DNA from: Chitinophagaceae bacterium | Lineage (GTDB): Bacteria; Bacteroidota; Bacteroidia; Chitinophagales; Chitinophagaceae | DNA length: 64,000 bases | Reading direction: 5' to 3' | Assembly: GCA_035549175.1 (NCBI GenBank) | Contig: DASZRL010000014.1 | Coordinates: 1,122 to 65,121, forward strand | In this document: positions 1 to 64,000 of the stretch, piece after piece | Numbering within the stretch: position 1 is the stretch's first letter | Layout of the letters: the number at the start of each line of letters is the position of its first letter | Translations under genes and position numbers: made by a program | The notes under the pieces: model-generated | The model's input: the letters and a program-made list of their open reading frames with translations, nothing else | The model's database searches: none | What the model was told of the DNA's origin: nothing

Positions 1-1738
1 GCGCCACCTGGCTGGCGTTGCAGGCGTCTGCGGCCAGTTTATCCAGGGTCTGGGTAAAAGCTGCATTCCCGCTGCGCAGCACCAGGACTGAACCCCGTTC
101 AAATTGCTGCCCTCCCGACTCGAAAGGCTCCTGGACAAACCGCAGGCGTACCCCTTCCTGCAGTAGTTGCCCGACAGCCCGGGCACTGCGCACGCCCTCC
201 CAACGGATCACATATCCATAGGCATCCCGGACTGGATTTGGCTGAAAAGCCGGACGCAGGCTGCCGGCTCCGGCTGCCACCCGGTCCCGCATGGCATAGG
301 CCGTGAGCCCATATACGTAGGGCAGTCCCCAGGCCGTAATGTCATAGGTAGCCGAATCCACCAGGTGGCTTCGGGGTTCAAACAGCACGCGCAGGAGCGT
401 GGACTTGGGCTGCAGGGCGCTGATGACCAGGTCCCCCGTGGCATAGCTGCACATTTCCTCCCTGCCGGACTGGTAGCTGTAGCCGCGGCCCGAACCCGGC
501 GCGCCCACGGTACCATACTGAATCCGGTTGCGGTCCAGCAGGTCCAGCAGGGCCTGGAAGCGCTGGGCGTCAGCAGGCGTATTTTTAATTATATACGTTT
601 TGTACTCCCCGCTGCCGTTGCTGACCGCATCGGTATAAAACTGGTGAAATTCCCGGACCAGGCGGGTGGCGTTCTGGGAAGCCGTTTCCAGGGTGCTCAG
701 CCCGGTCGTGTAATGGTGAAGGACCCGGTCTTCGAGGGTCAGGGTGTCCCCTTCTGCCTTCAGGGCACCCAGGCCGCCCGCACCTCCCCCACCCTGCTCA
801 AAGGTCATGCCGATGGCTCCGTTATAAAGCGGGTAGGTATCTCCGTAAGAGGGATAGAACAGGTCGAATTCCTCCTTGGTGAAGAACAGCCAGCCGTTGG
901 CATCGAAATAACGGGCGTTATTCCTGCCGATAAGGACCTGGAACGTCTTCTGCCAGGGAGTAATGACGTCGTGGTAGGGCTGGGCAGCGGGCGCAAAATA
1001 ATACGGAGCGTCGATCTCCTGTTCGTGGTAATCGACATGGACCTGGGGCAACCATTGATTATACAGTTGCAGGCGCTGGCGGCTTTCCGGCTGGGTCTGC
1101 CAGGCCCAGTCCCGGTTGAGGTCAAAGTTGTAATGGTTGGTGCGCCCGCCAGGCCAGGGCTGGTGATGTTCGCGGGCATCCAGGCGGGGATTATACCGGT
1201 TACCCACGATGGAATTGAACCAGTTGACGTAACGGTCACGTCCATCGGGGTTGATGCAGGGATCCAGGACTACCACCGTATTAGCCAGCCATCCGTGGAC
1301 GCGGGTGTTGGAAGGATCGACCAGGGCATATAGCATCAGCATGGCGGCTTCCGAGGAGGAGGTTTCATCCCCATGCACATTATAGCTTAGCCAGACAATG
1401 GCGGGTGCATCTTCCTCCCGGCCGGATACCCGGTCCCCGGACAGACCGGCCAGCCGCAGGTTGTTGAGGCGGATGGAATCCAGCCGGGCAATATGCTGCT
1501 CGGTCCCGACAAAGGCCACAATCAGGGGTCTCCCTTCCAGAGTTTGCCCGTATTGCTGCAACTTCACCGTGGCAGGGCTGGCCTGGGCCACATACTGAAA
1601 ATAACTCACGATCTTCCAGTGTGGTGTATACCGGGTACCGATCTTGTACCCAAGGAAAGCTTCGGGGGACAGAATCTGGGCATGCAGGTGGGAAAGGACC
1701 ACCAGCCAGCACGCGGTCAGCAGCAGGATTTTTCGCAT
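1..1738 (-). CDS. Secreted M14-family zinc carboxypeptidase; its 3' end runs off the left edge of the window
   Basis: Absent from the ORF track because it has no in-window stop. Manual reverse translation from the ATG at 1738-1736 gives MRKILLLTACWLVVLSHLHAQ (signal peptide), AIVWLSYNVHGDETSSSEAAM (HxxE zinc motif), HYNFDLNRDWAWQTQPESR and VHVDYHEQ. The frame stays open to base 1. The listed + ORF 167..1333 is its antisense shadow. Confidence 0.8.
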   Translation of the reverse strand, partial: MRKILLLTACWLVVLSHLHAQILSPEAFLGYKIGTRYTPHWKIVSYFQYVAQASPATVKLQQYGQTLEGRPLIVAFVGTEQHIARLDSIRLNNLRLAGLSGDRVSGREEDAPAIVWLSYNVHGDETSSSEAAMLMLYALVDPSNTRVHGWLANTVVVLDPCINPDGRDRYVNWFNSIVGNRYNPRLDAREHHQPWPGGRTNHYNFDLNRDWAWQTQPESRQRLQLYNQWLPQVHVDYHEQEIDAPYYFAPAAQPYHDVITPWQKTFQVLIGRNNARYFDANGWLFFTKEEFDLFYPSYGDTYPLYNGAIGMTFEQGGGGAGGLGALKAEGDTLTLEDRVLHHYTTGLSTLETASQNATRLVREFHQFYTDAVSNGSGEYKTYIIKNTPADAQRFQALLDLLDRNRIQYGTVGAPGSGRGYSYQSGREEMCSYATGDLVISALQPKSTLLRVLFEPRSHLVDSATYDITAWGLPYVYGLTAYAMRDRVAAGAGSLRPAFQPNPVRDAYGYVIRWEGVRSARAVGQLLQEGVRLRFVQEPFESGGQQFERGSVLVLRSGNAAFTQTLDKLAADACNASQVA

Positions 1739-1873
1739 AGCAGAGTATTGAACCGGCAATTTAGTGAAGCCCGCAGGAATTGCCGCAACCAGTCCTCACC
1801 TTTTCCGCGTTGTGGAAGCAATCGGCAGGATCCGGGGCGATTTCCTTAATTTTCCTGTTCAATCTGCCAACCC

Positions 1874-3592
1874 ATGCATATCATGCTGAAAACCGGGCTG
1901 CTGACCTGCTGCCTGTTGGCCGCCTGTCATAGCGCCCGCCGGATCCAGATGGCGGTCCCGGACGCATTTCACTATACGATCCAAAAGAATGTGACCTGCA
2001 CCAACGGCGCAGTGGTATCGGCGCACCCGCTGGCCAGCGAAGTTGGCCTGGCCATTCTTCGCCGGGGCGGGAACGCCGTCGATGCCGCCATCGCCACCCA
2101 GCTGGCCCTGGCCGTCGTATATCCGGGAGCAGGCAACCTGGGCGGGGGCGGGTTCATGGTCGCCCGCCTGCAGTCCGGAAAATTGCTGGCCCTGGATTAC
2201 CGGGAGTCGGCTCCGGGGCGCGCTTCACGGGACATGTACCTGGATACGGCGGGTAACCCGGCGGGCGACCGGAGCATTAATGGGCACCTGGCCGCCGGGG
2301 TGCCCGGAACGGTGGCCGGTCTGGTAGCCGCCTCGCGGTACGGGAGGCTCCCATTCCGGGAGCTGGTGCAGCCGGCCATTGACCTGGCTGAAAAGGGTTT
2401 TGCCATCACCCGGGGAGAAGCCGCCTCCCTGAATGCCATCCAGGCGGATCTGAAGCGGTACAATACCATAACCCCGGTCTTTTTACGGGACCGCCCCTGG
2501 AAGGCCGGAGACACCCTGGTACAGGCGGACCTAGCCGCCACCCTGCGGCGCATTCGGGACAAAGGGGTCCGAGGATTTTATGAAGGGACCACCGCCCGGC
2601 TGATCGTATCGGAGATGCAGCGAGGCGGAGGCCTGGTCAGCCTGGAAGACCTTCGCCGCTACCGCGCGAAATTCAGGGAGCCGCATGTGTTTACTTATAA
2701 GGGCTATACCGTGGTAGGCATGCCAATGCCCAGCAGCGGGGGCATCCTGCTTCACCAGATGATGAAGATGGTGGAACCGCGTCATCTGGATAAACTGGGA
2801 TTCCAGACCCTTTCTTCCGTGCAGCTTATGACCGAGGTGGAACGCCGGGCCTTTGCCGACCGGGCCAAATACATGGGGGACGCCGATTATTACCGGGTCC
2901 CGGTGGACAGCCTGGTCTCCGATACCTACCTGGCCCGGAGGATGCAGGACTATGACCCCCATGCAGCCACCGACAGCCGGCGGGTGCAGCCCGGGGTCCT
3001 GCCGCTGCCGGAAAGCGAGCAGACCACGCACCTCAGCGTCCTGGACCGGGACGGCAATGCGGTAGCCGTAACCACAACGCTGAATAATTCCTACGGCTGC
3101 AAAACCGTGGTCGGAGGCGCCGGATTCTTTCTCAACGACGAAATGGACGACTTCAGCATGAAACCCGGCGTTCCGAACCTCTACGGTGCCGTGGGTGGAG
3201 AGGCCAACGCCATTGCACCGGGCAAACGCATGCTCAGTTCCATGACGCCCACCCTCGTGTTGCAGGAAAACAAACCTTTCCTGGTAGTAGGTACACCTGG
3301 CGGAACCACGATCCCCACGTCTGTATTCCAGACCCTGGTGAATATCCTGGACTTCGGCCTGAGTACACAGGATGCGGTCTACCTGCCCAAATTCCACCAC
3401 CAGTGGCTACCCGACAGTATTCTGGTGGAAGCCGGATTTCCCGAAGCGGTTCGACTGGGCCTGGAGAACATGGGTTATAAGGTTTACCAGCGCAGCGCGA
3501 TCGGCCGCACGGAAGTGATCCGCGTTGACCAGGACGGCCGGATTGAAGCGGTGGCAGACCGGCGCGGCGAGGACGATGCCGCCGGATATTAA
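1874..3592 (+). CDS. ggt: Gamma-glutamyltranspeptidase
   Basis: 572 aa with an N-terminal signal or lipoprotein-like leader (LLTCCLLAAC). Carries the GGT autoprocessing region TTHLSVLDRDGNAVAVTTTLN and GTPGGTTIP near the C-terminus. Confidence 0.93.
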   Translation: MHIMLKTGLLTCCLLAACHSARRIQMAVPDAFHYTIQKNVTCTNGAVVSAHPLASEVGLAILRRGGNAVDAAIATQLALAVVYPGAGNLGGGGFMVARLQSGKLLALDYRESAPGRASRDMYLDTAGNPAGDRSINGHLAAGVPGTVAGLVAASRYGRLPFRELVQPAIDLAEKGFAITRGEAASLNAIQADLKRYNTITPVFLRDRPWKAGDTLVQADLAATLRRIRDKGVRGFYEGTTARLIVSEMQRGGGLVSLEDLRRYRAKFREPHVFTYKGYTVVGMPMPSSGGILLHQMMKMVEPRHLDKLGFQTLSSVQLMTEVERRAFADRAKYMGDADYYRVPVDSLVSDTYLARRMQDYDPHAATDSRRVQPGVLPLPESEQTTHLSVLDRDGNAVAVTTTLNNSYGCKTVVGGAGFFLNDEMDDFSMKPGVPNLYGAVGGEANAIAPGKRMLSSMTPTLVLQENKPFLVVGTPGGTTIPTSVFQTLVNILDFGLSTQDAVYLPKFHHQWLPDSILVEAGFPEAVRLGLENMGYKVYQRSAIGRTEVIRVDQDGRIEAVADRRGEDDAAGY

Positions 3593-3632
3593 TCCCGGCT
3601 ATGCAGTAATTTGCGAATAAAATATCCCTCCC

Positions 3633-4178
3633 ATGTTTGCACAGGAATATCTTGATACCGTCATCCGACGTGTTATTTATTACAAGGAACTGGCCGAACG
3701 GGCGATGGCACAGCTCGAAGAAGCGGACTTCCATGTCCAGCCCACCTCGGAATCCAACAGCATCGCCGTTATCATCCAGCATATGGCCGGCAATATGCTC
3801 AGCCGCTGGACCGATTTTCTGACCGAGGACGGCGAGAAGCCCTGGCGCCAGCGCGACGAAGAATTTGCCGTCCGCAACCAATCACGGACCGAGCTGATGG
3901 CGTACTGGCAGAAAGGATGGACCTGCTACCTGGAAGCCCTGCGTGGTCTGCAGGAAAAGGACCTGCTGCGCACTGTTACCATCCGGCAGGAGCCCCTGAC
4001 CGTGATCGATGCCATCAACCGTCAGCTGGCGCATTATCCTTACCATGTCGGCCAAATCGTTTATGTGGCCCGGATGCTGCGCAACGACAGTTGGACCTCG
4101 CTGTCCATCCCCAGGGGCGGCTCGGCAGCCTATAACAGCGGGGATCACGTCAAGGATCCGGCCCGTCGCAAATCCTGA
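3633..4178 (+). CDS. DinB-like / DUF1572-type four-helix-bundle protein
   Basis: 181 aa with conserved His positions (IIQHMAGN and HYPYHVGQIVYV) typical of the DinB/YfiT-like superfamily. The family call is made from memory only. Confidence 0.55.
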   Translation: MFAQEYLDTVIRRVIYYKELAERAMAQLEEADFHVQPTSESNSIAVIIQHMAGNMLSRWTDFLTEDGEKPWRQRDEEFAVRNQSRTELMAYWQKGWTCYLEALRGLQEKDLLRTVTIRQEPLTVIDAINRQLAHYPYHVGQIVYVARMLRNDSWTSLSIPRGGSAAYNSGDHVKDPARRKS

Positions 4179-4293
4179 GCAGGACGGACCAGGAAGGATA
4201 ACCCTTAGTTTTCCACAGCCCGGCTGCCCGGGGCCATGCAGGTGGGAAAAATGGTATTTTCACCGCAACCACCATTCTGCACGCGAGATAAAC

Positions 4294-4953
4294 ATGACTC
4301 GATTTTCACCCCCCGCAAGGCGGCTTTTCATTCTGCTAGGATTGCTGGCTTACCAGTCAGTACGGGCCCAGGTACCTGTGTATTTATTTATTGGCCCGCA
4401 GGCGGTCCGGGCCAGCTACCACATCAACGGGCAGCGCCAAACCAGCGATGCCGTTCCCGGAGTGCAGGCCGGCGTGAGCGCCCGCATCGACTTTGACCAC
4501 CGTCTTTATTTTGTGCCGGCTGTCTATTACAGCCTCAAGGGTTTCCGCGTGGCGTTTGACCGGCCCTCCCTGCCTCCTGACGCCCTGGCCATGAATAATC
4601 ACGCCACGGTTCATACGCTCGAAATGGCCCCGCTCCTGCAGTATGATTTTTCCGACAGGCCGAGCCACTTTTTTGTCCGACTGGGCCCCAGCCTCGATTT
4701 CCAGCTTTACGGGCGGGAGCGGTTCCAGCTGAAGGATGGCACGGTGGTCGAACGGCGCATGTTATACGATTTTACCCATTACGGGCGCTATGCTGCCTCG
4801 GCGATAGGTCACGCCGGATATGAGAACGGCCGGATGCTGGTGTACCTGCAATATACGCAGGGCTTGACCAACCTCGACAATACGGAAGGGGGACCTGTCA
4901 TCCAGTACCGGGCCGCCGGCATAACGATTGCCCGGGCCCTCAACCGCCGCTAG
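4294..4953 (+). CDS. Outer-membrane beta-barrel protein (porin-family/OmpW-like), hypothetical
   Basis: In-frame ATG at 4294 inside ORF 4009..4953 gives MTRFSPPARRLFILLGLLAYQSVRAQ (signal peptide). Alternating beta-strand pattern follows. The upstream 95 codons are Pro/Arg/Gly-rich junk overlapping the previous gene. Confidence 0.6.
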   Translation: MTRFSPPARRLFILLGLLAYQSVRAQVPVYLFIGPQAVRASYHINGQRQTSDAVPGVQAGVSARIDFDHRLYFVPAVYYSLKGFRVAFDRPSLPPDALAMNNHATVHTLEMAPLLQYDFSDRPSHFFVRLGPSLDFQLYGRERFQLKDGTVVERRMLYDFTHYGRYAASAIGHAGYENGRMLVYLQYTQGLTNLDNTEGGPVIQYRAAGITIARALNRR

Positions 4954-5011
4954 GCGAACGAACGTGCCTGCCGGCTTTACAATAATCCCTCCCGGTACGT
5001 AGCTTTGCCGC

Positions 5012-5509
5012 ATGCCTTCCATCATCATCAGACCCATCCGCCCGGATGACAATATCGCGCTCGCACGCATCATCCGGGAGGCGCTTGCGGAGTTCGGAGC
5101 CAATAAGCCCGGAACGGTTTACTATGACCCGACCACCGATGCCCTGTTTGAACTGTTCGGCCATCCCGGTTCCTCCTACCTGGTGGCCGAACTGGACGGG
5201 ACCCTGGTCGGGGGCGGCGGCATCTTCCCGTCTCCGGGCCTGCCTGAAGGAACCTGTGAACTGGTCAAAATGTACCTGGCCCCGGCCGCAAGGGGCATCG
5301 GGCTGGGTAAGACCCTCCTCGATCGCAACCTGGCGGCCGCCCGCCAGGCCGGTTACCGAAGCGTATACCTGGAAAGTATGCCTGAACTGCGCCAGGCCCT
5401 CCGGGTATATGAAAAAAGCGGTTTCCGGTACCTGCCCGGCCCTTTAGGCAATACGGGGCATTTCGGGTGCGGGATCTGGATGCTCCGGGACCTGGAGGCT
5501 GCCGGGTAA
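5012..5509 (+). CDS. GNAT-family N-acetyltransferase
   Basis: 165 aa with an acetyl-CoA binding motif region (ARGIGLGKTLL) and typical GNAT length and topology. Confidence 0.85.
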   Translation: MPSIIIRPIRPDDNIALARIIREALAEFGANKPGTVYYDPTTDALFELFGHPGSSYLVAELDGTLVGGGGIFPSPGLPEGTCELVKMYLAPAARGIGLGKTLLDRNLAAARQAGYRSVYLESMPELRQALRVYEKSGFRYLPGPLGNTGHFGCGIWMLRDLEAAG

Positions 5510-5535
5510 TAGCCCCCCGCCTCGGTGGCACACCG

Positions 5536-5579
5536 GAAAAGCAAGCGGGGACTGGCCTCCGGCCAAATCCCCGCTTGCT
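5536..5579 (-). terminator. Intrinsic terminator candidate downstream of the 5604..6074 barrel gene
   Basis: 12-bp stem AGCAAGCGGGGA (5540-5551) pairs with TCCCCGCTTGCT (5568-5579). On the minus strand it is followed by a TTTT run (5536-5539). Confidence 0.45.
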
Positions 5580-5603
5580 GGACAGAAAGCTGAACCAGGC
5601 AGC

Positions 5604-6074
5604 CTAGCGATGATGACTTCCGCGCAGCCGGTCCATCTGGCGCTTGAGCAGGTAGACCTGGAATCCTACGCTGAGCTTGAACCCGCCGGTACCGTCAAAA
5701 TCCGAGTATTTGTAGTGGTCATACCCCATCAGGATGTCCAGGGACACCTGGTTGCTGATGAAGATCGCGGCTCCACCGCCCAGGAAATAGTGGTTGCCGT
5801 TGTTGGTAGAACTGCCGGCGCCGGTTTTCACGTGCTGGCTGATATACCCCAGGTCTCCCTGCACAATCGGCCGGACGTTGGCATTGGTAAAGTAGTAACG
5901 CACGAAGGGGCCGAACCCGAAATTGGTCACCTTGTTATTGCCCGTCTTCGTGTAATCTACCAGGAATTCACCGCCGACAGCCAGGTTGTTGATGATAAAT
6001 CCTCCGGCGGACGGGGTCAGGCTGATCTGGGTGTTATTGTCATTGGTGTTCAGGCCGAGATTGCCTCCCACCAT
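5604..6074 (-). CDS. Small outer-membrane beta-barrel protein; the coding frame appears to extend upstream to about 6152 (see findings)
   Basis: 156 aa from the ATG at 6074, with Gly/Asn-rich alternating strands ending ...GFQVYL. The same frame upstream reads EKKCTAIIIASLLAGFAHAQTSKGDW, a textbook signal peptide, but contains no ATG/GTG/TTG. Confidence 0.65.
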   Translation of the reverse strand: MVGGNLGLNTNDNNTQISLTPSAGGFIINNLAVGGEFLVDYTKTGNNKVTNFGFGPFVRYYFTNANVRPIVQGDLGYISQHVKTGAGSSTNNGNHYFLGGGAAIFISNQVSLDILMGYDHYKYSDFDGTGGFKLSVGFQVYLLKRQMDRLRGSHHR

Positions 6075-6249
6075 CCAGTCTCCCTTCGACGTCTGGGCAT
6101 GCGCGAACCCGGCAAGCAGGCTGGCGATGATGATTGCTGTACACTTTTTTTCTTAGTTGAAAGTTTTTCGGCCCGAAAGGTACAAAAAGTTCGCCAACCG
6201 GCCCCGGGTTGCGTGGCAGGTTTCGCACAGGCTCCACCGGGATAATCCA

Positions 6250-6876
6250 TCAGTCTCCCGGGAGGGGCTCCACCTCATACACCGGGCTGAAAAGGTACAC
6301 CCGTCCGGAGGGCACCTCGGTGCACCGGAACCGCTTACGCAACCGGTCTCCCTTGCGAAAAACCCTACCGTCCTCCAAACGGAAAAGGCTTTGCGCAGGA
6401 AGCTCCTCCACCAGCATCCGGCCGCCGGGGTGGTTGTCATAGCGGCGAAGCACCCGGAGCAACCCGTCCTCGGCGCAGCTGCTGGCTGCCGGATTACGCA
6501 GCGACCGGGTGAGTTCCTCGTGAATATCCTCCGGGAACACGCGGCTGCGCAGAAACTGGTCCAGCAGCTGGCCGTAAATTGATTTCCATTCCCGGCCATG
6601 GGACTGCACGCGGGGTCCGTGAACTTCGAAAGTGAGCAGGTGGGCCAGTTCATGCAGCAGGGTGATGAGAAAGGCATAGGGGTTCAGGTCCCCGTTCACG
6701 CTGATCCGGTGAGCATCCCGGTGGGTGCGGTGGCGGTAATCCCCGAGGATGGACCGGCGCTGGCGGGCGATGGTCAGGTGTACGCGGTGCTGGTTGAGGT
6801 AGTGCAGCACCGCACCAAAGGTGCCGTCTGGCAGGTATTGCTGGAGGTGACCGATAGGCGCTTCCTTTTTGGGCAT
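6250..6876 (-). CDS. SprT-like zinc metalloprotease-domain protein
   Basis: 208 aa with HELAH (HExxH) inside LITLLHELAHLLTFEVHG, and an SprT-like layout. Confidence 0.7.
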   Translation of the reverse strand: MPKKEAPIGHLQQYLPDGTFGAVLHYLNQHRVHLTIARQRRSILGDYRHRTHRDAHRISVNGDLNPYAFLITLLHELAHLLTFEVHGPRVQSHGREWKSIYGQLLDQFLRSRVFPEDIHEELTRSLRNPAASSCAEDGLLRVLRRYDNHPGGRMLVEELPAQSLFRLEDGRVFRKGDRLRKRFRCTEVPSGRVYLFSPVYEVEPLPGD

Positions 6877-6880
6877 GGAT

Positions 6881-7300
6881 TCAGGACTTGGGACGTTTCA
6901 CTAGGGCAGCTACCTCCAGCAGGGTATAGAGCAGGTAGAGCAAAATGCAGCCGAATATGGCCAGTTTGTTCAGGTGGCCCCGGGCGGTGAGACCGTATGC
7001 CAGGACGGCAAGCAGGACCAGGAAAAATTTCACCATCAGGCTGCCGTACACAGCCCGTACAAAGGCATAGGGATTGTGACTGTGCATCCCCCGGCGGGCC
7101 AGCCAATAGGCCAACGCGGTAACTACGAACAGCAGGAGGTTGCCCAGCAGCAGCACGGTAGTATCCGCCCCCCACTGCGCCAGGCGGTCGCGGCCCAGCA
7201 GCAAAAGGGCGTTGCAGCCGATGAAAAGCCACAGGATGGGCAGGAAGGGGCGCCGCTGCCTAACTGCCGGGGAGGGAGACGTTTGCGTGTCGGTGTCCAA
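6881..7300 (-). CDS. Hypothetical integral membrane protein (about 4 TM segments)
   Basis: 139 aa with four hydrophobic stretches (FLPILWLFIGCNALLLL, VLLLGNLLLFVVTALAYWL, LMVKFFLVLLAVLAYGL, AIFGCILLYLLYTLL). Starts 4 nt after the end of the next gene in an operon-like arrangement. Confidence 0.55.
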   Translation of the reverse strand: MDTDTQTSPSPAVRQRRPFLPILWLFIGCNALLLLGRDRLAQWGADTTVLLLGNLLLFVVTALAYWLARRGMHSHNPYAFVRAVYGSLMVKFFLVLLAVLAYGLTARGHLNKLAIFGCILLYLLYTLLEVAALVKRPKS

Positions 7301-7382
7301 GAGTAATCAGGTTGTGTGACGGCAAAGGTAAGGAGACCGCGCCTGCCGCGTTCCGGTCGGCTGATTTTCTGGTCTGAAGCCT

Positions 7383-7808
7383 TTATTGCAGGAGTTCTTC
7401 CCGGCTCAGTTCGAGGCTGCCTGCGACCGGTCCGGCGGCACTCCCCATATGGCACTGGCCGTTGAACGTGGCTGTGGGTTCCACCTGCAGCTTGCCGGCA
7501 TAAAGATTCCCGGAAACATCGCACTCGCCGCGCAGCTGAAGCAGGTCCCGCACTTTGATATTGCCGGACACCTTGCCGATGACATCGGCCTGGTTGCCTT
7601 CGATGTCGCCTTCGACCACGCCGGTTGTACCGATGATGATCTTGGAGCTGCTGCGGATGTTGCCGATAATGGTCCCGTCGATGCGCAGGTCACTGTTGCT
7701 GCTGATGTCCCCTTTGAGGGTGGTTCCGGCGCTGATCAGGGTGGCGCCGTTGCCGTTGACTGATTTTTCGGTGCTCATGTCTGATTTGGATTTTGGGTTG
7801 TTAAACAT
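7383..7808 (-). CDS. Bactofilin (polymer-forming cytoskeletal protein, DUF583)
   Basis: 141 aa. The repetitive beta-helical pattern LKGDISSNSDLRIDGTIIGNIRSSSKIIIGTTGVVEGDIEGNQADVIGKVSGNIKV is typical of bactofilins. Confidence 0.85.
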   Translation of the reverse strand: MFNNPKSKSDMSTEKSVNGNGATLISAGTTLKGDISSNSDLRIDGTIIGNIRSSSKIIIGTTGVVEGDIEGNQADVIGKVSGNIKVRDLLQLRGECDVSGNLYAGKLQVEPTATFNGQCHMGSAAGPVAGSLELSREELLQ

Positions 7809-7822
7809 AGGTATCTAGCGAT

Positions 7823-8218
7823 TTAATCATTGGAAAACTCGTCCTTGGGCAACTGGATCCGCGATGTATCCAGGTTCATCGGGATATCCCCGCGCAGGAC
7901 CTTTTTCACGCCGTCGATATACTGGGCCTGGTAGTTGACCTGCTGTTCCAGCGAATCCACCCGGTACTTCATCTGGCGGTATTCCCGGCCGATTTTCAGA
8001 TCGTCGTACCCCGGGATATAATACTTCAGGGGGGTAAAGACGATCAGGGCTACGGTCAGTCCCACCAGCAGGACGAAAATGGTACTGAGTCCGATATACA
8101 CGCTCATCCGCGACAATTTAAACGTCACCACCTCCTCGTATGTATCATCGTTCATCACGACCAGCCGGTACCGGTTCCTCAGCCGCTGCAGGGTGGAATC
8201 TGCCTCCAGTTTTGCCAT
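7823..8218 (-). CDS. Membrane-anchored coiled-coil protein, hypothetical (no catalytic domain)
   Basis: 131 aa with one TM segment (VYIGLSTIFVLLVGLTVALIVF) followed by a heptad-like segment (YRQMKYRVDSLEQQVNYQAQYIDGVKKVL). Ends 14 nt before the bactofilin start. Confidence 0.6.
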   Translation of the reverse strand: MAKLEADSTLQRLRNRYRLVVMNDDTYEEVVTFKLSRMSVYIGLSTIFVLLVGLTVALIVFTPLKYYIPGYDDLKIGREYRQMKYRVDSLEQQVNYQAQYIDGVKKVLRGDIPMNLDTSRIQLPKDEFSND

Positions 8219-8362
8219 ACTTCCCGTTTAGAATCTAAAGATAGGAAAGCTTCCCCGGTTTTGGCAGGAACCGCCCCGTCCTGTCCTCCTGCAAAAAATG
8301 TGCTCATTTTTATAATAAAAACTTTGAAATTCAGTTATTAAGCGATAAGATTGCCCGGACCA

Positions 8363-11359
8363 ATGCGTTGTAACCGCTATATCGTTTTCATCACGGTCTG
8401 CTACTTCTTTTTCCTGACGGTCCAGCCCTGCGCGGGGCAGTTGGGCATTTCCATCGACGTCAAGAAACCCCGCCAGTTCCAGGACCGTGTCCTGGGCTAC
8501 GAAAAGACGGACCAGAAGAAATTCTCCGCACCCCGGCATTTCTTCCAGAACGGCTTCACCCATTACAACTACTTTTTCAACGCCAACAATAAACTCAACG
8601 AGATCATCGACCGCGCCCGCCTGGCCCAGCAGGACGACTATGCCCGGCTGCTGCCCTTTTATGACTACTCGCTGGACGCCACCGCCCAGGACCGTGAGCA
8701 GCTGGATTCGGTGATCTACAAGGCCCGCACCGGGATCGTGCTGCATGACCTGCGCAATGACTGGGCCGACAACCTGTACCTGCTCTGGGGGGCGGCCTAT
8801 TACCTGCGGCAGGAATTTGATTCAGCTGCCCTCATGTTCCAGTTCATCAATTATGCCTTTGCTCCCAAGGAGAAGGACGGTTACTACCGGTTTATCGGCA
8901 GCCGGATGGACGGCAACCAGGCCAACAGCGTGGCCAGCCCCGAAAGCCAGTCCCTGGCCAAACGCCTCTTTTCAGAGCCGCCCAGCCGCAACGACGCCTT
9001 CATCTGGCAGATCCGCACCCGCCTGGCCCAGGACCGCCTGGCCGACGCAGCCGTGCTGATCGAAACCCTTCGCCAGGATCCCCGGTTTCCCGGTCGGCTG
9101 CGCAATGACCTGGAGGAGGTCCAGGCCCTCTACTACTACAAGCAGGAGCGCTGGGACAGTGCGGCCGCCCACCTGGAACGGGCCCTGGACAATGCCACAA
9201 ACCGGCGGCAGCGCACCCGCTGGGAATACCTGATCGCCCAGCTGTATGACCGCTCGGGAAAAGCTGACCTGGCCGCCACCTGGTATGACAGGGTCATCCG
9301 CCATACCAACGATCCTGTTATGGAAATCTACGCCCGGCTCAATGCGATCCGGGTCAACAAGTCCGGCGGACAGGACTACATTGTCTCCAATATTGCCGAG
9401 CTGATGAAAATGGCCCGCCGGGACCGCTACGCCGATTACCGCGATATCATTTACTTCATGGCCGCGCAAATGGAACTGGAACGACCCGACAGTACGGCGG
9501 CCGCCCAATTACTGGTCAAAAGCACCTCCTACAATAATGGCAATACCGCCCAGCGCAACAAAGCCTTCCTGCAACTGGGCCAGATCGCCCTGGCCAGTCA
9601 CCGGTACCTGGCCGCCCACAATTATTACGACAGCCTGCTGCTCAACGACCCCGGTCTGCCCGATCCCGAGAAGGTCTCCCGGACCCGGGAATTATTGGCC
9701 CAGGTGGCCTATCACCTGCGGACGATCGACCGGCAGGACAGCCTGCAGCGGATAGCAGACCTGCCGGAGGCCGAGCGCAAGGATCTCGTGCGCAAGCTGG
9801 TCAGGCGCCTGCGCCGGGCCCAGGGCCTTCGCGAAGAACCCCTCGCTGCCGGACAGGGACTTTCCTCCTCCTTTCCACAGGACAAGCCCGCTGACCTGTT
9901 CGGCAACCCGGCGGCCAAGGGCGAATGGTATTTCTACAACGAATCAGTGCGGACAAGGGGGGCCACCAACTTCAAACAGACCTGGGGTAACCGTCCCAAT
10001 GTCGATAACTGGCGGCGGGCCAGCGCAATCAACGCAGCGGCAAACAATCTGGCCGGCAATACCGGTGGCGGACCGGCCGGCCAGGCCCCGGACCAGGGCC
10101 TGACCTTCGATGCCTTGTACGAGCGGCTGCCGCTCACGCCCGCCCAGCGCAAAACCTCGCAGGATTCCATACGCAACGCCCTGTATGCCCTATGCGTACT
10201 GTATGCCGGACAGCTCGAAGACTGCCCCTCGCTCCTGAGTACGGCCGATTCCCTGCAGTCGCGGTTCCCGGATTTCGCCCGGCTGGATGAAGTATGGTTT
10301 TATGTCTACCGCTGCCAGAAGGGCAGCGGTCAGCTGGCCCGGGCCCAGCAGATCCGCGCGCAGCTATCCGCCAAATACCCGGCCAGCGAATATACCCGGC
10401 TCGCGGTCACCGGCAGGGATCTTTCCCCCGGCCGCAATAACCAGGAGGCCACCCGGGTCTATGAAGCCATCTATGAGCAGTTCATCGAAGGGAACTTTGC
10501 CGAAGCGCTGAAACAGAAAAAGAAGGCCGACAGCCTGTATGGCACCATGTACTGGACGCCCCAGCTTCTCTATATCGAGGCAGTGTACCACGTCAAACAG
10601 CGGGATGACAGCCTGGCGATCGGCGTGCTCACCCAGATTACCTCCCGCTACCCCGGCACCCCGCTGGCCGAGCGAGCCTCCACCCTGATCAGCGTCCTGG
10701 GAAGGCGGGCCGTCATCGAGCGGGAGCTGGAAAATTACCAGATCCGCGGTGCCGACAGCAGCGACCTGGCCCGGCCCGTGTTCCGCCAGGCCCAGCAGGC
10801 CCCGCAGCAGCCCCGCCAGGAAGTGGCCCGAAACCCCGTTGCGGCTCCGGCAGACTCGACCACCCAGGTCGTTCGCCGGCCGCCGATCAAGCAGCCCGCC
10901 GTGATTACCGGGGAGCAACCGGTCCTGCACCCGGCGGACAGCCTGGCCGGGAAGGCACCCGTCTCAATCAATGCCCAGTTCAGCTACCGGCCTTCGGAGC
11001 CGCATTATGTCCTGGTCATCCTGAACAAGGTGGACAAGGTATTCCGCAACGAGGCCCAGAACGCCTTTTCCCGGTATAACCACCAGACTTACTACAACCG
11101 GAACTTTGAGTACAGCGGGTTTGACCTGGATGCCGACAACAAGGCCCTGGTGTTCGGCCCCTTTGACAGCGCCGGGGCGGCCGCCGAATACGTCCGGCAG
11201 GCCAGACCCATTGCCGCCACCCAGATCATTCCCTGGCTGAAACCGGAAAAATACAGCCTGACCATCATCGGGGCGGGCAACCTCGCCATCCTGCAGGCCA
11301 ACCTCAAACTCGCTGACTACCTGAAATTTATTGAGCCCTTCCGCCAGGGCAAATTTTAA
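8363..11359 (+). CDS. Large TPR-repeat lipoprotein, PorW/SprE-like (type IX secretion component candidate)
   Basis: ATG at 8363 is in frame with the TTG at 8351 and gives MRCNRYIVFITVCYFFFLTVQPCAG (signal with Cys). About 1000 aa of TPR-like helical repeats (LYLLWGAAYYLRQEFDSAALMFQFI, ALYYYKQERWDSAAAHLERAL and others). Resemblance to SprE/PorW is judged from memory, not from a search. Confidence 0.5.
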   Translation: MRCNRYIVFITVCYFFFLTVQPCAGQLGISIDVKKPRQFQDRVLGYEKTDQKKFSAPRHFFQNGFTHYNYFFNANNKLNEIIDRARLAQQDDYARLLPFYDYSLDATAQDREQLDSVIYKARTGIVLHDLRNDWADNLYLLWGAAYYLRQEFDSAALMFQFINYAFAPKEKDGYYRFIGSRMDGNQANSVASPESQSLAKRLFSEPPSRNDAFIWQIRTRLAQDRLADAAVLIETLRQDPRFPGRLRNDLEEVQALYYYKQERWDSAAAHLERALDNATNRRQRTRWEYLIAQLYDRSGKADLAATWYDRVIRHTNDPVMEIYARLNAIRVNKSGGQDYIVSNIAELMKMARRDRYADYRDIIYFMAAQMELERPDSTAAAQLLVKSTSYNNGNTAQRNKAFLQLGQIALASHRYLAAHNYYDSLLLNDPGLPDPEKVSRTRELLAQVAYHLRTIDRQDSLQRIADLPEAERKDLVRKLVRRLRRAQGLREEPLAAGQGLSSSFPQDKPADLFGNPAAKGEWYFYNESVRTRGATNFKQTWGNRPNVDNWRRASAINAAANNLAGNTGGGPAGQAPDQGLTFDALYERLPLTPAQRKTSQDSIRNALYALCVLYAGQLEDCPSLLSTADSLQSRFPDFARLDEVWFYVYRCQKGSGQLARAQQIRAQLSAKYPASEYTRLAVTGRDLSPGRNNQEATRVYEAIYEQFIEGNFAEALKQKKKADSLYGTMYWTPQLLYIEAVYHVKQRDDSLAIGVLTQITSRYPGTPLAERASTLISVLGRRAVIERELENYQIRGADSSDLARPVFRQAQQAPQQPRQEVARNPVAAPADSTTQVVRRPPIKQPAVITGEQPVLHPADSLAGKAPVSINAQFSYRPSEPHYVLVILNKVDKVFRNEAQNAFSRYNHQTYYNRNFEYSGFDLDADNKALVFGPFDSAGAAAEYVRQARPIAATQIIPWLKPEKYSLTIIGAGNLAILQANLKLADYLKFIEPFRQGKF

Positions 11360-11382
11360 CCAACCGGTTCGGGGTGATTTCA

Positions 11383-11390
11383 TAGATTTG
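11383..11390 (+). promoter_or_regulatory. Candidate Bacteroidota -7 box (TAnnTTTG) upstream of the PBP1A gene
   Basis: TAGATTTG lies 65 nt upstream of the ATG at 11455. No clear -33 TTTG was seen. Confidence 0.3.
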
Positions 11391-11454
11391 ACCGTTCAAA
11401 ACCGCAGCATCCATGCCCTGTCACCGGCAACGGCGGGCTCTATAAAATGTCCGT

Positions 11455-13851
11455 ATGAAAAAATCTGTGCGCATCTTCTGGCTCTTCACTTTCCTGTGCG
11501 TTGGCGTATTCGCGCTGGTAGTCCTGATGGCCAATTTCGGGGTGTTCGGCACCATGCCTTCCCTCAAGGAACTGGAAAACCCTTCCATGCTGCAATCCTC
11601 GGAAGTTTACGCAGACGATGGCACCCTCATGGGTAAATATTACCGGGTCAACGGCAACCGCAGCAATGTGGACTACAACGATATTTCCAAGAACGTCATC
11701 AATGCCCTGGTAGCCACCGAAGACGTCCGTTTTTACGACCATTCCGGCGTGGACATGAAATCGACCCTGCGGGCCGTGGTGCTGCTGGGCCACGAAGGCG
11801 GCGGCAGTACCATCACCCAGCAGCTGGCCAAGGCCCTGCTCAACCAGGGCAGCAAGAACAAGGCCTGGCGGGTGATCGAAAAGATCAAGGAATACATCAC
11901 GGCCATCAAACTGGAGCGCAACTTCACCAAGGAGGAAATTCTCGCCCTGTACCTCAATGCGGTATCCTTTTCCGATAATGTGTTCGGTATCCGCAACGCC
12001 GCCCGCACCTTTTTCCAGAAAGAACCCGACCGCCTGAATGTGCCGGAAGCCGCCCTGCTGGTGGGTATGGTCAACGGGCCCGGCGTGTATAACCCGCGCC
12101 TTAATCCGCGTGCCGCCCTGGACCGGCGCAACCTGGTCATCAGCCGGATGCAGGAAAACGGTTATATCACGGCGGCCGACGCAGCCCGGTACAAGACTCA
12201 GCCCATCGACCTGAGCCATTACCGGAAACTGGATGAGAATACGGGGTATGCACCCTATTTCCGGGAGATCCTCAAGGACGAGATCCGCACGGCGCTGAAG
12301 GATGTCCGGAAGCCGGACGGGACCGAGTACAATATCTATGACGACGGCCTGCGCATCTTTACAACCATCAACCCCAAGATGCAGGAATATGCCGAGGAGT
12401 CGGCGGCCGAATGGATGCCCACCGTACAGAAGCGGATGGATGCTCAGGCTTATATCCGCAACGGGAGTGTCTGGAAAGGGCACGAAAACGTGCTGGAGGC
12501 GGCCATGCGTCAGAGCGACCGCTGGGATAACCTCAAGGACGACGGCCTGACCGACGAGCAGATCCGGGCCAGTTTCTTCAAGAAGGTGCCCATGAAGATC
12601 TTCGCCTGGAACCCCAAGCGGGAAAAGGATACGGTCATGACCCCCTATGATTCGATCAAGTATCACCGCCAGATGATGCAGACCGCCTTCATGGTCATGG
12701 ACCCCGTGACCGGTGAGGTGAAGGCCTGGGTCGGGGGGATCAGTTTCAAGACCTACAAATACGACCATGCCAACCTGAAGACCAAGCGACAGGTGGGATC
12801 CACCATCAAACCGCTGTTGTATACCCAGGCCATGGAGGAGCGCGGGTTCACGCCGGAAACCATGTGCGATAACGAGCCCCAGTTCTTCCAGGGAAACGGC
12901 TGGGTGCCGGCCGGCAAAAAATGCATCGGCCCCCCGCAGGTAACCATGGCGGGCGCCCTGGCCCATTCCCTGAACTGTGCCAGCGCGTATATCATGAAGC
13001 AGGTAGGCCCGCAGCAGTTCGCGGACTTCCTGGGCCGCCTGAACCTGCCCACGAAAGTGGACCCCTACCCTTCTATTGCCCTGGGGGCCTGCGATCTGTC
13101 CCTGTACGAAATGCTCTGGGCCTACAGCATTTTCCCGGGCAAGGGATTTTCCACACGGCCTTATTTTATCAACCGGATAGAAGACCGCAACGGCAATGTA
13201 CTGAAGCGGTTTGACTACAGTGTGAACCGCAAGGAAGCCATCAACGAGGTGACGGCCTACAAGATGTGCCAGATGATGCAGGGAACGGTGGATATCGGTA
13301 CGGCGGCCGGGCTGCGTGCCAGCCTCGGCGCAGCGGAAATGGGAGGCAAGACGGGCACCACCAACGATAACAGCGATGCCTGGTTCATGGGCTATACCCC
13401 CCAGCTGCTCGCGGGCGTGTGGATCGGCTGCGATGACCGGTTCATCCAGCTTAAAAACAACCTGGGCTATGGTGGCCAGGCGGCCATGCCGATCTGGCGC
13501 GAGTTCTTCCGCAAGGTTTATAATGACAAAACCCTCGGGATCGACCGGGATTCCCGCTTCTCCCGTCCGGCCGACCTGGAAAACGAGATCAACAACGCCG
13601 ACCTGATGAACCTGATCCAGAATGCCAACCCGGGAGCTGAAGGGGAAGACCAGGGTGCCGGCAGTGAAAAGGATTTTGAAATCCAGCCCAACCAGTATAT
13701 CGGACCGGAATCCCAGCCGGTGAAGGACGACCAGAAGGATACCGTCGTGGTAAAACCCAAAGATCCCCGTATCGGCGATCCCTACCAGCCTGCTGACAAA
13801 CCGAAAAAAAAGGGCTTCCTGAAACGGCTCTTCGGTAAAAAAGAGGAGTAA
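11455..13851 (+). CDS. mrcA: Class A penicillin-binding protein (bifunctional glycosyltransferase/transpeptidase, PBP1A)
   Basis: 798 aa. GT51 motifs EDVRFYDHSGVD and GGSTITQQLAK, transpeptidase STIKP (SxxK) and KTGTT. Charged low-complexity C-terminal tail. Confidence 0.93.
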   Translation: MKKSVRIFWLFTFLCVGVFALVVLMANFGVFGTMPSLKELENPSMLQSSEVYADDGTLMGKYYRVNGNRSNVDYNDISKNVINALVATEDVRFYDHSGVDMKSTLRAVVLLGHEGGGSTITQQLAKALLNQGSKNKAWRVIEKIKEYITAIKLERNFTKEEILALYLNAVSFSDNVFGIRNAARTFFQKEPDRLNVPEAALLVGMVNGPGVYNPRLNPRAALDRRNLVISRMQENGYITAADAARYKTQPIDLSHYRKLDENTGYAPYFREILKDEIRTALKDVRKPDGTEYNIYDDGLRIFTTINPKMQEYAEESAAEWMPTVQKRMDAQAYIRNGSVWKGHENVLEAAMRQSDRWDNLKDDGLTDEQIRASFFKKVPMKIFAWNPKREKDTVMTPYDSIKYHRQMMQTAFMVMDPVTGEVKAWVGGISFKTYKYDHANLKTKRQVGSTIKPLLYTQAMEERGFTPETMCDNEPQFFQGNGWVPAGKKCIGPPQVTMAGALAHSLNCASAYIMKQVGPQQFADFLGRLNLPTKVDPYPSIALGACDLSLYEMLWAYSIFPGKGFSTRPYFINRIEDRNGNVLKRFDYSVNRKEAINEVTAYKMCQMMQGTVDIGTAAGLRASLGAAEMGGKTGTTNDNSDAWFMGYTPQLLAGVWIGCDDRFIQLKNNLGYGGQAAMPIWREFFRKVYNDKTLGIDRDSRFSRPADLENEINNADLMNLIQNANPGAEGEDQGAGSEKDFEIQPNQYIGPESQPVKDDQKDTVVVKPKDPRIGDPYQPADKPKKKGFLKRLFGKKEE

Positions 13852-14228
13852 CGCCGGATTCCGGCAACCTCCGGATTAACCGGTATACAGTTGTATGCGC
13901 GGCAGCCTGACACAGGCCAGGTCATCTCCCGTTCTTCTGCCGGCAGGATACAGATCCTCTGACGGGACGCCAGCTGACCGGGAAGCTTCCCGGATTTATT
14001 TGCGGATATGGATGAGCCCGTCGATGGAAATGCCGTCTCGCGTCTCAGCCAGACCAAGACGGTCAGGACCGGTACCGGCAGCTGTTGGCTTCTGCCGATA
14101 TAACGCCTTCTTTCCCGTTTACCAAACTGCAATCGTCGTCCCGGTTTCAGTTTCCCTAACCCTTTCAGGCCCGGGCCAGCCTGCGCCCGCACCACCTGGC
14201 GCCCGGCCCGCTAGACGGCGCGTGAACG

Positions 14229-14263
14229 AAAAACACCCCGCAGGCAAAATACCGGCGGGGTGT
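14229..14263 (-). terminator. Intrinsic terminator of the OmpA-family gene
   Basis: 9-bp stem ACACCCCGC (14233-14241) pairs with GCGGGGTGT (14255-14263). On the minus strand it is followed by TTTTT (14229-14233). Confidence 0.6.
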
Positions 14264-14308
14264 TTGAAAGGTTATCGGGCTGCGGGCTGCGGGCCACGGG
14301 TTCGGTGA

Positions 14309-15634
14309 TCAGTACCCCAGTTTCAGTTCCACACGGCGGTTCTTGGCCCGACCCTTGGAAGTCTTGTTATCGGCGATCGGCTGGTCCTGGCCGTGACCGG
14401 TAGCCGTCAGGCGGGTTTCATCGACACCCTTGCTGATCAGGTACTGCTTGACCGCATTGGCCCGGTTCTGGCTCAGGATGAGGTTTTTGTCCGGCTTGCC
14501 GGTATTGTCGGTATGGCCGTCTATCGACAGCTTGGTGTCGGGGTTGTCTTTCAGGATCTGCGCAACCTCATTGAGGCCCTTGAAAGATTTGCTCAGCAGT
14601 TTAAAGCTGCCGGTGGCGAAATAAATATTCTGGGCCGCGTAATCTACCTTTTTCCTGACCTCCTCAGCAATGACAGGACACCCCTGGTTCTCCTTTACGC
14701 CAGGAACACTGGGACACTTGTCTTCCTCATCATTCACGCCATCCTTGTCCGTATCGGGCACCGGACAGCCGTCATAGCGGGCAACGCCTGCCACGGTGGG
14801 GCATTTGTCCTGCTCGTCATTAATGCCGTCGTTGTCGCTGTCAGGGATCGGGCATCCCTGGTAGCGGGACAGGCCCGCCACGGTGGGGCACTTATCCTCC
14901 TCGTCATTAATGCCATCCTTATCAGTATCGGGAATCGGGCAACCTTCGTATTTGGCAACCCCGGGCACCGTGGGGCATTTGTCCTTGTCATCGGCCACTC
15001 CGTCGCTGTCGCTGTCCTTGATCTGGGGAATGATGACTTCCTTGACAGGCGGTTCCTTTTTCTTGCCAACATTGGCGGCAATCCCGATGCTGTGGAAAAA
15101 GTGGTACCCGTTTGTTTCACTGGTCACCGGCACTCGGTATTGGGTATTGATGACGATGGAGGCATCCTTGAACAGGTTCAGCTTCAGCCCCATGCCCAGG
15201 GGAACAAAGGCCCCGTAGTAGCCTCCGTACTTGCTGCCGCCGAGCCCCGCGCTCAGGTAGGGCTGCACCCAGTAATTATCCGTCATCATTTTAAACTGGG
15301 CGGAAGCATCGGCTTCCACCAGCAGGGCGTCCCCCGAGGAAATATCCGGGATATCGGCCCCGGAAGCGGCCAGGGTTCCAGCGAAATCGACGTGATTGCT
15401 CCAACCCCGGTAATAGGTCAATGCCAGGCCCGGACCCATATCCCGGAGTTTGGCCCACTTTTTATCCCGGAATACCTGGGTAATGGTCGTATTGCGAATG
15501 CGATCTGGAGTTACAAAGTCATTCAGAACAAGGCTGAATCCAAAACCGGAGGGCCGTACATAATCGCCCTGCTGGGCGGAGACCGGCGGAATCAGAAAAT
15601 ATATCACCAGGCAGAAAAAGAACAACTTCTTCAT
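14309..15634 (-). CDS. OmpA-family outer-membrane protein with thrombospondin type-3 (calcium-binding) repeats
   Basis: 441 aa with a signal peptide (MKKLFFFCLVIYFLIPPVSAQ) and an N-terminal barrel. Four DxDxDGxxDxxDKCP repeats. C-terminal OmpA domain (GHTDNTG..., NRANAVKQYL, NRRVELKL). Confidence 0.9.
   Translation of the reverse strand: MKKLFFFCLVIYFLIPPVSAQQGDYVRPSGFGFSLVLNDFVTPDRIRNTTITQVFRDKKWAKLRDMGPGLALTYYRGWSNHVDFAGTLAASGADIPDISSGDALLVEADASAQFKMMTDNYWVQPYLSAGLGGSKYGGYYGAFVPLGMGLKLNLFKDASIVINTQYRVPVTSETNGYHFFHSIGIAANVGKKKEPPVKEVIIPQIKDSDSDGVADDKDKCPTVPGVAKYEGCPIPDTDKDGINDEEDKCPTVAGLSRYQGCPIPDSDNDGINDEQDKCPTVAGVARYDGCPVPDTDKDGVNDEEDKCPSVPGVKENQGCPVIAEEVRKKVDYAAQNIYFATGSFKLLSKSFKGLNEVAQILKDNPDTKLSIDGHTDNTGKPDKNLILSQNRANAVKQYLISKGVDETRLTATGHGQDQPIADNKTSKGRAKNRRVELKLGY
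14675..15016 (-). repeat. Intragenic tandem repeats encoding four TSP3-like units
   Basis: Protein residues about 207-320 read DSDSDGVADDKDKCPTVPGVAKYEGCPIPDTDKDGINDEEDKCPTVAGLSRYQGCPIPDSDNDGINDEQDKCPTVAGVARYDGCPVPDTDKDGVNDEEDKCPSVPG. The DNA period is about 78 nt. Confidence 0.8.
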
Positions 15635-15661
15635 AATGAGATAGTTTGGTTATACTAGTCA

Positions 15662-15669
15662 CAAAATTA
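15662..15669 (-). promoter_or_regulatory. Candidate -7 box (TAATTTTG) for the OmpA-family gene
   Basis: The minus strand reads TAATTTTG, with a 27-nt spacer between the box and the ATG at 15634, in an AT-rich spacer. Confidence 0.3.
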
Positions 15670-15776
15670 AACGCTTAGGGTTAGATCCGGAAAATAATTT
15701 ATGGTAAACATGCAATACAACAGTCCGGCCGGCTTTCGCACCGTCTAGGGCAACAGCCGGGTTGGCAAAAGGTTGT

Positions 15777-16193
15777 TTATCCGGCCGCGCCCGCGGGCCG
15801 TTTTTTCCCCAGCACTTCCACTTTGACGCGGGCCAGGCCCGAGCCGGTATAACCCAGCTGGCGTGCAGCCCGCAGGCTGAGATCCACCACCCGCTTCATG
15901 CGGACATGTAGCCGGTCATTGACCTGTACGACCACGGAGCGACCGTTGCGCAGGTTGGTGACCCGAATCCAGGTTCCCAGCGGCAGGACATTGCATGCGG
16001 CCGTCAGCTTTTGCTGGCTGAACAGCTCCCCGCTGGCCGTGCGGCGGCCGTTGAACTTGTTGGCATAAAAGCTGGCAGTCCCATACAGAACGCGCGGTGG
16101 CGCCTTCTTTTTGGACACGGCCTTGCGCTGGGCGTTCCCGCCGGCACCGGCCAGGCAGCACAGAATCAGCAGGAAGGCAGGAAGGTATCGCAT
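15777..16193 (-). CDS. rlpA: Septal-ring lytic transglycosylase RlpA-family protein (DPBB domain)
   Basis: The start MRYLPAFLLILCCLAGAGG at 16193 is an internal Met of ORF 15777..16286 and avoids overlap with the upstream gene. DPBB motif GTASFYANKFNGRRTASGELF...LPLGTWIRVTNLRNGRSVVVQVNDR. Confidence 0.85.
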   Translation of the reverse strand: MRYLPAFLLILCCLAGAGGNAQRKAVSKKKAPPRVLYGTASFYANKFNGRRTASGELFSQQKLTAACNVLPLGTWIRVTNLRNGRSVVVQVNDRLHVRMKRVVDLSLRAARQLGYTGSGLARVKVEVLGKKRPAGAAG

Positions 16194-16203
16194 GGTCAGC
16201 AGG

Positions 16204-17934
16204 TTATTGTCTGGTGCTGGTGTAATACGCGCGCAGCCGCCGGTCCTCCCCGTATACATCGTCATAGAAACTGACCTTTCCATCACGGGCCACGCAGGTT
16301 ATATAGCGGATATACAGGGGCAGGCGGTTGTGCACCACGATCGTATGCTTCTCCTTGCGCTCGAGCCAGCGCCGCAGGGTGTCGGAAGGCAGGTACCGCC
16401 CGCGGGCTCCGAAGACTGCGCTGCTGTCACATGACAGGATATACCCGGCTACCTGGTCCCAGTTTTGTACCCGGACGCAGCCATGGCTCAGGGAACGCAC
16501 CGCGCGACTGAACAGGTAGCGCTGATTGGTGTCGTGCAGGTATACGGCGTACTTGTTGCCGAAGTTGAATTTCAGTACGCCCAGGGCATTGTCGTCCCCG
16601 CTTCCCTGGATCACCTTATAGGGGATCCCCCGGGTGTACCGGGACCAGTCGACAAAATAGGGGTCCACCTCGTTGCCTTTCCCGTCCAGCAGGGAGTACC
16701 CTTTCTTGGCCAGGTAACCGGGATCCTTTTTAAGGCCCGGCAGGATTTCTTTCACGATGATGCTGGTAGGAATGGTCCATTGGGGATAGGTGACCATATT
16801 ATAAATGCTGCTGGTCAGTACCGGCGTGCGGGTGGCCGGTTTTCCGCACACGATCCGCGACTGGATGACTACGCTGTCGCTGTCCCGCACCTCCAGGTAA
16901 TAGCCGGGCAGGTTGACCCAGATATAGCGGTCCGGCATATGTGCCGGCAGCTTCTTATAGCGGTCCATCGAGATGCATATGCGGATGAATTTTTCCGCAT
17001 CCGTATTGTTCAGGGCGTTAAGTACCTGCTGCCCGAATTTTCCATCCGGTGTCAGGCCTCTTTTTTTCTGGTATCGCAGCAGGTAACGGGCCAGTTCCAA
17101 GGAATCCACAGGCTGGTCCGGGTCCCGGACCAGGCTATCCTCCTCGTTCAGCCGGTGAAGCAGGTCCCGGACAAATACCGCGGAATCCTTGTAGGGATAG
17201 GCCAGGAAGGTGTAGTTGCCGAACCGGGCGCTGTCCAAAAAGGCGGGGATGGCGTCCTTCAGTGCCCGGTAGTCCGCATTATCCGGCTCCAGGGCTTGCG
17301 CCATGGCGCGGAGGGATCCTGCCTGAATCAGTTCCTGGAATTTTTTGTAATAAAACGCCCCGGTCAGCACGGTGTCTGCCCGCAGGGTAACGCTGTCATT
17401 GGGCAAACGTCCCAGCCTGATATCGTGCAGCAGCTGAAAAAAGGCATCCGTGGACAGCAGGTCGGCCCGGGCCCACAGCACGGCGTCCTTCCGGTCTTCC
17501 CGGCCCCCGGTATCCCGGGCCATCCGGTCCCGGATAGAGGCTAGCTGGGCCAGGTGGTAATTTTCGGGAAGCAGCCCGTAATAGCGGGCCTGGCCCAGAA
17601 AGCGGAACAGTGAATCCGCCACCGGCAGCCAGTGTTCCTGCCGGGACCACTTTACGGCGTCGCTGACCTGGTCATACAGGTATTTGGTGGCCGCAGGCTG
17701 GAACAGCGTAGTAGAGTCATCGAGTTTGCCGAAATTATCGGCCGCATCCTCCACGGCCTGGGAAATTATGTCGGAGGCCCGGGCGTCGATATCCTCAGGG
17801 GAGGTGACGATCTCCCTGGCCTTGGGGCGGCTGTGGCTCTTGCAGGAACCGAGTATCCAGGAAAGGCTAAGGGCGCCCAGGCAGGCCGCCAGCATGAACC
17901 GGCCGGCCTGGAAGCGTCGAACAGCGTGGTGCAT
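16204..17934 (-). CDS. YcbB/LdtD-like L,D-transpeptidase (YkuD domain), lipoprotein
   Basis: Catalytic motif SHGCVRVQN near the C-terminus. Start chosen at MHHAVRRFQAGRFMLAACLGALSLSWILGSC (lipobox). The track start at 17985 would overlap the divergent gene. Confidence 0.85.
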   Translation of the reverse strand: MHHAVRRFQAGRFMLAACLGALSLSWILGSCKSHSRPKAREIVTSPEDIDARASDIISQAVEDAADNFGKLDDSTTLFQPAATKYLYDQVSDAVKWSRQEHWLPVADSLFRFLGQARYYGLLPENYHLAQLASIRDRMARDTGGREDRKDAVLWARADLLSTDAFFQLLHDIRLGRLPNDSVTLRADTVLTGAFYYKKFQELIQAGSLRAMAQALEPDNADYRALKDAIPAFLDSARFGNYTFLAYPYKDSAVFVRDLLHRLNEEDSLVRDPDQPVDSLELARYLLRYQKKRGLTPDGKFGQQVLNALNNTDAEKFIRICISMDRYKKLPAHMPDRYIWVNLPGYYLEVRDSDSVVIQSRIVCGKPATRTPVLTSSIYNMVTYPQWTIPTSIIVKEILPGLKKDPGYLAKKGYSLLDGKGNEVDPYFVDWSRYTRGIPYKVIQGSGDDNALGVLKFNFGNKYAVYLHDTNQRYLFSRAVRSLSHGCVRVQNWDQVAGYILSCDSSAVFGARGRYLPSDTLRRWLERKEKHTIVVHNRLPLYIRYITCVARDGKVSFYDDVYGEDRRLRAYYTSTRQ

Positions 17935-17977
17935 ACGCGTTTTTACTGTAATTTTCTGTCCGGGTAGGAACAGTATC

Positions 17978-18709
17978 ATGAACAAATTAATAAAAGGTTT
18001 CCATTTCCGGGCCGGCCGTCAGGCTATTTTTTCAGCCCTCCTTCCTCTTGCCATCCAGGCGCAATCAACTGGTTCTGTTCCTGCTGCACCGGGCCTGCCG
18101 GTAATCCGCAGCCTGGCCGCCTACCGGGCCCTGGTTGCCCGGGATTCCGCGTGGCGCCTGGTCGAGCTACGCACCCTCATCCCGGACCTGGTGTACGACC
18201 TGCGGTATGCAGGCCATAACAATTTTACGGGCCGGATCCTGTATGGCCAGGGAACCCGTACGTTCCTGCAGGCCGGAGCCGCCAGGGCCCTGGCGCGGGT
18301 AGCGTCCGACCTGCGTGCCCGGGGTCTGGGCCTGAAGATTTTTGACGCGTATCGCCCTTATTCCGTCACCGTCCGGATGTGGCGGCTAATCCACGACGCC
18401 CGGTATGTGGCCGATCCTGCCCAGGGCAGCGGCCATAACCGCGGGCTGGCTGTGGACCTCACGCTGATCCGGCTGGACACGGGCCGGGAGCTGGATATGG
18501 GAACCGGTTTTGACAACTTCACAGACTCGGCGCATACAGACTTCCGCCAGTTGCCTGAGCCGGTACTGGAAAACCGCCGCCTGCTCCGTTCGATCCTGGA
18601 AAAATACGGATTCCGCAGCCTGGAAACCGAATGGTGGCATTTTAGCTATCCCCATGGCGGGGACCCGGACTCATCCGTCCTGGACATTGATTTCCGGCGG
18701 CTGCCCTGA
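17978..18709 (+). CDS. Secreted M15-family D-Ala-D-Ala dipeptidase/carboxypeptidase (VanX/DdpX-like)
   Basis: In-frame ATG at 17978 gives MNKLIKGFHFRAGRQAIFSALLPLAIQAQS (signal peptide). VanX-type zinc and catalytic motifs GSGHNRGLAVDLTL and ETEWWHF. Confidence 0.85.
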   Translation: MNKLIKGFHFRAGRQAIFSALLPLAIQAQSTGSVPAAPGLPVIRSLAAYRALVARDSAWRLVELRTLIPDLVYDLRYAGHNNFTGRILYGQGTRTFLQAGAARALARVASDLRARGLGLKIFDAYRPYSVTVRMWRLIHDARYVADPAQGSGHNRGLAVDLTLIRLDTGRELDMGTGFDNFTDSAHTDFRQLPEPVLENRRLLRSILEKYGFRSLETEWWHFSYPHGGDPDSSVLDIDFRRLP

Positions 18710-18767
18710 GCGGCGCCACTGCGAAAGGCAAGCAATTCCATCAGAAAAACCGGGTATCGTTCCGCCC

Positions 18768-19760
18768 TCAGACCACGCGATGAATCTTTTGCTCCAGCAG
18801 CATCAGGTCGGCCAGGACCATGGCCGTGACGGCCTCCAGGACCACCGGCACGCGCAGGGCGATGCACAGGTCATGACGCCCCTTTACGGAAACGGTCTCC
18901 ATGGCACCGGTCTCCCAGTTGAGGGTATGTTGCTCGCGCGGCGTAGAGGAGGTGGGCTTTACCGCAATACGGAACACCAGTTCATTGCCATTGCTGATTC
19001 CGCCGACCACGCCCCCGGCATGGTTGGTGACCGTGTGCCCCTGCATATCGGAAATCGGGTCGTTGTGCTGGCTGCCGAACATGCGCGCGGCGGCAAACCC
19101 GGTGCCGAACTCAATCCCCCGGACGGCGGGGATGGCAAAAACGGCATGGGCCAGCAAAGACTCCACTGAATCAAAGAAAGGTTCTCCCAGGCCGGCCGGA
19201 AGCCCCTGGGCCCGGCATTCCACGATACCCCCGATGGAGTCCTTGGCATCGATGGCCTTCTGCAATCCCTGGTCCAGGTCAGTCTCCCCGCCGATTTCCA
19301 GGATGGTACTGCGCACGCAGACGGGGTGAATCAGTTTTTTAGCCAGGGCGCCCGCCGCGACAAGGGCCACGGTCAGCCGGCCGCTGAAATGACCGGATCC
19401 GCGAAAGTCCTCAAAGCCCCCGAATTTCTGGCGGGCGACAAAGTCCGCATGCCCCGGACGGGGTACCGCCCGCTGCTTCTCGTAATCGCTGCTGCGGGTG
19501 TTTTTATTTTCAAACAGGATGACCAGCGGCGCCCCGGTAGTATGGCCGTTGTACACCCCGCTCTGGATAAAGGGATAGTCCTCCTCCTGCCGGGGCGTGG
19601 TGCCTTTGCGGGTGCCACCCTTGCGCCGCTCCAGGTCCTCCAGGAAATCCTCGGCCTTCAGCGGCAGACCCGCCGGGCAGCCGTCCACCAGGATACCAAC
19701 ACGCTCGCCATGGGATTCACCCAATATGTGCACGCGGAATAACCGTCCGAAACTATTCAT
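18768..19760 (-). CDS. aroC: Chorismate synthase
   Basis: 330 aa: MNSFGRLFRVHILGESHGERVGILVDGCPAGL... and ...GRHDLCIALRVPVVLEAV. Confidence 0.95.
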   Translation of the reverse strand: MNSFGRLFRVHILGESHGERVGILVDGCPAGLPLKAEDFLEDLERRKGGTRKGTTPRQEEDYPFIQSGVYNGHTTGAPLVILFENKNTRSSDYEKQRAVPRPGHADFVARQKFGGFEDFRGSGHFSGRLTVALVAAGALAKKLIHPVCVRSTILEIGGETDLDQGLQKAIDAKDSIGGIVECRAQGLPAGLGEPFFDSVESLLAHAVFAIPAVRGIEFGTGFAAARMFGSQHNDPISDMQGHTVTNHAGGVVGGISNGNELVFRIAVKPTSSTPREQHTLNWETGAMETVSVKGRHDLCIALRVPVVLEAVTAMVLADLMLLEQKIHRVV

Positions 19761-21063
19761 GGAAAACGAATGAATTGGTTAATGATATGGAAGCACCGGC
19801 CTGCTGCAGGTCCCGGTAAAAGTCCGGGTAGGACTTGCTTACGGCCTCGGCCTGCTCGATGACCGTCTCACCCTGCGCACCCAGGGCTGCCACGGCGCAG
19901 GCCATGGCAATGCGGTGATCATGCCGGGAATGGACAGCAGCCCCGCGAAGGGGATGGCCGCCATGGACCACCATGGTATCCCCGGCCAGCTCGATAGGCA
20001 GCCCGAGCTTCCTGAACTCCTCCTGCAGGGTCAGGGCCCGGTTGCTTTCCTTATGGGTAAGCCGCTCCGCCCCCCGCAGGACGGTGTCTCCCTGGCAATA
20101 GGCAGCCAGGGCCACCAGCGGCGGGAACAGGTCCGGGCAGTCGGTCGCATCAAAGGTAAATCCTTTCATGGGGGCCCGATGCAGGCGGATTCCCTTTGCC
20201 TCGATGGCGATGCCGGCGCCGGCTGCCATCAGGGCTTCGACTATGGCCTTATCCGCCTGGGTCGATCCCATGTCCAGCCCGTGTACGGTCATGTCGCCCG
20301 CCAGCACGCCGGCAACCAGCAGGAATGCACCCCCGCTCCAATCCCCCTCCACCGTGTATTCGTGGCGGCCCTCGCCGGCCGGGTGGGGCGCGGCGTCAAA
20401 ACAGAACCGTTCATAGCCCTGGTTCTCCGGCACCTTCAGGCCGAAGCGGCGCATCACATCGAGGGTCAGGTCAATATAGGGCCGGCTCTTCAGGTTCCTG
20501 ACCCGGATGCATACCCCGCGGGCATCGGCTGCCGCATAGGCCAGGAGCAGGCCGGTGAGAAACTGCGAACTCAGGGACCCATCGATCTCGATATCCGCAG
20601 GCTGCAGCATGCCCCGTACCGATAAAGGCAATCGACCCTGGTTGGAACGGATGGTTACCCCCAGCCGGGGCAGGACGGAGTCGAAAAAATCCATCGGACG
20701 GCTGACCAGGCTGCCTTCGCCCTTCAGCAGGATCTCCGCGTCACTGAGCGCCACCAGGGGGGTAAACATGCGGACGCCCAGCCCGCTTTCCCCGCAGCTG
20801 ACCTCCAGGGGCGAGTGGCCGGGATGAAACGGGACCCCGGGGCTCTTTACCAGCAGGCGGCCATCCTGGGTCTCCACGGAGGCGCCCAGTGCCTGGATGA
20901 TGCCCAGGGCAGCCCGGTCGTCATTGCTGTGTCCCGGGTTATGGATCAGGCTCGTGCCCCGGGCCACCAGCGCCGCCGCGCAGGCACGCTGCATGGAACT
21001 CTTGGAGGCGGGAGCCTGCTGGCGTCCCCGGAGTGCCGAAGGTTGGATCGTTGATTTCATCAA
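19753..21063 (-). CDS. aroA: 3-phosphoshikimate 1-carboxyvinyltransferase (EPSP synthase)
   Basis: 436 aa with PASKSSMQRA, an LGNSGTA-like region, RPMDFF and DHRIAMA. Overlaps the aroC start by 8 nt. Confidence 0.95.
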   Translation of the reverse strand: MMKSTIQPSALRGRQQAPASKSSMQRACAAALVARGTSLIHNPGHSNDDRAALGIIQALGASVETQDGRLLVKSPGVPFHPGHSPLEVSCGESGLGVRMFTPLVALSDAEILLKGEGSLVSRPMDFFDSVLPRLGVTIRSNQGRLPLSVRGMLQPADIEIDGSLSSQFLTGLLLAYAAADARGVCIRVRNLKSRPYIDLTLDVMRRFGLKVPENQGYERFCFDAAPHPAGEGRHEYTVEGDWSGGAFLLVAGVLAGDMTVHGLDMGSTQADKAIVEALMAAGAGIAIEAKGIRLHRAPMKGFTFDATDCPDLFPPLVALAAYCQGDTVLRGAERLTHKESNRALTLQEEFRKLGLPIELAGDTMVVHGGHPLRGAAVHSRHDHRIAMACAVAALGAQGETVIEQAEAVSKSYPDFYRDLQQAGASISLTNSFVFHE

Positions 21064-21072
21064 GAGGTTTAT

Positions 21073-22092
21073 TTACAATTTTTCAATCAGCCTTTCCAGG
21101 CGGCGCAGGGGAATGGACTGAACGACGCCCCGGCCGATGCGCTCCAGCAGGATATAGTTTATTTCCTTGCGCTCCCGCTTCTTGTCCATCTTCAGAATGC
21201 GGATCGCCTGCGGCCTGTCAAAGTCAAGGGACGTGGGAAGGCCATATTGCTCCAGCACGGACTTTACACGGTCCGTATGCCGGAATCCGGTGAGCTGTTC
21301 CGAAAGGCGGCAGGCATAGGCCATGCCGATCGCCACGGCCTGGCCATGCATAAGCTGGTAGGTATTTTCCAGGGCGTGGCCCAGGGTATGGCCGAAATTC
21401 AGCAGGCGCCGCTCACCGCGCTCCCCTTCATCCCGCTGCACGATCCGTGCCTTGATGGCCACATTGCGGGCAATGAGGCCGGACAGCCGGCTGCGGCTGG
21501 CCTGGAATTTTTTCAGGTTGGCCGTCTCCAGTTCCCGGAATAATGCCGCGTCCCGGATGCAGGCGTGCTTGATAACCTCGGCAAATCCGTTTTCCCATTC
21601 GGCCCGGGGCAGGCTGCGCAGCAGGGAGAGGTCATGCAGGATAAAGGATGGCTGGCGGATCACTCCCACCAGGTTCTTGTACACGCCTACGTCGATGCCG
21701 TTCTTTCCGCCGATGGAGGCATCCACGAGGGCCAGGATGGAAGTGGGTACAAACCCAAACCGGATCCCGCGCAGGTACACCGAGGCCACATAGCCGGCCA
21801 GGTCGGTGACCACCCCGCCGCCAACACCCACCAGGGTGCTGCTCCGGCCGGCTTCCAGGCCGATCAGCCGGCTGATGATATCGTCCACGGTAGGTTGCAC
21901 TTTGAAGCGCTCTCCGGGTTTCAGGACAATGGTCTGCCAGCCCCGGAAACGGGCGCGGTGGGCCTGGTAGACATGCTCGTCGGTGAGCAGCACCGAGGTC
22001 TTGCGGTCAGTTATGCGGCCCAGCTGGCCGAAGGCAGCGGCCAGGTAAAAGTCGGTCCTGGCCTGCCCAAACTGGTAAGAAACGTGGTTCAT
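21073..22092 (-). CDS. aroB: 3-dehydroquinate synthase
   Basis: 339 aa with GGGVVTDLAGYVAS, NFGHTLGHALE and the family metal-binding His residues. Confidence 0.93.
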   Translation of the reverse strand: MNHVSYQFGQARTDFYLAAAFGQLGRITDRKTSVLLTDEHVYQAHRARFRGWQTIVLKPGERFKVQPTVDDIISRLIGLEAGRSSTLVGVGGGVVTDLAGYVASVYLRGIRFGFVPTSILALVDASIGGKNGIDVGVYKNLVGVIRQPSFILHDLSLLRSLPRAEWENGFAEVIKHACIRDAALFRELETANLKKFQASRSRLSGLIARNVAIKARIVQRDEGERGERRLLNFGHTLGHALENTYQLMHGQAVAIGMAYACRLSEQLTGFRHTDRVKSVLEQYGLPTSLDFDRPQAIRILKMDKKRERKEINYILLERIGRGVVQSIPLRRLERLIEKL

Positions 22093-22126
22093 GTGGGATC
22101 GGTTACCGGGCGACGGGCCCGGAAGC

Positions 22127-23218
22127 TCAGCTGTTCATGATCTTGTTCTGGTGCTGGATGCTTTCCATATGGACCGCATCGAAATATTTGGTGATGAATT
22201 CCCGGCTCAGTCCCAGTTTGTCCCCCTTGGTGAATGCGCGCTCCAGGATGGCATTCCAGCGGTTGGTCTGCAGGATCGTGATGTTATTGTTCTTCTTGTA
22301 CTCCCCGATCTTCTCGGCGATCTTCATGCGCTGGCTGAGAACCTGCATCAGCTCATCATCCAGGTGGTTGATCTGCTGGCGCAGTTTTTCCAGGGCGGCA
22401 TGGAACTCCTCGGAATTGATATCCTCCTTCCTCCACACGATGCTGTCGAGCATTTCAGCGAGCCGTTCCGGGGTCACCTGTTGTTTGGCGTCGCTCCAGG
22501 CATTGTCCGGGTCAATATGGCTTTCGATCATCAGGCCGTCATAATCCAGGTCGATCGCCTTCTGGGCCACGTCCAGCAGGATATCGCGCCGGCCGCAGAT
22601 ATGGGAAGGATCATTGATAATCGGCAGTCCGGGATTGCGGCGCTTCATCTCGATGGCCAGGTGCCACATGGGGGCATTGCGGTATTCGGTATTGCCATAG
22701 GAGGAGAAGCCACGGTGGATCAGCCCGATCTGCTTCACCCCGGCCCGGGCCACGCGCTCCACCGCCCCGCTCCACAGTTCCAGGTCGGGGTTGATCGGAT
22801 TTTTGATCAGTACGGGAATGTCGACTCCACGCAGCGCATCGGCCACTTCCTGGACGCTGAACGGGTTGACCGTCGTGCGGGCCCCGATCCAGAGCACATC
22901 GACCTCGAAGGTCAGCGCGTCCTCCACCTGTTTGCCGGTGGCCACCTCTACCGTAGTGGGCAGACCGGTCAGTTTGCGGGCCTGCTGGAGCCAGGGAAGT
23001 CCTTTGGTACCGATGCCCTCGAACATGCCTGGCTTGGTGCGGGGTTTCCAGATTCCGGCCCGCAGCATATCGATCTTGCCGGTGGCGGCCAGTCGCTGGG
23101 CGGTAGCCAGCACCTGCTCCTCGGTTTCTGCACTGCAGGGGCCCGATATGATCAGGGGGCGCTTGGCCCACTTTTGCTGGACGATTTCTTTCAGGGAGTT
23201 TGTTGCTGTTGCTTGCAT
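22127..23218 (-). CDS. Bifunctional 3-deoxy-7-phosphoheptulonate (DAHP) synthase / chorismate mutase
   Basis: 363 aa. The N-terminal part is a KDSA-like DAHPS (LIISGPCSAE, DPSHICG). The C-terminal 90 aa is an AroQ chorismate-mutase helix bundle (LRQQINHLDDELMQVLSQRMKIAEKIGEYK). Confidence 0.9.
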   Translation of the reverse strand: MQATATNSLKEIVQQKWAKRPLIISGPCSAETEEQVLATAQRLAATGKIDMLRAGIWKPRTKPGMFEGIGTKGLPWLQQARKLTGLPTTVEVATGKQVEDALTFEVDVLWIGARTTVNPFSVQEVADALRGVDIPVLIKNPINPDLELWSGAVERVARAGVKQIGLIHRGFSSYGNTEYRNAPMWHLAIEMKRRNPGLPIINDPSHICGRRDILLDVAQKAIDLDYDGLMIESHIDPDNAWSDAKQQVTPERLAEMLDSIVWRKEDINSEEFHAALEKLRQQINHLDDELMQVLSQRMKIAEKIGEYKKNNNITILQTNRWNAILERAFTKGDKLGLSREFITKYFDAVHMESIQHQNKIMNS

Positions 23219-23262
23219 GGTATTACAGTTGTAAAATTAATGTTTTACTGGCTGCGGACCCG

Positions 23263-24111
23263 TCACTGGATGATCCGCCTGATCTTGTTGGCCTGCTCCA
23301 TCAATTCATAGAGGTACTGGTAGTTCTCCTTTTCCAGGCAGGCCTTGAATTTGCGCAGCTGGCTGATATGCTCGTTTAGCACGTCCAGCACGTTTTCCCG
23401 GTTCTGCATGAAAATCGGCGCCCACATCGCCGGGTTGCTCTTGGCCAGCCGGACCGTGCTCTCAAAACCGCCGCCGGCCAGTTCGAAAATGGTATCCTCT
23501 TCCCTTTCCTTTTCCAGCACCGTGTTGGCCAGCGCAAAGGACGTGATGTGGGATATATGGCTTACGTACGCAGCGTGCATGTCGTGGCTGGAAGGGTCCA
23601 TATACACGATATGCATGCCGAGCTGGCGATAGACATCCTCCAGGGTCTCCACGGCATCGGGATCGCTTCGTTCCTTTTCACAGATCACGCAGGCCCGGCC
23701 GGCAAAGGCTTCCCGCACCGCCGCTTCCGGTCCGCTGTACTCGGTACCCCACATCGGGTGGGTAGCCACGAAACGGCCGCGCCGGGGATGGTCCGCCAGG
23801 GCCTCGCAGAGGGCGTGCTTGGTGGAGCCGGCATCGGCCACGATCTGCCCGCTGCCCGCCAAGTCCAGGATTCGGCGGACCATCCCCGGCGTTACATCGA
23901 CGGGAATGGCCACATACACCAGGTCGCTCTGCGGTACGGCTTCTTCCAGGGGGAGTGCCTCGTCGATCAGCCCCAGGTCCAGCGCCTTTTTCAGGCTGGC
24001 CTCGGTCCGGCTAACCCCGATAACGTGACGGGCCAGTTTTCTTTCTTTCAGCGCCAGGGCGAAGGAACCGCTGATCAGTCCTACCCCGACTATGGTCACC
24101 TTATTGAACAT
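23263..24111 (-). CDS. tyrA: Prephenate dehydrogenase
   Basis: Rossmann motif VTIVGVGLISGSFA directly after MFNK (ATG at 24111). An alternative upstream start lies at 24138. Contains HPMWG and SHDMHAAYVSH. Confidence 0.88.
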   Translation of the reverse strand: MFNKVTIVGVGLISGSFALALKERKLARHVIGVSRTEASLKKALDLGLIDEALPLEEAVPQSDLVYVAIPVDVTPGMVRRILDLAGSGQIVADAGSTKHALCEALADHPRRGRFVATHPMWGTEYSGPEAAVREAFAGRACVICEKERSDPDAVETLEDVYRQLGMHIVYMDPSSHDMHAAYVSHISHITSFALANTVLEKEREEDTIFELAGGGFESTVRLAKSNPAMWAPIFMQNRENVLDVLNEHISQLRKFKACLEKENYQYLYELMEQANKIRRIIQ

Positions 24112-25282
24112 GCACTGTTTTTTGTTTAAGGCCGGCAAGCCGGATTCGTTCGATGCTTTCCTGGAACCGCTGCTGCGGGCTGCACAGACTGACCCGGATA
24201 TACCGGTTGCCGGCTTCCCCGAAAATGCCGCCCGGCGTGATGAATACGGCTGCCTCGCGCAACACCTCGTCGCTCAGTGCAAACCCGCTTTCATAGCCCG
24301 CGGGTATGCGGGCCCATACGAACATGCCGGCCTGGTCGGTGGCGTACCGGCAGCCCAGCAGATCCAGCAGCGCGAACACTTCCTGGCGTCGCGACCGGTA
24401 GGTGGCATTGACCTGGTCATACCAGTCGCGGTCCAGGCTGAGGGCCCGCGCGGCGGCCAGCTGCAGCGGAAGGAACATGCCGCTGTCCATATTGCTTTTA
24501 AACCGAAGGACTTCCTCGACCCGGCTGGCCGCCCCGCAGAGCATACCGACCCGCCAGCCGGCCATATTATGGGACTTGCTGAGCGAGTTGAGTTCCAGGG
24601 CGGTTTCCCGGGCGCCCGGGATGACAAGCAGACTCATCGGGGCGTCATTCAGGATAAAGCTGTAGGGGTTGTCGTGGCAGATGAGGATGCCGTGCCGGCG
24701 CCCGAATTCAACAAGGCGGGCCAGCAGGTCCCGGGTAGGCAGCTGCCCGGTGGGCATCTGGGGGTAATTCACCCACATCAGCCGGACACGGGTCAGGTCG
24801 GATTGTTCCAGGGCCCGGAAGTCCGGTTCATACCCGTTCTTTTCTTCGAGCACGTAGGGCACGCAGCGCCCTCCGGCAAGCTGTACGGCACTGCGGTAGG
24901 TCGGATAGCCGGGATCGGGAACCAGGGCCTCGTCGCCTTCGTTCAGGTAGGTCATGCACACATGCAGGATTCCTTCCTTGCTGCCGATGAGGGGCAGGAT
25001 TTCGCGGTCCGCATCCAGGCTGACCCCGTACCAGCGGTCATACCACTGGCTGATCGCCCGGCGCAGCACCGGCGATCCTTTATAGGACTGGTAGGCGTGC
25101 ACGTCAGGACGGGCACATTCCTGCTGCAGTACCCGGATCACGTCCGGATGCGGCGGAAGGTCCGGGCTGCCGATTCCCAGGTTGATGACGTTTTTTCCCT
25201 GGCGGTTGAGCTCGTCGATCTCCCGGAGTTTCTGGGAGAAATAATATTCGCCGATACCCTGTAGTCGTTTGGCTATTTCCAT
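24101..25282 (-). CDS. Class I/II PLP-dependent aminotransferase (likely aromatic/prephenate aminotransferase from operon context)
   Basis: 393 aa with an aminotransferase fold and the PLP-lysine region LNSLSKSHNMAGWRVG. Overlaps the pheA stop by 10 nt and the tyrA start by 11 nt. Confidence 0.85.
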   Translation of the reverse strand: MEIAKRLQGIGEYYFSQKLREIDELNRQGKNVINLGIGSPDLPPHPDVIRVLQQECARPDVHAYQSYKGSPVLRRAISQWYDRWYGVSLDADREILPLIGSKEGILHVCMTYLNEGDEALVPDPGYPTYRSAVQLAGGRCVPYVLEEKNGYEPDFRALEQSDLTRVRLMWVNYPQMPTGQLPTRDLLARLVEFGRRHGILICHDNPYSFILNDAPMSLLVIPGARETALELNSLSKSHNMAGWRVGMLCGAASRVEEVLRFKSNMDSGMFLPLQLAAARALSLDRDWYDQVNATYRSRRQEVFALLDLLGCRYATDQAGMFVWARIPAGYESGFALSDEVLREAAVFITPGGIFGEAGNRYIRVSLCSPQQRFQESIERIRLAGLKQKTVHVQ

Positions 25283-26103
25283 ATGCCTCGTTTATAGATT
25301 CCGTAAATTCTCAATGCCTCGGTGATGGGACGGATGGAACGGATCACTTCCTGGAACTGGTCCAGGCTGTCAAACTCCATGTCTGCGTGAAAACTGTATT
25401 TGAAATCGCTGCCCGGGATGGGAAAGCTCTGCAGTTTGCTGAGGTTGATGCCGCCTTCGGCAATCCGGGTCAGCACCCGCGCCAGGCTTCCCCGGGAATG
25501 ATCCGTATGGAAGTTGACGGACGCCTTGTTGGCCCCTTCGATCACCGGCGCCTCCTGTTCCCGCTGCAGGACCAGGAACCGGGTATAGTTGTTTTTCAGG
25601 GTATGGATATTGGGTGCCAGCACCTCCAGGCCGAACAGGTCCGCGGCCAGTTTGCTGGCAATGGCGGCCGCATGGCGGCTATGCCGCTGGTGAAGATGAC
25701 GCGCGCTGAGCGCCGTGTCCTCGGTTTCCACCAGCTTCCAGCTGTAGCGGTCCAGGAACTCCAGGCATTGCTGCAGGGCCATGGGATGGGAATGCACTTC
25801 GCGGATGTCCTCCAGCCGCACACCGGGATTTACCAGCAGGTTCTGGCGGATATGCAGGTAAACCTCGCCGGTAACGGTCAGGTTGCTTTTCTGCAGCAAA
25901 TTGTAATTGGGAAGGATGCTGCCGGCGATCGAATTCTCGATTGCCATCACCCCGCCGTCGCCCTGCGTGGGATCCTCCGCCAGGCGGACGACGTCACGGA
26001 AGGTGGCGCAGGGGATCACTTCCACTTCGTTGCCGAAATAGACCTGGGCGGCCACTTGGTGAAAGCTGCCTTCGTACCCCTGGATCGAAACGCGTGTTGT
26101 CAT
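25273..26103 (-). CDS. pheA: Prephenate dehydratase (PDT plus ACT domain)
   Basis: 276 aa: VSIQGYEGSFHQVAA, TRFLVL, and ACT region ESRP-like SLARVLTRIAEGGINLSKLQSFP. Confidence 0.92.
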   Translation of the reverse strand: MTTRVSIQGYEGSFHQVAAQVYFGNEVEVIPCATFRDVVRLAEDPTQGDGGVMAIENSIAGSILPNYNLLQKSNLTVTGEVYLHIRQNLLVNPGVRLEDIREVHSHPMALQQCLEFLDRYSWKLVETEDTALSARHLHQRHSRHAAAIASKLAADLFGLEVLAPNIHTLKNNYTRFLVLQREQEAPVIEGANKASVNFHTDHSRGSLARVLTRIAEGGINLSKLQSFPIPGSDFKYSFHADMEFDSLDQFQEVIRSIRPITEALRIYGIYKRGIWK

Positions 26104-26107
26104 AGTT

Positions 26108-26138
26108 AAAAAAAAGATCCCGGCTTTTGGCCGGGACC
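26108..26138 (-). terminator. Attenuator terminator immediately upstream of pheA
   Basis: The minus strand reads GUCCCGGC-CAAAA-GCCGGGAU followed by U8 (26115-26108). The U tract ends 4 nt before the pheA ATG at 26103. Confidence 0.75.
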
Positions 26139-26161
26139 CTTTATGTTGATTTTAGTTTCTG

Positions 26162-26251
26162 TCAGTTCGTATTCAACAAAAGCAATCCCGGCTTCCTGGT
26201 AAAAAAGAAGTAGTAAAAATAAAAGCCGAAATATGCCTTGCTGCTCGTCAT
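26162..26251 (-). CDS. Phe/Tyr-rich leader peptide of the aromatic amino-acid operon (29 codons)
   Basis: Translated by hand, too short for the ORF track: ATG ACG AGC AGC AAG GCA TAT TTC GGC TTT TAT TTT TAC TAC TTC TTT TTT ACC AGG AAG CCG GGA TTG CTT TTG TTG AAT ACG AAC TGA. This gives MTSSKAYFGFYFYYFFFTRKPGLLLLNTN. Confidence 0.7.
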   Translation of the reverse strand: MTSSKAYFGFYFYYFFFTRKPGLLLLNTN

Positions 26252-26258
26252 TACCTTA

Positions 26259-26290
26259 CAAATATAGCCCCGTAATCTTTATTGGACAAT
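26259..26290 (-). promoter_or_regulatory. Candidate Bacteroidota promoter for the leader and aro operon
   Basis: The minus strand carries ATTG (26290-26287), a 20-nt spacer, then TATATTTG (26266-26259, TAnnTTTG). The box ends 7 nt before the leader ATG, implying a very short or absent 5' UTR. Confidence 0.4.
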
Positions 26291-26297
26291 TATTCAT

Positions 26298-27953
26298 TTA
26301 CTTTTTTTTGGGATATCCCGCGGAGGCGTCATTCATCCGGATTTTACGGCCCCGGAAATTCTTGCCGTCGATGGCCCGGATCATTTTTCTGGCCGCCGCC
26401 GCTTCCACTTCGACCCAGCTGTTCATCTCCCGCATGTCGATGCGGCCCAGTACGTCCTTGCCGAGTTCACTCATATCCAGGATGAACTGCAGAAAGCTCG
26501 CCTTGTAAAAGCCATCCCGGGTGCCCAGGTTTACGAACAGCCGTTGATACTCGCCGCGGCTGCCGGCAGCCTGTCCCCGGGATTCGGTCCTGGACGGCCT
26601 GGTGCCCCGTTCGGTGCGGCGCTCCTCGCGCGGGTTCAGATCCGCTGCGTTCTCATAATATTTCAGGAAGCGGTCAAATTCCAGTGCCGCCACGCGCTGC
26701 AGGATTTCTTCCTTGTCCACCGCCGCGAAGCGCTCGCGCAGTACGGGCAGGTAGGTTTCATAGGCGCCGTGGCTGATGTCGGCCTGCTGCAGTTTGTCGA
26801 TGAAATGAAAAAATTGTTTGCGGCAAACGTCCTTGCCGCTGGGAATATCCAGTTTATGGAACCGCGTATTGACCAGTTTTTCGATCTGGCGCAGCCGGTA
26901 CTGTTCCCGCGGCGTGATCAGGGAAACGGATACGCCGCTGCGCCCGGCCCGGCCGGTCCGCCCGCTGCGGTGGGTATACACTTCGGTGTCGTCCGGCAGT
27001 TCATAATGGATGACGTGGGTGATCCCCTGTACGTCGATGCCCCGCGCGGCCACATCGGTGGCGATCAGCAGCTGCAGGTTCTTCTCCCGGAACCGGTTCA
27101 TCACCTTATCCCGCTGGGCCTGGGTCAGGTCCCCGTGAAGCGCCTCGATATCATACCCTTCCCGGATCAGGGATTCGGTGATCTCCTGGGCATCGGCCTT
27201 GGTGCGGGTAAACACAATGCCGTACAGCCCGGGGTTGAAGTCTATGATGCGTTTGAGGGTCTCATAGCGGCTGGCCGCGGCCGTCAGGTAGTACTGGTGG
27301 TCGATATTGGCGTTGGCGGCATTCACTTTCCCGATGGTCACCTCGGTGGGCTCCTGCATATAACGGCGGCTCACCTGCCGGATTTCGGGTGGCATGGTGG
27401 CACTGAACAGCCAGGTGCTGTCGCGCCGCGGCGTGTTCTGCAGGATGAACTCAATATCCTCCTGGAACCCCATGTTCAGCATTTCGTCGGCCTCATCCAG
27501 GACAACATACCGGATCTGATCCAGCTGGATAGCCTTCCGCTCGATCAGATCGATCAACCGGCCCGGTGTGGCCACCACGACCTGGCAGCCCTTGCGCAGG
27601 TCGCGGATCTGCTGGCTGATGGAGGCGCCTCCGTAGACCGCGGTCACCTGGAAACCGGATCCCCGGGGTTTAAACCGGTTCAGGTCGGTGGTGATCTGTA
27701 CACAGAGCTCCCGGGTCGGGCAGATAATCAGGGCCTGGGGCAGCCGCTGGGCCGGATCGGCCAGCTGCAGCAGTGGCAGTCCGAAGGCGGCCGTCTTGCC
27801 GGTGCCGGTCTGGGCGAGCCCGATAAAGTCCCTGGTTCCCCGGAGCAGCACCGGAATCGCCTGCTGCTGGATGGGGGTTGGAGTGGTAAAACCAAGATTT
27901 TCAACGGAATGCAAAAGGCCCTGGTTCAGGCCGAGGGATTCAAAGGTGGTCAC
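26298..27953 (-). CDS. DEAD-box ATP-dependent RNA helicase with C-terminal DbpA-type RNA-binding domain
   Basis: 551 aa with a Q-motif (GFTTPTPIQQQAIP), AQTGTGKT, VLDEADEM, SAT, HRSGRTGRAG and a C-terminal RRM-like tail. Confidence 0.93.
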   Translation of the reverse strand: MTTFESLGLNQGLLHSVENLGFTTPTPIQQQAIPVLLRGTRDFIGLAQTGTGKTAAFGLPLLQLADPAQRLPQALIICPTRELCVQITTDLNRFKPRGSGFQVTAVYGGASISQQIRDLRKGCQVVVATPGRLIDLIERKAIQLDQIRYVVLDEADEMLNMGFQEDIEFILQNTPRRDSTWLFSATMPPEIRQVSRRYMQEPTEVTIGKVNAANANIDHQYYLTAAASRYETLKRIIDFNPGLYGIVFTRTKADAQEITESLIREGYDIEALHGDLTQAQRDKVMNRFREKNLQLLIATDVAARGIDVQGITHVIHYELPDDTEVYTHRSGRTGRAGRSGVSVSLITPREQYRLRQIEKLVNTRFHKLDIPSGKDVCRKQFFHFIDKLQQADISHGAYETYLPVLRERFAAVDKEEILQRVAALEFDRFLKYYENAADLNPREERRTERGTRPSRTESRGQAAGSRGEYQRLFVNLGTRDGFYKASFLQFILDMSELGKDVLGRIDMREMNSWVEVEAAAARKMIRAIDGKNFRGRKIRMNDASAGYPKKK

Positions 27954-28010
27954 GTCTTGTCAGTGGGATTTGATAAAGACTGCAAAAATAGCCTAAAACA
28001 GGGAGCAGGA

Positions 28011-28045
28011 AAAGAAAAAGGCCCTCCCGGGAACGGGACGGCCTC
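28011..28045 (-). terminator. Intrinsic terminator after the small lipoprotein gene
   Basis: The minus strand reads AGGCCGUCCCG-UUCC-CGGGAGGGCCU (one mismatch) followed by UUUUUCUUUU. Confidence 0.55.
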
Positions 28046-28074
28046 TAACGATTGCTTGCCATATGAAAAAAAAC

Positions 28075-28269
28075 TTACTTCTTCGTAGTGTCCTTCTTGG
28101 CGGTAGTGTCAGCAGCAGGCATCTTCATGGAAGTGTCTTGCTTGGCAGTAGTGTCCTGAGCAGGAGCGGGTTGAACGGTGGTGGTGTCCCCGGAGGTCTT
28201 GGAACCTTCGCTAGCGTTGTTGCAGGCTACGAAACCGGCTACGGCCATAACGGCTAAAAGCTTTTTCAT
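28075..28269 (-). CDS. Small secreted lipoprotein with DTT(A/K)K repeats, hypothetical
   Basis: 64 aa: MKKLLAVMAVAGFVAC (lipobox) followed by a low-complexity Thr/Asp/Lys-rich tail. It has its own terminator and an AT-rich upstream region. Confidence 0.55.
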   Translation of the reverse strand: MKKLLAVMAVAGFVACNNASEGSKTSGDTTTVQPAPAQDTTAKQDTSMKMPAADTTAKKDTTKK

Positions 28270-28386
28270 GCGTTAATTGTTTTTAATTTGTAATTACAAA
28301 AGATTTCCCATTTATACCCGAAACGGGGAAAGGTAACCCGGCCGGTCAAAATATTTTTTTCGGGGCCGGCGGCGGGTTACTATTTA

Positions 28387-28394
28387 TAGATTTG
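28387..28394 (+). promoter_or_regulatory. Candidate -7 box (TAGATTTG) upstream of the ECF sigma gene
   Basis: TAGATTTG lies 20 nt before the GTG start at 28415. Confidence 0.3.
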
Positions 28395-28414
28395 CGTATT
28401 AAATAACGGAGTCA

Positions 28415-28981
28415 GTGAATCAACCGGTAAACGAACAGTTGTTATTACAGGGATTGGCGCAGAACGACAGGCGGGCGGTGGACACCATTTATAAGGAGAA
28501 TTATAACATGGTTCAGTCATTGATTCTCAACAATAATGGCACGGCCGAGGATGCCAAGGACCTGTTCCAGGAAGCCATGGTCGTTCTGTACGAGAAGGTC
28601 CGCGCGGGTAACTTCGAGCTGCACTGCCAGATCAAGACCTACCTGTATTCGGTCAGCCGGAGGCTGTGGCTCAAGCGGTTGCAGCAAATGAACCGGTTTA
28701 CCGAGATTCCCAGCGGGGAGGAACTGGTTCCGGTGGAAGAGGAACTTGAACACCACGCCCAGCGCAACCAGGAATTCGAGATGATGGAAAAGGCCATTGG
28801 CAGTCTGGGTGAGCCCTGCCGGAGCCTGCTGGAGGCTTACTACCTGCAGCAGCGCAATATGCAGGAAATCGCGGCGGATTTCGGCTATACCAATGCCGAC
28901 AACGCCAAGAACCAGAAGTACAAGTGCCTGATGCGACTGAAGAAAATATTCTTTGCTCAATATAAAAACGGGGAAAAGTGA
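28415..28981 (+). CDS. ECF-type RNA polymerase sigma-70 family factor
   Basis: 188 aa with a GTG start. Region 2 (DLFQEAMVVLYEKV...YLYSVSRRLWLKR) and region 4 HTH (LQQRNMQEIAADFGYTNADNAKNQKYKCLMRLKK). Confidence 0.9.
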   Translation: MNQPVNEQLLLQGLAQNDRRAVDTIYKENYNMVQSLILNNNGTAEDAKDLFQEAMVVLYEKVRAGNFELHCQIKTYLYSVSRRLWLKRLQQMNRFTEIPSGEELVPVEEELEHHAQRNQEFEMMEKAIGSLGEPCRSLLEAYYLQQRNMQEIAADFGYTNADNAKNQKYKCLMRLKKIFFAQYKNGEK

Positions 28982-30090
28982 ACGACGAAATTACCTTACT
29001 GGATGCGGTGGAACGGTATATCCGTGGCGAGATGAACCCGGATGAACGCCTGTATTTCGAGCAACTGCGCAAGACCAGCCCGGAGGTGGATCAGATGGTG
29101 GTGGAACATACCCTGTTTATCCAGCAGATGAACCGGTTCGGCGAGTGGAAGAAATTCAAGAACACCCTGCACGACGTACATACCGACCTGGCCGGCCAGG
29201 GACGGATCCATGCCGACCGCCTCAAGGGCCGCGAACGCGTGGTTTACCTGTGGAACCGCTATAAGCGGGTGGCAGCCATCGCAGCTTCGATCGCGGGTGT
29301 TACCGCCATCGGGATCTCCACCCTCGTCAACTCCATCACGCCCCACGCCAAAAACGAGCAGGTCCAGCAGCTGGTTTACGAGGTCAACAACATCAAGGCC
29401 TTCACCCAGAAGCTGGATAACAAGATTGACCGGGTGGACCAGAAAAGCACCTACAATAACGTCATCAACGCCCCGGTGCGTTACAACGGGACCGGCTTCC
29501 TGGTCGACGGACGGGGCCTGCTGGTCACCAATGCCCACGTGGTCAAGAATTCCCAGAACATCTTTATCCAGAATAACAAGGGAGACCAGTTCAAGGCCTT
29601 CGTGGTCAGGCTGGATATCCCGCGTGATATCGCCATCCTGAAGATCGACGACGACCGCTATAAGCCGGCCGGTTCCCTCCCCTATGGAATCCGCAAATCC
29701 GCTTCGGACCTGGCCGAACCCGTCTTCACGCTGGGTTATCCCCGCGACGAGATCGTTTACGGGGAAGGTTACCTGAGTGCGAAGACCGGATTCAATGGAG
29801 ATACGCTCAGCTGCCAGATCGGCATCGCAGCCAATCCCGGCAACAGCGGCGGGCCCGTTTTTAACCGTAACGGAGAAGTAATCGGCATCCTCAGCACCAA
29901 GGAAAAGCAGGCGGAAGGCGTAGTCTTTGCGATCCAGTCCCGCTACATCCTTCAGGCGCTGGATGAATTACGCAAGGATTCTCTCTACCACAACCTCAGG
30001 GTGCCGACCGCATCCACGCTTACCGGGGTGGACAAGGTCCAGCAGGCCAAAAAGCTCCAGGATTATGTCTATATGGTGAAGGGCGACTAA
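28978..30090 (+). CDS. Single-pass membrane protein: anti-sigma-like N-terminus fused to a trypsin-like (S1) serine protease domain
   Basis: GTG start overlaps the sigma stop (GTGA). N-terminus LLDAVERYIRGEMNPDERLYFEQL resembles anti-sigma factor N-termini. TM segment VAAIAASIAGVTAIGISTLV. Catalytic triad contexts TNAHVV, DIAILKI and GNSGGPVF. Confidence 0.8.
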   Translation: MNDEITLLDAVERYIRGEMNPDERLYFEQLRKTSPEVDQMVVEHTLFIQQMNRFGEWKKFKNTLHDVHTDLAGQGRIHADRLKGRERVVYLWNRYKRVAAIAASIAGVTAIGISTLVNSITPHAKNEQVQQLVYEVNNIKAFTQKLDNKIDRVDQKSTYNNVINAPVRYNGTGFLVDGRGLLVTNAHVVKNSQNIFIQNNKGDQFKAFVVRLDIPRDIAILKIDDDRYKPAGSLPYGIRKSASDLAEPVFTLGYPRDEIVYGEGYLSAKTGFNGDTLSCQIGIAANPGNSGGPVFNRNGEVIGILSTKEKQAEGVVFAIQSRYILQALDELRKDSLYHNLRVPTASTLTGVDKVQQAKKLQDYVYMVKGD

Positions 30091-30112
30091 GAATAACAGC
30101 CCCTAGAAATCG

Positions 30113-30146
30113 AAAAGAGGTCATTCCCGGCGGGATGACCTCTTTT
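30113..30146. terminator. Bidirectional intrinsic terminator between convergent genes
   Basis: AAAAGAGGTCAT (30113-30124) pairs with ATGACCTCTTTT (30135-30146). A and T runs lie on both sides. Confidence 0.7.
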
Positions 30147-30181
30147 CGTCATATCTGGTCAGGCCCTGTCGCCCGTTCTGA

Positions 30182-31075
30182 TTACCAAAGGTGGGAAGGA
30201 TACTCACCATCCCGGATCAGCGTATCCAGGCTCTGCTGTACCCCCGGCGCGTCCTCCTTGTAGGTGACGCCGAACCACTGGGCCGTGGTGGGGATCAGGT
30301 CGATCACGCCGCCCTCTCGGATAAACTGGTCGGCCACGATGGGGATGAAAAACTCCGATTTGGGTTTGGTGCCATGCTGCTGGAGAAACTCCCGGAACAT
30401 CCGCGCCGTATAGGGAAAGATGGCCGGATGAAAGCACCAGAAATTCATGGAGACATGCGTAGACAGGGGCAATTCTTTCGGTTCATGTTCGTCGTCGCAA
30501 AGGATGCGTCCCTCCGCCCGGGCAATGTTCAGGCGTTCCACGATCGAGCTGAGATGGCCCTGGGCGTCCACCCGGCACACGCCCCGGTTGACCGTCCCGT
30601 GGTCGGACAGGGTTTTGAGCAGGTCGTACCCGATGATGGCAAACCGTTTGGCATCGCAGCCGTCCACCAGGAAACCGTGTGCCTTGCGAAAGGCGTCCTG
30701 CCCATAGAAATCATCGGCGTTGATGACCGCAAAGGGCTCCCGGATGGCCTGCTGGGCGCAGAGCACGGCATGGGCAGTCCCCCAGGGTTTCTTACGGTCC
30801 GCGGGAATGGGGTACCCCTCGGTAAAGCGGTCCATTTCCTGGTAGACATAGTCCGTTTCGATGCGGCCCCGGAGCCTGGGTTCAAAGATCGCCTTGAAAT
30901 TATCGGCAAACTCCTCGCGGATGATGAATACCACCTTGCCAAATCCAGCCCGGATGGCATCATAAATGGAATAGTCCATGATGGTCTCGCCTCCCGGTCC
31001 GAATCCTTCGATCTGTTTCATGCTGCCGTAACGGGAAGCCATGCCTGCTGCCAGGATCAACAACGTAGGTTTCAT
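30182..31075 (-). CDS. Sugar-phosphate nucleotidyltransferase family protein
   Basis: Start at MKPTLLILAAGMASRYG (NTP-transferase G-loop LAAGxxxR). 297 aa. The track start at 31132 adds 19 poorly fitting residues. Confidence 0.8.
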   Translation of the reverse strand: MKPTLLILAAGMASRYGSMKQIEGFGPGGETIMDYSIYDAIRAGFGKVVFIIREEFADNFKAIFEPRLRGRIETDYVYQEMDRFTEGYPIPADRKKPWGTAHAVLCAQQAIREPFAVINADDFYGQDAFRKAHGFLVDGCDAKRFAIIGYDLLKTLSDHGTVNRGVCRVDAQGHLSSIVERLNIARAEGRILCDDEHEPKELPLSTHVSMNFWCFHPAIFPYTARMFREFLQQHGTKPKSEFFIPIVADQFIREGGVIDLIPTTAQWFGVTYKEDAPGVQQSLDTLIRDGEYPSHLW

Positions 31076-31157
31076 GTAATCTGTTTTATTCAGGGGCCAA
31101 AGGTAAAGCAAATTGCCGCCCGTCCCGTACATTTACTCCACACTGGCCCTGGCCCGC

Positions 31158-32060
31158 ATGCTCAGTACCGAATTCAACCCGATCAGCACCACACCCGTCC
31201 GTTCCCCGGTATTTACTGACCGCGGGCTAACGGTCCATGTTTTGCGTCTGGACCGCCTGCATCCCATAGTCTCCGGCAACAAATGGTTCAAGCTGACCGG
31301 GTACCTCGCGCAGGCGCGATCGAAGAACCTGACGCGGATCGTGACCTTCGGGGGCCCCTACTCCAACCACCTGGTGGCGACGGCCTTCGCCTGCAGCCGG
31401 CAGGGACTTGCCAGCACCGGCATCGTGCGGGGAACCGAGCCGTCGGTGCTATCCCACAGCCTGCGGACAGCGCTGGGGCATGGGATGCAGCTCGTTTTCC
31501 AGGAGCGGCGGCAATTCGACGGCAGGACACTGCCGGCTACGCTGCGGCAGGAGGCCGGTTCCTGCCTGGTCATCCCCCAGGGCGGTTACGGACTCCTCGG
31601 CGCCCGCGGCGCGGAGGCCATCCTGGCCGGCTGCCCTGACCTGGCCGTATCCCACATTGTCTGCGCCGTGGGAACCGGGACCACACTGGCCGGCCTGATC
31701 CGGGCCGCGCGTCCCGGCCAGCAGGTTCTGGGCATTTCGGTGTTCAAAAACAATTCGGGCCTCGAAGCGCTGGTGGGCGCCCTGCTCCCGGAGGGGGACG
31801 GGACACCCGACTGGCAGATATGCCATGATTACCCCTTCCGGGGCTACGGCCGGCCCACCGCTGAGCTGATCGCCTTCATGAACCGGTGGTACCTGGAAAC
31901 CGGCCTGCCCACTGACTTTGTCTATACAGCCCGGCTTTTTTTTGCCGCGGAGGACCTGGCGAAACGGGGTTTTTTTGCGCCGGGAAGCCATCTGCTGCTG
32001 ATCCACACCGGCGGGCTCCAGGGCAATGACTCGCTGCCAGCGGGGACCCTGGTTTTCTGA
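31158..32060 (+). CDS. PLP-dependent ACC deaminase / D-cysteine desulfhydrase family protein
   Basis: SGNKWFKL (PLP lysine context), FGGPYSNHLVATA and GTGTTLAG. An alternative start lies at 31113. Confidence 0.8.
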   Translation: MLSTEFNPISTTPVRSPVFTDRGLTVHVLRLDRLHPIVSGNKWFKLTGYLAQARSKNLTRIVTFGGPYSNHLVATAFACSRQGLASTGIVRGTEPSVLSHSLRTALGHGMQLVFQERRQFDGRTLPATLRQEAGSCLVIPQGGYGLLGARGAEAILAGCPDLAVSHIVCAVGTGTTLAGLIRAARPGQQVLGISVFKNNSGLEALVGALLPEGDGTPDWQICHDYPFRGYGRPTAELIAFMNRWYLETGLPTDFVYTARLFFAAEDLAKRGFFAPGSHLLLIHTGGLQGNDSLPAGTLVF

Positions 32061-32143
32061 GGCCCCCGGGAATTGCCTCAAACAGTATATTTGCAGCGGA
32101 AGACCTGCTTCCTGAATCCGCTTCCCCTAAGCATGCACGGAAT

Positions 32144-32863
32144 ATGAAAAAATCGCTGATCACCGCATCCCTTTTAATCTTCCTCGCCCTGCGGGGCCTT
32201 GCCCAGGATACCCTTCCCGGCTTCAGTGTAAAGAATATCGGAAGCAACCGGATCGTGGTCAGCTGGATCAACCGATACCCCGTCGTGAAACAGATCAGCA
32301 TTCAGCGCTCCTTTGACAGCCTGATCAATTACAAGACGATCCTGTCGGTACCAGATCCCATGGCTACCGAAAACGGTTTCGCCGATCTCAAGGCACCGTC
32401 CCCGCGTATGTTTTACCGGTTGTTCATCGTTTTTGAGCAGGGCGCCTTCGTATTTTCTCCTGCCAGAAGACCCGTGGTCGATTCCACCGTGCGCACCCCG
32501 CCGGACCAGGCCCGCATCGACAAGATCAGCCTGGCGGACTCCGCGCAGCAGGCTGCCGGCCTGCCCGCCAACCCGACCCTGAACGGGAAAAACAATCCCA
32601 ACCCCTTTGTCCCGTCCATGCATGTGTTTACCTACAAAGACGGCAACGTGCGCATCAGCCTGCCGGAAAACTCCGGTCACAAATACAACCTCAAATTCTT
32701 CGGGGACGATAACAGCCTGTTATTCGAGATCCATGATCTCCGGGAAACCCCGGTTCTGCTGGACAAGGCCAACTTCTACCATGCGGGCTGGTTTCATTTT
32801 GAGCTCTACGAGGACGGGAAGCTGATCGAGAAGAACAAATTCTATCTGGCCAAGCCATTCTGA
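32144..32863 (+). CDS. Hypothetical secreted protein (two beta-sandwich-like halves)
   Basis: 239 aa with signal peptide MKKSLITASLLIFLALRGLAQ. No motif recognised. Confidence 0.55.
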   Translation: MKKSLITASLLIFLALRGLAQDTLPGFSVKNIGSNRIVVSWINRYPVVKQISIQRSFDSLINYKTILSVPDPMATENGFADLKAPSPRMFYRLFIVFEQGAFVFSPARRPVVDSTVRTPPDQARIDKISLADSAQQAAGLPANPTLNGKNNPNPFVPSMHVFTYKDGNVRISLPENSGHKYNLKFFGDDNSLLFEIHDLRETPVLLDKANFYHAGWFHFELYEDGKLIEKNKFYLAKPF

Positions 32864-32867
32864 AGGC

Positions 32868-33617
32868 TTACCCCATCGGCCCCGCGGACGCGTCCGGGGC
32901 ATCCAGGAGCCGCACGGAAAATACCTCTTCAAAATGTGCCCGGATCCGCTGCCTGACTTCCCCCAGGTCCATTTCGCGGCTCAGTTCCCGTTGCAGGGAG
33001 GTTACCTGTTTGTCGCGGATGCCGCAGGGAACGATATGCTCAAAGTAGGACAGGTCTGTGTTGACGTTAAAAGCAAAGCCATGCATGGTAATCCAGCGGC
33101 TGCACCGCACGCCGATGGCGCAGATCTTGCGCTCCCGGCCGCGGACCTGCGGATCCAGCCACACGCCGGTTTCCCCCGGAGACCGGTCACCATCGATGCC
33201 ATAATCCGACAGGGTGCGGATGATCACTTCTTCCACATTGCGCAGGTACCGGCCGATATCGGTATAAAACCGCTCCAGGTCCAGGATCGGGTAACCTACC
33301 ACCTGGCCAGGTCCGTGGAAGGTGATATCCCCGCCGCGGTTGATGCGGTAAAAGGCGATTCCCCGGCTGGCGCATTCCGCTTCGGTGATCAGCAGGTTCC
33401 CGGGGTTGCCGCTTTTACCCAGGGTATAGACCGGCGGATGTTCGACCAGCAGCAGGTGGTGCGTGGTTTCGGCCAGCGGGGAGCCGGTGGCAGGCCCCGC
33501 CGCATAGGCAAGCGCTTTGACCGCCACATTCTGCTGGAGCAGCTGTTCCTGGTAATCCCAGACGGGTTTATAGGCCTGGTACCCCAGGTCCTGGAATAGT
33601 ACATTTTGCGGGTCCAT
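32868..33617 (-). CDS. lipB: Lipoyl(octanoyl) transferase
   Basis: 249 aa: RGGDITFHGPGQVVGYPILDL and catalytic region RKICAIGVR. Confidence 0.93.
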   Translation of the reverse strand: MDPQNVLFQDLGYQAYKPVWDYQEQLLQQNVAVKALAYAAGPATGSPLAETTHHLLLVEHPPVYTLGKSGNPGNLLITEAECASRGIAFYRINRGGDITFHGPGQVVGYPILDLERFYTDIGRYLRNVEEVIIRTLSDYGIDGDRSPGETGVWLDPQVRGRERKICAIGVRCSRWITMHGFAFNVNTDLSYFEHIVPCGIRDKQVTSLQRELSREMDLGEVRQRIRAHFEEVFSVRLLDAPDASAGPMG

Positions 33618-33692
33618 ACCGGCTGCAAATGTACCACCAAGCCGCCACTTCTGTTATATTTGCCGGATTGCGTAAACCAGCCCTCCAGCCAC

Positions 33693-34754
33693 ATGAAGGA
33701 AATGAAGGATCCCCGGGACCCGGCCCTGCCGGACAGCAGCGATGAACTCTATGAGCGGTTCAGTTTTACCGTCGACCGGGGCCAGGAGCCGCTGCGGATC
33801 GACAAGTTCCTGATGAACCGGATCGAAGGGGCCACGCGTAACAAGCTGCAGCAGGCCATCAACGCCGGCCTGGTACTGGTCCATGGCAAGGAAGTGCGAC
33901 CCAATTACAAGGTCCGCCCCCTGGATGAAATCCTGGTCTATTCCGACATGAATCCCGAAGAGACCGACGTGCTGCCGGAACCGATTCCCCTTAACATCGT
34001 CCATGAAGACGCCGACCTGCTGGTGATCAACAAGCCGGCAGGCCTGGTGGTCCATCCCGGCAGCGGCAATTATACCGGCACGCTGCTGAACGGGGTGGCC
34101 TGGTACCTGCAGCAGCAGCATCCCGGCCTTACGGAGGCCAACCTGCCCCGCTTCGGGCTGGTCCACCGCATCGACAAAAACACCAGCGGACTGCTGGTCC
34201 TTGCCAAGACAGACCGCGCCATGCGCCTGCTGGCCAAACAGTTTTATGACCATACCGTACGGCGCCAGTATATTGCCCTGGTATGGGGAGAACTGCAGGA
34301 TGACAGCGGCACCATCCGGGCCCACGTCGGACGCAACCTGCGGCACCGTAAGCTTTTTGAAGCCTACCCGGAAGGCGACCACGGGAAGGAGGCCATTACG
34401 CATTACCGGGTCCTGGAGCGCTTCGGATACGTGACCCTGGTAGCCTGTGAGCTGGAGACGGGGCGCACCCACCAGATCCGGGTCCATATGAAATACCTGG
34501 GACACCCCTTGTTCAACGACGATTTTTACGGGGGAGACCGGATTGTAAAGGGGACGGTCTATGCCAGGTATAAGCAGTTCGTGGAAAACTGTTTTGCCCT
34601 CTGCCCGCGACAAGCGCTACACGCCCGCACCCTGGGCTTTGTCCATCCCACCACCGGCCAGGAGATCTTTTTCGAGTCCCCCCTGCCTGCGGATATGGAA
34701 GCCGTGATCACCAAATGGCGGGAATACGCCCGCAACCGGGGGGCTGCCCGGTAA
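33693..34754 (+). CDS. rluD: RluA-family 23S rRNA pseudouridine synthase (RluD-like) with S4 domain
   Basis: ATG at 33693 (MKEMKDPR...). S4-like LRIDKFL and catalytic HRIDKNTSGLLVLAK. Confidence 0.9.
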   Translation: MKEMKDPRDPALPDSSDELYERFSFTVDRGQEPLRIDKFLMNRIEGATRNKLQQAINAGLVLVHGKEVRPNYKVRPLDEILVYSDMNPEETDVLPEPIPLNIVHEDADLLVINKPAGLVVHPGSGNYTGTLLNGVAWYLQQQHPGLTEANLPRFGLVHRIDKNTSGLLVLAKTDRAMRLLAKQFYDHTVRRQYIALVWGELQDDSGTIRAHVGRNLRHRKLFEAYPEGDHGKEAITHYRVLERFGYVTLVACELETGRTHQIRVHMKYLGHPLFNDDFYGGDRIVKGTVYARYKQFVENCFALCPRQALHARTLGFVHPTTGQEIFFESPLPADMEAVITKWREYARNRGAAR

Positions 34755-34766
34755 GGCTCTCCGCAT

Positions 34767-35717
34767 TCAGGGGGCATCCGGCGTAAAATCAAACAGGGTG
34801 GCCGTAAAAAGGCCGCGTTCCCGTTTTTTGAGCCACACACTCCAGTTCCCCTGGTAACGCAGTACCCGGGGCACCAGCAGGTCGCCGAAGCGGCCCATCC
34901 GGACTTCCATGTGCACCGCAAAATCGTAGACGCCGGCATCAAAGCTGAGATCATAATTACGGGCCATGACCTCCATGGTGCGCGTGCTGAACCAGGTAGT
35001 CATCTGGTCCAGCACGACCTGGTCCCGGTCGGAAGCATCCAGGTCGGCGCGCGCCTGCACGCGAAAAATATAGCAGGGCTCGCCCTCGGAGTCCCCGTAG
35101 TCAATCCGGAAATCATAGTATTTGGCCACCTCGGGATCGAACAGGTTGAGTTTGTTGCCGATAAAGGGAACGCCCGGAATCCTTTTGCCGGGGTCAAAGA
35201 ACAGCATCTCGAGCTGTTCCTGGTGCTTTTCCAGGCCGTGCTTGGATCCCGGGGAAAAACGGCTGTCGCGCACAATATTGGTTTCCCCGCAGACCTGGCC
35301 TTCGGTGAGAAACAGGCTGGCATAGAGTTCCGCAGTGTAATAATTATACCGGCCGCGGCGGTCATAAAAGTCACCGGTCGTGGTTTCACTGATCTTGTCC
35401 ATCGTCCGGCAGCCGCCGTGGCGGTGCTGGATGGTTTTACTCTGCAGCGAGGCCTGGACCCGGCCCCGCCGGTCCAGCATCCGGATATCGTTCAGGGAGG
35501 TGTAGCCTACCGTTCGCAGGGTCCGGAAGGCTTTGTAGAAGGTCGTATCCTGGCGGACCCGTTCCAGGAAAGCGGCCGGGTCCAGGCCGGAGCGCACTAC
35601 CACTTCCGAAAGGCTGATCATATGGACAACGCGCTCATCCACCAGCGAATCCGGCTGCTGGCCACGCAACAGGGCAGGCCATAGCAGCAGGACCACGGGC
35701 AGGACGTGTGCGCGCAT
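34767..35717 (-). CDS. Hypothetical secreted protein
   Basis: 316 aa with signal peptide MRAHVLPVVLLLWPALLRGQ. No recognisable catalytic motif. Confidence 0.55.
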   Translation of the reverse strand: MRAHVLPVVLLLWPALLRGQQPDSLVDERVVHMISLSEVVVRSGLDPAAFLERVRQDTTFYKAFRTLRTVGYTSLNDIRMLDRRGRVQASLQSKTIQHRHGGCRTMDKISETTTGDFYDRRGRYNYYTAELYASLFLTEGQVCGETNIVRDSRFSPGSKHGLEKHQEQLEMLFFDPGKRIPGVPFIGNKLNLFDPEVAKYYDFRIDYGDSEGEPCYIFRVQARADLDASDRDQVVLDQMTTWFSTRTMEVMARNYDLSFDAGVYDFAVHMEVRMGRFGDLLVPRVLRYQGNWSVWLKKRERGLFTATLFDFTPDAP

Positions 35718-35729
35718 GGGCGGTAATGA

Positions 35730-36311
35730 TTACTTCTTGGGGAAGAGCATCTTGTAATCCACGTTCACCTTGCCGCGGGATATGTCATCCAGCTTCCCCT
35801 TCATCAGCTTGCGCTTGAGCGGGGGCAGGTAATCGATGAACAACTTGCCTTCGATATGGTCGTATTCATGCAGGATAACCCGGGCAGAAAGTCCCTCAAA
35901 GGTGCGGGTCTGTTCGGTAAACTGTTCGTCGCGGAAGCGCAGGGTTACGGTACCCTGCCTCACGATGTCCTCGCGGATTTTGGGGATGCTGAGGCAACCT
36001 TCGTTGTAGGGCCATTCTTCCCCGTCCAGTTCTACGATATGGGCATTGACAAACACCTGCTTGAGCCCCGGGGCATCCGGATATTCCGCCTTCTCCTCCT
36101 CTTCCATGTTGGCAAACATCTGGAAGGTATCCACCACGAACAGGCGGATGTCCCGGTTGATCTGGGGTGCCGCCAGCCCTACGCCGTTGCTGGCATACAT
36201 GGTCTCCCACATACTGCCGATCAGGTCGGCCAGTCCCGGATAATCCGGGCCGATATCCGCGGCCACCTTGCGCAGGATAGGATGTCCGTAGGCTACAATG
36301 GGTAAAATCAT
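35730..36311 (-). CDS. def: Peptide deformylase
   Basis: 193 aa with GVGLAAPQI, EGCLSIP and HEYDHIEG. Confidence 0.95.
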   Translation of the reverse strand: MILPIVAYGHPILRKVAADIGPDYPGLADLIGSMWETMYASNGVGLAAPQINRDIRLFVVDTFQMFANMEEEEKAEYPDAPGLKQVFVNAHIVELDGEEWPYNEGCLSIPKIREDIVRQGTVTLRFRDEQFTEQTRTFEGLSARVILHEYDHIEGKLFIDYLPPLKRKLMKGKLDDISRGKVNVDYKMLFPKK

Positions 36312-36374
36312 ACGTACTTCACAGGTAATGACGTGGAATAATCGGCAAATTTACCATATTGGGGGCAAATACTC

Positions 36375-36794
36375 TTAAGAGCGCATGGCGGAATCCAGGT
36401 ACTCCTGGAGCAGGATGGTGGCGGCGATCTCGTCCACCAGGCGTTTGTCCCGCCGCTGGCTTTTTTTCAGCCCCATGGCCAGCATGGCATCCCGGGCCAT
36501 TTTGGACGTGTAGCGCTCATCCACCCGTTTGACCGGGATGGCCGGGAACCGCTTCTGCAGGTCCCGGACGCATTTTTCCACCAGGGGCGTGGCATGCGTG
36601 GCCGTATCGTCCCAGTTACGGGGCTCCCCGATCAGGATCAGTTCCACCGCTTCGCGGGCAAAATAATTCTGCAGGTAGCTCATCAGGTCCCGGGAATCCA
36701 CCGTGGTCAGGCCGGAGGCGATGATCTGCAGGGGATCCGTCACGGCCAGCCCCGTGCGCTTCAGTCCGTAATCGATGGCGAGGATGCGGGCCAT
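36375..36794 (-). CDS. ruvX: Holliday-junction resolvase-like nuclease RuvX (YqgF)
   Basis: 139 aa: MARILAIDYGLKRTGLAVTD... and DERYTS. Confidence 0.9.
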   Translation of the reverse strand: MARILAIDYGLKRTGLAVTDPLQIIASGLTTVDSRDLMSYLQNYFAREAVELILIGEPRNWDDTATHATPLVEKCVRDLQKRFPAIPVKRVDERYTSKMARDAMLAMGLKKSQRRDKRLVDEIAATILLQEYLDSAMRS

Positions 36795-36808
36795 GCAAGC
36801 TGATTTGA

Positions 36809-37720
36809 TTAATTAAAAATCCTTACCGGATGAGGAAGTCCCCGGAAAAGATCCGCGATGACAAAGACGGCAAACACCACCGAAGCGATCCCGTTGGCAG
36901 TCATAAAGGCGAGGTTGACCCGGCGCAGGTCATTGGGCCGGACGATGGAATGCTGGTACAGCAGCATACCGGCAAATACCGCCACGCCTGCCCAGTAAAT
37001 CCAGCCGAATCCGCCAAAAAATCCCGCGGAGACCACGCAGGCCGCGCTGAGCAGGTGCAGGAGTTCCGAAACGTGCAGGGCGCGGGCCTTCCCCAGCCAG
37101 GCCGGAATGGAGTACAAACGCTGGGACCGGTCGAACTCCACGTCCTGCAGGGCATAGATGATGTCGAAGCCGCTCACCCAGAAAATGACCGCCAGGGAAA
37201 ACAGCAGGGGCAGCCACGCAAACTGCCCGGTGACGGCCAGGAAGGCACCGATGGGCGCCAGGGAAAGACCCAGGCCCAGCACCAGGTGGCAAAGCGGGGT
37301 AAACCGTTTGGTATAACTGTACCCCAGTACGACCAGCAGCGCCACGGGAGCCAGGTAAAAACAAAGCCGGTTGATCAGGTAAGTGCAAACCAGGAACAGG
37401 GCACTCATCAGCAGGGTAAACCAAAGCACCTGGCTGGCATGCAGGATGCCGGCCGGGATCTCCCGGATCGCCGTCCGCGGGTTGCGCGCATCGAATTCCC
37501 GGTCCAGGTAGCGGTTGAAGGCCATAGCCGCGCTGCGCGCAAAGACCATGCAAAGTACGACCAGCAGGAGCCTGAATCCGTAGCGGGTATACCAGGGCGC
37601 GGAATCCAGCCCACCCTGCCGCGCGAGGACACCCAGAAAAAATCCGATCAGCGCAAAGGGCATCGCAAAAATGGTATGCGAGAATTTGACGAGGCTCAGG
37701 TAATTTTTAACGGTTTTCAT
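36809..37720 (-). CDS. UbiA-family aromatic polyprenyltransferase (4-hydroxybenzoate or menaquinone-type; substrate not resolvable)
   Basis: 303 aa with about 8 TM segments, first Asp-rich motif NRYLDREFDARNPRT and second motif YALQDVEFD. Confidence 0.85.
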   Translation of the reverse strand: MKTVKNYLSLVKFSHTIFAMPFALIGFFLGVLARQGGLDSAPWYTRYGFRLLLVVLCMVFARSAAMAFNRYLDREFDARNPRTAIREIPAGILHASQVLWFTLLMSALFLVCTYLINRLCFYLAPVALLVVLGYSYTKRFTPLCHLVLGLGLSLAPIGAFLAVTGQFAWLPLLFSLAVIFWVSGFDIIYALQDVEFDRSQRLYSIPAWLGKARALHVSELLHLLSAACVVSAGFFGGFGWIYWAGVAVFAGMLLYQHSIVRPNDLRRVNLAFMTANGIASVVFAVFVIADLFRGLPHPVRIFN

Positions 37721-38279
37721 TCCGGTCTAGCAGTTTTTGATGGTCCAGCATCCTGATCCGGTTTCGGACCAGTTCCCACAGGGCTATGCCCGCGGCGACG
37801 CTTACGTTCAGGGAGTGCTTGCTGCCCAGCTGCGGTATCTCCAGCGCGCCGTCGCACCGTGCCAGGACCGCTTCGCTGACCCCTTCGACCTCATTGCCAA
37901 AGACAAGCGCCACAGGTTCGCCGGTCTCCCAGCCGCCTTCCTGCAGAAAGCGGCTGCCCTCGGTCTGTTCCACCGCATAGATGGCATATCCTTCCGCACG
38001 CAGCTGGTCCAGGGCCTGGATGCCTTCGGGAAAATACTGCCAGGCGACGGTTTCCGTGGCGCCGAGGGCGGTTTTGTGAATGTCCCGGTGCGGCGGCCGC
38101 GGGGTATAGCCGCAAAGGTAAATAGCTTCCAGCAGGAAGGCATCGGCGGTGCGGAACACACTGCCGACATTGTGCATGCTGCGGATGTTCTCCAGGACCA
38201 CGACCACGGGTAGTTTGCCGGCCCGGCGGAATTCTTCCACCGAAAGGCGTCCCAGCTCATCCATACTTCGTTTCCGCAT
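37707..38279 (-). CDS. SpoU/TrmH-family RNA 2'-O-methyltransferase
   Basis: Start MRKRSMDELGRL at 38279 is an internal Met and avoids overlap with the upstream gene. Contains NVGSVFRTADAF, LVFGNEVEGVS and IPQLGSKHSLNVSVAAGIALWE. Confidence 0.85.
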   Translation of the reverse strand: MRKRSMDELGRLSVEEFRRAGKLPVVVVLENIRSMHNVGSVFRTADAFLLEAIYLCGYTPRPPHRDIHKTALGATETVAWQYFPEGIQALDQLRAEGYAIYAVEQTEGSRFLQEGGWETGEPVALVFGNEVEGVSEAVLARCDGALEIPQLGSKHSLNVSVAAGIALWELVRNRIRMLDHQKLLDRNENR

Positions 38280-38301
38280 GCCGCAAAGATACGCCGCCCG
38301 G

Positions 38302-41300
38302 CTAGTTGCCCAGCAGCAGTTTTTGACGGTACACGCTGACGGAGGTCCGTATCTCGACAAGGTACAGGCCGCTGGCAAAGGCGCGGGTGTCCAGGCTGAC
38401 CTCGGAGGCGCCCGATGCGGAAAGCGATCGGACCAGCCGGCCGCTCAGGTCGAAAAGCTGTACTGTCCGGATGGGCTCGGTACCCGCCACGATATGGACG
38501 GTGCCCCGGGCCGGATTGGGGAATACCAGCGGGGACCGGGCTGCCGTAATGCGTACAAACACAGGCGCCGAATAGGTCACCGTCCCGTCCTGCGTGGTGA
38601 TGCGCAGCCGGTAGTAGCTGATTCCCGGCAGCGGAGAGGGATCCGTGCGGGTATAGGTCTGTGTGAACCGGCCCGCGTTGACGGCCGCCACGGTATCCAC
38701 GGCCTGATAGGTCCGGTTGTCAGCGCTGCGCTCGACCACAAAGTTCTCAATATTGCTCTCCAGGGTGGTCACCCATTGCAGCTGGACGGTCTTATCCAGT
38801 TGCAACTGGGCGGTGAAGGACTGCAGCACATAATCCTGGGCCCCGCCAAGCGCATAGTTGTCCAGGGTCGCCACCGACAACACGTCGTTGTTGTGACTGG
38901 TCAGGGCCAGGCCGGCATACACCGGCGTTCCGGCTCCGAAGCCTGCGTCCACCGGGTTACCCACCTGGGTCCACGTACTTCCGTTGACTGACATATAGGC
39001 CGTATACAGGGAGCCTTTTTTGTCCAGGCGAAGCCAGTAGGGCGCTGAAGTCCCGGGGCCCGTATTGACATTGTTGCTGAATCCGTCCGTCTGGGTCCGG
39101 TTCTGGAAGGCCACCCCATTACCCGACGTCAGGGCCAGGAAGGCGTGGCGGGATCCGGGAGCCAGGCTCTCGCGGAACATGATACCGCATTTGTTCCAGG
39201 GATTGCTGTTATCCAGGGTGACCACGCGCACCCGGATTTCCCCGTCGCCCACAAAGGTCTTGAAGGCAAAGCGGAAGGCATCCTGGGTGTCCCAGATATC
39301 TGTTCCCGATCCATGCAGTTCGAATACACCGGCGTTGAAACAGGCCGAACCGGCCGCGCCCACGTCGCCCACATCCTGGGTGGTCCACCGGGTGGGCAGG
39401 GGCCCGCAATGGCTGTTGCACGCGAGCGTGGAAAACGCGGACTGCTGGGCATATCCGCTGGTGTCTCCGGCGCCGCAGATATGCCGCACCCGGAACAGGT
39501 AATCCGTGGCGCAGGACAGGTTCGTCAACTGCACCCGGGTCGTGTCCGCCACCACGGAGATCCAGTCGGGAGCCGACACGGTTTTGTATTGCAGCAGGTA
39601 GGCGTCCGCAGCCGGTCCGCTCCAGTGCAGGACGGCCGTATTCTCATAAATATCGGTGACAGACAGGGCCGCCGGCTCGGCGCACTGGTTGGCGCTCAGG
39701 CTCCCGTAGGCTTCCAGTTCAGTCAGTGAATATCCATGCCCGGTAGCCGAGGCTGTGGCCAGCACGCGCAGGTAGCGGCCGGTGCCGTGCACCCGCAGCG
39801 TGTTCACCAGGCTGCTGTTGCCGGCAAGGCGGATCAGGGGGGTCCAGTTCAGGCTGTCATCAGAAACCTGGACCTGGAAATCCCGGGCGTAATCAGCCGC
39901 CCAGTTCAGCACCACGCTGCACAGGTCGTATCGCTTACCCAGGTCGATCTGCAGCCACTGGGGGTCCGTGGCCAGGCTGGCCCAGCGCGTGGCGGCACTG
40001 CCATCGACGGCCGCACCCGCCGGAAACTGGCTGGCATCGGCCGACGAGGAAGCACTGGCGGGGCGTCCCAGGGCCAGGTTGACCGACTGGCAGGTATCGG
40101 TCCCCGGTCCCCCCTGAAGGCCATACACAACCAATTGGTTGGAAAAGGTGGCCAGGTACACTTTGCCATTGGCGATCACCGGGCAGTTGAACTTGGCGTA
40201 ATTGCCCGGGTCGTCGGAAGGGTAGATGGAGGAGTTCCAGAGCTCCCGGGTTACATCGTTGGCATCAAAGGCCCGCAGGATGCCGGGGCGTACCGACTGG
40301 TTCGCGTCCCCGCTGGCGGCATAGGCGGCCCAGAGTATGGCCGAGGAATCCGCCGACCCGTTGGAAGAAACAGCCAGGAAGGCCCCGTTGTTGCCCACAG
40401 GTCCCTGCACCCCGCTGCTGATGGTTGCTCCCAGGTTGAACCGTCCGGCGGACCGGTCGTACGGCAGGGCTTTCAGCAGGGCATTTTCGGACCAGGTATA
40501 CACATATTCAGCCTGGGTGCCGTGGTAATAGGCCAGGGAAGAACGCAGGTGCGCATTGGTCCCCAGGTTGATGGACTGCACCACCTGGTTGGAGCCGCTG
40601 CTGTACCCGCCCATGTTATCGCGGTCAAGCAGGTAAATGTTCCCGTCCTTGCAGCTGGTCATCACCCGGTTGGTGCCGGGGATCAGCAGCATCTCGGTCA
40701 CCCCGAAGTCCAGGTCGGAGGCTTCCAGCTCACTGATATTCATCGGGGTGAAAAAGGTGCTGACCGAAAGGGAGGATCCCGAGGGAGTCAGTTTGAGGGC
40801 GCTTTCCGAGCGGTTCACCACGTCGGACGGGTTGCCGTTACGGCCGACCGAGCCGTTACCCACGGCGACATACAGGTTACCGGAGGAATCGACGGCCGGG
40901 GCCGCGGCGCTCATCCAGATTCCCCCGTTGTATCCTTCCGGTGTCGTATTGTACACAACCTTTTGTTCCAGGGTGGTTTTGTCGTAACCCATGATCCAGC
41001 CGTGATAGGGCCCCCAATCGCAGTGGGAGGCCCATGTGATGTAGACCAGTCCGCCGGCCATCACCAGACCGGGTCGCTGGTTTTGTTTCTGGGGATCAAA
41101 GGTGATCTGGCCGTTTACGCTGCCATCGCCGTGGCCGTTGACGGTGGCCGTTATAAGCCGGGGGCTGCCGGCACGTTCGGCCCCGGTGCGTACATCCAGG
41201 GCATGCAGGTATTGGTAAAAGGTATTGCCGGCCGTACTGACGCTGCGGGCTACGACATACAGGGTTCCGGTGGCGGTATCGATCACCGGCGTGCCCACGA

Positions 41301-41748
41301 TCCCCATATTCCCGGAGAAATCCCGGTATCCCCCGCCGCAGGCGCCCGTCATGTCCGTATTACGCACGGGGCGTCCGCCGCTGGCCGTCAGGCTGACCTG
41401 CCAGTAGGGCGCTGTCACGGAGGCGGAGTCCGCATCAAAGGCATAAACACTGTTATTGACCGTGGCAACCAGCACCAGATTTCGCAGGCCGGTACCGGGA
41501 ATATTCACCCCGGCGAGCACCAGGGGCTGTGCATAGACCTGGTCATCCACCGGCCGGCTGAACAGTTTGCCGAAGGTTCCCGGCCGGACGTTAGCGGTGG
41601 TGAGTTGGGTCTCCTGGTTGTACCAGCCGGTGCCGGAAGGGTCGTGGTGCTGCATGACCACGGACTGCTGGGCGCGGGCCGCCGGGCCCAGATAGGCCGC
41701 CAGGATCAGCCATCCCAGGCTACGGATTAAAATCAATATTTTCTTCAT
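38302..41748 (-). CDS. Large multidomain T9SS-secreted protein: PQQ-like beta-propeller, F5/8 type C (discoidin), FN3-like, ConA/DUF1349-like and Ig-like domains, plus a T9SS C-terminal sorting domain
   Basis: 1148 aa with a signal peptide. Discoidin segment NLALGRPASASSS...AAVDGSAATRWAS...WLQIDLG. C-terminal VFPNPARGTVHIV...VQLFDLSGRLV...FASGLYLVEIRT...KLLL is a type-A Por sorting tail. Confidence 0.85.
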   Translation of the reverse strand: MKKILILIRSLGWLILAAYLGPAARAQQSVVMQHHDPSGTGWYNQETQLTTANVRPGTFGKLFSRPVDDQVYAQPLVLAGVNIPGTGLRNLVLVATVNNSVYAFDADSASVTAPYWQVSLTASGGRPVRNTDMTGACGGGYRDFSGNMGIVGTPVIDTATGTLYVVARSVSTAGNTFYQYLHALDVRTGAERAGSPRLITATVNGHGDGSVNGQITFDPQKQNQRPGLVMAGGLVYITWASHCDWGPYHGWIMGYDKTTLEQKVVYNTTPEGYNGGIWMSAAAPAVDSSGNLYVAVGNGSVGRNGNPSDVVNRSESALKLTPSGSSLSVSTFFTPMNISELEASDLDFGVTEMLLIPGTNRVMTSCKDGNIYLLDRDNMGGYSSGSNQVVQSINLGTNAHLRSSLAYYHGTQAEYVYTWSENALLKALPYDRSAGRFNLGATISSGVQGPVGNNGAFLAVSSNGSADSSAILWAAYAASGDANQSVRPGILRAFDANDVTRELWNSSIYPSDDPGNYAKFNCPVIANGKVYLATFSNQLVVYGLQGGPGTDTCQSVNLALGRPASASSSADASQFPAGAAVDGSAATRWASLATDPQWLQIDLGKRYDLCSVVLNWAADYARDFQVQVSDDSLNWTPLIRLAGNSSLVNTLRVHGTGRYLRVLATASATGHGYSLTELEAYGSLSANQCAEPAALSVTDIYENTAVLHWSGPAADAYLLQYKTVSAPDWISVVADTTRVQLTNLSCATDYLFRVRHICGAGDTSGYAQQSAFSTLACNSHCGPLPTRWTTQDVGDVGAAGSACFNAGVFELHGSGTDIWDTQDAFRFAFKTFVGDGEIRVRVVTLDNSNPWNKCGIMFRESLAPGSRHAFLALTSGNGVAFQNRTQTDGFSNNVNTGPGTSAPYWLRLDKKGSLYTAYMSVNGSTWTQVGNPVDAGFGAGTPVYAGLALTSHNNDVLSVATLDNYALGGAQDYVLQSFTAQLQLDKTVQLQWVTTLESNIENFVVERSADNRTYQAVDTVAAVNAGRFTQTYTRTDPSPLPGISYYRLRITTQDGTVTYSAPVFVRITAARSPLVFPNPARGTVHIVAGTEPIRTVQLFDLSGRLVRSLSASGASEVSLDTRAFASGLYLVEIRTSVSVYRQKLLLGN

Positions 41749-41911
41749 GGCAGTCAGTTGCCGGGTCCGCCCCGCAAGCCACCCTGTCGGGGGAACGAGC
41801 CGGATCCAAACACCCTAAAATACGAACTATCCCCGGCTTGTGGAAGGTAGTTTTTAACAGGCGGCCCCGGCCGGGTTTTTTCTGCCCCTGCCTTCCTTAT
41901 TTTTGCTGCCC

Positions 41912-44566
41912 ATGGCAAAATCAACCACTTCGGAAACACCGTTAATGCAGCAGCACGGGGCCATCAAGCAAAAATACCCCGATGCCATCCTGCTGTTCCG
42001 GGTGGGCGACTTTTATGAGACATTCGGCCAGGACGCCCTGGTCGCCTCCCGGGTGCTGGGCATCACCCTGACCCGCCGCAACAACGGCGCAGCTGCCTCG
42101 TCCGAACTCGCCGGCTTTCCGCACCATGCCCTGGACAGCTACCTTCATAAGCTGGTCCGGGCGGGATACCGCGTGGCCATCTGCGACCAGCTGGAAGACC
42201 CCAAGCAGGCCAAGGGGATCGTCCGGCGGGGTGTCACCGAAATGGTGACACCCGGCACCGCCGTGCAGGACAAACTGCTCGAACACCATTCCAATAATTT
42301 CCTGGCGGGCCTGCAGGTCACCGAAGAGGACCGGTACGGCCTGGCCTTCCTGGACCTGTCCACCGGGGAATTCCTGGTAGCCGAAGGAGACCGGGAATAT
42401 GCCGATAAACTCCTGCAAAGCTTCCGGCCGGCAGAACTGGTTTTTCCGCGCCGCTTCCAGCGCCGGTTCCGCGAACTGTTTCCCGGCAAAGTGTACAGTT
42501 ATCCCATGGACGAATGGATCTTCCAGGAGCCCTTTGCCCGCGAGCTGCTGCAAAAGCATTTCCAGACGCATTCCCTCAAGGGGTTCGGCGTGGAAAATCT
42601 TCCCCTCGGGCTGACCGCAGCCGGCGCCCTGATCCATTACCTGCGGGAAACAGAACATCCCCACCTTCAGCACATCACCACGCTGCAGCGCATTGACCGG
42701 GATGATTTCCTGTGGATGGACCGCTTCACCATCCGTAACCTGGAACTGGTCCGGGTTCAGCAGGATGGCCAGCCGGAAGGATCCCCGACCCTGCTGTCCG
42801 TCCTGGACCATACGGTCTCCCCCATGGGAGCCCGCCTATTGAAGCGCTGGCTGCTGTTCCCCCTGCGCGACGCTGCGCGGATCAACGAGCGGCTGGACCT
42901 GGTGGAATACCTGGTCCGTGAACAGGACCTTCGCAATGCACTGATCCGCCAGCTCCGGGACTGCGGCGATATCGAGCGGCTTGCCTCGAAGATCCCGCTG
43001 AAAAAAATCAACCCGCGCGAGGTGCAGCAACTGGCCCGCGGCCTGCAGCTGGCGGCGGAGATCCGGGAAGCATGCCTTGCCTCGTCCCAACCCTACCTGC
43101 AGCGACTCGGCAATTCCCTGGATCCCTGCCCTTCCATCGCCGCCAGGATCCGCCGCGAACTCAGTGAACAGCCGCCCGTACAGGTCGCCAAAGGCGGTGT
43201 CATGGCCTCCGGCGTCCATGCCGAACTGGATGAACTGCGCCAGATTACCCACCATGGTAAGCATTTTCTGGCCCAGATGCAGCAGCGGGAAGCCGAGGCG
43301 ACCGGGATCGGTTCGCTGAAAATCGGGTTCAACAATGTCTTCGGGTATTACCTGGAGGTAACCCATGCCCACCGGGAGAAGGTCCCAGGGCACTGGATGC
43401 GCAAGCAAACGCTGGCGAACGCAGAGCGCTATATCACCCCGGAGCTCAAGGAATACGAGGAAAAGATAACAGGAGCCGAAGAAAAGATCCTCCGGCTGGA
43501 AGCCAGCCTGTTTGACCAGCTGCTGCAGGACCTCGGCGCATACCTGCCTGCCCTGCAGGGCAATGCGGCCACCCTGGCCACCCTGGATTGCCTGGCCTGC
43601 TTTGCCGCCAATGCCGTCAACTTCCAATACCGCAGGCCCCGGCTTCATGAAGGCGATGAACTGGACATTCGCCAGGGCCGCCACCCGGTGATCGAACGCA
43701 ACCTGCCGCCGGGGGAGGCCTATATTGCCAACGACCTGCTGCTGGACAAGACCAGTCAGCAGATCATCATTTTGACCGGACCGAACATGAGCGGGAAAAG
43801 CGCCTTGCTCCGCCAGACGGGCCTGATCACCCTGATGACGCATATCGGCAGTTTCGTACCGGCCGCGGAAGCGCGCATACCCCTTACCGATAAACTCTTC
43901 ACCCGGGTGGGCGCCTCCGACAACCTGAGCGGGGGGGAATCCACCTTCATGGTGGAGATGAATGAGACGGCCTCGATCCTGAACAATATGACGGAACGCA
44001 GCCTGATCCTGCTGGACGAGATCGGTCGCGGAACCTCCACGTATGACGGGATCTCGATCGCCTGGAGCATCGCGGAATACCTGCACCAGGCTCCCCAGCA
44101 GCCCAAGACCCTGTTTGCCACGCATTACCATGAACTGAATGAGCTGGCCACCACCTTAACCCGGGTAAAAAACTTTCATATCACCCACCAGGAACTGGGC
44201 GGCAGGATCCTGTTCCTGCGCAAACTGGCGCCCGGCGGCAGCACCCACAGCTTCGGTATACACGTGGCCCGCATGGCGGGTATGCCCCCCGGCCTGATCG
44301 ATCGGGCCCATGAAATTCTCGGCCACCTCGAGGGCCACGCGCTGGGCCAGGAAATTCCCCCGGCCGCTCCCCGGGCCGAACCTTCGCCGGGTGCCGCGCT
44401 CCGCACCATGCAGGCCGGAGAACCCCGGATACAGCTCTCCATTTTCGATGCCCACAGCGAGACATTCCGGGAGATCCGGCAGCTGCTGGAAGGCATCGAC
44501 ATTGACCGGCTGACGCCGGTTGAAGCGCTTGTCAAGCTCCAGGAAATCAAAAACCGGCTCCGGTAA
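41912..44566 (+). CDS. mutS: DNA mismatch repair protein MutS
   Basis: ATG at 41912 (MAKSTTSETPLMQQH...). Contains FRVGDFYE, Walker A GPNMSGKS, DEIGRGTST and a C-terminal HTH-like end. Confidence 0.95.
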   Translation: MAKSTTSETPLMQQHGAIKQKYPDAILLFRVGDFYETFGQDALVASRVLGITLTRRNNGAAASSELAGFPHHALDSYLHKLVRAGYRVAICDQLEDPKQAKGIVRRGVTEMVTPGTAVQDKLLEHHSNNFLAGLQVTEEDRYGLAFLDLSTGEFLVAEGDREYADKLLQSFRPAELVFPRRFQRRFRELFPGKVYSYPMDEWIFQEPFARELLQKHFQTHSLKGFGVENLPLGLTAAGALIHYLRETEHPHLQHITTLQRIDRDDFLWMDRFTIRNLELVRVQQDGQPEGSPTLLSVLDHTVSPMGARLLKRWLLFPLRDAARINERLDLVEYLVREQDLRNALIRQLRDCGDIERLASKIPLKKINPREVQQLARGLQLAAEIREACLASSQPYLQRLGNSLDPCPSIAARIRRELSEQPPVQVAKGGVMASGVHAELDELRQITHHGKHFLAQMQQREAEATGIGSLKIGFNNVFGYYLEVTHAHREKVPGHWMRKQTLANAERYITPELKEYEEKITGAEEKILRLEASLFDQLLQDLGAYLPALQGNAATLATLDCLACFAANAVNFQYRRPRLHEGDELDIRQGRHPVIERNLPPGEAYIANDLLLDKTSQQIIILTGPNMSGKSALLRQTGLITLMTHIGSFVPAAEARIPLTDKLFTRVGASDNLSGGESTFMVEMNETASILNNMTERSLILLDEIGRGTSTYDGISIAWSIAEYLHQAPQQPKTLFATHYHELNELATTLTRVKNFHITHQELGGRILFLRKLAPGGSTHSFGIHVARMAGMPPGLIDRAHEILGHLEGHALGQEIPPAAPRAEPSPGAALRTMQAGEPRIQLSIFDAHSETFREIRQLLEGIDIDRLTPVEALVKLQEIKNRLR

Positions 44567-44576
44567 ACCCGCCTGC

Positions 44577-45794
44577 CTAAACATAACTCAGCCACCAGGC
44601 GCGGTGGGTGCTTTTGTAGGCATCAAAGCGCCGGCATAGCGGATAGAGCGCCAGGAATACACTGATCCATACCAGGTAGACCCCCACCAGCCCAAACCCG
44701 AACTCCGGCGGACGGAACAGGAAGGGACTGCCGGGCGTAACGATCTGGTCGGCCCGGAAATGCTGCAGGTAAAAAACGGCCACCACGATCAGGTGCAGCA
44801 GGTAGACGTGCAGCACATAATAAAAGAAAGGAACCCGGCCGTAGGTGCGGAAGAAGCGTCCGGCCAGTCCAACCCTGGCACTTCGTTCCAGGAGCCCCAA
44901 CAGGACCAGGGCGGGTCCCAGCGTGATGCAGGCATATAGCAGGGAAGGCGGGTATTTGTTGACATTGATGAAGGAAAGGAAACTGAAAACCGCCCCGCGG
45001 GGCTGGACAGACCAGGGCACCGGGTCCCCATACCGGTTGATTACACGCAGCACCACAAAAGCCAGGATCAGGCCGGCCCCCATACGCAGTATTATCCGGC
45101 GCCGGGACGAGGGGTCCAGCCGTCCGTCGTACAGCCGCCCGAAACAGTAGCCCAGCATCATGAGCCCCATCCAGGGCAAAAAGGAATAGACTATGAACAG
45201 GACCCGGCCGGAATGGATGGGATAGACCGAAAAGTTCCCGAAATAAACCAGGTCACTCACCAGGCCCCCCTTGAGTCCCTGGCTCAGGGAGGGATAATCC
45301 ATCAGATTATGTGCGCAGACGATGACCAGGCCCAGCACAAGGATCCAGGCATAAGGCAGCCGGACCAGCAGGCCGAAAACAACCATGCTCATGCCGATGG
45401 CCCAGATCACCTGGAAAATGATGGTATGATAGCCCGGATCGAAGGTCCAGCTGAACGTGACAAGTACAGCTTCCACCACGATGAGCCAGATGCCCCGCTT
45501 GACCAGGAAAACGCCCAGGGCGGCCCGGCCCTTTTTCAGGCCGATGAGGTAAGCGGAAGTGCCGGCCAGAAACAGAAAGACCGGCGCACAGAAATGGGTT
45601 ATCCAGCGGGTGAAAAACAACAGCGGGGTAGTCGTAGCCAGGTCCGTCGGGCCGGTGGCTACCGTGGAGCCGCTGATGTTGGCGCGGAAAAAAAAGTCAC
45701 GGGTATGGTCCAGGGCCATGATCACCATGACCAGCCCGCGGAGAATATCCAGGGAAACGATGCGGGGGCGGGCTTGCGGGGAAACAGCCGTCAT
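44577..45794 (-). CDS. DUF1624 / heparan-alpha-glucosaminide N-acetyltransferase-like membrane acyltransferase
   Basis: 405 aa, polytopic. N-terminal RIVSLDILRGLVMVIMALDHTRDFF is characteristic of this family. Confidence 0.8.
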   Translation of the reverse strand: MTAVSPQARPRIVSLDILRGLVMVIMALDHTRDFFFRANISGSTVATGPTDLATTTPLLFFTRWITHFCAPVFLFLAGTSAYLIGLKKGRAALGVFLVKRGIWLIVVEAVLVTFSWTFDPGYHTIIFQVIWAIGMSMVVFGLLVRLPYAWILVLGLVIVCAHNLMDYPSLSQGLKGGLVSDLVYFGNFSVYPIHSGRVLFIVYSFLPWMGLMMLGYCFGRLYDGRLDPSSRRRIILRMGAGLILAFVVLRVINRYGDPVPWSVQPRGAVFSFLSFINVNKYPPSLLYACITLGPALVLLGLLERSARVGLAGRFFRTYGRVPFFYYVLHVYLLHLIVVAVFYLQHFRADQIVTPGSPFLFRPPEFGFGLVGVYLVWISVFLALYPLCRRFDAYKSTHRAWWLSYV

Positions 45795-45871
45795 GTGGTT
45801 GGTTTTAGGGTCTTAAAAGATACGGGATATTTTCAACAGGCCCCGGGAAAATGGTATTCCCCGGCGGACCG

Positions 45872-46270
45872 TCAGGCTCCCCCAAGGTAGGCCGGGTCGA
45901 ACCACACCGGGCGGGGATCGTTCCAGTCCCCGTTGTAGTTGAGGAACAGTTCCTCGCCCGCCTGCACCGCGCGTACGGTCCGCACCGAGATCGTTTGCTG
46001 GTCAAAATCCATCTGGTATTCGCAGTTGGCCTGGTAGGCGTGATTATAGAGGGACACATAGCCCAGGGCCACGCAACACTGGCCGCGGTCCTCCCCCCAC
46101 TCAAAGATATAATCGTGCAGCAGGGTCTGGTCCAGCAACTGCCGCTCCTCGCCGGACAGCACCAGAACGGGGGAAACCTCCAGCAGGGTTCCGGACGGCA
46201 GGTCCCCCGAGGTAAACACACCGCGGCCCATGGTATCCGTATGGGCGATATAGAGCAGGGGCAGGATCAT
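45872..46270 (-). CDS. SET-domain protein (putative lysine methyltransferase)
   Basis: 132 aa with GRGVFT, LYNHAYQANC (NH motif) and GEELFLNYN (ELxxxY motif). Confidence 0.8.
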   Translation of the reverse strand: MILPLLYIAHTDTMGRGVFTSGDLPSGTLLEVSPVLVLSGEERQLLDQTLLHDYIFEWGEDRGQCCVALGYVSLYNHAYQANCEYQMDFDQQTISVRTVRAVQAGEELFLNYNGDWNDPRPVWFDPAYLGGA

Positions 46271-46338
46271 GGCGTAAATGTAGGGAGCCGAGGCCGTATA
46301 AATTCCTTGCCTTAACGGTTCCTTCGTATTTTTGGCGC

Positions 46339-47745
46339 ATGTCTTTTGAACTGGAACAGCCCAGCCTGCATGAACGGTTCGCCTCCATCATCCAGGAGGA
46401 GGACAAACTGGCGATCCGGGATTTTCTGAATGAACAGAATATCACCGATGTGGCCGACCTTGTTTATGAGTTTCCCGACTACGAGAGCCAGATCGTGGCC
46501 AACATGTCCGTGCACCGGGCGGCCAGTGTGTTCAAAATCCTGGATTTCCCCACCCAGCAGCGCATCATCAATACCCTGCCCCCCGGCACGACGGCGGGCC
46601 TGCTCAATGAACTGCCGGCTGACGACCGGACCGCCTTCCTGGAAGGGCTCCCCAGCAGCGTGGTCCGCGAGCTGATCAAACTGCTGGATGTGGAAGAGCG
46701 CAAAATCACGCTCTCCCTGCTGGGATACCCGGAAAACAGCGTCGGCAGGCTGATGACGCCGGACTATGTGTACGTGTATGAACACAATACCGTCGCCGAG
46801 GTGCTGGAGACCATCCGCCTGGTAGGCAAGGACAGCGAGACCATCGACGTCATCTACGTCATCAACGAAAAGGGGGAATTGCTCGACGACATACGGATCC
46901 GGGAGTTCATCCTGGCCTCCCCGCAGAAGAAGGTCGACGAGCTCATGGACCACCGGTTTATCGCCCTCAACGCCTACGATGACCAGGAGATGGCCAGCGA
47001 AGCCTTCAAGATGAATAACCGCGTGGCCCTGCCGGTGGTCAGCAACAGCAACAAGCTGCTGGGCATCGTAACCATTGACGATATCCTCTGGGTGGCCAGC
47101 GAAGAGTTCAGCGAGGACATCCAGAAGATCGGGGGTACCCAGGCCCTGGACCAACCCTACCTGGAAATCCCCTTTTTCAAACTGATCAAAAAACGGGTGG
47201 GCTGGCTGATCATCCTGTTCCTCAGTGAAATGCTCACCGCCACGGCCATGGCCTACTTCTCCGACGAAATCGCCAAGGCGGTGGTCCTGTCGATCTTTGT
47301 ACCCCTGATCATGAGCAGTGGGGGGAACAGCGGTTCCCAGGCATCCACCCTCATCATCCAGGCCCTGGCCATGGGCGAGGTGACGCTCAGCGACTGGTGG
47401 CGCGTCATCCGCCGCGAGGTATTTTCGGGCATTGTGCTGGGCAGCATCCTGGGGCTCATCGGCTTTTTCCGCATATTCCTCTGGCATATGCTGATGCGCC
47501 ACGGCGTCATTTCGGACCTATACGGCCCCCATTGGTTCCTGATCGCGCTGACTGTCGGCTTCTCCCTGATCGGGGTGGTGCTGTGGGGTACCCTCTCGGG
47601 CTCGATGCTGCCCCTGGTCCTGAAGCGTGCCGGCGCCGACCCGGCCGTCAGCTCTGCCCCCTTCGTCGCCACCCTGGTGGACGTGACGGGCCTGGTCATT
47701 TATTTCTCGGTCGCCTTCCTCATCCTCAAGGGGATCCTGCTCTGA
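46339..47745 (+). CDS. mgtE: Magnesium transporter MgtE
   Basis: 468 aa with an N-domain, tandem CBS domains and a C-terminal 5-TM MgtE domain (PLIMSSGGNSGSQ, FVATLVDVTGL). Confidence 0.93.
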   Translation: MSFELEQPSLHERFASIIQEEDKLAIRDFLNEQNITDVADLVYEFPDYESQIVANMSVHRAASVFKILDFPTQQRIINTLPPGTTAGLLNELPADDRTAFLEGLPSSVVRELIKLLDVEERKITLSLLGYPENSVGRLMTPDYVYVYEHNTVAEVLETIRLVGKDSETIDVIYVINEKGELLDDIRIREFILASPQKKVDELMDHRFIALNAYDDQEMASEAFKMNNRVALPVVSNSNKLLGIVTIDDILWVASEEFSEDIQKIGGTQALDQPYLEIPFFKLIKKRVGWLIILFLSEMLTATAMAYFSDEIAKAVVLSIFVPLIMSSGGNSGSQASTLIIQALAMGEVTLSDWWRVIRREVFSGIVLGSILGLIGFFRIFLWHMLMRHGVISDLYGPHWFLIALTVGFSLIGVVLWGTLSGSMLPLVLKRAGADPAVSSAPFVATLVDVTGLVIYFSVAFLILKGILL

Positions 47746-47824
47746 GTCACCGATACGGCCGGTGGTGGCAAATTGTCGGTAAATGGGTTGTATACATGGG
47801 TAATTTTTAAGACTTTCGCACCAA

Positions 47825-47836
47825 GCAAACGTTTGC
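47825..47836. promoter_or_regulatory. Perfect 12-bp palindrome GCAAACGTTTGC (LacI/PurR-type operator shape) 15 nt upstream of glmS
   Basis: Seen directly. The flanks extend it to AAGCAAACGTTTGCGT with one imperfect pair. It is centred on CG, as LacI-family operators are. Confidence 0.35.
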
Positions 47837-47851
47837 GTAAATCGATCCTAT

Positions 47852-49687
47852 ATGTGTGGCATTGTCGGTTATACCGGACCCCGGGAAGCGTACCCGATCC
47901 TCATTAAGGGCCTCAAAAGGCTGGAATACCGCGGATATGACAGCACGGGCGTCGCCCTGCTGAACAGCGGATTGCATGTATACAAAAAGAAGGGCAAGGT
48001 GGCCGAGCTGGAAGACAGCCTGGTAGGCCAGCAGCTCCACGGGCATGCCGGCATCGGCCATACCCGCTGGGCCACGCACGGGGAACCCAGTGACCGCAAC
48101 GCCCACCCCCACAGCTCGGCCAGCGGCCGGCTCGCTATGATCCACAACGGGATTATCGAAAACTATGCCCAGCTCAAGCAGGACCTGGTTAAAAAGGGCT
48201 ACCGGTTCTCCAGCGATACGGATACCGAGGTGCTGCTCAACTTCATCGAGGACATCCAGGTGAACAACCAGTGCGGCCTGGAGGAAGCCGTCCGCATCGC
48301 CCTGAAGCGGGTGGTCGGCGCCTACGTGATCCTGCTGCTGGATGCCTCCAGTCCCGGAACCATCATCGCGGCACGCAAGGGAAGTCCCCTGGTCATCGGC
48401 ATTGGCAAGGGAGAACACTTCCTGGGATCGGACGCCTCCCCGATGCTGGAGTACACCAAGGAGGTCGTCTACGTCAATGATTATGAGCTGGCGATCGTCA
48501 AGCCTGACGAACTGGTACTCAAGAACCTGGGCAATGAAAAGATCACCCCGTATGTCCAGAAGCTGGATATTGAGCTGGCCGCCATCGAGAAAGGCGGGTA
48601 CGAACACTTCATGCTCAAGGAAATCTTCGAGCAGCCCCAGACCATTTATGACTGCCTGCGGGGCCGCCTGGATGCCGTGGCGGGCACCATCACCCTGAGC
48701 GGCATCCAGCAGCATGCCGAGCAGATCCGCAAAGCCAACCGCATCGTCATGATCGCCTGCGGCACCAGCTGGCATGCCGGCCTGGTGGCCGAATACATAT
48801 TTGAGGAACTCTGCCGCATCAATGTCGAAGTGGAATATGCCTCGGAGTTCCGCTACCGCAACCCGGTCATCCAGCCCGGCGATGTCATCATCGCGATCTC
48901 CCAGAGCGGGGAGACGGCCGATACCCTGGTGGCCATTGAAACCGCCAAAGCCAGGGGCGCCCTGATCCTGGGCGTCGTAAACGTGGTCGGATCCTCCATC
49001 GCCCGGGCCAGCCACGGCGGTGCGTACACGCATGCCGGCCCTGAGATCGGGGTGGCTTCCACCAAGGCCTTCACCGCCCAGCTGGCGGTGCTGACCCTGA
49101 TCGCCCTGAAAATCGCCCATGACAAAGGCACGATCGATACGGACCGGTATCACCACCTGATCTCCGAACTCCACGCCATACCCGAAAAGGTGGCCCGGAT
49201 CCTGGAATCCACCAGGCAGATCCAGGACATCGCCGAAAAATACAAGGATGCGCGGGACTTTCTCTACCTGGGCCGGGGATATAATTTCCCCGTAGCCCTG
49301 GAAGGCGCGCTCAAGCTCAAGGAAATCTCCTACATCCATGCCGAGGGTTACCCGGCCGCCGAAATGAAACACGGCCCCATCGCCCTGGTGGACGATACCC
49401 TGCCGGTCGTATTCGTGGCCACCCGGGATTCCTACCATGAGAAAGTGATGAGCAACATGCAGGAGATCCGGGCGCGCAAGGGCAAGGTCCTCGCCGTGGT
49501 TTCCGAAGGCGACGAATCCACCCGCAGCCTCTGCGACGACGTCATGGTCGTCCCCGAAGCCGATGAAATCGTGGCCCCGATGCTCAGTGTGGTGCCCCTG
49601 CAGCTGCTGGCCTATTATATCGGCGTGGCCAAACACCTGGATGTAGACAAGCCCCGCAACCTGGCCAAGAGCGTGACGGTGGAGTGA
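47852..49687 (+). CDS. glmS: Glutamine--fructose-6-phosphate aminotransferase
   Basis: 611 aa with N-terminal MCGIVGY (Ntn Cys), two SIS domains and C-terminal KSVTVE. Confidence 0.97.
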   Translation: MCGIVGYTGPREAYPILIKGLKRLEYRGYDSTGVALLNSGLHVYKKKGKVAELEDSLVGQQLHGHAGIGHTRWATHGEPSDRNAHPHSSASGRLAMIHNGIIENYAQLKQDLVKKGYRFSSDTDTEVLLNFIEDIQVNNQCGLEEAVRIALKRVVGAYVILLLDASSPGTIIAARKGSPLVIGIGKGEHFLGSDASPMLEYTKEVVYVNDYELAIVKPDELVLKNLGNEKITPYVQKLDIELAAIEKGGYEHFMLKEIFEQPQTIYDCLRGRLDAVAGTITLSGIQQHAEQIRKANRIVMIACGTSWHAGLVAEYIFEELCRINVEVEYASEFRYRNPVIQPGDVIIAISQSGETADTLVAIETAKARGALILGVVNVVGSSIARASHGGAYTHAGPEIGVASTKAFTAQLAVLTLIALKIAHDKGTIDTDRYHHLISELHAIPEKVARILESTRQIQDIAEKYKDARDFLYLGRGYNFPVALEGALKLKEISYIHAEGYPAAEMKHGPIALVDDTLPVVFVATRDSYHEKVMSNMQEIRARKGKVLAVVSEGDESTRSLCDDVMVVPEADEIVAPMLSVVPLQLLAYYIGVAKHLDVDKPRNLAKSVTVE

Positions 49688-49724
49688 GGCAACCGATGCG
49701 AACCCAACCTACAAACGTTTATCC

Positions 49725-51932
49725 ATGAATGAGATTCAGAAAAGCCCTGTCGGTTCCCTGGGGTATGGTTTTGTGGCCGCCGGGTACCTGCCGGCCGGCC
49801 GCGACGAATATTACCTGCGCGACCTGCAGAACCGCAGCGGCATCCGGTACCGGCAGCTGACCGCCCACGAGATCGAGACCCTGGTGCGTAACCGCAATAC
49901 CTCTGATGACTGGAACAAGGTGCTGGTATCCGACGCCTTCAATCCCGAACTGGTCCGCAACTGCCGGTTCTTCGGGCTGGTACGGATCGGCAAGCTGGAG
50001 CCCTGGTACCTGGAGTTCAACAACCTGCGCATACAGGTAGGCCTCTACGACAGCACCATCATCAGCTGCGATTTCGGGGACAACGTCGTGGTGAGCAATG
50101 TCAACTACATGAGCCACTACATAACCGGCAACGAGGTCATGATCATCAATGTGAACGAACTGGCCACCACCGACCATGCCAAGTTCGGCAACGGGATCCT
50201 CAAGGAAGGCGAGCGGGAGTCCGTACGGATCTGGCTGGAGGTCTGCAATGAAAACGGCGGCCGCCGCGTGATCCCGTTCAACGGGATGCTGCCCGGGGAC
50301 GCCTACCTGTGGACCCGGCACCGCGATGACGACCTGCTCATGGACCGGTTCAAGGAATTTACGGAAAAAAAATTTGACCGGCAGCGCGGGTACTATGGCA
50401 AGATCGGCGACCGGACGATCATCAAGAACACCCGCATCATCAAGGACGTCTGGATCGGCAGCGACGCCTACATCAAGGGGGCCAACAAGCTCAAGAACCT
50501 GACGATCAATTCCTCCCCGGAGGCCAAATCCCAGATCGGCGAGGGCTGCGAGCTGGTCAACGGCATCATCGGCTTCGGCTGCAAGGCCTTTTACGGCGTC
50601 AAAGCCGTCCGGTTCGTGCTGGCTTCCCACTCCCAGCTCAAATACGGCGCCCGCCTGATCAATTCCTACCTGGGTAACAACGCCACCATTTCCTGCTGCG
50701 AGGTGCTGAACTCCCTGATCTTCCCGGCGCACGAGCAGCACCATAACAACTCCTTTCTCTGTGCCGCCCTGATCATGGGCCAGAGCAACATGGCGGCCGG
50801 CGCCACGATCGGATCCAACCACAACAGCCGGGGAGCTGACGGGGAACTGGTGGCCGGCCGCGGTTTCTGGCCGGGCCTCTGCGTCAGCCTGAAGCATAAT
50901 TCCCGCTTCGCCACGTTTTGCCTGATCGCCAAGGGGGACTTCCCGGCGGAGCTCAACATCCCCCTGCCCTTTTCCCTGGTCAGTAACGACGTACACCGCA
51001 ACAGGCTGGTGGTCATGCCCGCTTACTGGTTCCTCTATAACATGTATGCCCTGGCGCGCAACGCCCACAAGTACGTGGAGCGCGACCATCGCACCGAACG
51101 CACCCAGCACCTGGAATTCGATTTCCTGGCTCCGGACAGCGTCAATGAAATCTTCGAGGCGCTGACCCTCCTGGAACGATTTACGGGACGTGCTGCCGCA
51201 GCGCGCAGCGGCAGACAGCTTACCGGCAACCAGCAGGAAAAACTGGGACGCAAGTGGCTGGAGGCGCGGACCCCCGAACTGGAAGAGCTGGATATCCTGG
51301 CTGAGGGCTTTGAAAACCTGGACCGGCCCACGGAACTGGTCAAAGTGCCCCAGGCCTACCAGATCTTCCGCGAGCTGGTCGTCTACTATGGCATCACCCA
51401 ACTGCTGGCCTTCATCAGGCAGCACCACCTGCGCAGCTGGGAAAAACTCTGGGAAGCCCTGCCCGGCCGCGCCCGCCGCGGCAAATGGACCAATGTGGGC
51501 GGTCAGCTGATCCCGGAGACAGCCCTCCAGACCCTGATCCGCCAGATCCACACCGGCAAGGTGAAAAGCTGGGATGAGGTGCACGATTTTTACCGTAAAT
51601 GCGGAGAGGTCTACGGCGAACAGAAATGGCAGCATGCCTTCGCCTCCCTGCTGGAAATCAGCGGGACCGGGTTCCGCGACTTCGACAAGAAGCTCCTGCG
51701 TCAGCTGCTTCAGCAGGCCCTGGACACCAAGGAATGGATGGTCAAAAGGATCTACGAATCCCGGGCCAAGGATTACCACAATGCCTTCCGTAGCATGGTT
51801 TACGCATCCCGGGAAGAAATGGAGCGGGTCGTGGGAAAAATGGAAGACAACAGTTTTATCCACCAGCAGGTGGAGGAGCTAAGATTGTTTCGCCGGGAGG
51901 TCCGCGCGGTGATCCGGAACCTGAAGCTGTGA
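49725..51932 (+). CDS. DUF4954-family protein with left-handed beta-helix (hexapeptide-like) core
   Basis: 735 aa, starting 37 nt after glmS. Imperfect hexapeptide-type repeats run through residues about 95-400, for example IGDRTIIKNTRIIKDVWIGSDAYIKGANKLKNLTI and IGEGCELVNGIIGFGC. Confidence 0.75.
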   Translation: MNEIQKSPVGSLGYGFVAAGYLPAGRDEYYLRDLQNRSGIRYRQLTAHEIETLVRNRNTSDDWNKVLVSDAFNPELVRNCRFFGLVRIGKLEPWYLEFNNLRIQVGLYDSTIISCDFGDNVVVSNVNYMSHYITGNEVMIINVNELATTDHAKFGNGILKEGERESVRIWLEVCNENGGRRVIPFNGMLPGDAYLWTRHRDDDLLMDRFKEFTEKKFDRQRGYYGKIGDRTIIKNTRIIKDVWIGSDAYIKGANKLKNLTINSSPEAKSQIGEGCELVNGIIGFGCKAFYGVKAVRFVLASHSQLKYGARLINSYLGNNATISCCEVLNSLIFPAHEQHHNNSFLCAALIMGQSNMAAGATIGSNHNSRGADGELVAGRGFWPGLCVSLKHNSRFATFCLIAKGDFPAELNIPLPFSLVSNDVHRNRLVVMPAYWFLYNMYALARNAHKYVERDHRTERTQHLEFDFLAPDSVNEIFEALTLLERFTGRAAAARSGRQLTGNQQEKLGRKWLEARTPELEELDILAEGFENLDRPTELVKVPQAYQIFRELVVYYGITQLLAFIRQHHLRSWEKLWEALPGRARRGKWTNVGGQLIPETALQTLIRQIHTGKVKSWDEVHDFYRKCGEVYGEQKWQHAFASLLEISGTGFRDFDKKLLRQLLQQALDTKEWMVKRIYESRAKDYHNAFRSMVYASREEMERVVGKMEDNSFIHQQVEELRLFRREVRAVIRNLKL

Positions 51933-52303
51933 ACGGCCGGGTCAGGCAGATGCGGGGGGCTTCAGACTGCCGGGCGTCGCTTACACGGACAACCGGCCGG
52001 CGGGTCATACCTCCGATCCTCGGTGGTTACGTACTGCGGTGGGCCTTCCAACGGGTGAGCTCTCTTAAATTAGCCTCTCTAAAGTGTATTATCCCCCAGA
52101 CGCCCCCTTTCCCAGGGAGGGGTGGCTGTTCGCCCGATGTTCCTGCGCGGAGCGGCGGGGCCGCTGATGCACGGATAATCTGCTGACCAGCTTAAGAAAG
52201 CAAGTTCCCGTTTCGTGCGGGCAGGTAAATGGCCAGGGCAGCCGGCCGCCGGCTCCCGCGCCATTGCACCCGGCCGGGCCGTCCACGCAGGTATCCCAGC
52301 CTG

Positions 52304-53620
52304 TCACTTTTTACGGAAATACAGGCGCACCGGGACGCCCGAAAAATGAAACTGTTCCCGGAGTTTATTTTCCAGGTAGTTCTTGTAGGGCTGTTTGATA
52401 TCGTCAGGGTAGTTGCAGAAAAACACGAATGAGGGTACCGGGGTGGGTAGTTGCGTGACGTATTTGATTTTCACCGGGTTGCCGCGCACCACCGGTGGAT
52501 GATAACTTTCCACGGCCTTCAGCATGACCTCGTTGAGCTGGGAGGTCGGGATTTTGCGCTGCTTGCTCGCATACACTTCCAGGGCCATTTCCACCGCCTT
52601 GAAAATGCGGGTCTTCTCCTTGGCCGAGATGAACAGAATGGGCACGTCGCTGAACGGCGCCAGGCGGGTACGGAGTTCCTTTTCGTATTCCCGGGCGGTA
52701 TTGGTCTGCTTGGCCACGAGGTCCCACTTATTCACCAGAACCACGATACCCTTGCCCTTGCGGGCTGCCAGGCTGAAGATGTTCAGGTCCTGGGCTGTGA
52801 TGCCTTTGCCGGCATCCAGCACGAGCAGGCAGACATCCGCCTCGTCCAGGGCCTTAATGGCCCGGATCACGGAATAGAACTCCAGGTCTTCATGGACCTT
52901 GGCCTTACGGCGGATCCCCGCAGTATCGATGAGGATAAACTCTTTCTGGTACAGCCTGTAATGGGTGTGGATGGTGTCACGGGTGGTGCCGGCAATCTCG
53001 CTGACAATCGTACGCTCCTCCCCCACCAGGGCATTGAGCAGGGAGGACTTGCCCACGTTGGGCTGCCCGATGATGGCAAATTTGGGCAGGCCGGCCATCT
53101 CGCGGTTTTCCGCGGAAGCGTCTTCTCCGATAAGGGCCGTCAGGGCATCCAGCAGTTCCCCGGTGCCGCTGCCGCTGGCCGCGGCTATGAAAAAAATATG
53201 GTCAAATCCCAGGCTGTAAAATTCATTGGCCTCCAGCAGGCGTTCATTATTATCTACCTTGTTCACCACCAGGAATACGGGTTTGGTGGAGCGGCGCAGG
53301 ATACCGGCCATCGTATCGTCCAGGTCGGTGATGCCCGTGGCGGCGTCCACCATGAAAAGGACGGCATTGGCTTCCTCCACGGCAATATGAACCTGCTTGC
53401 GGATCTCCCGTTCAAAGATATCCTCGCTGTCCGGCACGAATCCGCCGGTATCGATCACGTTGAACAGCTTCCCGTTCCATTCGCACACGCCGTACTGCCG
53501 GTCCCGCGTCACGCCGCTGACGTCATCCACGATTGCCTTGCGCTGCTCCAGCAGCCGGTTGAAAAAGGTGCTCTTCCCCACATTGGGTCTTCCCACGATT
53601 GCCACAGTGAATCCTGCCAT
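52304..53620 (-). CDS. der: Ribosome-biogenesis GTPase Der (EngA), two GTPase domains plus a KH-like domain
   Basis: 438 aa with GRPNVGKST and a second GQPNVGKSS G1 motif, DTAG and NKWD. Confidence 0.95.
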   Translation of the reverse strand: MAGFTVAIVGRPNVGKSTFFNRLLEQRKAIVDDVSGVTRDRQYGVCEWNGKLFNVIDTGGFVPDSEDIFEREIRKQVHIAVEEANAVLFMVDAATGITDLDDTMAGILRRSTKPVFLVVNKVDNNERLLEANEFYSLGFDHIFFIAAASGSGTGELLDALTALIGEDASAENREMAGLPKFAIIGQPNVGKSSLLNALVGEERTIVSEIAGTTRDTIHTHYRLYQKEFILIDTAGIRRKAKVHEDLEFYSVIRAIKALDEADVCLLVLDAGKGITAQDLNIFSLAARKGKGIVVLVNKWDLVAKQTNTAREYEKELRTRLAPFSDVPILFISAKEKTRIFKAVEMALEVYASKQRKIPTSQLNEVMLKAVESYHPPVVRGNPVKIKYVTQLPTPVPSFVFFCNYPDDIKQPYKNYLENKLREQFHFSGVPVRLYFRKK

Positions 53621-53672
53621 AGTATACGATTATTTTGCGCGATTGATTGACACGGACCGGCCTGACGCTCCG

Positions 53673-54542
53673 TTAATATCCATATTCCTTCAGGTACAGC
53701 TCGTTGTCCCGCCATTTGGGTTTGACCTTCACGAAAAGCTCCAGGAATACTTTGCGGTCCAGGAACTTTTCAATTTCCTGGCGCGCCAGGGTGCCCAGTT
53801 TCTTGATCATGGCCCCCTTCTCCCCGATCAGGATTCCCTTCTGGGTTTCCCGGTTGACCACGATGTCCGCCTGGATCTTCACCAGGCTATGTTTTTCCCG
53901 GAATTCCCGTACCAGTACGGTTGTATGGTAAGGGATCTCCTCCTGGAATAATTCATAGATCTTTTCCCGGATCAGCTCCGCCACAAAAAAACGGGTTGGC
54001 AGGTCCGTGATATCCTCCTCGCCGTAGAAGGGCTCCCCTTCCGGCAACTGGCGCACGATCTCCTCCAGCAGCTCCTTGAGTCCCGTTCCCGCGGTGGCCG
54101 ACACGCACCGCACGGACCTGCCGTAGGGCTGCGCGGAGAAAAAAGCCACGGCGTCCCGGCAGATCGCTTCCTCCACCGCATCGGCCTTGTTGCATACCAC
54201 GATGGCAGGCACGCGCAGGTGCAGGGAAGCGAACAGGTCCCCTGCCCCCACCAGGTCCGCATCGGTCAGGTCATAGACCAGCAGGGCCAGATCCGCATCC
54301 TCCAGGGCGCCTTTCACGGCCTGCATCATTTTTTCATGCAGTTTATACCGCGGGTCAATGATCCCCGGGGTGTCGGAGAAGACCACCTGGTATTCCGGGG
54401 CGGTCAGAAACCCCTTGATGCGGTGTCGGGTTGTCTGCACTTTGGGGGAGACAATGGCCAGCTTTTCGCCCAGCAGGGCGTTGAGCAGGGTACTTTTCCC
54501 CGCATTGGGCTTCCCGAACAAATTGACAAAACCAGCTTTCAT
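53673..54542 (-). CDS. era: GTPase Era
   Basis: 289 aa with GKPNAGKST, DTPG, NKAD and a C-terminal KH domain (VVNRETQKGILIGEKGAMIK). Confidence 0.95.
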   Translation of the reverse strand: MKAGFVNLFGKPNAGKSTLLNALLGEKLAIVSPKVQTTRHRIKGFLTAPEYQVVFSDTPGIIDPRYKLHEKMMQAVKGALEDADLALLVYDLTDADLVGAGDLFASLHLRVPAIVVCNKADAVEEAICRDAVAFFSAQPYGRSVRCVSATAGTGLKELLEEIVRQLPEGEPFYGEEDITDLPTRFFVAELIREKIYELFQEEIPYHTTVLVREFREKHSLVKIQADIVVNRETQKGILIGEKGAMIKKLGTLARQEIEKFLDRKVFLELFVKVKPKWRDNELYLKEYGY

Positions 54543-54642
54543 GAATTACTGAATGGGTTGCAGCCTTCTACCGGGCTGCCGGGGCAGCGTGCAGGAGTTG
54601 AGAGGTGATCAATCCTTGCCAGTTGAAGGGCAACTGTACAGG

Positions 54643-54670
54643 AAAAACAAAAGCCAAACCGGGGTTTGGC
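54643..54670 (-). terminator. Intrinsic terminator after the initiator tRNA
   Basis: The minus strand reads GCCAAAC-CCCG-GUUUGGC followed by UUUUGUUUUU. Confidence 0.7.
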
Positions 54671-54675
54671 CTTTT

Positions 54676-54750
<75 letters not shown>

Positions 54751-54760
54751 ATGTGAGGCG

Positions 54761-54796
54761 CAAAGATACGGATACATTCCTTTCCCACCAAACAAA
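54761..54796 (-). promoter_or_regulatory. Candidate Bacteroidota promoter of the initiator tRNA
   Basis: The minus strand carries TTTGTTTG (-33 element), a 20-nt spacer and TATCTTTG (54768-54761). The -7 box ends 10 nt before the mature tRNA 5' end. Confidence 0.5.
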
Positions 54797-54805
54797 TAGC
54801 CAAAC

Positions 54806-54832
54806 AAAAAAACCGCCCCGGTTCGGAGCGGC
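54806..54832 (-). terminator. Intrinsic terminator after the first DUF2807 paralog
   Basis: The minus strand reads CCGCUCCG-AAC-CGGGGCGG (8 bp including one G-U) followed by U7. Confidence 0.55.
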
Positions 54833-54858
54833 TGGTTCCGGTGAAGGCAGGGCGGCAA

Positions 54859-55578
54859 TCAGGACTTCCGGGATACCTTGCTGGCCCCGGAGGTTTTGAT
54901 GTCGCGGATCAGGCCGTTGCCCTTATAATTCATGTCGCTGGCGCCGGACAGGCGGGCGCTCAGCTCCTTGTTTACCGTGATTTTCATCCCGCTGGCCCCA
55001 CTGGCGGATACGTCGCAGAAATCCGTTTCCAGATCATACCCCTTGAAATCACAGGCCCCGCTGAGATCGGCCTTCAGTTGGGAGGCGGTACCCGACACCG
55101 TCATGTCGGAGGCCCCGCTCAGTTGCACGTCCAGTTTGCCAATATCCAGTTTCCCTTTCAGGTCACTGGCGCCCGACAGGTCGATCTTAAGGTCATCGGA
55201 TTTGATGACGCCCACAAGGTTGACATCGCAGGCTCCGCTGGCGGTAAGCTTGTCCAGGCTCCGGAAGGAAATGTAGGCCCTGAGCTTCATTTTGCCGGAA
55301 TTCCAGCCTTTCCAGAATTTTTTGTCCCCGTCCAGCCAGATACTCAGCACCCCGCCTTCCACTTCCACATGGATACGGCTCCGGACATCCGGGTCAGCGG
55401 CACTGACCGCCACCACCTCATCATTCCCCTGGGTGAGGTAGACATCGAATGCATTGGATATCCGGATGGCATGGAAATTTTTGGCTTCGCGCACCTCCGC
55501 ATTGGGATCATTGACCTCCTGAGCCGCCAGGGTTCCCAGCATCAGCCAGGCCCCGATTGCCATGATTAACTTTTTCAT
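54859..55578 (-). CDS. DUF2807 / head-GIN-domain secreted protein, paralog 1
   Basis: 239 aa with a signal peptide. Periodic SGASD/SGACD beta-helix rungs (LSGASDLKGKL, LSGASDMTVSG, LSGACDFKG, ASGASGMKI, LSGASDMNYKG). Confidence 0.8.
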   Translation of the reverse strand: MKKLIMAIGAWLMLGTLAAQEVNDPNAEVREAKNFHAIRISNAFDVYLTQGNDEVVAVSAADPDVRSRIHVEVEGGVLSIWLDGDKKFWKGWNSGKMKLRAYISFRSLDKLTASGACDVNLVGVIKSDDLKIDLSGASDLKGKLDIGKLDVQLSGASDMTVSGTASQLKADLSGACDFKGYDLETDFCDVSASGASGMKITVNKELSARLSGASDMNYKGNGLIRDIKTSGASKVSRKS

Positions 55579-55610
55579 TGCTACCAGTTTGACAGTTTGA
55601 AGATAGGTTT

Positions 55611-56327
55611 TTACCTGCTTACATGCCGGACGGAGGAAGACCCGCCGGACCGGATCTCCCGGATCAGGCCGCTTCCCTTATACTGGACATCGCTGCCGCC
55701 GCTGGCATGCACGGCGAGTTCCTTGTTTACGGTAATATAGACATCACTGCCCCCCGTAGCCTCCAGGCTACCCTGGTCGGTCACCAGGCCATACCCGTGA
55801 AAATCACTTCCGCCGCTGACCTCCAGGGTAAGTTTGCCGGCCGCACCGGAAATCCGTACATCGGATCCGCCGGTGGCCCGGATATGCAGCACGTCCGCCC
55901 GCAGCTGCCCGTCGAAGTCAGACCCCCCGGATAGTCCCAGTTCCATAACCGCCAGGTCCATTGAACCTTTCACGTAGACGTCGGAACCGCCGGAAGCCCG
56001 CAGCTGGTCCAGGTTCCTGGCAGACACATAGGCCTTCCTACGCAGGTTGTGAAAATCCAGGTGCAGCCCGGCTGCATACTCATACCAGATGTGCAGCACG
56101 CCGTCGCGCACTTCAGTCCGGATGCGGTCCCGCACGCGGCTATCCGCGGCGCTGACGGCGACGGCCGGGTCGCCCTGGCTGACATACAGGTCGATGCCTC
56201 CGCTGACCTCAATGCCGTGAAAGGCGGCTACGTCCCGTTTTAGGGCCTGGGCATCCCGTACGATGTCCTGGGCCTTGGCGCCCAGGACCAGTGCAGCCAG
56301 CGTTACCAGCAAAAAAAATGACTTCAT
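55611..56327 (-). CDS. DUF2807 / head-GIN-domain secreted protein, paralog 2
   Basis: 238 aa with the same architecture and SGGSD rungs (ASGGSDVYVKG, LSGGSDFDG, ATGGSDVRISG, VSGGSDFHG, ASGGSDVQYKG). Confidence 0.8.
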   Translation of the reverse strand: MKSFFLLVTLAALVLGAKAQDIVRDAQALKRDVAAFHGIEVSGGIDLYVSQGDPAVAVSAADSRVRDRIRTEVRDGVLHIWYEYAAGLHLDFHNLRRKAYVSARNLDQLRASGGSDVYVKGSMDLAVMELGLSGGSDFDGQLRADVLHIRATGGSDVRISGAAGKLTLEVSGGSDFHGYGLVTDQGSLEATGGSDVYITVNKELAVHASGGSDVQYKGSGLIREIRSGGSSSVRHVSR

Positions 56328-56368
56328 AGATGCTTTGTTTTTCGGGTGGGAAATGGGGGCTACCCGGT

Positions 56369-57085
56369 TCAGATGCGGCTGACGTGGCCGCCGGTGCTCG
56401 TCTTGACCTCGCTGAGCCCGCCTTCGCCCTTGTATTTGATATACCCCCCGGTACTGGCGCGGGCGTTCAGTTGCTTATCAACCCGGATGAACAGGGCGGC
56501 GCCGGTGCTGACTTCCGCCTCGCAGGTATTGACCTGCAGGTCTTCCCCGAAAAATTTACTCCCGGTGCTGCCCTCCAGGCTCATGGAGGCCACCTGGCCG
56601 CTCAGGGTCATTTTGGAACCGGTGCTCTGGTCCACGCGCAGGCGGTCCAGGTTAAACTCCCCGGTGACATGCGCGCCGGTGTTGGCCTCCATTTCCAGGG
56701 ACGGCACGTTCAGCTTCCCCTCGATGGTGATGTCGGCTCCCGTATTGGCATGGAGCAGGTCCAGGGTCCTGCAGGAGACATAGGCGCGCAGCGCCTTATC
56801 CTCGTGGATCCGGTTGATCGCGCCGGTCCGGGTCTTGTAGCGTATTTTCAACACCCCGTTTTCCACTACCGTTTCGATCCGGTCCCGGTATTCGGGCCGG
56901 GAGGCGCTGACAGCCACTTCTTCGGTATTTCCCTGGGTAAGCAGCAAGTGAATGCCGGTACTCACTTCAATGCCGTGGAAACCGGATACCGTTCTTTTTT
57001 CTGCTTCCGGGTCATTGATGGTTTTTTGGGCACCGGCTGCCAAAAAGCCGGTCACCAGCCACAGGGAAAGTACAAGGCGGTTCAT
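56369..57085 (-). CDS. DUF2807 / head-GIN-domain secreted protein, paralog 3
   Basis: 238 aa with the same architecture and (S/N)TG(A/S) rungs (ANTGADITIEG, ANTGAHVTG, QSTGSKMTLSG, GSTGSKFFG, VSTGAALFI, ASTGGYIKYKG). Confidence 0.8.
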   Translation of the reverse strand: MNRLVLSLWLVTGFLAAGAQKTINDPEAEKRTVSGFHGIEVSTGIHLLLTQGNTEEVAVSASRPEYRDRIETVVENGVLKIRYKTRTGAINRIHEDKALRAYVSCRTLDLLHANTGADITIEGKLNVPSLEMEANTGAHVTGEFNLDRLRVDQSTGSKMTLSGQVASMSLEGSTGSKFFGEDLQVNTCEAEVSTGAALFIRVDKQLNARASTGGYIKYKGEGGLSEVKTSTGGHVSRI

Positions 57086-57158
57086 ATGCGTCGGGTTTTA
57101 GGGTGATACGATCCGCCTGACGGAAAGGTTACAGGCATGCTAAAAATAAAATCTTCCT

Positions 57159-57166
57159 TACCTTTG
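57159..57166 (+). promoter_or_regulatory. Candidate -7 box (TACCTTTG) for the riboswitch-TonB receptor transcript
   Basis: TACCTTTG matches TAnnTTTG. It is followed by a 10-bp GC hairpin (57171-57195) and then the THI-box. Confidence 0.35.
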
Positions 57167-57194
57167 GCGCCCGGCAGGGCCTCTGGGCCTGCCG

Positions 57195-57290
57195 GAAGTG
57201 TTCCCGGGGTGTTCCGGACAGGCGTCCGGATCTGAGATTATACCCGTTGAACCTGATCAGGGTAATGCCTGCGCAGGAAGGTGACCAGCC
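57195..57290 (+). promoter_or_regulatory. TPP (THI-box) riboswitch aptamer
   Basis: GGGGTGTTCCGGACAGGCGTCCGGATCTGAGATTATACCCGTTGAACCTGATCAGGGTAATGCCTGCGCAGGAAGG contains the conserved GGGGUG, CUGAGA, ACCC, GAACCUGAUC..GG.UAAU.CC.GCG.AGG elements in the correct order. The P1 boundaries are approximate. Confidence 0.85.
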
Positions 57291-57349
57291 TTTTATGTCT
57301 CCCCTGTTTATTGCATTCCCTCTCATTTTTAACCATTTAAAACTGAAAA

Positions 57350-59524
57350 ATGAAGAGGATTCTGCTTTCCCTGGCCAGCTTCCCGCTGGCTGCCGCCGGC
57401 CTGCTGGCCCAAACGGATTCAACCCGCGCCAAAAAGGACAGCTTTCTTTTGCTGGGACCCGTGGAGGTCCGCGCCACCCGCGCCGGGGACAAGGCGCCGT
57501 TCACCAAGACCAATCTGAGCCGCGAACAGATCGAACGGCAGAACCTGGGCCAGGACCTGCCCTTTATCCTGGACCAGACCCCCTCGGTCATTGTCAATTC
57601 AGATGCCGGCAACGGGGTCGGCTACACCGGGATCCGCATCCGGGGCACGGACGCCACCCGCATCAATGTGACGCTCAACGGGATACCCTATAATGATGCC
57701 GAAAGCCAGGGAACCTATTTCGTGGACCTGCCCGATTTTGCCTCCTCAGTAGGCAGTATCCAGATCCAGCGGGGCGTGGGCACATCCTCCAACGGTGCCG
57801 GTGCCTTCGGGGCCACCATCAACCTCAGCACCAATGAATCCAGCGAAACCCCCTACGCCGAGCTCAGCAATTCCTACGGATCCTTCAACACCTGGAAAAA
57901 TACGGTGAAGGCGGGTTCCGGCCTGGTGGACGGTCATTTTACCACAGACGTCCGGCTGTCCCGGATCAGCAGCGACGGCTACATCGACCGTGCCAGCAGC
58001 GACCTTAAATCCTTTTATTTTTCCACGGCCTACTTCAACAAAAAATCCTCGGTCCGGCTCAATATCATTTCAGGTAAGGAAAAAACCTACCAGGCCTGGG
58101 ACGGCGTATCCGAGGAAAACCTGAAGGCCGGCAGGCGCACCTACAACGAACTGGGTACGGAAAAACCGGGCAGCCCCTATGCTAACCAGACGGACAACTA
58201 CTGGCAGGATCATTACCAGCTCTTCTTCAACCACCAGGTCAGCGATCGCCTCCTGTTTACCAACGCGGTGTTTCTGACCCGGGGAAAAGGATATTACGAG
58301 GAATACAAGGCCGCCCAGGCTTATGCCGATTACGGGCTGCCCAGCCCCGTGTACGGGCAGGATACCGTGCAGACCACGGACCTGGTCCGCCGCCGCTGGC
58401 TGGACAATTACTTCTACGGGGATATCTTTTCCCTGCAGTACAAGGCCGGAATATCCCAGTATACCCTGGGCGGTGGCTGGACCCGGTATGACGGCACCCA
58501 TTTCGGGGACGTGATCTGGGCGGCCGGCGGCATGCCGGAGCCGTCCTATCGCTACTATGATATGGGGGCCTTCAAGACCGACTTCAACCTGTACTTCAAG
58601 GAGCAGAGGCAGTTCGCCCGCTACTGGAACTATTTTTATGACCTGCAGGTCCGGCGTGTGGTGTACCACCTGGATGGCTTTGAAGACAACCCCGGCCTGA
58701 TCGTACACAAGGACTACAGCTTCTTCAATCCCAAGGTAGGCCTTACCTATTCCCGCGGGGAATGGCAATCCTACCTATCCTTCAGCGTGGCCGGCAAGGA
58801 ACCCAACCGCGACGATTACGAAGCCGGTATTACCCAGCAGCCCCGGCCGGAGCGCCTGTATGACTGGGAACTGGGAACCCAGCGCCACAGGGGCCACGCC
58901 AGCTACGGGATCACCCTGTATTACATGCATTACCGCGACCAGCTGGTCCTGACCGGCCGGATCAATGATGTCGGTTCCTATACCCGTACCAATATTCCAC
59001 GCAGTTACCGGATGGGCCTGGAGCTGCAGGGAAGCCTGAAGCTCAGCGACTGGATGCAGGCGGATGCCAACCTCAGCCTGAGCCGCAACAAGGTGCTGCA
59101 GTTCACCGAATACGTGGACGATTATGATAACGGGGGGCAAAAGTCCTTTCATTACCGTTCCACGGATATCGCGCTTTCCCCGGGTATCCTGGGCGGAGCG
59201 ACCCTTCGCTTTTGGGTCTGTCCCCGGCTGGAGCTGGATGCCATCAGCAAATACGTGAGCGAACAGTATCTGGACAATACCCAGCGGGCCAACCGCCGGC
59301 TGGCTCCCTATTACACGCAGGATCTGAAAGGGCAGTATACCCTGAACAGGGGCTGGCTGAAGCATGCGGCGGTGATCGCCCGGGTCAATAATCTGTTCAA
59401 CCGAAAATATGAGCCGAGCGGGTATACCTACAGTTATATTTATGGCGGCAGCCTCACCACAGAGAATTATTATTACCCGATGGCCGGTACCAATTTCATG
59501 ACGGGGATCACGATCCGTCTTTAA
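57350..59524 (+). CDS. TonB-dependent outer-membrane receptor (thiamine/thiamine-precursor uptake inferred from the riboswitch)
   Basis: 724 aa with a signal peptide, a plug domain (GIRIRGTDATRINVTLNGIPYNDAESQG), a 22-strand-type barrel and a C-terminal aromatic end ...GITIRL. Confidence 0.9.
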   Translation: MKRILLSLASFPLAAAGLLAQTDSTRAKKDSFLLLGPVEVRATRAGDKAPFTKTNLSREQIERQNLGQDLPFILDQTPSVIVNSDAGNGVGYTGIRIRGTDATRINVTLNGIPYNDAESQGTYFVDLPDFASSVGSIQIQRGVGTSSNGAGAFGATINLSTNESSETPYAELSNSYGSFNTWKNTVKAGSGLVDGHFTTDVRLSRISSDGYIDRASSDLKSFYFSTAYFNKKSSVRLNIISGKEKTYQAWDGVSEENLKAGRRTYNELGTEKPGSPYANQTDNYWQDHYQLFFNHQVSDRLLFTNAVFLTRGKGYYEEYKAAQAYADYGLPSPVYGQDTVQTTDLVRRRWLDNYFYGDIFSLQYKAGISQYTLGGGWTRYDGTHFGDVIWAAGGMPEPSYRYYDMGAFKTDFNLYFKEQRQFARYWNYFYDLQVRRVVYHLDGFEDNPGLIVHKDYSFFNPKVGLTYSRGEWQSYLSFSVAGKEPNRDDYEAGITQQPRPERLYDWELGTQRHRGHASYGITLYYMHYRDQLVLTGRINDVGSYTRTNIPRSYRMGLELQGSLKLSDWMQADANLSLSRNKVLQFTEYVDDYDNGGQKSFHYRSTDIALSPGILGGATLRFWVCPRLELDAISKYVSEQYLDNTQRANRRLAPYYTQDLKGQYTLNRGWLKHAAVIARVNNLFNRKYEPSGYTYSYIYGGSLTTENYYYPMAGTNFMTGITIRL

Positions 59525-59564
59525 GCATCCGGTCATCCGGGAGCGCGCCAACGACCGGAATGCT

Positions 59565-59873
59565 TTACCGCCCGAATCGCTGCTCCCAGGCCAGCATGCC
59601 GCCGGTCAGGTTTTTGACGTGCCGGAATCCCAGCATGTCCAGGATCTGGCAGGCCTGGCCGCTGCGGTTTCCGCTGCGGCAGTAGACGATCACTTCCTGG
59701 TCCTTCAGGTCATCGAGTTCGTCAGTCATCATCGCCTGGATCTGGCCAAGCGGGTGCAGGACCCCGCCGATGTTGAAATCGGCATGCTCATGCGGCTCGC
59801 GCACGTCCACCAGGTTCAGTTTCTCACCGCGATCCATGCGGGCCTTGAGTTCCTCTACCGTGATATTTTCCAT
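59565..59873 (-). CDS. Rhodanese-like single-domain sulfurtransferase
   Basis: Start MENITVEELK at 59873. Active-site loop YCRSGNRS. 102 aa. Confidence 0.88.
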   Translation of the reverse strand: MENITVEELKARMDRGEKLNLVDVREPHEHADFNIGGVLHPLGQIQAMMTDELDDLKDQEVIVYCRSGNRSGQACQILDMLGFRHVKNLTGGMLAWEQRFGR

Positions 59874-59880
59874 AATTACC

Positions 59881-60699
59881 TTATTGTTGTTGGGGAATGA
59901 CGGCGGGTGCCAGGGTATCGGAAAGGACGGGCTTCTGCACACTCAGCCAGACGTCCATCATCTGACCCGGGCGGATATGCTGCAGCCGGTTGCCGGCATC
60001 CAGCCGGGTGGGACGCTGGGCCTTGATGTAGGCTGTCAGGGTATCGGTCACATCCGGGTCGGGGATGACCGAGCCCATACTCAGGCCATTGGATTCCAGC
60101 AGCGTCCGGGCCTGACCAAAGGGCAGTCCGACCAGATTGGGTACTACAAATTCGGTATTGCCGATGCCCGTACCCAGGACCAGGGTGATAGGGGAACCCT
60201 GCTGGATCTTGGTGCCGGGGGCAATCCGCGCGTCGTGGTACCGTTGCTCCAGCACGGCATTCTTCGCAAAGTCCGGCCGGTAGACCGTATCCCCGATGCG
60301 CAGCCCCATGTTCTTGAGCACCATGTCGGCATTGCGGAAGCTGTATCCTACCAGGTTGGGCATCTCCACGACCGGCGGCACCGCACGGTTGATGGTCAGG
60401 TACACGGTCCGGTTGACCTTCACCACCGCATCGGCATCAGGAACCTGCCGGATAACGGCAAGCCGGGGGATGGTATCAATATAAATGGAGTCCTGGATGA
60501 CGACATCAAAACCCTGTTTTTCCAGCAGGCGGCTAGCCTCATCAAGGCTCCTGCCGGCAACGAGGGGCACCACGCTGGCCTTGCCGTGGTGCGTGATCCA
60601 GTTCAGGGAAAGGACGAACAGGAGCAGCAGGACCAGGCCGGCTACGACGGCGGCCAGGATGTTGAAGAACAGGGAACGTCTGGTAATGAAGCTAAACAT
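59881..60699 (-). CDS. Membrane-anchored stand-alone PASTA-domain protein (3 PASTA repeats)
   Basis: 272 aa with an N-terminal TM segment (FFNILAAVVAGLVLLLLFVL). Repeats begin VPLVAGRSLDEASRLLEKQGF, MPNLVGYSFRNADMVLKNMGL and VPNLVGLPFGQARTLLESNGL. No kinase or PBP domain. Confidence 0.85.
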   Translation of the reverse strand: MFSFITRRSLFFNILAAVVAGLVLLLLFVLSLNWITHHGKASVVPLVAGRSLDEASRLLEKQGFDVVIQDSIYIDTIPRLAVIRQVPDADAVVKVNRTVYLTINRAVPPVVEMPNLVGYSFRNADMVLKNMGLRIGDTVYRPDFAKNAVLEQRYHDARIAPGTKIQQGSPITLVLGTGIGNTEFVVPNLVGLPFGQARTLLESNGLSMGSVIPDPDVTDTLTAYIKAQRPTRLDAGNRLQHIRPGQMMDVWLSVQKPVLSDTLAPAVIPQQQ

Positions 60700-60752
60700 A
60701 CGGCTAAGATATTAGGTACCGGGATTATGGACAACTGCCCCGGCCGGGCAGG

Positions 60753-61733
60753 TCAGAAACACGCCTGAACCAGCATGGTATAAAAATCACGCAGGTTCCA
60801 GCCCATGGCCCGAACCTGCTGGGGAACGATACTGGCTTCGCTCTGCCCGGGAATGGTGTTGACTTCCAGCATAAAGGGCGCATCCTCCGCCTCGTGGTAT
60901 ATGAAATCGATCCGCACCACACCCCGGCAGTTGAACAGGCCGTAAATCTTGCGGGCTGCGTCCCGGATCTTTTCCGCCTTGGCGTCATCAAGCCGGGCCG
61001 GGGTCACTTCCGTGGAGGCTCCCTGGTACTTGGCTTCGTAATCAAAGAAGGCCTTCTTGCTGATCACTTCGGTAATCGGCAGCACGGTGATCTCCCCGCC
61101 GTTCCTGAACACGCCCACCGTAAATTCCCTTCCCTGGATGAATTCCTCCACGAGCACCTGCCTGTCTTCGCGGAACGCGCGCTCCAGGGCCGCATCCAGT
61201 GCCCCGGTTGGGGCATCCACCCGGGACATGCCTATGCTGGAGCCCCCATTATTGGGCTTGACAAATACGGGGAAGCGCAGCTGGCTTTTCACCGTGTCGG
61301 CGGATTCCGGACCTCCCCGGAACAGCAATACGGATTTTGCTACCCGGATCCCCGAGAAGGCGGCCACGGCTACGGTATAGCGCTTGTTAAATGTAATGGC
61401 GGACGTGGCGGCATCGCAGGATGTATAGGGAATGCCCAGGGTGTCAAAATATCCCTGCAGTTTGCCATCTTCCCCGGGGGTACCATGCATGCCGATGAAC
61501 ACCGCGTCAAACGTGATCCGTCCCTGCGGCAAAGCCAGGGAGAAATCGTTCTTATCCACCGCGATGCGGCTGCCATCGGGAAGCGGGTGAAACCAGCCCT
61601 CCGGGTTGATATCGATCAGGAATACATTAAACAGATTGGCATCAAGGTTATCCTGGATCGTGCGTGCACTCTTGTAGGAGATAACGGCTTCTCCGGAAAA
61701 TCCGCCGGTTACCAGGGCGATGTTTTTCTTCAT
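60753..61733 (-). CDS. ddl: D-alanine--D-alanine ligase
   Basis: 326 aa with an ATP-grasp fold: IALVTGGFSGE, HGTPGEDGKLQG and the C-terminal EVNTIPG motif. Confidence 0.95.
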   Translation of the reverse strand: MKKNIALVTGGFSGEAVISYKSARTIQDNLDANLFNVFLIDINPEGWFHPLPDGSRIAVDKNDFSLALPQGRITFDAVFIGMHGTPGEDGKLQGYFDTLGIPYTSCDAATSAITFNKRYTVAVAAFSGIRVAKSVLLFRGGPESADTVKSQLRFPVFVKPNNGGSSIGMSRVDAPTGALDAALERAFREDRQVLVEEFIQGREFTVGVFRNGGEITVLPITEVISKKAFFDYEAKYQGASTEVTPARLDDAKAEKIRDAARKIYGLFNCRGVVRIDFIYHEAEDAPFMLEVNTIPGQSEASIVPQQVRAMGWNLRDFYTMLVQACF

Positions 61734-61795
61734 GTATGGATTTTAGGCAAATATTGAGGAAATTCGGCGCCCCTTGAAATTTGGGCGGCTAAAAA

Positions 61796-62257
61796 TCATT
61801 TAATTTTCGCGCCCAGCCCGGGATTCCCGGAATCCAGGACAAAACGCCAGCTGCCGTCTTGCTGTCGCTTCCAGATGGAAACATAGGTCCCCTGGTAGGT
61901 CGTATCCCGCCCGGCAAAGGTGTAAATGCCGTAGGTATACCCCAGGTCACCGGAGGCGGCCATCTCGGCCATCGTGGGAACCCAGGTCAGGGTAAAGCCG
62001 CTGTCCGGCAGGCTGCGCAGGTAGGCAAAGGCATCCGCCCCGGCCAGCGGCGAATGATTGCTGCGCAGTAATACCGTGTTGGAATCAGCATATTTCAGGA
62101 AGGCCGCCTTCATGCCGTTGGTCTTGGAAAAACCGGAGAAATCCAGGTCCGTCTGCCGGATATCATTTACCTCCTTGGACATATCCATTACCTTACTCCC
62201 GCCACAGGAAGCCAGGAACAGCACTGAAAAAAACGGGAAGAGCCAGGTCTTTTTCAT
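61796..62257 (-). CDS. DUF4440 / SnoaL-like (NTF2 fold) lipoprotein
   Basis: 153 aa with lipobox FLASCGG and the C-terminal pattern YVSIWKRQQDGSWRFVLD typical of DUF4440. Confidence 0.7.
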   Translation of the reverse strand: MKKTWLFPFFSVLFLASCGGSKVMDMSKEVNDIRQTDLDFSGFSKTNGMKAAFLKYADSNTVLLRSNHSPLAGADAFAYLRSLPDSGFTLTWVPTMAEMAASGDLGYTYGIYTFAGRDTTYQGTYVSIWKRQQDGSWRFVLDSGNPGLGAKIK

Positions 62258-62280
62258 GGTCGAACCGGGTTGAAATCAAA

Positions 62281-62319
62281 AATAACAAAGGTGAAGGAGG
62301 TTTTTCCCTTCACCTTTTT
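62281..62319 (-). terminator. Intrinsic terminator after the ferredoxin gene
   Basis: 11-bp stem AAAGGTGAAGG (62287-62297) pairs with CCTTCACCTTT (62307-62317). On the minus strand it is followed by UUUGUUAUUUUU. Confidence 0.6.
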
Positions 62320-62449
62320 ACAACGGGACATATCACCCGTTACTAACTCGGCAGCAGGCAGGCTGCCTGGATTGATTGATACCTGTAAGGTAAATTTTTT
62401 TTGGCAATTACCGTTCCGGCCGGGATAAAATTTATCCACGCCCTGCTGT

Positions 62450-62800
62450 TCAGGCCAGGTGAAGGCGATCCTTCTTGGCCATCAGCTCCTCTACGGTTTC
62501 CTTATACATCTCGTCGGGAACGCAGCAGTCCACGGGGCAGACGGCCGCACACTGCGGTTCTTCGTGAAAGCCCTGGCATTCCGTGCATTTATTGGGCGTA
62601 ATGTAGTAAGTATCAACGCTCAGGGGAGAATTTTTGGCATCGGCGTCTACCACGGTTCCGTCCAGCAGGGTATAGGATCCCTTCACAGTCGTCCCATCCG
62701 AAATAGCCCATTCCACACCGCCTTCGTAGATCGCATTATTGGGGCACTCCGGTTCGCAGGCGCCGCAGTTGATGCATTCTTCGGTAATCTTGATTGCCAT
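62450..62800 (-). CDS. 4Fe-4S dicluster ferredoxin
   Basis: 116 aa with CINCGACEPECP and CTECQGFHEEPQCAAVCPVDCC. Confidence 0.92.
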   Translation of the reverse strand: MAIKITEECINCGACEPECPNNAIYEGGVEWAISDGTTVKGSYTLLDGTVVDADAKNSPLSVDTYYITPNKCTECQGFHEEPQCAAVCPVDCCVPDEMYKETVEELMAKKDRLHLA

Positions 62801-62854
62801 AATATTTTGTTAGTGGGTTGAGAATTACTTTTGCAACAAATTTATAGATGATTA

Positions 62855-63853
62855 ATGAATTTACCGCATCGGATTGAATTGTTGACCAGGCTGGGCGAAT
62901 ACCTCCTGGGCGAGGCACCTGCCTGGCTGGAGGCGAAGGAACGTGCCGGACAGGAAAACAGCTGGTTCACCCCCGAATTTACCGACCTGGCGGTACACCG
63001 CATCGCAACGGGCTTCCTTGCCGAGCAGATTCTCTGCGACTGGACCGGCCGCTACGAACTCCCGGGCGAGCAGGCGGCCCCCCGGACCGTGGGAATCGTC
63101 ATGGCCGGAAATATCCCCCTGGTGGGATTCCACGATTTCCTGTGCGGATTTATCAGCGGCCACCGGCTGGTCCTCAAACCCTCCTCCAGGGACCAGGTGC
63201 TGATCCGGCACCTCGTATCCACCCTGGCGGCCTGGGACCCGGAGGTGGCTAGGCTGGTCAGTTTCAGCGACCAGCTGCGCGGCTGTGATGCCTACATTGC
63301 CACGGGCAGCAGCAATACCTCCCGCTACTTCGATTATTACTTTGCCAAATACCCCCATATCATCCGGCGCAACCGCAGCTCGGTCGCGGTACTGGAAGGA
63401 TCCGAGAGCCAGGAGGACCTGGAGCGGCTGGCCGACGATGTCTACCAGTATTTTGGCCTGGGATGCCGCAACGTGAGCCAGCTGTATGTTCCCGAGGGGT
63501 ATGATTTTCTGCCCCTGCTGGAAGCCTTCCGCAAATACCAGTACCTGACAGAGCACCACAAATACAAGAACAACTACGACTATAACCTGGCCCTGCACCT
63601 GCTTAATAAGCGCTACTACATGACCAATGGTTCCATCCTGCTGGTGGAGAGTGCCGCCGTGTTCTCCCCCATCAGCCAGCTGAACTATGCCTTTTACGCG
63701 GAGGCGGGCAGCCTGCAGGAAGATTTACAGAACCTGGCGGACATCCAGTGCGTTATCGGAAAGGGCGGTTTGCCGTTCGGCAGCGCCCAATCGCCTTCCG
63801 TCGACGACTACGCCGACGGCGTGGATACCCTGGCCTTCCTGAAAAGCCTGTAA
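62855..63853 (+). CDS. LuxC-like acyl-CoA reductase family protein
   Basis: 332 aa. The family call is from memory of the conserved Bacteroidota ferredoxin/acyl-CoA reductase pair and from segments such as VGIVMAGNIPLVGFHDF and YFGLGCRNVS. Confidence 0.7.
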   Translation: MNLPHRIELLTRLGEYLLGEAPAWLEAKERAGQENSWFTPEFTDLAVHRIATGFLAEQILCDWTGRYELPGEQAAPRTVGIVMAGNIPLVGFHDFLCGFISGHRLVLKPSSRDQVLIRHLVSTLAAWDPEVARLVSFSDQLRGCDAYIATGSSNTSRYFDYYFAKYPHIIRRNRSSVAVLEGSESQEDLERLADDVYQYFGLGCRNVSQLYVPEGYDFLPLLEAFRKYQYLTEHHKYKNNYDYNLALHLLNKRYYMTNGSILLVESAAVFSPISQLNYAFYAEAGSLQEDLQNLADIQCVIGKGGLPFGSAQSPSVDDYADGVDTLAFLKSL

Positions 63854-64000
63854 GGTTGGTGGCTGACCCCGCCGGACCAGGTTTCCAGGCCACTGATTTG
63901 TAAGGAATTATTAGTAAATTTACTGCGGCCCCGAAGTACGAAACTCTTAGTAAATTTTTGTTAAACTGACCAGGCGGAAAATGATTCCGTGGTGTCCTTC

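Follow-up and report, generated by a model that had tools for sequence, protein, structure and literature searches.

The window analysed here is a 64-kb stretch of DNA from a Chitinophagaceae bacterium. NCBIfam matches on its minus strand identify an operon that begins with pheA and continues with genes for an aminotransferase, prephenate dehydrogenase (tyrA, the third gene), a DAHP synthase/chorismate mutase, AroB and AroA, reaching position 19753. A protein 100% identical to the PheA of the window is annotated as prephenate dehydratase in a Chitinophagaceae bacterium MAG. A DEAD-box helicase gene lies upstream, and direct reading of the minus strand 5' of pheA gave a spacer of 194 nt (26297–26104), the same length as reported in a preliminary description of this DNA. 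That description had proposed a ribosome-mediated attenuator in the spacer, and the elements it listed are present in the sequence at the coordinates it assigned to them, except for a 1-nt slip at the start of the terminator. The features are collected in Table 1.

Table 1. Features of the pheA leader region, listed from 5' to 3' along the minus strand
Feature	Coordinates	Strand	Basis
−33 element TTGT, at −35 to −32 of the predicted start	26286..26289	−	75-locus alignment
−7 box TATATTTG	26259..26266	−	match to Bacteroidota sigma-A consensus TAnnTTTG
Predicted transcription start, 5th nt past the −7 box, 3-nt 5' UTR GUA	26254	−	inferred from F. psychrophilum geometry
Leader ORF, 29 codons + UGA, MTSSKAYFGFYFYYFFFTRKPGLLLLNTN	26162..26251	−	direct reading and ORF listing
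Region 1, 5' arm of the 1:2 anti-antiterminator, CAGCAAGGCAUAUUUCGGCUUUU	26221..26243	−	leader MFE
Regulatory codons 7–17 (Y F G F Y F Y Y F F F)	26201..26233	−	sequence and footprint simulation
Region 2, pairs with region 1 or region 3; holds a AAGCCGGGAU copy	26173..26196	−	folding and duplication
Region 3 UCAACAUAAAGGGUCCCGGC, antiterminator 3' arm and terminator 5' arm	26130..26149	−	folding and alignment
Intrinsic terminator: 13-bp stem, CAAAA loop, U8 tract	26108..26142	−	folding, −20.4 kcal/mol
pheA (prephenate dehydratase), first gene of the operon	25273..26103	−	NCBIfam match

The leader ORF runs from an ATG at 26251 to a UGA at 26164–26162. Direct reading and the ORF listing agreed with the 29 Phe/Tyr-rich codons without Trp described previously: 6 Phe and 4 Tyr residues fall within codons 7–17, the last Phe codon being codon 17, and Trp is absent. 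The amino acids whose codons are enriched are those made by the operon, which encodes shikimate-pathway enzymes together with PheA and TyrA.

The terminator consists of a 5' arm, GUCCCGGC (26137–26130), the CAAAA loop (26129–26125) and a 3' arm, GCCGGGAU (26124–26117), followed by C, the U8 tract at 26115–26108, AACU and, at 26103, the ATG of pheA. In full, the stem spans 13 bp (26142–26112), and the U8 tract stops 4 nt short of the ATG. These arms, the loop, the U8 tract and the 4-nt gap had all been described correctly; only the start, placed at 26138, had to be corrected to 26137. The 10-mer of the terminator 3' arm, AAGCCGGGAU (26126–26117), recurs at 26194–26185 within codons 20–23 of the leader ORF, which bears out the verbatim duplication claimed earlier at both positions. 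These two copies, both in the leader region, are the only ones in the window, for which 0.26 matches are expected by chance; at least two matches anywhere in the window were obtained in 4 of 100 shuffles. The alternative helix formed with the upstream copy is extended by UGUUG (26178–26174) and CAACA (26148–26144), as the preliminary description had also noted.

Region 2 also pairs upstream. In helix 1:2, codons 3–10 (26243–26221) form 22 pairs with all of region 2 (26196–26174), and the loop contains most of the Phe/Tyr run. The UUCGGCUU segment within codons 8–10 (26230–26223) takes part as previously stated, although the helix extends to 22 pairs rather than the 8 bp given before. Isolated helix 1:2 has a folding energy of −22.2 kcal/mol (z = −4.66), compared to −21.5 kcal/mol (z = −4.78) for the antiterminator hairpin 2:3 (26194–26130) and −20.4 kcal/mol (z = −3.99) for the terminator 3:4. 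Thus, the comparison of helices 2:3 and 3:4 proposed in the preliminary description shows mutually exclusive structures of nearly equal energy, and helix 1:2 is near-isoenergetic with both. The 161-nt leader as a whole folds with z = −3.41. Its full-length MFE structure combines helix 1:2 with the terminator, while nascent RNA lacking region 4 adopts the antiterminator fold.

Conservation and compensatory changes had been suggested as a check on this arrangement. Each of the 78 Chitinophagaceae pheA loci whose upstream DNA was long enough has the element, and its position 5' of pheA is invariable whereas the upstream neighbours vary. Cultured carriers include Pseudoflavitalea rhizosphaerae KACC 18655, Ilyomonas limi, Paraflavitalea sp. 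CAU 1676 and Danxiaibacter flavus. The element set comprised 79 sequences in a MAFFT-based alignment, and 75 loci were used for the −33 and codon-shuffle tests. RNAalifold returned the terminator alone from the alignment because the competing helices cancel out, and the named structures were therefore tested one by one. For the antiterminator, 90.7% of the alignment cells were paired compared to 33–53% when slid; 7 pairs showed double changes, and the covariation score was reached by none of 500 shuffles. For the terminator, which was part of the MFE structure of 77 of the 79 elements, 90.5% of the cells were paired and 8 pairs showed double changes. Regions 2, 3 and 4 change in concert, e.g. 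from GCCGGG/CCCGGC to CGGGGG/CCCCCG. In 72 of 79 elements, the leader-ORF copy of the terminator 3' arm begins at codons 19–22.

Helix 1:2 was present in 74 of the 79 full-length folds. Its column-wise covariation was weak (71–74% paired compared to 46–68% when slid, for the 8-bp and 22-bp forms), and for this reason a per-sequence codon-shuffle test was adopted. The 1:2 segment was more stable than the codon-shuffled controls, with a mean z of −3.2 over 75 loci, 65 of which were at or below the 5% level. U-rich Phe/Tyr codons pair readily with the G/A-rich region 2, and part of the 1:2 pairing is therefore compositional. The amino acids encoded by codons 8–9 differ between clades (FG, RW, FW, RY, GF), and the sequences suggest that the clade differences among FG, RW, RY and GF may correspond to different 1:2 pairing registers.

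The coding frame is conserved as well. An in-frame ORF with 8–12 Phe/Tyr codons was found in all 79 elements, and Phe and Tyr codons total 741 in this frame versus 260 and 193 in the other two. The distance from the ATG to region 2 equals 1 modulo 3 in 65 of 79 elements, with length changes that are mostly whole codons, whereas the length of the untranslated spacer between regions 2 and 3 is split evenly (32/24/23) among the three remainders. One subgroup with a shifted frame retains the region 2 RNA and has an altered peptide C-terminus. Frame conservation together with whole-codon length changes suggests that the leader ORF is translated.

The promoter lies close to this ORF. The −7 box ends 7 nt ahead of the leader ATG, in agreement with the earlier description, and 75 of the 79 elements have a TAnnTT[TC]G box 4–12 nt 5' of the leader ATG. 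When the 75 loci were aligned on the −7 box alone, T predominated at −35 (89%) and −34 (92%), with T/G at −33 and G/T at −32; the conservation of the −33 element does not depend on where the alignment is anchored. In Flavobacterium psychrophilum the TAnnTTTG consensus spans −12 to −5 (PMC9723704). With this geometry, a box 4 nt before the AUG, as in 24 elements, would place the AUG at +1, and a box 7 nt before it, as in 31 elements including that of the window, would leave a 3-nt 5' UTR. The designation 'leaderless or near-leaderless' in the preliminary description was a reasonable deduction from promoter geometry rather than an established fact, and leaderless transcripts make up only 5.5% of the mRNAs of F. 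psychrophilum (PMC9723704). We consider the chances about even that the Chitinophagaceae leader peptide is translated from a leaderless or 3-nt-leader transcript.

The effect of ribosome position on folding was simulated with an assumed footprint of −12 to +14 around the P site and with equilibrium folding, not kinetics. The antiterminator formed with the A site on codons 2–17 and was lost over codons 18–21. With the A site on any of codons 7–17, the predicted antiterminator retained 12–13 of its 13 pairs; in this model, the Phe/Tyr codons are placed where a stalled ribosome permits the antiterminator. The conserved parts, the compensatory changes and the footprint simulation support the attenuator reading put forward earlier. 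We conclude that the element is very probably a ribosome-mediated Phe/Tyr transcription attenuator sensing charged tRNA-Phe and tRNA-Tyr, and that the switch probably raises expression of the operon when phenylalanine or tyrosine is short.

The sequence elements, conservation, covariation, frame conservation and energetics were read from the leader and its relatives, and we infer the transcription start, stalling, actual termination and Phe/Tyr response as follows. Transcription would begin from the sigma-A promoter just 5' of the leader AUG, with a 5' UTR that would be roughly 3 nt long in the window and 0 nt long in many of the relatives, and a ribosome would translate the 29-codon leader as RNA polymerase proceeds. 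When Phe or Tyr is scarce, the ribosome would stall in codons 7–17, covering or separating region 1 and leaving region 2 free to pair with region 3 once the latter has been made. As the antiterminator would then tie up the terminator 5' arm, polymerase would read into pheA and the downstream aminotransferase, tyrA, DAHPS/CM, aroB and aroA genes. When both amino acids are plentiful, the ribosome would pass region 2 to reach the UGA; region 2 would be unavailable, regions 3 and 4 would form the terminator, and transcription would halt at U8, 4 nt 5' of pheA. If no ribosome were loaded, region 1 would pair with region 2 and the terminator would form too.

The short distance between the hairpin and pheA raises the alternative that 3:4 acts mainly on pheA translation, instead of or besides termination, by occluding the initiation region that 2:3 would free. 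In the window the pheA ATG lies 5–16 nt past the stem, as it does in 37 of 78 loci, and according to PMC6847099 initiation in this phylum relies on unstructured A/U-rich upstream sequence, not on Shine-Dalgarno sites. However, the element is unchanged in the remaining half of the loci, where 22–198 nt separate the stem from the farthest in-frame ATG, taken as the first candidate start codon of pheA. In addition, the GC-rich 13-bp stem with U8 after it has the canonical form of an intrinsic terminator, and the corresponding 5' region of F. psychrophilum was listed as a transcript segment of its own, with a distinct expression profile (PMC9723704). We therefore regard a mainly translational role as improbable.

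Attenuators mediated by proteins or tRNAs are likewise typified by a terminator helix that alternates with an antiterminator helix, and the RNA of regions 2–4 is better conserved than the peptide C-terminus. Both points favour a switch set in trans by an RNA-binding protein, an uncharged tRNA in a T-box-like manner or a small RNA, with the ORF being incidental. Against such a switch stand the ATG, the frame and the in-frame run of 8–12 Phe/Tyr codons in 79 of 79 elements with whole-codon length changes, and the encoded amino acids that exactly match the operon products. Aromatic-rich ORFs also recur in distant lineages with unrelated RNA sequences, and neither the T-box model nor any other Rfam family gave a match in the spacer even at E ≤ 10 that would point to such a regulator. 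A 2008 survey likewise reported no T-box in 7 Bacteroidetes/Chlorobi genomes (PMC2494555). Control in trans is thus very unlikely. It is scarcely credible that the ORF encodes a small peptide with its own function and that the hairpin simply terminates transcription of the ORF or of the helicase gene upstream. This reading is favoured by the strong hydrophobicity of the peptide and by the helicase gene (ending at 26298), which in the window lacks its own terminator ahead of the leader. Against it, the peptide C-terminus is unconserved, with frame-shifted variants ending in GCFC-stop while the underlying RNA is kept, the residues at codons 8–9 vary, several loci have a distinct upstream-gene terminator ahead of the leader promoter, the element accompanies pheA whatever the upstream gene, and a simple terminator would require no duplicate of its 3' arm and no antiterminator that co-varies with it.

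The homologue search with PheA yielded only close Chitinophagaceae relatives, and distant lineages were therefore reached via 50%-identity representatives. These loci were characterised by PheA identity alone (46–65% identical). An aromatic-rich short ORF followed by a terminator was found at 6 of 8 distinct distant pheA loci, and in the 5 distant loci that were simulated the antiterminator depended on ribosome position in a similar manner. Two of these five (L085 and L086) have the same design with entirely different helix sequences; another distant pheA lineage (L084) has no such element at its locus. Within the window, a profile search found no second copy of the element. A scan of the window for codon runs with terminators gave 34315–34244 as the sole other candidate, which is weak and probably a chance occurrence.

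The attenuator reading places the element among known leader-peptide systems. The enterobacterial pheL leader has 15 codons, uses Phe codons only, and is preceded by a Shine-Dalgarno site and a normal 5' UTR; E. coli tyrA is regulated separately, by TyrR. A 2004 survey of attenuators by Vitreschak et al. reportedly mentions Bacteroidetes/Chlorobi in its abstract. The present element shares with pheL-pheA (Rfam RF01859, Phe_leader) the run of Phe codons, the 1:2, 2:3 and 3:4 helices and a terminator just 5' of pheA, and differs from it in that Phe and Tyr codons together would control one operon making both amino acids. The best sub-threshold match of RF01859 in the spacer (20.2 bits, E = 0.81, compared to a gathering score of 55) is driven by the terminator and U-rich codons and does not make the element a member. 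Bacteroid-trp (RF01692; Weinberg et al. 2010, PMC2864571) is likewise a cis-regulatory RNA motif of Bacteroidetes, although it serves another operon and another amino acid; the F. psychrophilum study (PMC9723704) treated it as the Trp leader-peptide RNA 5' of trpE, which shows that the phylum is already recognised as using such attenuation. RF01692 gave no match in the spacer at E ≤ 10, nor at gathering level in the window or 20 related loci, and no Rfam family at all was found at gathering thresholds in the window or these 20 loci. The Rfam scans of the window, spacer and related loci thus agree with the earlier statement that no curated RNA family covers the element.

The accompanying statement that no experimental work covers a dual Phe/Tyr element of this kind is contradicted by a study of F. 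psychrophilum (2021, ISME Commun, PMC9723704, Table S7, SI D9), in which pheA was reported to have a Phe/Tyr-rich leader-peptide attenuator whose transcription start was mapped and which is read through under certain conditions. According to its authors, expression of that operon peaks in minimal media (PMC9723704); together with the read-through, this supports by analogy a relief of termination by Phe/Tyr starvation in the present operon. This leader comes from the same phylum, precedes the same first gene and contains a short Phe/Tyr-rich ORF (MNTNNTFYSNNSFYFYWNIGRDCYMVI) whose end bears a copy of the terminator 3' arm (GGGAUUG...). The layout is also the same, with an antiterminator of −17.6 kcal/mol, a terminator of −13.7 kcal/mol and a like dependence on ribosome position in our simulation. 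A profile of the 79 elements matched the F. psychrophilum leader over its full length with an nhmmer E-value of 1.9e-7, obtained in a 31-kb search and with a large composition-bias correction. The F. psychrophilum leader differs in having one Trp codon, AU-rich helix sequences and a measured 5' UTR of 20 nt, compared to the 0–3 nt predicted in Chitinophagaceae, and it was described in supplementary material only, without covariation analysis or a curated family. Short upstream ORFs with notable Phe/Tyr content were also described at shikimate metabolism genes by Stav et al. 2019 (PMC6429828, Fig. 6b); these are in other bacterial genomes, are labelled only as candidate regulatory upstream ORFs and are likened to the present element by their description.

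The element represents a textbook type of control that has already been reported for pheA in a Flavobacterium, and it is therefore a good example rather than a new principle; it leaves the understanding of how attenuation works unchanged. It does provide the principal operon for aromatic amino acids in this family, which is large, lives in soil and water and is mostly uncultured, with an assigned mode of regulation. The 79-sequence alignment with its covariation, combined with the Flavobacterium element and the distant variants, could seed the Rfam family that is absent at present.

The newest aspect of the element is the geometry of its promoter, from which a transcript that is leaderless or has a 3-nt leader is predicted. 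If this prediction is true, the leader would constitute a conserved example, with a physiological readout, of initiation that depends on the 5' end, in a phylum without Shine-Dalgarno sites, and loading of the ribosome would be tied to the earliest nucleotides of the transcript. According to bioRxiv 10.1101/834739, the leaderless polycysteine short ORFs of mycobacteria also lie at or adjoining the 5' end of the transcript and carry a codon run that fits the controlled pathway; they belong to another phylum, concern another amino acid, and were measured to be leaderless, whereas this property is predicted here. A confirmed leader of 0–3 nt would make the element a handy natural reporter of leaderless or Shine-Dalgarno-independent initiation in Bacteroidota.

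Direct reading of the minus strand over 25950-26450 confirmed that every leader element listed in the preliminary description, which had proposed ribosome-mediated Phe/Tyr attenuation upstream of pheA, is present. The terminator hairpin and its U8 tract were borne out as well, although the start had been placed one base off, at 26138 rather than 26137. The 10-mer AAGCCGGGAU, reported as duplicated, occurs at 26126-26117 and 26194-26185 and nowhere else in the 64-kb window (2 copies found versus 0.26 expected). The upstream neighbor of the leader is a DEAD-box helicase gene, and PheA is 100% identical to a protein annotated from a Chitinophagaceae bacterium MAG. We conclude that the leader arrangement before pheA is real and that its interpretation as a Phe/Tyr attenuator is well supported. 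As the hairpin and U tract end 4 nt before the pheA ATG at 26103 (region 26104-26142, minus strand), which of the two folds, 3:4 or 2:3, a read-through transcript adopts could also close or open the pheA translation initiation region.

Features of the pheA leader and operon, of the rest of the window, and of leaders in distant PheA lineages
Feature	Position	Strand	Description
Promoter box	26266-26259	-	TATATTTG; ends 7 nt before leader ATG
Leader ORF	ATG 26251 to UGA 26164-26162	-	peptide MTSSKAYFGFYFYYFFFTRKPGLLLLNTN; sequence reading and ORF listing
Helix 1:2	26243-26173	-	-22.2 kcal/mol, z = -4.66
Helix 2:3 (antiterminator)	26194-26130	-	-21.5 kcal/mol, z = -4.78
Helix 3:4 (terminator)	26142-26108	-	-20.4 kcal/mol, z = -3.99
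Terminator core	26137-26108	-	GUCCCGGC 26137-26130, CAAAA, GCCGGGAU 26124-26117, C, U8 26115-26108
Downstream genes			prephenate dehydratase, aminotransferase, prephenate dehydrogenase, DAHP synthase/chorismate mutase, aroB, aroA
TPP riboswitch	57195-57296	+	Rfam, 66.9 bits
tRNA gene	54679-54750	-	Rfam
L081 leader ORF			MKSSNISYWSFEWFFQT
L083 leader			resembles Chitinophagaceae type
L085 leader ORF			MKKINTYYSFSFFFFYLIRINGRP
L086 leader ORF			MSYLCTFFYSFYYFGFFGIPEAAACGVKIR
L087 leader ORF			MLRPGYFFGFYYRYAQP
L088 leader ORF			MRLNNSFYFFSFYFYGQP

The predicted fold of the full leader in the window combines the terminator with a long 1:2 helix (-44.1 kcal/mol, z = -3.41), and the three competing helices were near-isoenergetic when folded separately. 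The proposed pairing of regions 1 and 2 exists in this fold, but the 8 pairs assigned to it were too few; the helix contains 22, joining codons 3-10 to the entire region 2, with most of the Phe/Tyr run in the loop. Ribosome position was simulated by masking a footprint (-12 to +14, counted from the first base of the P site) before the nascent RNA, lacking region 4, was folded. At all A-site positions through codon 17, the last Phe codon of the leader, the antiterminator formed 12-13 of its 13 pairs with the terminator 5' arm. It was then lost gradually over codons 18-21, and from there to the stop codon its formation was impossible.

A genome scan with PheA yielded 80 Chitinophagaceae loci (72-80% identical), two of which were cut too near pheA to be judged and were excluded from the presence count. 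The element was found in all 78 remaining loci, each with an ATG-initiated ORF containing 8-12 Phe/Tyr codons and a terminator. A copy of the terminator 3' arm begins at codons 19-22 in 72 of 79 elements, with a median length of 7 nt versus 4-5 nt in control arms. Because the gene upstream varies among loci, and the preceding gene's own terminator sits ahead of the leader promoter in several of them, the hairpin is not merely the terminator of the upstream gene. On the MAFFT alignment used for covariation (A1), 90.7% of antiterminator cells were paired compared to 33-53% with the partner slid; 7 pairs had changed on both sides, and the covariation score was reached by 0 of 500 shuffles. For the terminator, 90.5% of cells were paired and 8 pairs showed double-sided changes. 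Regions 2, 3 and 4 changed together, examples being GCCGGG/CCCGGC to CGGGGG/CCCCCG, and AGCGGGA/UCCCGCU. Column covariation in helix 1:2 was weak; in per-sequence tests the segment from the ATG to region 2 was more stable than versions with shuffled leader codons (mean z = -3.2; 65 of 75 loci at or below 5%). Mean energies across loci were -20.0 kcal/mol for the antiterminator and -19.8 kcal/mol for the terminator. In about half of the loci (L008, L009, L011, L013-L015, L023, L025, L037, L040, L073 and others) the conserved PheA core starts 22-200 nt past the terminator and is preceded by 24-37 aa of in-frame extension at the N-terminus, and several of these carry a GC-rich palindrome, CCTCCCCAAACCCCTCC..GGAGGGGC, immediately after the terminator.

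The reading frame of the ORF is also conserved, which is indirect evidence that it is read as codons. In 65 of the 79 elements the ATG and region 2 are separated by a distance of 1 mod 3, whereas the spacer that joins regions 2 and 3 and is not translated was free in length (mod-3 classes of 32, 24 and 23). Phe and Tyr codons numbered 741 in frame; the two alternative frames had 260 and 193. The amino acids at codons 8-9 vary (FG, RW, FW, RY, GF). The ORF might instead encode a functional small protein; a subgroup of eight loci (L044, L047, L048, L064, L066, L067, L076 and L077) argues against this. There, region 2 is shorter by 1 nt and the frame is shifted, such that the UGA within the conserved UGUUGA serves as the stop codon and the peptides end ...GCFC or ...GSFC; the RNA was kept while the peptide C-terminus changed.

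The promoter box was found exactly where it had been placed. Of 79 elements, 75 have TAnnTT[TC]G at 4-12 nt from the ATG on its upstream side, most often at 7 nt (n = 31) or 4 nt (n = 24). These two spacing classes among L001-L080 differ by exactly one codon length, and their peptides have the same length up to the Phe/Tyr run. Alignment on the box alone brought out a TTTG-like -33 element and, farther upstream, an A-rich stretch; their emergence independently supports the box as a genuine promoter. The corresponding box of Flavobacterium psychrophilum spans -12 to -5 (PMC9723704). With this geometry, the predicted transcription start of the 4-nt class is the A of the leader AUG, and that of the 7-nt class precedes the AUG by 3 nt, which places it at approximately 26254 in the window. 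Such short 5' UTRs constitute only 3.7% of those in Bacteroides thetaiotaomicron and occur on only 5.5% of F. psychrophilum mRNAs (PMC9723704). Mycobacteria are known to have regulatory short ORFs that are leaderless (bioRxiv 10.1101/834739).

For eight PheA representatives sharing 46-65% identity with the window protein, nine loci were fetched; L082 is a duplicate of L081, which leaves eight distinct loci. Six of these eight have a short ORF rich in aromatic residues with a terminator after it; the L087 terminator was missed by the terminator scan and identified by eye. The helices of L085 and L086 are wholly different (GGGAGGC and CCGGAAGCGGCU), with the terminator 3'-arm copy still near the end of the ORF. 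In the five loci simulated (L081, L083, L085, L086 and L088), the antiterminator had the same dependence on ribosome position. Upstream of pheA in L084 (1383-1500; PheA 50% identical) neither an aromatic short ORF nor a terminator was found, and L089 (1300-1500; 46% identical) contained Phe-rich short ORFs and no clear terminator.

Neither in the window nor in 20 related loci did any Rfam family match the element at threshold; Phe_leader came closest in the spacer, scoring 20.2 bits where 55 are required. The Bacteroidetes Trp leader is curated as RF01692, and Phe/Tyr upstream ORFs at shikimate genes have been noted in other bacteria (PMC6429828). For the F. psychrophilum pheA leader, the start has been mapped, and the authors report that read-through occurs in particular conditions and that operon expression peaks in minimal media; they also describe the element as conserved among other Flavobacteriaceae and as lacking an Rfam entry (PMC9723704). 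Its published sequence folds to the same layout as the window element, and the profile of 79 elements matched it from end to end (E = 1.9e-7; the correction for composition bias was large). The proposed mechanism is classical attenuation, and a pheA element of the same type has already been described in this phylum. The present analysis adds covariation and reading-frame evidence, shows the breadth of the element's occurrence and predicts a leader of 0-3 nt.

Apart from the leader, a codon-run scan of the window returned a single short ORF followed by a terminator, MVPLSSCSSPHTRAIYWRRTVWS (34315-34244, minus strand; terminator-like hairpin at 34198-34182); its codon run is not convincing, and it is probably a chance occurrence. 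The TPP riboswitch and the tRNA gene are the sole gathering-level Rfam matches in the window.
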